From Paramicrosporidium saccamoebae KSL3 (lineage: Eukaryota > Fungi > Cryptomycota), in NCBI GenBank assembly GCA_002794465.1, contig MTSL01000159.1, positions 31,298-63,297 on the forward strand: a stretch of DNA of 32,000 nucleotides, in the 5' to 3' direction. The notes under the pieces are model-generated. The model made no database searches. It was not told the DNA's origin and saw nothing but the letters and a program-made list of their open reading frames with translations. The stretch's first letter is position 1, and each line of letters starts with the position of its first letter. This document shows, in pieces, positions 1 through 32,000 of the stretch. The position numbers and the translations under genes were made by a program.

Positions 1-1031
1 TGGGGGTAGTAAATCCGTACCAAAATTCACCAAAGCCTCCCTCTTCAAGAATTAAACTGATGAATCCAGCCGATGGAGGGCGGTTAAACTCAATTTGTGT
101 AAAATCTTGCAAGTATTTAGATAATATGGCTGATCGATCGGTATCAGAGTATGACCCTGCTTTAACGACAGAACATAGGGCTCTTGCAAAGTCTGTTTGC
201 ATCAGCTGCTCCCCCGTACCTAATAGAGACAATCAGACAATCTCTCATAGCTTACCAGTTGTGCAGCAAGACATTTGTGCCAATCCTATGGCGCATTGGT
301 TGGTTATCCAAAATCCACAGCCTGGGACCGCAGAGTCACCAATACGTCCCGCCGTCTTCAAGGATATGCCTCCAGTACTCACTGCAACTGCCATTGCGCC
401 TTGTGAGTCAATTGCGATCGCGCCAACAGTGTCCTGTGTCTCTGCTTCATTGGGATCAGTGCTCGCTCCCAAGCTTGCTTTGTGCTTTTCATGCCTCTTA
501 ATCGAAGCTGGACTAACCATAGGACCTGAGAGCGGCTCAGAATGCTCATACGTTGTCAAGTTACGATCTTTTGCAAACTTCCAGGCGCCCCTGCCACACA
601 AGAACCTACAATGAGATACGCACACGGTTTGTGATACATTGGAGGTACTAACTTGGACCTAATTCTCTGCTCCTCTAAGACTTGACGGGCCAGAGAGATA
701 GGATTCTTCACATCTGCAGGGTAACAATTTTTAACAAAACTATACTGGGAACAGCCCCAACTGATCCAAACAATCTCGACTGTCCCTCCATGATGGCGGC
801 ATCACACTCCACCATACCATCCCAATTGAGGGATGAGCCAATTCCAGCATTCGTCAGTGGACAGTCTTCCAACATTTTGACTGCACCCTCAACTGTATCG
901 AGGGCAGATACTCCTATCTTAAGAGCATTTATAGCTGCATGACAGGCACGGTTACACAGCTCATTCATGGCGCTTTCATTAGCGTACGAATGCTGTCCTG
1001 CGCCTACGTGAACAGCAACAAACTCCTTCAT
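1..1031 (-). CDS. TASP1: Threonine aspartase 1 (Taspase1)-like Ntn hydrolase, 3'-partial (runs off the left edge), 3 short introns in the window
   Basis: Spliced translation MKEFVAVHVGAGQH...EDCPLTNAGIGSSLNWDGMVECDAAIMEG...NVKNPISLARQ...VPPMFLCGRGA...TQDTVGAIA...STGGISLKTAGRIGDSAVPGCGFW...TGEQLM. The Asp-Thr autocleavage site (QDTVG) is present. The first two introns are 32-nt GT-AG. Confidence 0.88.
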
Positions 1032-1058
1032 CCCACAAAGTCTCACCGCTTCAACTGG

Positions 1059-1088
1059 CCAATCAAGCGGCTCGGGGCCCTATTTAAA
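1059..1088 (+). promoter_or_regulatory. CCAAT box (1059-1063) and TATA-like element (TATTTAAA, 1081-1088) upstream of the candidate snoRNA
   Basis: Motifs read directly. The TATA-like element lies about 30 nt upstream of the first snoRNA hairpin. Function is inferred. Confidence 0.45.
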
Positions 1089-1114
1089 GGCAAGTTGCAG
1101 ACCCTGACCCCGGA

Positions 1115-1247
1115 CGAGCATTCTAGTGTACTGCGTTGGCCTGTGACCTGTGGCCTCCAGCTGAAGGATGCAGAATGCTAGATAAGTAGGTGACCGGAAT
1201 TTGGTGTCTGTGCTATATCACATTCTCCCATTACGGTAATCACACAA
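1115..1247 (+). ncRNA. Candidate bipartite box H/ACA snoRNA (rRNA pseudouridylation guide)
   Basis: Hairpin 1 lower stem AGCATTCT(1117-1124)/AGAATGCT(1172-1179); H box AGATAA (1180-1185); hairpin 2 lower stem GGTGACCG(1189-1196)/CGGTAATC(1234-1241); ACA at 1242-1244. The pockets are complementary to conserved SSU and LSU rRNA segments. Confidence 0.7.
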
Positions 1248-1308
1248 GCCTATCTTCAAAACCAAAATCAACTCATATAACAGTGTGCATGTATGTATAT
1301 AGCCAGAG

Positions 1309-1696
1309 TTACTTGTATCCGTATGGTGCGGTAGTTGGGAGCTCTACCTTTGTGTAGTGCGGGTAGAAGTGGACAGGGCGGCGGCATTCGTGCTTCTTGG
1401 AAAAGTACGTGTAGCGCTCTAAGGGAGACAAGTGTGAGTACCGTAAAGTCAGGTTTGCGCGGTCCTACGCATCAAGCAATCTTTCACAAGAGAGATACAA
1501 GTGCCTTCATTTCTAATCCAAGACTATTCAATATCGTCAAGGTATTTTCAACATTTTTAAGTCTTTCTCGGATATGGCTCTTTCGGGATTGACTCATCTT
1601 ATATGGCAGTTTGCTAATACTATAAAAATGCATAAAGTGGCAGTACCGTAAGTAACTACCAAGCGTGACACTGGAAGCTCTAAAAGGTCCTAACAT
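1309..1696 (-). CDS. MRPL31: Mitochondrial ribosomal protein mL60 (fungal MrpL31-like), 2 introns
   Basis: Spliced: MLGPFRASSVTLGSYLRKLPYKMSQSRKSHIRERLKNVENTLTILNSLGLEMKALDRANLTLRYSHLSPLERYTYFSKKHECRRPVHFYPHYTKVELPTTAPYGYK. Colinear with yeast MrpL31 motifs (MFGPFK...WKIPWRMS..QK.RQRERLRNVD...KDKYWTFDKK...RKGIHKVPKWTK). Intron 1 is 1614-1646. Confidence 0.8.
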
Positions 1697-1865
1697 GTCC
1701 GACAAACGTATAAATTCAGAACCAAAGTGCCGGGGGTCAGCCGTTAGCTTGCATCAACTGGTAAGACTTGTTCCACCTACTGTTGCTCCTTCCATCCGTC
1801 GTATGCATGGTGGATGGAGAATTCCTTTGCTACACATGGTTGAATGGTATTAACACAGTGTAGAT

Positions 1866-1943
1866 ATGCGTGCTAAGTGGGCCAAGAAGCGTATGCGCCG
1901 CTTGAAGCGGAAGAGAAGGAAGATGCGCGCTCGTTCCAAGTAA
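1866..1943 (+). CDS. RPL41: 60S ribosomal protein eL41 (25 aa), preceded by a probable 103-nt 5'UTR intron (1761-1863)
   Basis: MRAKWAKKRMRRLKRKRRKMRARSK*, near-canonical eL41. Upstream GTAAGA...TATTAAC...TAG intron signals. Confidence 0.97.
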   Translation: MRAKWAKKRMRRLKRKRRKMRARSK

Positions 1944-2073
1944 CAAGGGCAGCGCAAGCTCTAGCCGCCCAAGGCTGCATAAGTGTTAGCCATTAATAAA
2001 CTCGTGACAATTAGTATCCTCTTTGTGCGCTGGCAAGATAGAAAATGGCCGGGCTTGCTTGGGCGGTCGTCCC

Positions 2074-2723
2074 ATGATCCGTCAGTTCCGGTCCTTTGTG
2101 ACTGCTGTGAAGGGGCGGACCGTTGCCGAGTCGAATGCATCTCTCCTTGAGGCATTTTCACAAATTATCCGGAATCCACGTAATGGTGACAATAATGCAT
2201 TTCAAACAACGCCAATGTTGCGCTCTGCAAATGCACTGGTCCCGGCACCGGAGTTCAACGGGAAAGACGGAAAAGATGGAGAGCTGGTGTCCAACGAGTT
2301 TGGAGGCACTCGGTTTAGACCAGGCGATGTACTTTGATGTGTCTATCTGAGACTGTTTAGGTTTATTTACCGCAAGATATTACATTGGAAATGAAGGATT
2401 CAGTAGACACAAGACCCACAGTTGTTTCCCGCAACTTTGTTGATGTTTTTCGACGAAACAAGTACGATCTGTCGCGGATCCATCTGGTATGATTTTCGAT
2501 TATTTTGATGAAATTTGCAGAATGTGTCATGTTTGACGACATGCATCACTCCCTTGGGTAAGATTGCAAATCGAAAACGCTCCGGATTGTCGGCAAAATC
2601 ACAGCGACACATTGCGAGTGCGATTAAGCGGGCTAGACATATGGGTAATTTCGGATGCAGATTATCTAAAAGTTAGGGTTGATTCCATACATGCATCGTC
2701 CCTCACCTCCAAGACAAGGGTAA
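2074..2723 (+). CDS. RSM18: Mitochondrial ribosomal protein bS18m (Rsm18-like), 3 introns
   Basis: Spliced: MIRQFRSFVTAVKG...FRPGDVYLPQDIT...DVFRRNKYDLSRIHLNVSCLTTCITPLGKIANRKRSGLSAKSQRHIASAIKRARHMGLIPY. The bS18 core motif GKI..R..SGL.AK.QR.IA.AIKRAR.MGL.P is present, with a presequence-like N-terminus. Confidence 0.88.
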
Positions 2724-2798
2724 TAAACTATGAAATCAACATTGTCCGCAAGTATGTTCCGAGTTGCATAACATTACGCCAGGGCATCTGAGAGTTTC

Positions 2799-4128
2799 AT
2801 GTCGTTTACCCTTCCCTTAAAAAAGAAACATGCAACTGATAGTGACGCCGATAGTAAAGCTGTAACCGCCGACAGCGACAGCAACAAGGAAAAAGATATA
2901 GTGCGAGCTGCCGTCATGACAAAAGTCGACAACACGGACTGCCAGAGCGACTCAAATCCACCACCTCCCGCGCTTCCCGAGCTGTCATATGATGTGCCAA
3001 GCTGGGGCGGCGCACTTTCGCTGGATTTTCATTTTGAAGTATTAAAGAATGGGGCCATAGTCGACCAAGTCAGTCTACCGAGGGATACAGACTTTTGGGT
3101 GTGTGGACGAGCGCCCACCTGTGATTTGCCCATGGATCATGCATCTATTTCCAGACGGCATGCCATCTTGCAGTTCAGAAAAGGTAGAATACGCAACTTT
3201 TTTTAATTCTTTAGATGGTGCAATTTTCATTTTCGATTTGAATAGTCAGCACGGAACATTTGTGAATAAGACCAGAATTATTCCCAGGAGACATGTACCG
3301 GTTGAGGTTGGGTCTCAAGTTCGATTTGGAGAGAGCTCCAGACTCTACATTCTCCAGTCAGATGGCTTTGATCTAGACATTGAGCCTGAAGACGAGCCAA
3401 CAAAGACCAAGGAAGCTTGGGTGAATCCGGTCAAAACTTTGAGGGAGTGGTTTGAAGAGCAAGGGGCACGTCTCATATTTAAAAAAATAGCGACTGAAGA
3501 TTCAACGAATGCGGTGAATTTACAGGTTATCGTGCCTGCGGGCATTGGGAAGATTGAAGGAGATTTAACGTTTGAAGGTAGTGGCCCGACCAGGAGGGAG
3601 GCGGAGGTGAATGTTTGCGTGAATGCATGTCGAAGCCTTTCACAACTCGGTGAACTCGCCACCGACGTGGGGGTGGGAGACTGGGAAGAATGGAAACGTC
3701 AACGGCAGGAGGAGCAAGAAGACGAGGAGGACAGTTTTTATGATCGGACGTTAAAGCGTCGTTGTTTGGAGGAAAGTCCAATGACCGAAACGTCTCTCCT
3801 GGAACAGCATCGCAGTCTCCAAAATGCTCTCCTTGTCTTGAAAAGCCGTGTAGCTGATGTCGAACAGAATGTCTCGGCAAATTCCCACGGCACCGAGGAT
3901 GAGCTCGACCTTTACATGTCAGATCTCGAAAGTAGGCAGCGTTCAGATATAGTCGCGGATTTAAAGTCTGAGATGGCGAGAGCCAGTGAGAAACTCGATC
4001 ATGTCGAAAAGATCCTGCGGAGCATTAATCCTTTGCTATTCTGCAAGACGGCCGAGGGATCACAGTACGAAGTGACTGCACCCACTGAAGATGCAACGAA
4101 TCTTACCCCCAAAACCAAAGATTTATAG
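2799..4128 (+). CDS. Kanadaptin/SLC4A1AP-like protein (FHA domain, dsRBD-like domain, coiled coil), 1 intron
   Basis: YDVPSWGG...FEVLKNGAIVDQ...GRAPTCD..MDHASISRRHAILQF / DLNSQHGTFVNK...GSQVRFGESSRLYIL (FHA). NPVKTLREWFEEQG...GSGPTRREAEVNVCVNACRSL (dsRBD-like). DSFYDRT...DELDLYM acidic and coiled-coil region. Confidence 0.8.
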
Positions 4129-4161
4129 TCTAGATATTGGTAGATCATATGCAACTGTAAT

Positions 4162-4576
4162 TTATTTGTTCATCCTAAACTGCTGCCTTTGTTTCCTTGT
4201 CATTCTCTTGATCTTTCGGGAGTTGCTCACCGTTTGGGTAATTTCTGCGCGCTTCACATTTTCCTCCTTTCTCTTCTTATTCTCCTCTCTTCTCTTGCGC
4301 ATAATCTAGCATTAAATCAGATGGTAACTTGATATTGGGTACCTCTACTTTGGCAGCCTTAGCATCAAGAGCTTCCTTTTTCTGTAGTTTTTCGAGCTGC
4401 TGAACTTGCCTTTCTTCAACTTTCTGCCGCCACGACTTTAAGCTAGCGCCCCTAGACTGAACGTTCGAGGAGAGCCTACAAGTCAGTCACACATACCAAG
4501 AAACATACTTGCTTCCCATAGCTTTCCATGTGCGTCCGGATTTCCACTTGCCCAGAAACTTGCCGTCAGCCTCCAT
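4162..4576 (-). CDS. CGR1: rRNA-processing protein Cgr1/CCDC86-like, 2 introns (absent from the ORF track)
   Basis: Spliced: MEADGKFLGKWKSGRTWKAMGSKLSSNVQSRGASLKSWRQKVEERQVQQLEKLQKKEALDAKAAKVEIMRKRREENKKRKEENVKRAEITQTVSNSRKIKRMTRKQRQQFRMNK. Family motifs GK.KSGR.WK, SW..K..ER, EN..KAE..Q.I.N..K.KR..KKQ. Confidence 0.85.
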
Positions 4577-4966
4577 AGTTGTGACGACCCTGGCTAATCT
4601 GGATAAATCCTAAATCAGACCTCATGCCACGCAAATTTACGCGTGATTGCAAAGTTGGCAGCCAATTTTCCTAGTTCATTGTAGGCGAAGACCCTTTATT
4701 GGTATCCTTGATCCGTATATTGCGAATAGAATTATTTATAGTCTTACAACTTGACCATCAAGCCTTATTAGACACGGTATCCGCTTATGATTGGCGGCCC
4801 CAATCCAGATAGTTATCCCACAATCCAAGCTTGCCATATTGAGGGTGGCGGCCTACAAAAGCGGCAAATACTTTAATAAAGACGTCCTCTCCGTCTACTA
4901 GCAGGATCGTTGCGTTCGCATCTGCGTCCGCGCTCGCTTTATGGGCTAGTCCTCATGAATATACAC

Positions 4967-7900
4967 TTATGCCAATGTCCTTTGACCTCTCTCTGGATCT
5001 CGCATTCGATGGATCCGTACATCAGGTGCAGAGCGATACTCATCTCTAAATTGATAAAAGAAAGCGAAAGTCACAGTACGGAATGGCGTTTGGAGTGATC
5101 AGAATGAATTGAACCTTGCTGTTCCGAGCATGAGAGACCAGCAATTCTAGTATAAAAGCACGATTTACAGGATCCTAGAATTAGATAATGGCCACAAGAC
5201 ACAAGAGTACCATATAAACATCAAATTCATCCAAGCATCGGAGGGGAGTTGACATGGCTTGCCACAATGAGAAAAGAAAACAAGCAGTGCTATATGACTT
5301 TTCCCCTCCAGATAACTGTCGGACATCTCGATTCTCCACATTGTCAATCAGTGGATCAGCCCTTCGCCGTTTACTTGTGGGCTGTTGAGTCGGTTGGGTT
5401 GGCTCCTGTTGGCCCTGGGGAATAACACGGATATTCAATTCTCCATCACGATGGCGATATTCCAACGTTCCCTCGAATGATCTCGCATGGAGCATGAAAA
5501 TAAAATCCGAAGTACTGGCTTTACTGACGGATTTGCGGAAATCTTCCCATGCTCGCTGCCTTTGTTCAAGGGTTTTTGATAAAGAACTCACGAGATTGTC
5601 ATTGACCCTGATAGATTGCTCCGCAATCCTGTACTGGGACTTTTTAGCGTCAAGTTCCTGTCGGACTTTGACAGGATCGACCTTGCACGACTCATTGGTT
5701 CTTAGGAACTCTTCCTGAGCAGTCAACTCGGTATCAAGCTCTCGCACTGATCTACTGACACGCACTCTTGGACACATTTCGGTAGCTGACGCTGTCATGG
5801 TTGCTAGTTCGTTAGTCTTTTCACCAACTAATGTTTCGTGGCCAGTAATAGCGTTCATTTCGTCACTGAGCTGCCTCTGACACCGGTCCATGTCACGCTC
5901 CAAGCCTTTTCTAACCCGAACTGAATTTGAAATTTCTTCAATTCTCTCCTCATGGCTAGCACGGATCTCGCCAATTTTTTCATCCAATTTTTCGAGTCGC
6001 CTCGTAACCTCATTTTTTTCGCGCAATAGCTCTTGTTTTTGGCTCTCACTTGCCTGAAACTGTGCCTTCATAGACTCCATCTTGTGTTCGGTTCTACTTT
6101 TCTCCTCTTCAAACACACTTTGAGATGTGCTATTTTGTTCACTAAGCTCATCTTGAATTTTTCGTGATTCGGCCCTTATGGCCCGAAGATTATGTTCTGC
6201 CGACAATAGCGCATCTTTGGACTTTTCTAGCCGTCCCTGTGCATCACTGAGAAGAGCATTAGTCTTTTCCCAATCGCGAGTCACAACATTTTTTTCATGA
6301 TTGATTTCTTGCTGCTTCTTGGCAAGGTATTGGAGACGTTCCTCAGAATCTTCAAGCAGTCTCGGCTTTCTCGGATCCGAGTATAGTTGTGTCACTGAGA
6401 CACTGCGTGATCCTGCGTTGATTCTAGCCGTGGCGGTATAGATTGAATTGACGTTTTTCGGACGTTGTCGCATAGCCTGCATGGCCTCTTGCCGATCTTC
6501 TATCAAGACCTGGCTCTCTACCTGATTCAAGATTATCAGCATTTTTCGAATTATTGGGTTTCCAATATCAATTACATCAAGAGCCGTCACGAATCGTTTT
6601 TCGGGGAGGCCACGGGTTATGTCAATGTCGCCATCGAATTTGAGGACAACAACAGGATTGTCCAATCCGTGTCTTTTTAGGATACCCTGCATTGTGACTC
6701 GATCGTTGTGATCATTCACCACAAACGCCGTGGTACTGGTGTGAATGATAGCTTCCAAAGCAGTGGCCCATTTCTTATCCTTCAGGTTTATGTATAGGCC
6801 GGCGGGACCAATTGGTGTTCTTCCAAATGAATTCTGGCGTTTTTTAACTTCGTTCAAAACATCTGGCATCTTTTCCCCAAAGACCTTTATCCGATTTCCC
6901 TTGCAGAGCTCGGCCTGTTGAATCATTTTTTGCGTGTTTCCGAAAACAGTGTCTATGTGAGCCTTACGGTCCGCGATACCCTGCAAGTTTTCATTGTGGC
7001 TGGCTATCAGGGTCTTCAAACCCTCTTCCGTCTGTTGCTCATCAAATATCATTCCATTCAAGCGGATCTGGTCGCTTTCCAGTTTCTTTAATGCCAAGCG
7101 CAGCTGATCTTGACGATTTTCACCAGTGGTGCTACTTTCTTGTGCTATACGTGCATCTAATTCACTCAGCTGCTTTTCCAGGGCGATGACTTCAGTACTG
7201 ATTTGCTTTGCATCCGCCATTAATTCCGCCAAAGATTCTTCGTTAGATCGGATCAACCTCATCAAGTCACCCCTCTGGGCCAGTAAAGGGTCCAGCCGTG
7301 CCTTTTCTCCTCCCAAGGATTCTTCCAATTCTTTTATCTGAGATTCTAGTTTTACATGATTAATTTTGTAATCCTCAATTCGGTCCTTCATGTCAAGAAG
7401 GCCTAATTTCTTCTCTTCTAACTCATTCAGTAGCTTTTCATGTTCCTAAATGATTGTACCGACACATAAGCAACTCTACCTTTTCACGTTGCTGGATTAT
7501 GCCCCATGTAAGTTCTCCACGAAGTTGCTGAATGTTCTGATGAGCCGCCTTGAATCGTTCCAGATCAGCAAACTGCTGTTCAAGCCGTGTGATGCTATCA
7601 CGGAGAGGTTGCATGGACTATAGATTATAATTATGATGGCGATGCTTACGTTTCTCGATTGTTCCAAACGCAGCTTGGATTCATGGATTCTGTTTTGTGC
7701 AAAGGTATAATCAATGGTCATCTGTTCCAACTGGGTGGCCTTCATAAAAAACTATCAGTTGTAATTGAATTGGTTAGGATGTGTACTTCATACAGCTCCT
7801 TGGGCTTGGAGTTGGCCAGGAACCGCTTGGCCGTCTCTTGAGTTAGCACTGCGAGTGGATTATCAACTTGAATGCTGAAATGATCACAAATTGCAGTGAC

Positions 7901-8407
7901 TTCTTCTCGTCTCCCCACGACAAAGCGGCCATTTGCATCATATATTGAGTACGCATTTGCGCCTTCTCGACGAAAGGCACGTTCAATTGTAATATGGTCA
8001 CCGTAGGTGTCTGGCAGGTAAGGGTTATCACCTTGATTATTTAGCTTCACCTTGACCTTTCCCGACTGAGCACCTTCCCTTATCAAGGAATCAACACTTG
8101 TGGCACGTTGGGTAACACTGGCTCTCCCTCCAAGACACACAGTCAATGCAGTGAGAATTGCACTCTTCCCACTGCCATTGTTTCCAACCACAAAGTTAAT
8201 CTGCGGTTTGAATGCCACCAAAAGATGGCGATGACACATAAAGTCAATTAGCTCAATCGACTCGATGAATCCACTGCATGCCTGTTTCCTCGACTGAACA
8301 CTCTTGCTTAGCGTCTGGGCGGGCGCACCGACGTTCGAGTCCTCGTCGCTAGCTAGAGATACATCCGAACCTTCAGGCGAGGGCCGGGATTTTCTTTTGC
8401 GCGCCAT
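4967..8407 (-). CDS. SMC6: Structural maintenance of chromosomes protein 6, several short introns
   Basis: IESIELIDFMCH, Walker A GNNGSGKSAILTAL, NPLAVLTQETAKRFL, long coiled coils, hinge (PIGPAG...AFVVNDHNDR), signature LSGGEKSYST, Walker B CLDEFDVYM. The final exons reconstruct to QFILITPNAIP...RMRDPERGQRTLA* ending at 4967. Confidence 0.95.
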
Positions 8408-8678
8408 GATCAGGCGCCAGTCTGCTTCTTAAAACAAAATACATTTGTGAGGATTAGATAAGTACACAATAGACTAGGGGTGCGGTGAAAGCGCCGAGTG
8501 CTTGTCCAAACAGGAAAAGGAGAGTCAGAGGCGAATAACTAAAATATAGGCTCTCCAATGCTTGGGCACTAAGCTAGTGAGGTCATACCAGCTGGTAATA
8601 AACAGATCCTTGTCGTCCATTTAAATTGACGCCGTAGTCATACTCCCACCGTGTAACAAAAGAATCTTTACCTCGAGT

Positions 8679-9500
8679 TTATTCTTCGTCGTAAGAACAT
8701 GCATTAAACTCGGCCTTTAAAAGGTCTGTGATGCGATTGACTTCAGATTTTAATGCCGAAGGGGCAACAACAGAAAGGATCACGTACGATTTACCCTCAA
8801 CGGGCATTTTTGGATAACTTCCAATTTCAATGTGCTCCGAAGCCACCTGGGCTTGAATTTCACATAACCTTTTGGCAAGGACAGATTCCCGCTCATATGT
8901 CTTTACCAGGCGCCGGATTTTCGGCTCAGTTTTAAGGCCGCTCAGCGGGAGGTGATGCTCGAACCAGTTATCAACCATTGAGTGGAATAGCCGTGGAACG
9001 CCAGGCAATATTAGGACATTGTTGACACGAACTAGAGGGACCCACGAATCCGGTGTCAAATAAACCTGGTCTGGCGATGGGAGCAACGCCATCCGAAGTT
9101 GACCCTCATTTAGCTCCGACACTTTCATCAGCTCTTTCATTCGTGCCACAGTTTCATGGTGATGCTGCAACGGACGCCCAAATGATTTTCCTACTGATTC
9201 ATACGTCAAGTCATCGTGGGTTGGCCCTATGGATTAATAAATCGCTGGAATGGTTATCACCTATTCCGCCAGACGTGAATACCATAGAGTATGATTTTGA
9301 TAACGATGATATGGTCTCTGAAATAATGTCCACATCATCTGGAATCACGGCTATGTGGGCAAGACCAAGGCCGTAGGCAAAGCAGCGCTTGGCTAGCAAA
9401 TTAAAAGAACCCAACGTGTACCTAAATGGTTGGAGTTTGTATCAAGAGTCTTTCCATTTAAGACCTCGTTCGCGATAATGCATGCTGCCACTCGTGACAT
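8679..9500 (-). CDS. Stand-alone MoCF_biosynth/CinA-like domain protein (FAD pyrophosphatase-like, yeast FPY1 / FLAD1 N-domain family), 2 introns
   Basis: Spliced: MSRVAACIIANEVLNGKTLDTNSNHLAKRCFAYGL...VIPDD...VFTSGGIG(PTHDD)LTYESVGKSF...RMALLP...WVPLVRVNNVLILPGVPRLF...EIGSYP. Confidence 0.85.
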
Positions 9501-9877
9501 TTTGAGATTAGTCGAAAAATGCCGTCTGAATCGTTCCAGCGGGCGGATTGTCATTATCCAATCGATGGCAGATTTATAGTATTTTGAGTATCATATCCAG
9601 ATGGGCCACTGTCTATATTGAAGCTTATCCAATGCGTAGTGGGGGGATCACTACGGATAAGGCTATTTATTAGGTGGGAGGACAGGACAGGACGGGGCGG
9701 GGACGAGATGAGATAGGATGTGTTTATAAAATCAAGTGTTTGAGCACAAGCGCAATTGTCGCGTAGTCTTCCTATTGAATCCTTAACATTCTCGACAGAG
9801 AACCCGCCAATTAATTCACCCTTTCACCATAGCCTGTGCTCTTAAAGTCAAAGGTGGCCAAGACCAGGGAGAAGGAG

Positions 9878-11280
<1,403 letters not shown>

Positions 11281-11379
11281 CTCATGGGAGAGTTGGTATA
11301 TTATATAACAACAACAGGCCGGGGTTTCCAATAAAGAGGCCTTTACTTTTAACCTCATGCTATAAAATTAGTTAAAGTC

Positions 11380-13212
11380 ATGCTCCAATATCTGGGTCGC
11401 GGAGTTTTCAGTGCCAAACCCTTTTTCTCTGGCATATCCCGGAATTCCTGGAAAAGCTACCATGCTGGGGGCAAATCAAAAGGCTGGAGTAGTGAAGGGA
11501 TGTGGGCTATTGGAGCCATGACCTTTACAATTCCGGCGATATTTTGGATTTACAATCACCGTGTAAGAGGCCCGGTACATGGGCATGAATTGAAGGAAGT
11601 TGTGGTGGAAAATCTTCAACAGATTCCACGTGATCTGGGGAGCATGGAAAGACGCCCTCTCTCACAGAATAACGATGGCTCCAAGCCACTGGTTCCTTTG
11701 ATCAAGGCCAAATACTTGTTAGTCGGAGGTGGGACTGCATCTTTTTCGGCAATGGAAGAGATACGGAGACTCGAACCTGATGCCGATATTATGATTATCA
11801 GCGAGGAGCGACATGCTCCATATCTCCGACCCCCTCTCTCCAAAGAGCTTTGGTTCAACGCAGACCTTAAAGACACTAACAATCTCCGTTTTACTGATTG
11901 GCACGGCGAACAGAAGCCAATCTTTTTCCAAAACGAAGAGTTTTTTGAGACGAAGAATATTGAGGCACCTCACATGAAGACCCGGCTTGTGCTTGGGAGG
12001 AAGGCGATTGAGCTGGATGTCCAGGCAAAACTTGTGACCTTGGATGATGGCACAGCTGTTGCGTATGAAAAGGTTCTGTTGGCGACTGGAGGCCGTCCGA
12101 AAATGCTGGCGACCATAGTCGAGTCACCGACTGAGGTTCACCGACATGTTTCAACATTTCGCACGGTTGATGACTTTTTCCGCCTTCAAAGCGCACTGGG
12201 TCCCGATAAACACGTTGTTGTCGTTGGAGGGGGATTTCTTGGGAGCGAGCTTGCCGTTGCACTGGCACAATATTCCAAAAGCCATTTTAGCGGAAACTTG
12301 CAGATTTCACAATTTTTCCCAGAAGATGGTAACATGTCCCTAGTCTTCCCGCGATATCTCAGCAGGTGGACCATGTCTCGTGTGAAGCGTGCCGGTGTAA
12401 AAGTTATTCCAAATACTCAACTCGGCTCTGTCGTGTGGGACGCTGCTCAAGATAAAGTTGTATTAAATTTGGACAATGGGGCGCAGCTAAAGGCAGATCA
12501 TGTTCTGGTTGCTATCGGGATCGAGCCAAACGTAGAGTTGGCATCACGTGCGGGTCTTGAGCTTGATCACGAGAGAGGTGGAATCCTCACCAATGCGGAA
12601 CTGCAGGCAAGGTCCGATGTGTTTGCTGCTGGTGACGCAATAAGCTTCCATGATTCGAGTTTGGGAATCAGAAGGCGTGTGGAGCACTACGATCACTCGG
12701 TGCTATCGGGGAAATTGGCAGGCGCGAACATGGTAGATTCTCAACATGCAAAGCCATACGCTGTACAGTCCATGTTCTGGAGTGATCTAGGTCCTGAAGT
12801 TGGTTACGAGGCAGTTGGCTTGATTGATTCGCGCCTCACCACGGTGGGGGTGTGGGCCGAGGCCACTTCAGAAGATTCTCCTCGTGCAGCTGATCTCGAT
12901 CCGTCTGATATTAGGGCCCAGGCAATCGGTGCCATTACATCAAGGAAAGCAGACACCTCTGAACACAAAGTCAGCTCTGTCATTCCATCGCCATCTGGTG
13001 AGAAGGCCTATGGAAAGGGAGTAGTGTTCTATGTCAAGGACCGTCGCATCGTTGGCATGGTAATGTTCAATCTGTTTAACCGGTTATCACTGGCGAGAGA
13101 AATTATCCAGGAGGAGCGAACCGTAGAGGAATTGCAAACGATGGTCGAACTGTTTAATATTAATGAGACTCTCAAACCCCCATCCCCTTCTAACTCTGAA
13201 TCCGAGTCATAA
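11380..13212 (+). CDS. AIFM1: Apoptosis-inducing factor, mitochondrial (AIFM1-type flavoprotein), intronless, 610 aa
   Basis: Presequence-like N-terminus plus a hydrophobic anchor. YLLVGGGTAS...PYLRPPLSKELW; VGGGFLGSELA; RRRVEHYDHSVLSGKLAGANM; AIF C-domain QSMFWSDLGPEVGYEAVGLIDS...YGKGVVFY. Confidence 0.9.
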   Translation: MLQYLGRGVFSAKPFFSGISRNSWKSYHAGGKSKGWSSEGMWAIGAMTFTIPAIFWIYNHRVRGPVHGHELKEVVVENLQQIPRDLGSMERRPLSQNNDGSKPLVPLIKAKYLLVGGGTASFSAMEEIRRLEPDADIMIISEERHAPYLRPPLSKELWFNADLKDTNNLRFTDWHGEQKPIFFQNEEFFETKNIEAPHMKTRLVLGRKAIELDVQAKLVTLDDGTAVAYEKVLLATGGRPKMLATIVESPTEVHRHVSTFRTVDDFFRLQSALGPDKHVVVVGGGFLGSELAVALAQYSKSHFSGNLQISQFFPEDGNMSLVFPRYLSRWTMSRVKRAGVKVIPNTQLGSVVWDAAQDKVVLNLDNGAQLKADHVLVAIGIEPNVELASRAGLELDHERGGILTNAELQARSDVFAAGDAISFHDSSLGIRRRVEHYDHSVLSGKLAGANMVDSQHAKPYAVQSMFWSDLGPEVGYEAVGLIDSRLTTVGVWAEATSEDSPRAADLDPSDIRAQAIGAITSRKADTSEHKVSSVIPSPSGEKAYGKGVVFYVKDRRIVGMVMFNLFNRLSLAREIIQEERTVEELQTMVELFNINETLKPPSPSNSESES

Positions 13213-13415
13213 AGTAATAAAGAACAATGAGTACCTGCCTGAAGCAGTGTGCTAGGGTCGATTGTGAGGGGTTATGTTATTGGTGAATGAGATGTAGTGT
13301 ATTATTGGCGAATATGGCGGCGTTTACTCTTAGTTGTCCAAATAAATAGGCTTGACAAACATGAGCACAAAACTAATTTTCATAGAATACAATACTATAA
13401 TAGCTTACCTCAGTC

Positions 13416-13488
13416 GGGGGTCTAGCTCAAATGGTAGAGCACTCGCTTAGCATGCGAGGGGTACTGGGATCGATGCCCAGGTCCTCCA
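13416..13488 (+). tRNA. tRNA-Ala (anticodon AGC), intronless
   Basis: Cloverleaf GGGGGTC/GTCCTCC with the G3:U70 Ala identity pair; D arm GCTC/GAGC; anticodon arm CTCGC-TTAGCAT-GCGAG; T arm CTGGG-ATCGATG-CCCAG; followed by a T5 Pol III terminator. Confidence 0.97.
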
Positions 13489-13528
13489 CTTTTTCGTGCA
13501 GTCACAATGTTTTGTAGTATTGCTTTAT

Positions 13529-15247
13529 TTATGAACCAACTAGCTCAGAATAGGCCTGTTCAAGTTTTTGTCGAATTTCAGCAAAAGTGGCAAAAATGCA
13601 CTGGTCACCATTTCGGCTAATCAACATGATGGGTTCATCAGTGGCTGCATCTATCTTGTTCAGAGAGCTTATGACATGTGACATGTCAATGATTGGGCGG
13701 CCGTTTTCATCTTGGCTGTGAAATACAAAGTCCCGAAACAGCTTTAGGACGTATCGATCGCCAGTTTCGGACCAATTTTGATCGTGTGCATAACTAGACA
13801 AATTATAGAGGGGGTTAGAGCCTACCTTTGGCGTTCGTTGACGAAACCCAGCTTGGATACGATACGAAAGAGTCTATCATTTTCTAATTGCAGCGCCAGA
13901 TTACTTTCCAGCAGGCATGAGCGACTACAATAAAACACCACCAGAATCGCCTACCGATGAAGTGTCATCATGACGTCATCAAAAATCCCAAAGCCCATTA
14001 AGACATTTCCGAGAGATGCGTGACTATATTCCCACACGGGTGGCAGAGCCTTCATTAAAGTTTCCACCCATACCAGCACATCAGATCGAGTGCTAACCCG
14101 AGCCACAAGATTGTCAATAATTTCGCAAAGATATCCGTAATCTTTGCTCTAAGAATGAAATAGTACGAGCAGAGGAACCTGTCGATCCTTCAGGGAGTCC
14201 GTGGCGGGCGTCTTTCTTGCAGAATTTATTAGCTCAATCACTCCAAACCCATTCACAATAATTCTCTCCATCGAAGTGGGCAACACAATATTTTCCATGC
14301 ACAGAATCTTATCCATGCACAAACCGGCTCGATGGACGGAGTGAAGCATCCAAAGAAGCTGTCCGATCCAATTCTGGATGTGAGTATCCAGGCGGTCGCT
14401 CTTGAGGAGTCGGCTGGCTCTTTCTAGCTTGACGGCACCTGGAGAGGCCTCATACACAGTCACAAGATCTGACCCCCCGAGCTGACGTGTAGAGAAGGCT
14501 TCGACAAACCTTGCTATAAATGGAGATTCAAATCTTCTGTAAGCGTCAACTGCGGCAAAGACACTTCCATCGTCAATCTCAATGCCTACGTTTGAGAGAT
14601 CCGATGCAAGTGTACTGTGAATTACATTGAGCAAATAAATGCCATTTTTTGATATTTTCCGAGACTTTGCAGAGGTAACTCGGTTTTCAGCCAAACTTTT
14701 CGGTAGATTTAAAGTTGTATCAAAAATATCTTGGCCGGCCAAGGGGAGGAAATCACGATATCCATGCAGATCGTCCGGCCAATCCGGGACTCCTAGAATT
14801 TGGTCCTATTCACCACCACTCTACTTTGATGTTCGTAATTCATCCAGTAGTTCTGCTGCTGCAAGTCAGAGCTAAGATCTGGTGACATCCACGTTCTCAA
14901 TTCCATTCCACCCGCTTCCCGCCGAAATGAGCGCCTCTGGGGTGGTCGGTACGTGGGCTTGGTTGGGGTGAATTCAGGCGCATCGATTCTGAATGTTGAC
15001 ACCCTACAGATCGTAAAGCTTGCGCAAGAGCAGCTACGAGTGCGATGATGTCATTGAGGATGGCAAAAAGGCGGGACTTTCAGGGTCAAGTCCGCCTCTC
15101 CTACAACACTCAGTCAAGTTAGTCGCAGCTCTACTTTGATGGTGTGAAAGAAGGATTATATTCATCGCTTCCCTGATAAATTAGCGTCCAGCAAGCAGGT
15201 GGCCTTACCTCAAAGCTGCGCGATGGACTGTTGCTACCACTATTCAT
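13529..15247 (-). CDS. PAN3: PAN2-PAN3 deadenylase subunit PAN3, multi-exon; start extended upstream through 3 micro-introns
   Basis: N-terminus reconstructs as MNSGSNSPSRSFE/GSDEYNPSFTPSK/RGGLDPESPAFLPSSMTSSHS/VSTFRIDAPEFTP (PAM2-like motifs). Pseudokinase region present. C-terminal WSETGDRYVLKLFRDFVFH...KIDAATDEPIMLISR. The 5' introns are 34-36 nt, two with clear CTAAY branch sites. Confidence 0.9.
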
Positions 15248-15304
15248 ACCGAAATCGGCCAATAAGACCAATTCAAATTTGAGCTCCCGGCAAGTTGAGC
15301 TTCC

Positions 15305-15629
15305 ATGGATCTCTCACAACTCCCCGAACGTGACCGTCAGCGCGTCACACGACTTTTAGAAACCAAGCAGGTAATATTACGTATCTTACTAACGGGCAGT
15401 CCCAACAGTTTCTTACCCTTTATGGCAGCATTGTGAACCAATGCTTCAAGGACTGTGTCAAGGATTTTACCTCCGAAACCCTCTCTGGAAGTGAAGTAAC
15501 TACTAATTGTGCCTTATTGTTTAGAAAGACTGCGTGAAAAATTGTACCACAAAATTTATCAAGTTGACAAACCGCACCGGCATGTTCATGGCCGAGAAAC
15601 AGATGACACCTGGAGCGCCTCCGGCATAA
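15305..15629 (+). CDS. TIM9: Mitochondrial IMS chaperone Tim9 (twin CX3C), 2 introns (absent from the ORF track)
   Basis: Spliced: MDLSQLPERDRQRVTRLLETKQSQQFLTLYGSIVNQCFKDCVKDFTSETLSGSEKDCVKNCTTKFIKLTNRTGMFMAEKQMTPGAPPA. Two 29-nt introns. Confidence 0.9.
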
Positions 15630-15663
15630 TTACATTAGCTCTTCATGTATCAATCATATAGAC

Positions 15664-16237
15664 CTATTGTGCATTTATTGGTACTTTTACTTGAATGTTG
15701 AGCAGCCGACTGAGCTCTGCATCTAATAGTTCGTCTAAGGACATTGTCTCGCGACCATAGACCCATTTCTTGTCAGCTACCGAATAATCGTATCTCTTTG
15801 GTCCACTACAACAACATTATGGAACGGCAAAAACTGCACCTGACGGGACTGGATAACCAGATTTGTTGGTTGGGAGGCTGGCGATTGATTACAAAGGTTC
15901 CTTTCGGTCCTAGTCGCAGGGTCAAAACACCGTTCTATGTGCATGTGTTACAGACAGATGGTAATTGTACACTATATTCGCAATCAAAACCGGGAATATC
16001 AATCTTGTCTCCAACATTTTCCAAGTATTCGCATAATCTCTCCAATGCGTCATTTGAAATTTGGTCATAATCCCTCTGGCTTAGGGGAAACGTCGTGAAT
16101 GAGCAACTCCAGGCATTGGAATTCAGGACTAGGTGGTTGGACCGGAAAAACGTTTTGTGTGATGACTTTGGTGCTCCAAAGAGCCTTGTTGACGCCACAA
16201 TAACAGAACGGACAGCGATGGTCAAGCGTGCAGACAT
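15664..16237 (-). CDS. YFH1: Frataxin, 2 introns
   Basis: Presequence-like [11 protein letters not shown]...; [17 protein letters not shown]; [44 protein letters not shown]...W.Y...L.ELL..EL. The ATG is at 16237; the ORF track begins at an upstream TTG. Confidence 0.93.
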
Positions 16238-16316
16238 TAACTTAAACGCCAAGGAATTTCAAAGGTTTTCCTTTAGTCAGTGCGCATTCCTCTCAGCACA
16301 TTTGCCCCCTCACCGT

Positions 16317-16667
16317 ATGAAGAGTAAGCGAATGGTAGAGGCAATACTGCTTCGAGATGTGCCCAAGTTGGGACAGCAAGGTATGCCGAGTTTAACACAG
16401 CCCTGACATCATGTAGGCGCATTGGTCCGTGTGAAGCGTATGGATGCAGGCTTATTTACTAATTACGTAGCCGGAGTATTGAGGCATCACCTGTACCCCT
16501 CTGGAGATGCAGTGTATGCCACTGACACCAACGTCATGAAATTTGTTGCGCCACTATTTTCACGCGAAACAGCACCGACCTCTCAGCAACTAAATAGAAA
16601 GATTCAGGCGGCAAAGCTTGCAGCGCAAGCGGAGATGACCACGAGCAAAAATTCTAATACAGTCTAA
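16317..16667 (+). CDS. Mitochondrial ribosomal protein bL9m (yeast MrpL50-like), 2 introns
   Basis: Spliced: MKSKRMVEAILLRDVPKLGQQGALVRVKPGVLRHHLYPSGDAVYATDTNVMKF... This fits the bL9 N-domain pattern V.LL.DV..LG..G..V.VKPG..R..LYP...AVY. Introns at 16381-16416 and 16438-16470. Confidence 0.8.
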
Positions 16668-16877
16668 ATGTGTTGTCACATACTAAGAGAATAGCAAGAC
16701 AATTACTACGCGAGAAGAAATTTGTTCATCACCAATTTGTGGGCTCACACCAATGTGTGGACAGATCAATCCATTACTTTACACATTGGGGGCGCTAACT
16801 GTTACCAAACAGTTTGGATCGTTCTCAAAAGCTCACAACCCAATCAATCTGTCACACACTATTGGCTGCTGCAATTC

Positions 16878-18175
16878 ATGCAATTTGTACCTCGTTGGAC
16901 GGCCATCAAGAGTGTTCGCAACTATTTTCGTCCTCCTCGCTATAGTAATGAGCTTACGGCTCACATGGGACCCAAAGAGGGAATACCAATCTATAGAGTA
17001 ATGGATGATAACGGTAAAGTGCAAGACTCGTCCAATGAGCCCAAGGTAAATATTCAAATGGCCAAGGTCTTATGCCGCAGTTGGCCAAGGAACTTGCACA
17101 AAAAATGATAAAGAACATGGTAACACTGACTGTAATGGATCAGATTCTTTATGACGCCCAACGCCAAGGACGCATTTCCTTTTACATGACGAGTTCTGGT
17201 GAAGAGGCAACTCACATTGGAAGTGCAGCCGCCCTCGAATCAAATGACCCAATCTTTGCCCAGTATCGTGAAATAGGCACGCTAATGTGGCGAGGATTTA
17301 CTCTTGCCGACATTATGAACCAATGTTACAGTAACCATCTGGACCCGGGGAAGGGAAGGCAGATGCCGGTGCATTATGGATCTGCAAAATACCATTTCCA
17401 AACAATCTCCAGTCCCTTGGGGACGCAAATCCCTCAGGCATCTGGCGCCGCATATGCCTTGAAGATGCGTGGTCAAAAGAATGTCGTAATGTGCTATTTT
17501 GGAGAAGGTGCAGCTAGCGAAGGGGACTTTCATGCTGGCCTAAACATGGCGGCAACTACAGAATCACCCGTGATTTTCTTCTGCAGAAACAATCATTATG
17601 CCATTTCTACTAGTCTTCAAGAACAGTATCGCGGGGATGGAATTGGTATTTGAGGTGCATAGATCTAATATGTAGCTTCCCGCGGTCCAGGTTATGGGAT
17701 CCCCGCGTTTCGGGTCGACGGAAACGATTTGTTGGCTGTTTATAACACCACTCAGCTAGCTCGTAAAATGGCACTCGAGAAGAATTCTCCAGTATTGATC
17801 GAAGCCATCACTTATAGAGTTGGTCACCACAGTACTTCAGACGACTCTACTGCATACAGAGGCCAAGAAGAGATTGACAATTGGACGAAGGCGAGCAATC
17901 CTATCACCAAATTTGCAAACTATCTTAAAAATAAGAATTGGTGGAGCGATGAACAGGAAAAATCCCTTCGCGATCAGGTCCGTAAACAAGTTTTGACTGA
18001 ATTTACTGCTGCCGAACAACAAAAGAAACCTGCAATCGATGAAATGTTCACTGACGTATATGATGAAATGCCATGGAATTTAAAAGCCCAAAGGGAAGAG
18101 TTGAAACAGATCCTCAAGGAGAATCCCGATAAATACCCGCTGGACCAGCATGTCGAGTCCCCATCCCTTAAATAA
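16878..18175 (+). CDS. BCKDHA: Branched-chain alpha-keto acid dehydrogenase E1 alpha subunit, 2 introns
   Basis: IPIYRVMD...[25 protein letters not shown]...[14 protein letters not shown]...[12 protein letters not shown]...[15 protein letters not shown]...[10 protein letters not shown]...RVDGND...[12 protein letters not shown]. Confidence 0.95.
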
Positions 18176-18205
18176 AATGCCCGTGATTGGCTGATAGTTT
18201 TCCTG

Positions 18206-19214
18206 ATGGATTTTAAGGATATTATTCAAGCAGAGATTCTTTCCAAGCGGAAAATTTACGAAGAAAGGGCCGGAACAAAGAAGTATACCAGGAGGGGAGA
18301 ATTTGGAGGAGCTGAAGTAACGGTTGATGTAGATGCGGCCGCAGGTGTGGATACAGGTGCGAATGTGGACGTACCTATAGAAAGACGCGAGGAGCACAAC
18401 GAGTACGAAAAGCATCAAAACCAAAACCAAAACCAACACCAACACCAGCACGAACACGAGCACGAACGCAAACTTGAGCATATACCCGATGCTTCAGTTG
18501 TTAAAGCCGCCACCGTTGTAGACCCATCTGTAGAGGTGAACACTACTGATACGCCCGCCGTAGCCGCTATGGTGGAAACTTCGCCTAGCAAAAAGTTTGA
18601 CGAGGCTTTGCTTGTTGGAGTCATGGAGACGGAGCCGATTTGCGCTGAGGATATCAAGGATGATCCAGCCAAACTGCGCAGCCTAATTTCCCTCTTTCTC
18701 AGGCGTTTAATACGTGAACAGGGTGCAGTTCTAGCTCAGCGCTTGCCTGATGACAGAAGCTCGCGGGAGGGGAAATTAGCAACGACAGTTTATCAGCAGT
18801 GCCAGGACCATCTGCGGCCACTATTTAAGCACTTGCGCAAGGACTTGCTGCCAGCCGATGTATTGTACAGTTTGGCTACAATTTGCGGATTCATGCAGCA
18901 GAGAGAGTATGTAAAGGCCAACGACATGTATTTAAAGCTGGCAATTGGCAATGCGCCTTGGCCTATTGGAGTCACCGCAGTCGGAATCCACGAGAGGTCT
19001 GCACAGGAAAAGATCAAGTCAAATCAAGTTGCCCGTATGTGACGCCATCTCAATGTTTTACGATTTAGATGTTCTTAACGACGAGGTTTCTAGAAAGTGG
19101 ATCCAGGCGGTTAAGCGGCTAATGACGTTTTGTCAAGGAATCTACCCTTCGCCCAATAGATCGAAAATGGTAAGACTACTGCATCATTGATAACTGATCA
19201 CATAGATGGGCTAG
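18206..19214 (+). CDS. PRP18: Pre-mRNA splicing factor Prp18, 2 introns near the 3' end
   Basis: N-terminal MDFKDIIQAEILSKRK; C-domain LRPLFKHLR...QQREYVKANDMYLKLAIGNAPWPIGVTAVGIHERSAQEKI...LNDEVSRKWIQAVKRLMTFCQ. A final micro-exon MG* is inferred. Confidence 0.92.
18416..18469 (+). repeat. Coding hexamer microsatellite in PRP18 (QN)3(QH)3(EH)2ER
   Basis: CAAAAC x3, CAACAC x2, CAGCAC, GAACAC, GAGCAC, GAACGC read directly. Confidence 0.9.
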
Positions 19215-19311
19215 TCGCAGATAAGAAATAAACACATTATTTTTTTCAAACGGCCCAATGGGCTCGGAAACCCCGGTCGACTCTAGGCTTTTTTCTCTCG
19301 GCCAAGCATCC

Positions 19312-20142
19312 ATGTAAGTGTCGCTGTCCATAATTATACAGGCCACGGCCATCCGTGCTGGACGGCCTCCATCCTATCATTTTAGACCGCTGCCAACAGA
19401 TACTAATGCATGTGTAGGTCGAACCTGAGACTTCAACGTCGCCTGGCTGCCAGCATCCTCAAGGCTGGTAAACGCAAGATTTGGCTGGACCCCAACGAGG
19501 CCGCCGAAATCGGAAACGCCAATTCCCGTATGCTTTAGGGGTGTGGATTTGCTAATAGTGCGTGTAGGTCAGTCTGTTCGCAAGCTCATTAAGGATGGTT
19601 TGGTGCTGAAGAAGCCCCAGGAGATTCATTCTCGCTTCCGTGTCCGTCAAATGGCCGAGGCTAAGCGCAAGGGCCGTCACTCTGGTGTTGGTAAGCGCCG
19701 TGGTACCCGTGAGGCCCGTATGCCCTCCAAGGTCATCTGGCTCCGTCGCATGCGCGTCCTTCGCCGCATGCTCCGTCGTCTTCGTGATGCTGGAAAGATT
19801 GACCGTCACATGTACCACGCTCTCTACCTCAAGGTTAAGGGTAACGTGTTCAAGAACAAGCGCGTTCTCCTCGAGCACATTCACAAGGCCAAGGCTGAAC
19901 AGGCTCGTTTGAAGCTTGCCAGTGACCAGGCTGAGGCTCTTCGTTCTCGCTCGCATGCCGCCAAGGAGCGTCAGGCTAAGCGTGCCGAGGCCAAGAAGAT
20001 TGAGCAGGAGCAGTTGGCTGCTGATGCCATTGCTGCCGCCAAGAAGGGTGCCGGTTTCAGTGCCAGTGGTGCTCCCAAGAAGACTGAAGACAAGCCCGCT
20101 GCTGCCCCCAAGAAGGCTGCCGGCAAGACCAAGTCCAAGTAA
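19312..20142 (+). CDS. RPL19: 60S ribosomal protein eL19; the start codon is split by a 104-nt intron (19314-19417); second short intron
   Basis: AT/G TCG AAC CTG: [28 protein letters not shown]...[15 protein letters not shown]...[20 protein letters not shown]...[21 protein letters not shown]. Confidence 0.97.
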
Positions 20143-20308
20143 ATTCCGTTAGCATAAACCGTGTACTCTTTTAATACAATGGATCAGTACAATAATAATA
20201 TATGGTAATGGTAGGGATTGCGAGATGAAATTTTCACACTCGGACCAGGGTCGGTCTCCTTTGGGCTTGGACTTTTTTCTCGTCATCGTTCCAACCGCAT
20301 CGTATCAA

Positions 20309-20628
20309 ATGACTTCCAACTCTTCTCGTTTTGTTGCTCGCAAGTGGTACACTGCCCATTTTGAGCATCCATTCTAATCCATAGCTCTGCCACTGGCCGT
20401 CTTATTAACGCCAAGGACCACTCCAGCGTCCAGATTAACGTCGCCGAGGTTGATGCCTCTGGAATCATTACTGGAAAGTACAAGAGCTTTGCTCTTTGCG
20501 GGTTCGTGCGTCAGAACACTGAGGCTGACGACTCCCTCAACCGTCTCGCCACTGAGGCTGGTCTTTTGAAGACGTATGAGCTTGTATTGGTTTGTTGACT
20601 GTGTAGTGTCTGGTCTGCCCAGCAGTAA
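20309..20628 (+). CDS. RPS21: 40S ribosomal protein eS21, 2 introns (absent from the ORF track)
   Basis: Spliced: [82 protein letters not shown]. Confidence 0.95.
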
Positions 20629-20774
20629 GTAAGAAGAGATTATTATTAGTGTGCGTGAAATAAAGTGAATGAAATACGAAATTGATCAGGCCTAATAGTT
20701 GTTGTATACGCCCGTATATTTATACGCGCTGTCCTGATAGGCCGGCAGGGTAAACTAGCACTTTAGCATTTTAC

Positions 20775-21283
20775 ATGGAGGGCACTCAACAAGTACTCGT
20801 AATCCTTCCCAATAGTGACTTTTATAGCACGAGTTGACGGCAGACCAGATGGCAGAGCTGAAGGAGGCCTTTTCAATGTTTGACAAGGACGGCGACGGCA
20901 CTATAACAGCCTCCGAACTAGCTTCGGTGTTGCATGCCCTCGGTCAGAGGCCCACTGACGATGAGCTCCAAATTATGCTCAACAGCGTCGATTCCAACCA
21001 AGACGGCGTTGTCGACTTTTCCGAGTTCCTTGAGCTCATGCGCAATCATTTCTATGCGGACGGAGAGGCGCCGACGGCAGAGGCCGAGTTGCTGGAGGCA
21101 TTTCGTATTTTCGATCGGAACGGGGACGGGTTCATCACGGAGGAAGAGCTAAGACAGGCGTTGTTGAATCTGGGCGAAAGATTGACGGGAGAACAGATTC
21201 GGGACATGCTGAGTGCGGCTGACAAGGATGGAAATGGACTGATTGATTATAGCGAATTTGCTGCCATGATGAACAATCAGTAA
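20775..21283 (+). CDS. Calmodulin-like protein with 4 EF-hands (divergent), 1 intron
   Basis: [21 protein letters not shown]; EF loops [48 protein letters not shown]. Too divergent to call canonical calmodulin confidently. Confidence 0.85.
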
Positions 21284-21398
21284 ATATAAGTGTTCTGTCG
21301 TGTTATATACCATGTGCTGCGTGTAGGGAATAGTAACGGGTCCAAGGGCATCAATTTCTGTAAACATCCAGCGGCCAGGTTCTGCGACCCTGGAGACG

Positions 21399-22165
21399 AT
21401 GGACGAAGCAACAAGTTCCTCCACTGTGAATGAGTTTTGGCAACGGAAATATCGACAAGATGCGGCAAAGAACTGGAATTTATTTTATCGACGGAATGAG
21501 ACACGCTTCTTCAAGGATCGTCACTGGATAGGAAGAGAATTTCCCGAGCTGTACCAGCCCGAGACTGAGAAAGTTTTGGAAGTTGGCTGTGGGGTGGGTA
21601 ATTTTGCATTGCCTCTGTCTGAGGATAACCCAAGTTTGACCATTTTTGCATGTGATTTTGCCGAAAAGGCTGTTGACCTTTTCAAGGTAGCCTCATTTTC
21701 TGTTTGTACTAATTTCAGGCGGATGAACGGTACGCCAGCGGAAGATGTACGGCCTTTGTTGCAGATTTAACAGCAGGCGATCTAACAACAACCATTCCAG
21801 AACACTCTATCGACGTAGTGACGTGTATTTTTGTATTTTCAGCGCTGCCTCCGGAAAAGTTTGCGGCCGCCATCGACAACATTAAGAGTGTGCTCAAACC
21901 GGGTGGGATGGTCTTGTTTCGTGACTATTCCACCGACGATGCAGCACAAAAGCGTTTCAAAGATGATCGCAAATTAGCAGAGACGCTTTTTGTACGACAG
22001 GATGGCACCTTGGCATATTACTTTCATAAAGATGAATTGCAGAGGATCTTTGTTGAAAAGGGATTTACGGTGGATGCGTGCGAGTTGATTCATTCAAAGA
22101 CGACCAACATTAAACGTGAGCTTGATTTAGACCGGTACTTTTTGCAAGCAAAGTTCCACCTGTAG
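21399..22165 (+). CDS. METTL6: tRNA m3C methyltransferase, METTL6/Trm141-like, 1 intron
   Basis: KYRQDAAKNWNLFYRRNETRFFKDRHWIGREFPEL; VLEVGCGVGN; IFACDFA..AV; IFVFSALPPEK; LKPGGMVLFRDY...FVRQDGTLAYYF. Confidence 0.88.
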
Positions 22166-22340
22166 AATAAAAGTATTAAATTAGTGATTACGTGTATCGC
22201 ATAATAACAAGGGACTACTACGGATACACTATATATTATTCCCACTGTGTATATTTGTAAACATAAAGTCTCGTCCACAAGCCAATCCACATAGTAAATA
22301 ATTTCAATTACACATCGGATCCCCTTTATATGAAATATTC

Positions 22341-22394
22341 CTCACTCTCCTCAATCTCCTCACTCTCCTCACTCTCCTCGCTCCCCTCACCCCT
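22341..22394 (+). repeat. Six degenerate copies of the 9-mer CTCACTCTC upstream of RPL20
   Basis: ctcactctc ctcaatctc ctcactctc ctcactctc ctcgctccc ctcacccct read directly. Confidence 0.8.
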
Positions 22395-22552
22395 CTCGTT
22401 CCCACTCCCACCCCTTATCAATATACCAATCAGTCAGTCTACCCCACTTCACATAGGGACCCCTTGTCCAGGGTTCACGGTAAGGCCTCACCCTTGACAA
22501 GGTAAGTTTGACCCTTTATATCGTATTCCATCCATCTGTATAGTTCTTCAGG

Positions 22553-23097
22553 ATGATGCACGAGTACCAAATCGTCGGGCGCAAGCTCCCCTCGGCCCAG
22601 GACGCCACCCCGCAGCTTTACAAGATGCGCATCTTTGCCTCCAACGAGATTGTGGCCAAGTCGCGTTTCTGGTACTTCCTTAGCAAGCTGAAGAAGGTGA
22701 AGCGCACTGCTGGCGAGATTGTCTCCTTCAGCCAAGTGTTGGAGAAGAAGCCGATGAAGGTGAAGAACTTTGGTATTTGGCTGCGCTACGATTCGCGCTC
22801 TGGAACTCACAACATGTACAAGGAGTTCCGTGAACTGACCCGTTCCGAAGCTGTCCAGTCTTGCTGTACTAAATTTGCATAGTTTTTGATGGTTTAGACA
22901 TGGATATGGCGGCCCGCCATCGTGCCCGTTTCCGCTCCATCCAGATTATCAAGGTCAGCGAGCTGAAGACCAACCAGGTCCGTCGCCCCTACATTCAGCA
23001 GCTCATCGACCCCAAGCTGAAGTTCCCGATGCCGCATCGTGTTGCTCGCACATTCCGACCCATCTTTGCCAGCAAGCGTCCGACCACTCTCGCTTAA
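22553..23097 (+). CDS. RPL20: 60S ribosomal protein eL20 (L18a/L20), 1 coding intron plus a probable 5'UTR intron (22502-22550)
   Basis: [11 protein letters not shown]...[22 protein letters not shown]...[23 protein letters not shown]...[16 protein letters not shown]...KFPMPHRV. Confidence 0.97.
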
Positions 23098-23138
23098 AGA
23101 GGCCTAGCGTCATATCAATAAATCTCGTACGCACAATT

Positions 23139-24257
23139 ATGTTGTTTATTTGCCCACAATCATATAATTTTGCTCCAGCAGGGGCGCGCAACTTTAGCTG
23201 TTGGATGATGACAATGGAGAGGAGAAGACACTCATTGCTACGAGGAGGCTGTCTCGTCCTGCTAACTGTGCAGACCAGTGCCCTGATCCTGGTGATGAGA
23301 CATTCTCTCCGCAGTTCCCGCTTCATCCCCTCCAGCGTTGTTGTCACGGTAGAGGTTGTAAAGTTGGCACTTGCCTTTCTCATTGAACTGTTCACTGGAC
23401 ACACATCCCATCCCTCTGCTGTCTTTCGTGCTCTTCGGTATGACTTTCTTCGGAACAAGAGTCAGGTCTTGGCACTCGCCATCCCGGCCTTTCTCTACGC
23501 CATCCAGAATAATATGAGCTATTTCGCGCTGGCGCGACTGAGTGCAGTCAGTTTTCAAGTGCTCCAACAATTAAAGATTTTGACTACTGCCTTGATGGCG
23601 GGATGGCTCATGGGCAAGGAGATAAGCCGACAGCATTGGGTGGCACTCCTCTTACTCACCTCTGGTGTCATCTTTGTGCAGCTCTCCAATGTATCCGGCA
23701 AACAGAATGGCGCAGCTGGGAATTCCGAGGCGTGGATGGGATTTCTTGCCATGCTGGCCAATAGTCTGTCATCAGGATTTGCGGGTATTTATTTCGAACG
23801 ACTGATGAAATCAGCCTCCTTTCCGCTCCGCAAGCCTTCTCTTCGACGTACAATTTCCGTGATCATCCAGGTCGACAAGCCGACCCGTTCTGTATGGATA
23901 CAATCTATCGAATTAGGCGTCTTTGGATTGCTCTTTTCTGTCATGATGGCAATCTGGAATGACGGCTCTGTAATCATACAGAATGGATTCTTTTCAGGCT
24001 ACGACAAAATGGCTTTGCTCGTCGTTGGGATGCAGGCATGTGGTGGGATTCTCGTGGCCATGGTAGTTCGATACGCTGACAGCATCCTCAAGGCATTCGC
24101 CACCTCTGCATCCATTGTCCTCAGCAGCTTCATCACATTTGGTCTCTTGGGACAAAAGGTTGCACCATCGTTCTTAATGGGGGCTACTCTTGTTGTTCTC
24201 TCTGTGTATATTTATGCCAAGGCGGATCGCCTCCAAATGGACGTTAAGCGTCAATAG
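23139..24257 (+). CDS. SLC35A-family nucleotide-sugar transporter (UDP-Gal/UDP-GlcNAc, Gms1-like); the start may be the ATG at 23205
   Basis: LVLLTVQTSALILVMRHS...VVVTVEVVK...LAIPAFLYAIQNNM...FQVLQQLKILTTA...SGFAGIYFE...GGILVAMVVRYADSILKAFATSASI. Confidence 0.88.
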   Translation: MLFICPQSYNFAPAGARNFSCWMMTMERRRHSLLRGGCLVLLTVQTSALILVMRHSLRSSRFIPSSVVVTVEVVKLALAFLIELFTGHTSHPSAVFRALRYDFLRNKSQVLALAIPAFLYAIQNNMSYFALARLSAVSFQVLQQLKILTTALMAGWLMGKEISRQHWVALLLLTSGVIFVQLSNVSGKQNGAAGNSEAWMGFLAMLANSLSSGFAGIYFERLMKSASFPLRKPSLRRTISVIIQVDKPTRSVWIQSIELGVFGLLFSVMMAIWNDGSVIIQNGFFSGYDKMALLVVGMQACGGILVAMVVRYADSILKAFATSASIVLSSFITFGLLGQKVAPSFLMGATLVVLSVYIYAKADRLQMDVKRQ

Positions 24258-24396
24258 ATTCTACATTTTATGCATAGTGAGTAAGTGTAACAGACTGAAA
24301 GTCTATAGACTCTTTAGCATTGTCGCGTAGTGGGGATAAATAGTATGGATACATATCTTACTGTCCTCAAATACCCAGCAACTAGGTCTTCTCCAA

Positions 24397-24487
24397 ACTA
24401 ATCAACCCTCTACGTCAAATACCCGACTAATCAATCTTCTGCCTCTACGTCACAACCCAACTAATTAATCCTCTGCCTCTACGTCAC
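24397..24487. repeat. Three degenerate 29-34 nt tandem repeats, each containing ACTAATYAA and TACGTCA
   Basis: actaatcaaccctctacgtcaaatacccg / actaatcaatcttctgcctctacgtcacaaccca / actaattaatcctctgcctctacgtcac. Confidence 0.85.
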
Positions 24488-24639
24488 GGCATGGAAATGG
24501 TCGCATAATGAAAAATTATCACCAACTTGGGCGCTGTTATTTGTGGACTCGTTAACATGAGAATAGACAGGTCATTATTGTACACATTGCGTATCTCTAG
24601 TCTTTTATCGAATCCTTTGTAGCATCACCTCAATCATTT

Positions 24640-26540
24640 TTACAGTGATGCTTTTATTAGAGAAATACAAATTTCAGCAAAATGAGAATCGTGGAACCTC
24701 CAATCTAGCTGCGCTCGGCGGTGCTCATTGAGACGGACCCTAAGAGATTTACAAGAGAGTGTGCTTCCGTCAAAGGAAACCACAGCATGAGGCATAATCT
24801 CTTTTTGCAATTTTTTTGCAAGTGCATCTAGCTCTATGGACAGGTCAATTGTTGTGGTCATGTTAATGTCGCTTTTAGGGTTTCGCATGATCGGTGGCAG
24901 TCCAGCTTGTGCATCCTCTGGGGACCAGGAAAGACAGCCACATCCCTCGGACATTCCGCTAGATCGGGTTCTTACCAAATTCAACAGCTCATCCTCATCA
25001 CTAACTTGCTCCGCCAACTCTTCTAAAACTCGTAACGGTCCCTCCACCAAGCCTTCCTCCATCCTTATGGGCACATCCCAGCTCGATTCCAAATGCTGCA
25101 GCATGCCATTTGGCGGATCAAAGCAGGCGATTCCCATTTCCCGTATGATCCGATTTTTCAAGATGGTCATCTTCTGTGCTTCACCGTGCACGAGGACAAC
25201 ATTGCGGGGTTTGCAGATTCTGATTAGTTGCATTATGCCCCGTGCATCGGCATGCGCGCTAAATGACATGTTCTTGACTTGCATTTTAACATCTAGCACG
25301 GTCGGAGAGTCTTCCAATGTAATCTACAAAGGTTCAACAGACGGGGTTGGCTGTACTTTGCGTTGTCCCGACAAAATCTTTGCACCCACAGTCCCAGAGA
25401 CACAAAAACCGGGAATGATTAAAAGATTCTTGGCATCTCCGCACCACTTTTTGAAAATCTCCAAGGACATTCCTACACGCCATTAGCATCACAGCTATAT
25501 TAGACTGATACCAGAATGCAACATTCCTGGAGATGAAAAGAGAACCATGGGTCCTGGATGGTCTGCATAATGCTTTTCGAACTGTCGGACATGGCGAAAG
25601 TCAAAGAGATTTCTTACCGGATAATCATTCTGTAACTTTTCATTCGTCCAATCCACAAACACTCGGTAATACTCATTTGCTGTCTCTGCCATCCCTGCCG
25701 AAAAATATACTGGCACAGTCAAACCCATTCTCTGCCAATAATCCTCCACCAGCACACACAGTTCTTGCACTCTTCCCAGAGCAAAAACGGGGATAAGCAC
25801 CTTTCCACCGGCAGCAATGCATTGATGAATATTGCGCAAAAAGTCGCGTTCACGGCCGCGTTTAGAGTCCCGGAGAGTGGTGGCGTAGGTGGATTCAGTA
25901 ATCAGCACATCTGGCCGCAGTCCAAGGTCAACGGTGGCTGCACCCAGATGGCGATCCGGCGTCATATTGTAGTCGCCCGTGTACAAGACAGACTCTTGTC
26001 CCACCCGGACATAGAACATTGCGGCCCCCAACACATGTCCAGCATAATACGGCCGTATTTCGATATCATTGACCATGCGCGATTCATGCACCTGCAAGGG
26101 GATTACCTTGTGCAGTGCTGCGCGTATCATGTTGGGAGTGAAAAAGTTTGACTCGCCCTTCCTCTCCACCGTAATCCGACGATAATCTTCCAGCAGGATG
26201 GGAGAGAGGGCCTTTGTGGGATGGGTCATGAAAATGGGTCCCGAATAGCCGCACATTTCTGTCAGATACGGCAGCGCCCCGCAATGATCCAAATGGAAAT
26301 GAGTAATGATGACGCAGTCAAGGATACTGTCTAGTGGTGCACCCGTAGGAGACAGTAAGGAGAAATCGGGGAACCGTCGCTCGTCATTATAGCCCATGTG
26401 CATTCCACAATCAAACATGACCGTCCGCCCTCCCAACGTCACCACCACACAACTACGGCCCACATCTATCTATGAGACTTTGCTCATGCATGCACATTAC
26501 CTTGTCCAGCACCCAAGGCAAGGAACCTGATGGTACCCAT
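24640..26540 (-). CDS. INTS11: Integrator complex subunit 11 (CPSF3L) metallo-beta-lactamase/beta-CASP endonuclease, 3 introns
   Basis: [19 protein letters not shown]...[19 protein letters not shown] (INTS11-diagnostic; CPSF73 has EVGRSC), [47 protein letters not shown]. About 600 aa after splicing. Confidence 0.92.
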
Positions 26541-26614
26541 CAACGAATTAATCTTTTATGAGGTTGAAGTCGACCCTCTTCCCTGGTTCGTAGATATAAT
26601 ATTTCACATCTTCA

Positions 26615-26933
26615 ATGGCTTGGCCTTTGTCCGTGTAACGACCAACTGACCGTGGCTTGATGACTGTTCGTAGGACTATCAGGATAGACTTTGAAAATGC
26701 AGAGCATGCATCCATAGTGCAACAAGCGACGTCGGTGGAGCCCGAGTTACGGCCCACACTGGTCTCCAGGACTGCAACAGTTGAAAATGCCACTCTGGTC
26801 ACGTAATGGCTCTTGTTGGATCTAAATGAATAGTGCATTCAAAGCCAAGGACTTGAGGTCCCTAAGGGTTTCAGTTAGTTCGCATCTCGAACTAATGCAA
26901 GTCTCTATTGAAGCCATAGAAGCATTTAAATAA
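26615..26933 (+). CDS. PCC1: KEOPS/EKC complex subunit Pcc1/LAGE3, 2 introns (absent from the ORF track)
   Basis: Spliced: MAWPLSVTIRIDFENAEHASIVQQATSVEPELRPTLVSRTATVENATLVTAFKAKDLRSLRVSVSSHLELMQVSIEAIEAFK. Family pattern I.F....A.I.....V.PEL....V.R.......L...F.A.D.R.LRVSV.S. An alternative start exists at 26660. Confidence 0.85.
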
Positions 26934-26981
26934 ATGCAATACGTTTTAGTGGTGTTGATAATAAAAATAGCAAGCATGATA

Positions 26982-27127
26982 GTGTTTACTTGCTATTAAT
27001 TCACGCCATTTCCGTATGTGTTTACTTGTTCTTAATTCACTCACGTTCTGTATGGTGTTTATTTGCTTTTAATCCATGCATTTTTAGTATAATGTTTACT
27101 TGTTCTTAATTTACTAGCTTTCCGTAC
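26982..27127. repeat. Four degenerate 36-37 nt AT-rich tandem repeats with core RTGTTTAYTTGYTHTTAAT
   Basis: Unit starts at 26982, 27018, 27055 and 27092, aligned by eye. Confidence 0.9.
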
Positions 27128-27167
27128 ATCTCACCGCACCCTCTATTCACACACATATCGGGTTTAT

Positions 27168-30100
27168 TTACTCTATACGACGCGACTTTTTGGCCGCTCG
27201 ATCCTGCTTTTGCTGCTTGCTGGCCAGAATCCTCTTCATTTTGGCTCTCTGCTTTTCCGCTTGCACTGCATCTTCCTTTGCTTTCCGTTTCTGGTGTTCT
27301 GCACGCGACGCCTTTATCTTGACTTGACGCTTCATCTCCTTGTCGCGTCGGATGGTGCCGAGTTGCTGCATCATTGACAGTTTCTTCCGCTCGTCCTTTT
27401 CTAGGATCACGGCCCGACTGGCAAGATAGCCGGTGGACTTTGTCGCCACAGAATCCTTGGGCTTGCTGGCATAGGGGAGGTTTTGTTGCAATGACTTGGG
27501 GATGTGAAGCGGGTTAAATCGACGGGGAGTGCGCTCAATCTCGCGATAATGCGAGTCGCGCGGTCCCGTAGGAGTGGCCAAATCACGTTCGGCCCGCAAT
27601 TCCACATTCAATCGCATTGCCGTCCAACCCTCGGCATCATCAACCAATCGAGACAAGACTGGATTATACAGCTTTCTGGGTGCCACAGGGTACCAGGCAC
27701 GGAGAAATACAATGTCGCTCTTGAGCAATTTGTCCTCAAAGGTGGCACGAAAGGCTCCAGGTGGAGTGGCAACACCCTTCTTGATCTGTCCTCTAATCCC
27801 AGAGACACTTCGCAGAGCGGCTCCCTCAAACTTGCATACCTCCAGCGGCGAGGTGAACATGTCCTTAATAAAGGCGGTATTCTTGTGAATGTCGTAGGGA
27901 TATCCAACCAGCTTTAGCTTCTTGACCGCAGTCATTGCCTGGTCAAATTCGAGGATCGTTCCAGTCGCACAAATACGGAAGCCAGACTGTCCTTCGGCCA
28001 CACTGCGGAATGCACAGAATCCCGTATTCGGAGGTACCACTGGTCCATAAAAGGTTGCAGTGCAATGCATATGCTCCGGAGTGTATTTTATAAGACGGTT
28101 CCGCGTAGCATCCTTCATCGAATAGATGGGAATGGACTGGAACCGGCGCCATCCAATGGAGAAGACAAGCGGCTCATTGTTCTTCAGAATCTTGGGGAAC
28201 CAACGATGCTTCTTGAGTCGAGTCTGCACAAATCCAACATTTGATTCGCTTGGCAGTAAACCTCCGAGGATCACAATCGACTCGGGACGGAAGTACTTTA
28301 TAAACTCGTATGGCATCCGCTCGATCACTATTCTCACATATCTTCCTGGCTGCACACCTTCCAGTTCCTGACGGGTCCTTGGATCCTCGTGCTCAAATTC
28401 GTCTCTATTCATTGCCAATTGTTTCTGCATGCTGTTCTTCATCTCGTCATAGTAATTTTCGTCAACATCCTCTCCATCATCTTTACCCAGTCTGCCGTCA
28501 AATTCTGCATCAAACTTTTTCTTCAACTCCTCCTTTCTCTTTTCCATTGCCACGGCAGGATCCGTCTTTGTTGAGGGTGATTTTTCAAAGTCTCGGGAGC
28601 CTTTTGCATTAATATTTAAATTTTCTGTCCCCTCCTCCAAGTCTTCAAATCCATCATCTGACTCTGCGTCATTGTCTAGATTTTGTGTTTCATTCTCCAA
28701 ATCCTCAAACCCACCATCTGATTCTTCAGCATTGTGCTGATCATCTGGTTTCGCAGTAATGAAGCGGCTACGCAGACTTTCAAAAAAGTCCTGATCGGAA
28801 ATGGCTTCCTCTTCCACCTTGTAAGTGTCAGTGGTGTCTTGATTTTGGGCTTGATCCCTTACCCGTCTCAATCCAGCGTCATCTTCAAGATCAGACTGTG
28901 CACTCTCATGCTCATCACTGTGACCAAGAGAATCAACGTCACTACTGTGGTCAGTGTCAGAATCATTTTCCCCGTCGTCACTGTGGTCAGTGTCTAATTG
29001 GACGGGTGCGGTGGATGATTTGAATAGAGTCATGTGACTTTCCTCCATTGCCTCATCAACCGGTCTCAACTTTCCCCTTTTCAACGAGCCAAGAATCTGC
29101 TCTCCATCCTCGTCCTCAGAATCGTTGGTCTTTTTTGTGGGCATGTCAATGTAGATGGCATCACGATCGTAGACAATCCCAGAAACATCCGACATTGGTG
29201 CATAAGTAAGTCGATTCTTATCGGTTAGGGTCTTCATTTTGCGATCGCTTTCAGGGAGAGGACAGGGATCATCCAAAATGGTCACATTTCCGAGCGGATA
29301 ATCACCGGCACCGGGAATATGCACCGAGGCTGACGAGCGAAGATTACTGCCACGCAGCCATCCATAAAACACGATATTTCTATCACACTTTTCATTTTTC
29401 TGAATCTCCACGGCTGGAGTCAAATCTTCCACCCGGTCAGCAATAACGTAAGGATGCGAAGATCGCCAAACAATGGGACGTGGCTTGGTTACCGAAATGA
29501 ACCGTGACAAATTCAAAATCTCGCGTGGCAAATATCTCCCATGGAGCAGTCCTGAGAGATAGAAGAGCTTGGCACCCTGATAGATTTCGGTCCAGAAACG
29601 CTGCTTCAGCTTTTTCTTGGTGTTTCTTAACGACTTGTTGTCTTTGAAGGAATCTAAATGGGTCAGCACTCCGATTACACGCGGAAATCCATGTGTTTGC
29701 AGCAGGTTCAGAAACTCAAAGGTTTCCATGGAGAAGCCCTTTCTTGCATCAACCAATAGCAGAACAACGTCCACCACCTTGGCAACGTCAATCATAGTGT
29801 TAAGGTCTGAGGTGCATTCCACAAAAGTGACTCGTTGTTTCCTCCCTGCCACCACTGTCACAGGTCCTTTGATCGTTCCCAACGACTGTTTGGTGTATCT
29901 TTTGACTAAGGATCTAATCACAGTGGACTTTCCGCATCCCACCGGTCCCACCACTGCGACCACGGTGGGAGGCGCCTCCACCGGCGTCCGGTCCATTATA
30001 GGGACATGCAGCTTATTCTGTGCCAAATCCTCCCGTCGCTGCTGCATTTTTGCAGCATTTCGGGCTGATGCAGCTGTGAACGCCTACGCATGAGAAATCA

Positions 30101-30225
30101 TCCAACCAGCGTACCTTTGGATTACGTTCGCGTGCACCGTCCTGGCTGGCACGCTCTTTGCGCTTATTCGCCTTTCCGCCGGCCTTGCCCTTCCGGTGCT
30201 TTTTATGCTCTGATGTGTCGTCCAT
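27168..30225 (-). CDS. BMS1: Ribosome biogenesis GTPase Bms1, 1 intron near the 5' end
   Basis: RNPK/AF...[10 protein letters not shown]...[23 protein letters not shown]...[12 protein letters not shown]...ETFEFLN...[14 protein letters not shown]...[16 protein letters not shown]...[14 protein letters not shown]...KLKLVGYP. Confidence 0.97.
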
Positions 30226-30288
30226 TTGACTGCAAAGCCGGACTTGGATGACCAGGGTAGGCTGTGATTATTATTGGCGGCTCCGTGG

Positions 30289-32000
30289 ATGACTCGATTC
30301 AATAAGCAGACGGAGGAGGAGGACACACGGCCTATTGTTCTATTGTCAGGCGTTGACGAGGACAGTCTTTCCGATGAGTCTGATGGTCTTCCTGTGTATT
30401 CCTTGGTAGGGTGTTGGATGGGCATGGTGACGTGTAGACGGAGGAGCAGGAGAAGCGGTACAGATATTTGCTAGGCGATTCAGAGCTGTTTGACCGTTTT
30501 ATTGAAGCAAAGCGCACTGGAACCTCCCCCCTCGAGGTGCTCACCTCACACACTGCGCCTGGAAATTACGACGGTGAAGATGAGGTGCGTCGACATCGGA
30601 AGACTGAGCGAGACGAAGATGCTGATCTCATTGAAGAGGCCACAGTGGGAGAACCGGTCACTCCCGTTTTCAGCGAGTCTCCCTCGTATATAGTGGGCGG
30701 TACTATGCGTCCCTATCAAATCCAAGGGCTGAATTGGCTGATTTCTCTATACGAGCATTGTATCAATGGAATTCTTGCCGACGAGATGGGACTGGGTAAG
30801 ACACTGCAGACTCTGTCTCTCCTTGGATACTTGAAGAATTTCCGTCACATTGATGGCCCCCACTTGCTGGTGGTTCCAAAATCCACACTTCAAAACTGGA
30901 TGAATGAATCGCGCAGATGGGTACCCTCTCTCGATGCATTTGTATTCCACGGCGACAAGGAGACGCGTGCCCAGCTGATCCAGGATCGTCTCCGTCATGT
31001 TCAATTTGATGTCTGCATCACATCATATGAAATGTGTCTAAGCGAGCGGGCTGCCCTCCGTCGCATCAACTGGGAGTATCTTGTCATAGACGAGGCACAT
31101 CGCATCAAAAATGAAGCCAGCAAGTTGGCAGGGATTGTGAGAGAGTTCAAGTCTGCCAACCGACTTTTAATCACCGGCACCCCCCTGCAGAATAATCTGC
31201 ATGAACTGTGGGCCTTGCTCAACTTTTTACTGCCAGACATTTTCTCATCTTCTGACGATTTTGACGGATGGTTTGCCTCTCACAGTGGACGCGCTCAGGA
31301 GGAAATGGTGACCCATCTGCGCAGATTACTCCAGCCATTCCTTTTGCGGCGTCTAAAGGCGGATGTGGAACATTCATTGAAGCCTAAGAAGGAAGTCAAT
31401 TTGTACGTTGGGATGAGCGAAATGCAGCGTCTGTGGTATCGGACTATTCTCGAACGCGATCTGGCCGCCGTGAATGGTCTAACCGCTGGGAAGGATGGCA
31501 AGAATCGTCTTTTGAATATTGTGATGCAGTTGAGGAAATGCTGCAACCATCCATATCTCTTTGACGGAGCTGAGCCAGGTCCTCCCTACACAACCGACGA
31601 ACATTTAGTGTTCAATTCGGGAAAAATGCAAGTTTTGGATAGACTCCTCACAAGACTCAAGGCCAATGGCTCAAGAGTTTTGTTGTTTAGTCAAATGAGC
31701 AGAGTCTTGGACATTTTGGAGGACTATTGCGTTTTTCGTGGTTATAATTGCTGCCGTATCGATGGACAGACTGCCCACGAGGACCGTATCGAGGCCATTG
31801 AAGACTACAATCGACCCGGTAGCGACAAGTTTGTCTTTTTGCTGACCACAAGAGCAGGTGGATTGGGCATCAATCTGGCCACCGCCGACATTGTAATCAT
31901 TTTTGATAGCGACTGGAACCCTCAAGTAGATCTGCAAGCACAAGACCGCGCACATCGTATTGGCCAAACTAAACAAGTTTGTGTCTTTCGTCTCGTCACG
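30289..32000 (+). CDS. ISWI-family chromatin remodelling ATPase (Isw1/Isw2/SMARCA5-like), 3'-partial; not in the ORF track because it is open to the window end
   Basis: [17 protein letters not shown]...[14 protein letters not shown]...[39 protein letters not shown]...[11 protein letters not shown]...[29 protein letters not shown]...[26 protein letters not shown]...[14 protein letters not shown]...[20 protein letters not shown]. Confidence 0.95.

Follow-up and report, generated by a model that had tools for sequence, protein, structure and literature searches.

A candidate box H/ACA snoRNA with a single predicted 18S rRNA guide pocket in Paramicrosporidium saccamoebae

The locus, its neighbors, and its relatives

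In Paramicrosporidium saccamoebae KSL3, a gap of 280 nt separates the stop codon of MRPL31 from the start codon of Taspase, both encoded on the minus strand. Does this gap contain an RNA gene on the opposite strand and, if so, which target would the RNA act on? An earlier note had proposed here, at 1115 to 1247 on the plus strand of the window (the whole stretch of 32,000 nt analyzed, to which all unlabeled coordinates refer), a box H/ACA snoRNA with its own transcription and two rRNA targets, one in the small subunit (SSU) and another in the large subunit (LSU). Its motifs were all found where it had placed them: GTGTA (1126-1130) and AAGG (1164-1167, with A1164 located 16 nt before the H box) for a first pocket, GGAATTT (1196-1202) and CTCCCATT (1225-1232) as the 5' and 3' elements of a second one, and ACACA (1242-1246) in the ACA-box region. 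The explanation that we consider likely is a box H/ACA snoRNA at 1117-1249 of the plus strand, whose 5' pocket would guide the equivalent of human 18S Psi1692 and whose 3' hairpin would have no conserved guide function. This is probably a real, functional, and previously undescribed RNA with a single guide pocket for the SSU; the one paper found to mention both Paramicrosporidium and snoRNA does not describe it.

The neighbors were correctly named as Taspase and MRPL31. The first exon of Taspase (PF01112; relatives are named "taspase" by JGI) starts with the ATG at 1031, and MRPL31 (mL60, PF09784) extends from about 1696 to its stop codon at 1309-1311, both on the minus strand, so that the candidate RNA is antisense to the two genes, with the Taspase ATG lying within 85 nt and the MRPL31 stop within 60 nt. 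On the plus strand, the 25-codon gene RPL41 (PF05162) is found at 1866-1943, with the mitochondrial S18 gene (PF01084) further downstream. At the Rfam gathering threshold, no snoRNA family was detected in the whole window, and the sole match was a tRNA-Ala (AGC) at 13416-13489 on the plus strand.

Some other features of the window deserve mention in their own right. RPL41 encodes MRAKWAKKRMRRLKRKRRKMRARSK, followed by the stop codon, and probably has an intron in its 5' UTR, given a splice-site-like motif GGTAAGA near 1761 and a TAG directly before the ATG. An 82-nt conserved block at 1861-1942, detected by blastn against contig L002 and suspected of being a further noncoding RNA, is explained by this gene (88% identity to both L002 and L003). 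MRPL31 has a putative intron of about 33 nt (about 1614-1646, minus strand, GTACTG...TATTAG), proposed on the grounds that L001 has a frameshift, and L008 a stop codon, in the homologous stretch. Introns that short are unusual. Finally, an open reading frame of 959 amino acids at 27168-30047 on the minus strand, corresponding to Bms1, is 100% identical to PSACC_02391 of P. saccamoebae, and its next-nearest relatives are metagenome proteins at 67%. An exact look-up of an open reading frame from the window had no match on record.

To look for the element elsewhere, homologs of Taspase exon 1 were used to retrieve contigs from both metagenomes and public read sets. MRPL31 and Taspase keep their tandem order in L001, L002/L003, L004, L006, L007, L008, L013/L014, L015, L016, and L017 (in the last, read from the sequence and not by tblastn), while four distant, nonsyntenic loci were among the matches listed in a metagenome scan with a Taspase profile. 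The RNA element was present at the syntenic spot and on the same strand in six sequences, namely, the window, L001, L015, L016, L008, and L017. A strict pattern (GUGUA, a closed upper stem, AAG, 14 to 16 nt, ANANNA, and 5 bp or more in the lower stem) matched the syntenic gap of the window, L001, L008, L015, and L016, on the strand opposite to the two genes, and likewise that of L017. In 300 shuffles of the 32-kb window, on both strands, it occurred eight times, about once per 2.4 Mb. Set against this rate, its appearance in five other contigs, all rozellid-like, puts the feature beyond chance.

A covariance model (R1), built from a four-sequence alignment (window, L001, L015, and L016) and then used to align further sequences, recovered the element at the syntenic position in L017 (E = 0.003), L004 (E = 0.005), L005 (E = 0.008), and L008 (E = 0.017 to 0.019). 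This search gave nothing credible in L002/L003, L006, or L013/L014; a weak match at 3532-3605 of L002/L003 (E = 0.6 to 2.7) overlaps the start codon of RPL41 and was taken as chance. In L004 (969-1036, minus strand) and L005 (125-192, minus strand), GUGUA and AAGG are kept and the H-box site reads AGACCU or GGACCU, neither of which fits ANANNA; these copies could be either functional variants or pseudogenes. A C.A mismatch in the lower stem of L004 appears as a U-A pair in L005. In L007, the 3' half of hairpin 1 and the H-box region have become a tandem array (1961-2112, period of 36 bp, about four copies) and GUGUA is gone, suggesting a snoRNA gene copy in decay. The altered H box of L004 and L005, the duplication in L007, and the absence from L002/L003, L006, and L013/L014 indicate that the RNA is dispensable in some relatives. 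Across these contigs, some lineages thus keep the element, and in others it is decaying or has been lost.

Hairpin 1 and its predicted 18S target

Folding the window sequence on its own gave a structure no more stable than those of shuffled sequences (z = 0.04), and the minimum free energy (MFE) structure buries the H box and competes with the pocket. From a single sequence, the architecture would not beat chance. The evidence comes from comparing the two hairpins across the relatives. In the window, the lower stem of hairpin 1 is a perfect helix of 8 bp between 1117-1124 (AGCAUUCU) and 1172-1179 (AGAAUGCU), directly followed by the H box AGAUAA (1180-1185, consensus ANANNA). Enclosed by this stem are the 5' guide strand A-GUGUA (1125-1130), complementary to UACAC(AC) of the SSU, an upper stem-loop closed by the pair C1131-G1163 (1131-1163), and the 3' guide strand AAGG-AU-GC (1164-1171), whose AAGG is complementary to CCUU.

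The window and L001 agree at 68 of 69 positions in hairpin 1 and the H box, compared with 73.6% identity in the flanks (Fisher p = 1.7e-6), and the sole change in the hairpin, C1154 to U, preserves pairing as G-U. L001 shares the lower stem of the window, which reads GCACUC/GAGUGC in L015 and L016 and GCAUC/GAUGC in L008 and L017. When seven sequences were aligned with the covariance model, 87% of the cells of hairpin 1 were paired and four of the seven lower-stem pairs had changed on both sides. The covariation score was 0.371 versus 0.199 in shuffles (0 of 500 reached 0.371) and at most 0.15 in slid controls, values that come from a small sample and from an alignment that was fitted to the structure of the model. 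With guides and boxes held unpaired, five sequences (window, L001, L015, L016, and L008) folded as hairpin, hinge, hairpin, and tail, at a cost of 1.7 to 8.4 kcal/mol over the MFE. These folds, the covariation of both lower stems (see below for hairpin 2), the conserved boxes, and the synteny in six sequences support the assignment to a plus-strand box H/ACA snoRNA.

The guide halves remained constant across relatives while the lower stem covaried and the upper hairpin diverged. GUGUA is unchanged in all eight sequences that carry the element (lengthened to GUGUGUA in L008 and L017), and AAGG is also unchanged, except for AAGU in these same two contigs. In all the lineages compared, both halves adjoin the upper stem directly, GUGUA on its 5' side and AAGG on its 3' side. 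The upper part of the hairpin (32 to 37 nt) cannot be aligned between lineages apart from the retained closing pairs CAG/CUG. The H box follows the first A of AAG at a distance of 16 nt in four sequences and of 14 nt in L008 and L017, so that all six fall inside the rule for H/ACA RNAs, by which the pocket lies 14 to 16 nt upstream of the H or ACA box (PMC2780460). The H box itself begins 0 to 1 nt past the lower stem and conforms to ANANNA in the six: AGAUAA in the window, L001, and L016, AGAAGA in L015, AAAUGA in L008, and AGAUCA in L017.

Downstream of AAGG there is a variable spacer of 1 to 3 nt (AU, UU, CCU, or a single U) and then an invariant GCA (1170-1172 in the window). Pairing of this GCA with the UGC of CCCUGCCCUU in the SSU, the spacer being bulged out, is conceivable; alternatively, the GCA may have a structural role. 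From A1168, the earlier note had predicted an altered base in the SSU of this organism. The position is U in L015 and L016 and C in L004, and the stretch varies in length. Being unconstrained in the relatives, it does not predict a U in the SSU, and A1168 behaves as an unconstrained bulge.

The fit of the first pocket to the SSU motif CCUU-UG-UACAC was borne out, with legal spacing and guide bases invariant across relatives. The 5' and 3' guides form 5 + 4 bp with the motif in the window, L001, L015, and L016, 6 + 4 bp in L004 and L005, and 7 + 3 bp in L008 and L017. These 9 to 10 contiguous bp in total are at the short end, and they were scored against the universal SSU motif. The motif is part of a near-universal eukaryotic SSU sequence, that of the universal eukaryotic primer 1380F, CCCTGCCHTTTGTACACAC. 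The target left unpaired is the last U of UUUG in CCCUUUG, 11 nt upstream of a conserved Cm and equivalent to human U1692. The 18S of Saccharomyces cerevisiae has the same target sequence, and this site is not known to be among its 14 pseudouridines. The complete rRNA modification map of Schizosaccharomyces pombe has nothing between m7G1616 and Cm1680 and hence no Psi at U1669, and the list of H/ACA RNAs of Neurospora crassa includes no guide for this 18S site (PMC2780460). As a caution, in Microsporidia the SSU differs just 5' of UUUG, the very place concerned by A1168: primer ss1342r implies CUGUUCUUUGUACAC, and the bases 5' of the target motif are GUUCUUUG. Regarding humans, the earlier note had named SNORA70/U70 as the guide of Psi1692, which agrees with the snoRNABase entry as cited in PMC9610020. 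A second source conflicts with it, assigning U1692 to SNORA64 and SNORA70 to 28S U4975 (PMC7760958); the two snoRNAs were probably swapped there. On the basis of this complementarity, the RNA would most likely direct the pseudouridylation of one SSU site that is modified in humans and unmodified in S. pombe.

It could also be that the RNA is a genuine H/ACA RNA whose 5' pocket has another target (a different rRNA site, an snRNA, or pre-rRNA processing) or none at all, the fit to 18S being coincidental. The pairing involves just 9 to 10 contiguous bp, assessed on the universal SSU motif, and fungi often have orphan H/ACA RNAs (in N. crassa, 7 out of 20, PMC2780460). Nevertheless, the upper stem is bordered exactly by GUGUA and AAG(G), which are at legal spacing and stayed invariant where the stems changed, and we estimate analytically that a fixed bipartite 9-mer plus the U would be expected by chance only 0.005 to 0.05 times in about 5.5 kb of rRNA. 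We consider a coincidence of this kind unlikely and retain the 18S site as the predicted target.

Hairpin 2, strand, and putative promoter

Hairpin 2 extends from 1186 to 1243, with a lower stem formed by 1189-1196 and 1234-1241. An ACA is found 1 to 2 nt past this hairpin in all six homologs. In L001 the region reads AUACA, so that only the ACA at 1244-1246 is shared. In H/ACA RNAs this box lies 3 nt from the mature 3' end (PMC2780460), which gives a predicted tail at 1247-1249 and a predicted 3' end at 1249. Therefore, of the extent proposed previously, the RNA itself was upheld, and its 3' end, which had been based on the ACA at 1242-1244, moves from 1247 to near 1249. The gene would span from about 1117 to 1249 on the plus strand, some 133 nt.

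According to the earlier note, hairpin 2 formed a second pocket directing a pseudouridine in LSU domain I, at AAUGGG(U/A)GGUAAAUUCC (28S segment GGGUGGUAAAUUCC), and the RNA was a dual guide. GGAATTT and CTCCCATT are indeed present, and L001 conserves the 3' element UCUCCCAUUA, as does L016 in part. Several observations speak against the pairing. The distance from C1225 to the ACA is 19 nt (box at 1244) or 17 nt (box at 1242) versus the 14 to 16 nt required, and the unpaired dinucleotide in the pairing as proposed is G-U and not U-N, which would make the substrate base a G. The 5' element overlaps the lower stem, of which G1196 is a base, and it is not constant, since A1198 is U in the closest relative, L001. 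The 3' element is helical in turn: GGUG (1203-1206) can pair with CAUU (1229-1232), A1233 being bulged, and by manual reading of the alignment and folds this helix is retained in L015 as GGUG/UACC plus a bulged A. The guide bases are absent from L015 and L016 (L015 has CCCGGG... and ...CCUACCA there), where hairpin 2 folds as a near-continuous helix, a rod with no pocket. No open second pocket appeared in any predicted fold, and hairpin 2 has no conserved open pocket. We know of no Psi in this LSU region in either yeast or human. A dual guide is thus very unlikely, and both the LSU target and the SSU variant predicted from A1168 should be dropped. Hairpin 2 is probably a nonguide structural module bearing the ACA box.

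The lower stem of hairpin 2 is informative about the strand. From the window to L001, A1193-U1237 becomes G-C, G1196-C1234 becomes G-U, and G1190.U1240 becomes A-U, with pairing kept in the three cases. For hairpin 2, taken from the window, L001, and L015, RNAalifold predicted seven lower-stem pairs, three of them changed on both sides (4 of 17 across all pairs). The wobble changes fit the plus strand only, because they would be C-A mismatches on the minus strand. By eye, we also considered a minus-strand C/D-box RNA or a structure in the 3' UTR of MRPL31 and discarded them: no C or D boxes were seen, and the wobbles become mismatches.

Another explanation, which we consider very unlikely, is that there is no RNA gene and that the conservation reflects regulatory DNA, either the promoter or 5' UTR of Taspase or, on the minus strand, the MRPL31 3' UTR. 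The vicinity of the element to the Taspase ATG (85 nt) and the MRPL31 stop (60 nt) might suggest this, as might the CCAAT and TATA-like motifs that persist in L004 and L007 despite their degraded H/ACA features. Against it stand the compensatory double changes in two separate stems, the substitutions from G-C to G-U and from G-U to A-U that would be C-A mismatches on the minus strand, and the H and ACA boxes, whose positions with respect to the stems are fixed in six sequences.

Returning to the snoRNA gene, its upstream region carries a CCAAT box at 1059-1063 on the plus strand (position -58 in both the window and L001, -53 in L015), which is also found in the gaps of L004 and L007 and may serve the divergent Taspase gene as well. 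A TATA-like box, TATTTAAA, lies at 1082-1089 on the same strand and is a putative promoter element of the snoRNA; all six homologs have such a motif, 30 to 43 nt ahead of the first stem. L008 and L017 carry it as a canonical TATAAA located only 6 to 10 nt from the Taspase ATG. This is badly placed for Taspase and makes plausible a Pol II promoter that is either the snoRNA's own or bidirectional. No plus-strand gene able to host the RNA within an intron was found at the locus, and RPL41 has its own short upstream region. The independent transcription claimed from the outset is therefore plausible, the RNA being antisense to both neighbors and having a TATA-like box upstream in all six homologs.

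The analysis establishes the fold, how it is conserved and covaries, the boxes and their spacing, and the complementarity to the universal SSU motif; from these we infer the promoter, expression, RNP assembly, and modification as follows. Pol II would transcribe the RNA from its own TATA-like promoter, or from one shared with Taspase, about 35 nt upstream. The transcript would take the hairpin-H-hairpin-ACA form and make up an RNP with Cbf5, Nop10, Nhp2, and Gar1. Its pseudouridylation pocket would be the internal loop in the 5' hairpin, where UACAC of the 18S sequence CCCUU-U-G-UACAC would be bound by GUGUA and CCUU by AAGG. This would leave the final U of UUUG free of pairing where the upper stem begins, at 16 nt from the H box, to be isomerized. 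The 3' hairpin would provide a second protein-binding module and the ACA box, with no conserved guide function.

Evolutionary reading and comparison with known systems

One evolutionary scenario, which we regard as doubtful, is that the RNA is the rozellid ortholog of vertebrate SNORA70, with Psi and guide dating from the opisthokont ancestor or earlier and lost afterwards in ascomycete yeasts and Microsporidia. If it were an ortholog, canonical Microsporidia would have lost this guide together with all SSU-directed guides, Paramicrosporidium-like lineages would represent an intermediate stage of snoRNA loss, and the decayed copies of L004/L005 and L007, as well as the absence from L002, L006, and L013, would be loss in progress. 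SnoRNAs are essentially uncharted in Rozellomycota, and a conserved SSU-directed guide in Paramicrosporidium and its uncultured relatives would help to date the loss of SSU guides on the way to the reduction of the microsporidian ribosome. The predicted Psi falls at a functionally placed site of the 18S, in the neck and beside the decoding region. The family is absent from Rfam, and the covariance model with its six sequences could seed a new one and improve annotation. Otherwise, this is an ordinary member of a well-understood class.

SNORA70 (U70, RF00156) is the obvious point of comparison, as it is also a box H/ACA guide and, going by the snoRNABase assignment mentioned above, it is directed to the same predicted 18S uridine, human Psi1692. 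The candidate has no detectable similarity to it in sequence or structure, and no Rfam family, SNORA70 included, was hit at E ≤ 10 by positions 1000-1400 of the window or by the element loci of the five homologs (L001, L008, L015, L016, and L017). Besides, vertebrate snoRNAs are almost all intronic (PMC2780460), whereas the candidate has a putative independent TATA promoter.

The independently transcribed H/ACA RNAs of fungi, such as the ACA series of N. crassa and the yeast snR families, are similarly intergenic, with a putative Pol II promoter and the hairpin-H-hairpin-ACA arrangement (PMC2780460). Many RNAs of the N. crassa type have a predicted guide pocket in one hairpin only, as does the candidate, and most of them exceed 160 nt in length, compared to its approximately 133 nt (PMC2780460).

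The H/ACA RNAs described in the microsporidia Encephalitozoon and Nosema (Belkorchia et al. 2017, PMC5499648) resemble it in being compact, with TATA-like promoters, in the reduced genomes of a related lineage, and some of them have a single functional pocket (PMC5499648). They are all LSU-directed; no SSU-directed snoRNA was found, and the authors asked whether any exist in Microsporidia (PMC5499648). In contrast, the candidate described here, from the rozellid sister lineage, is predicted to be directed to the SSU.
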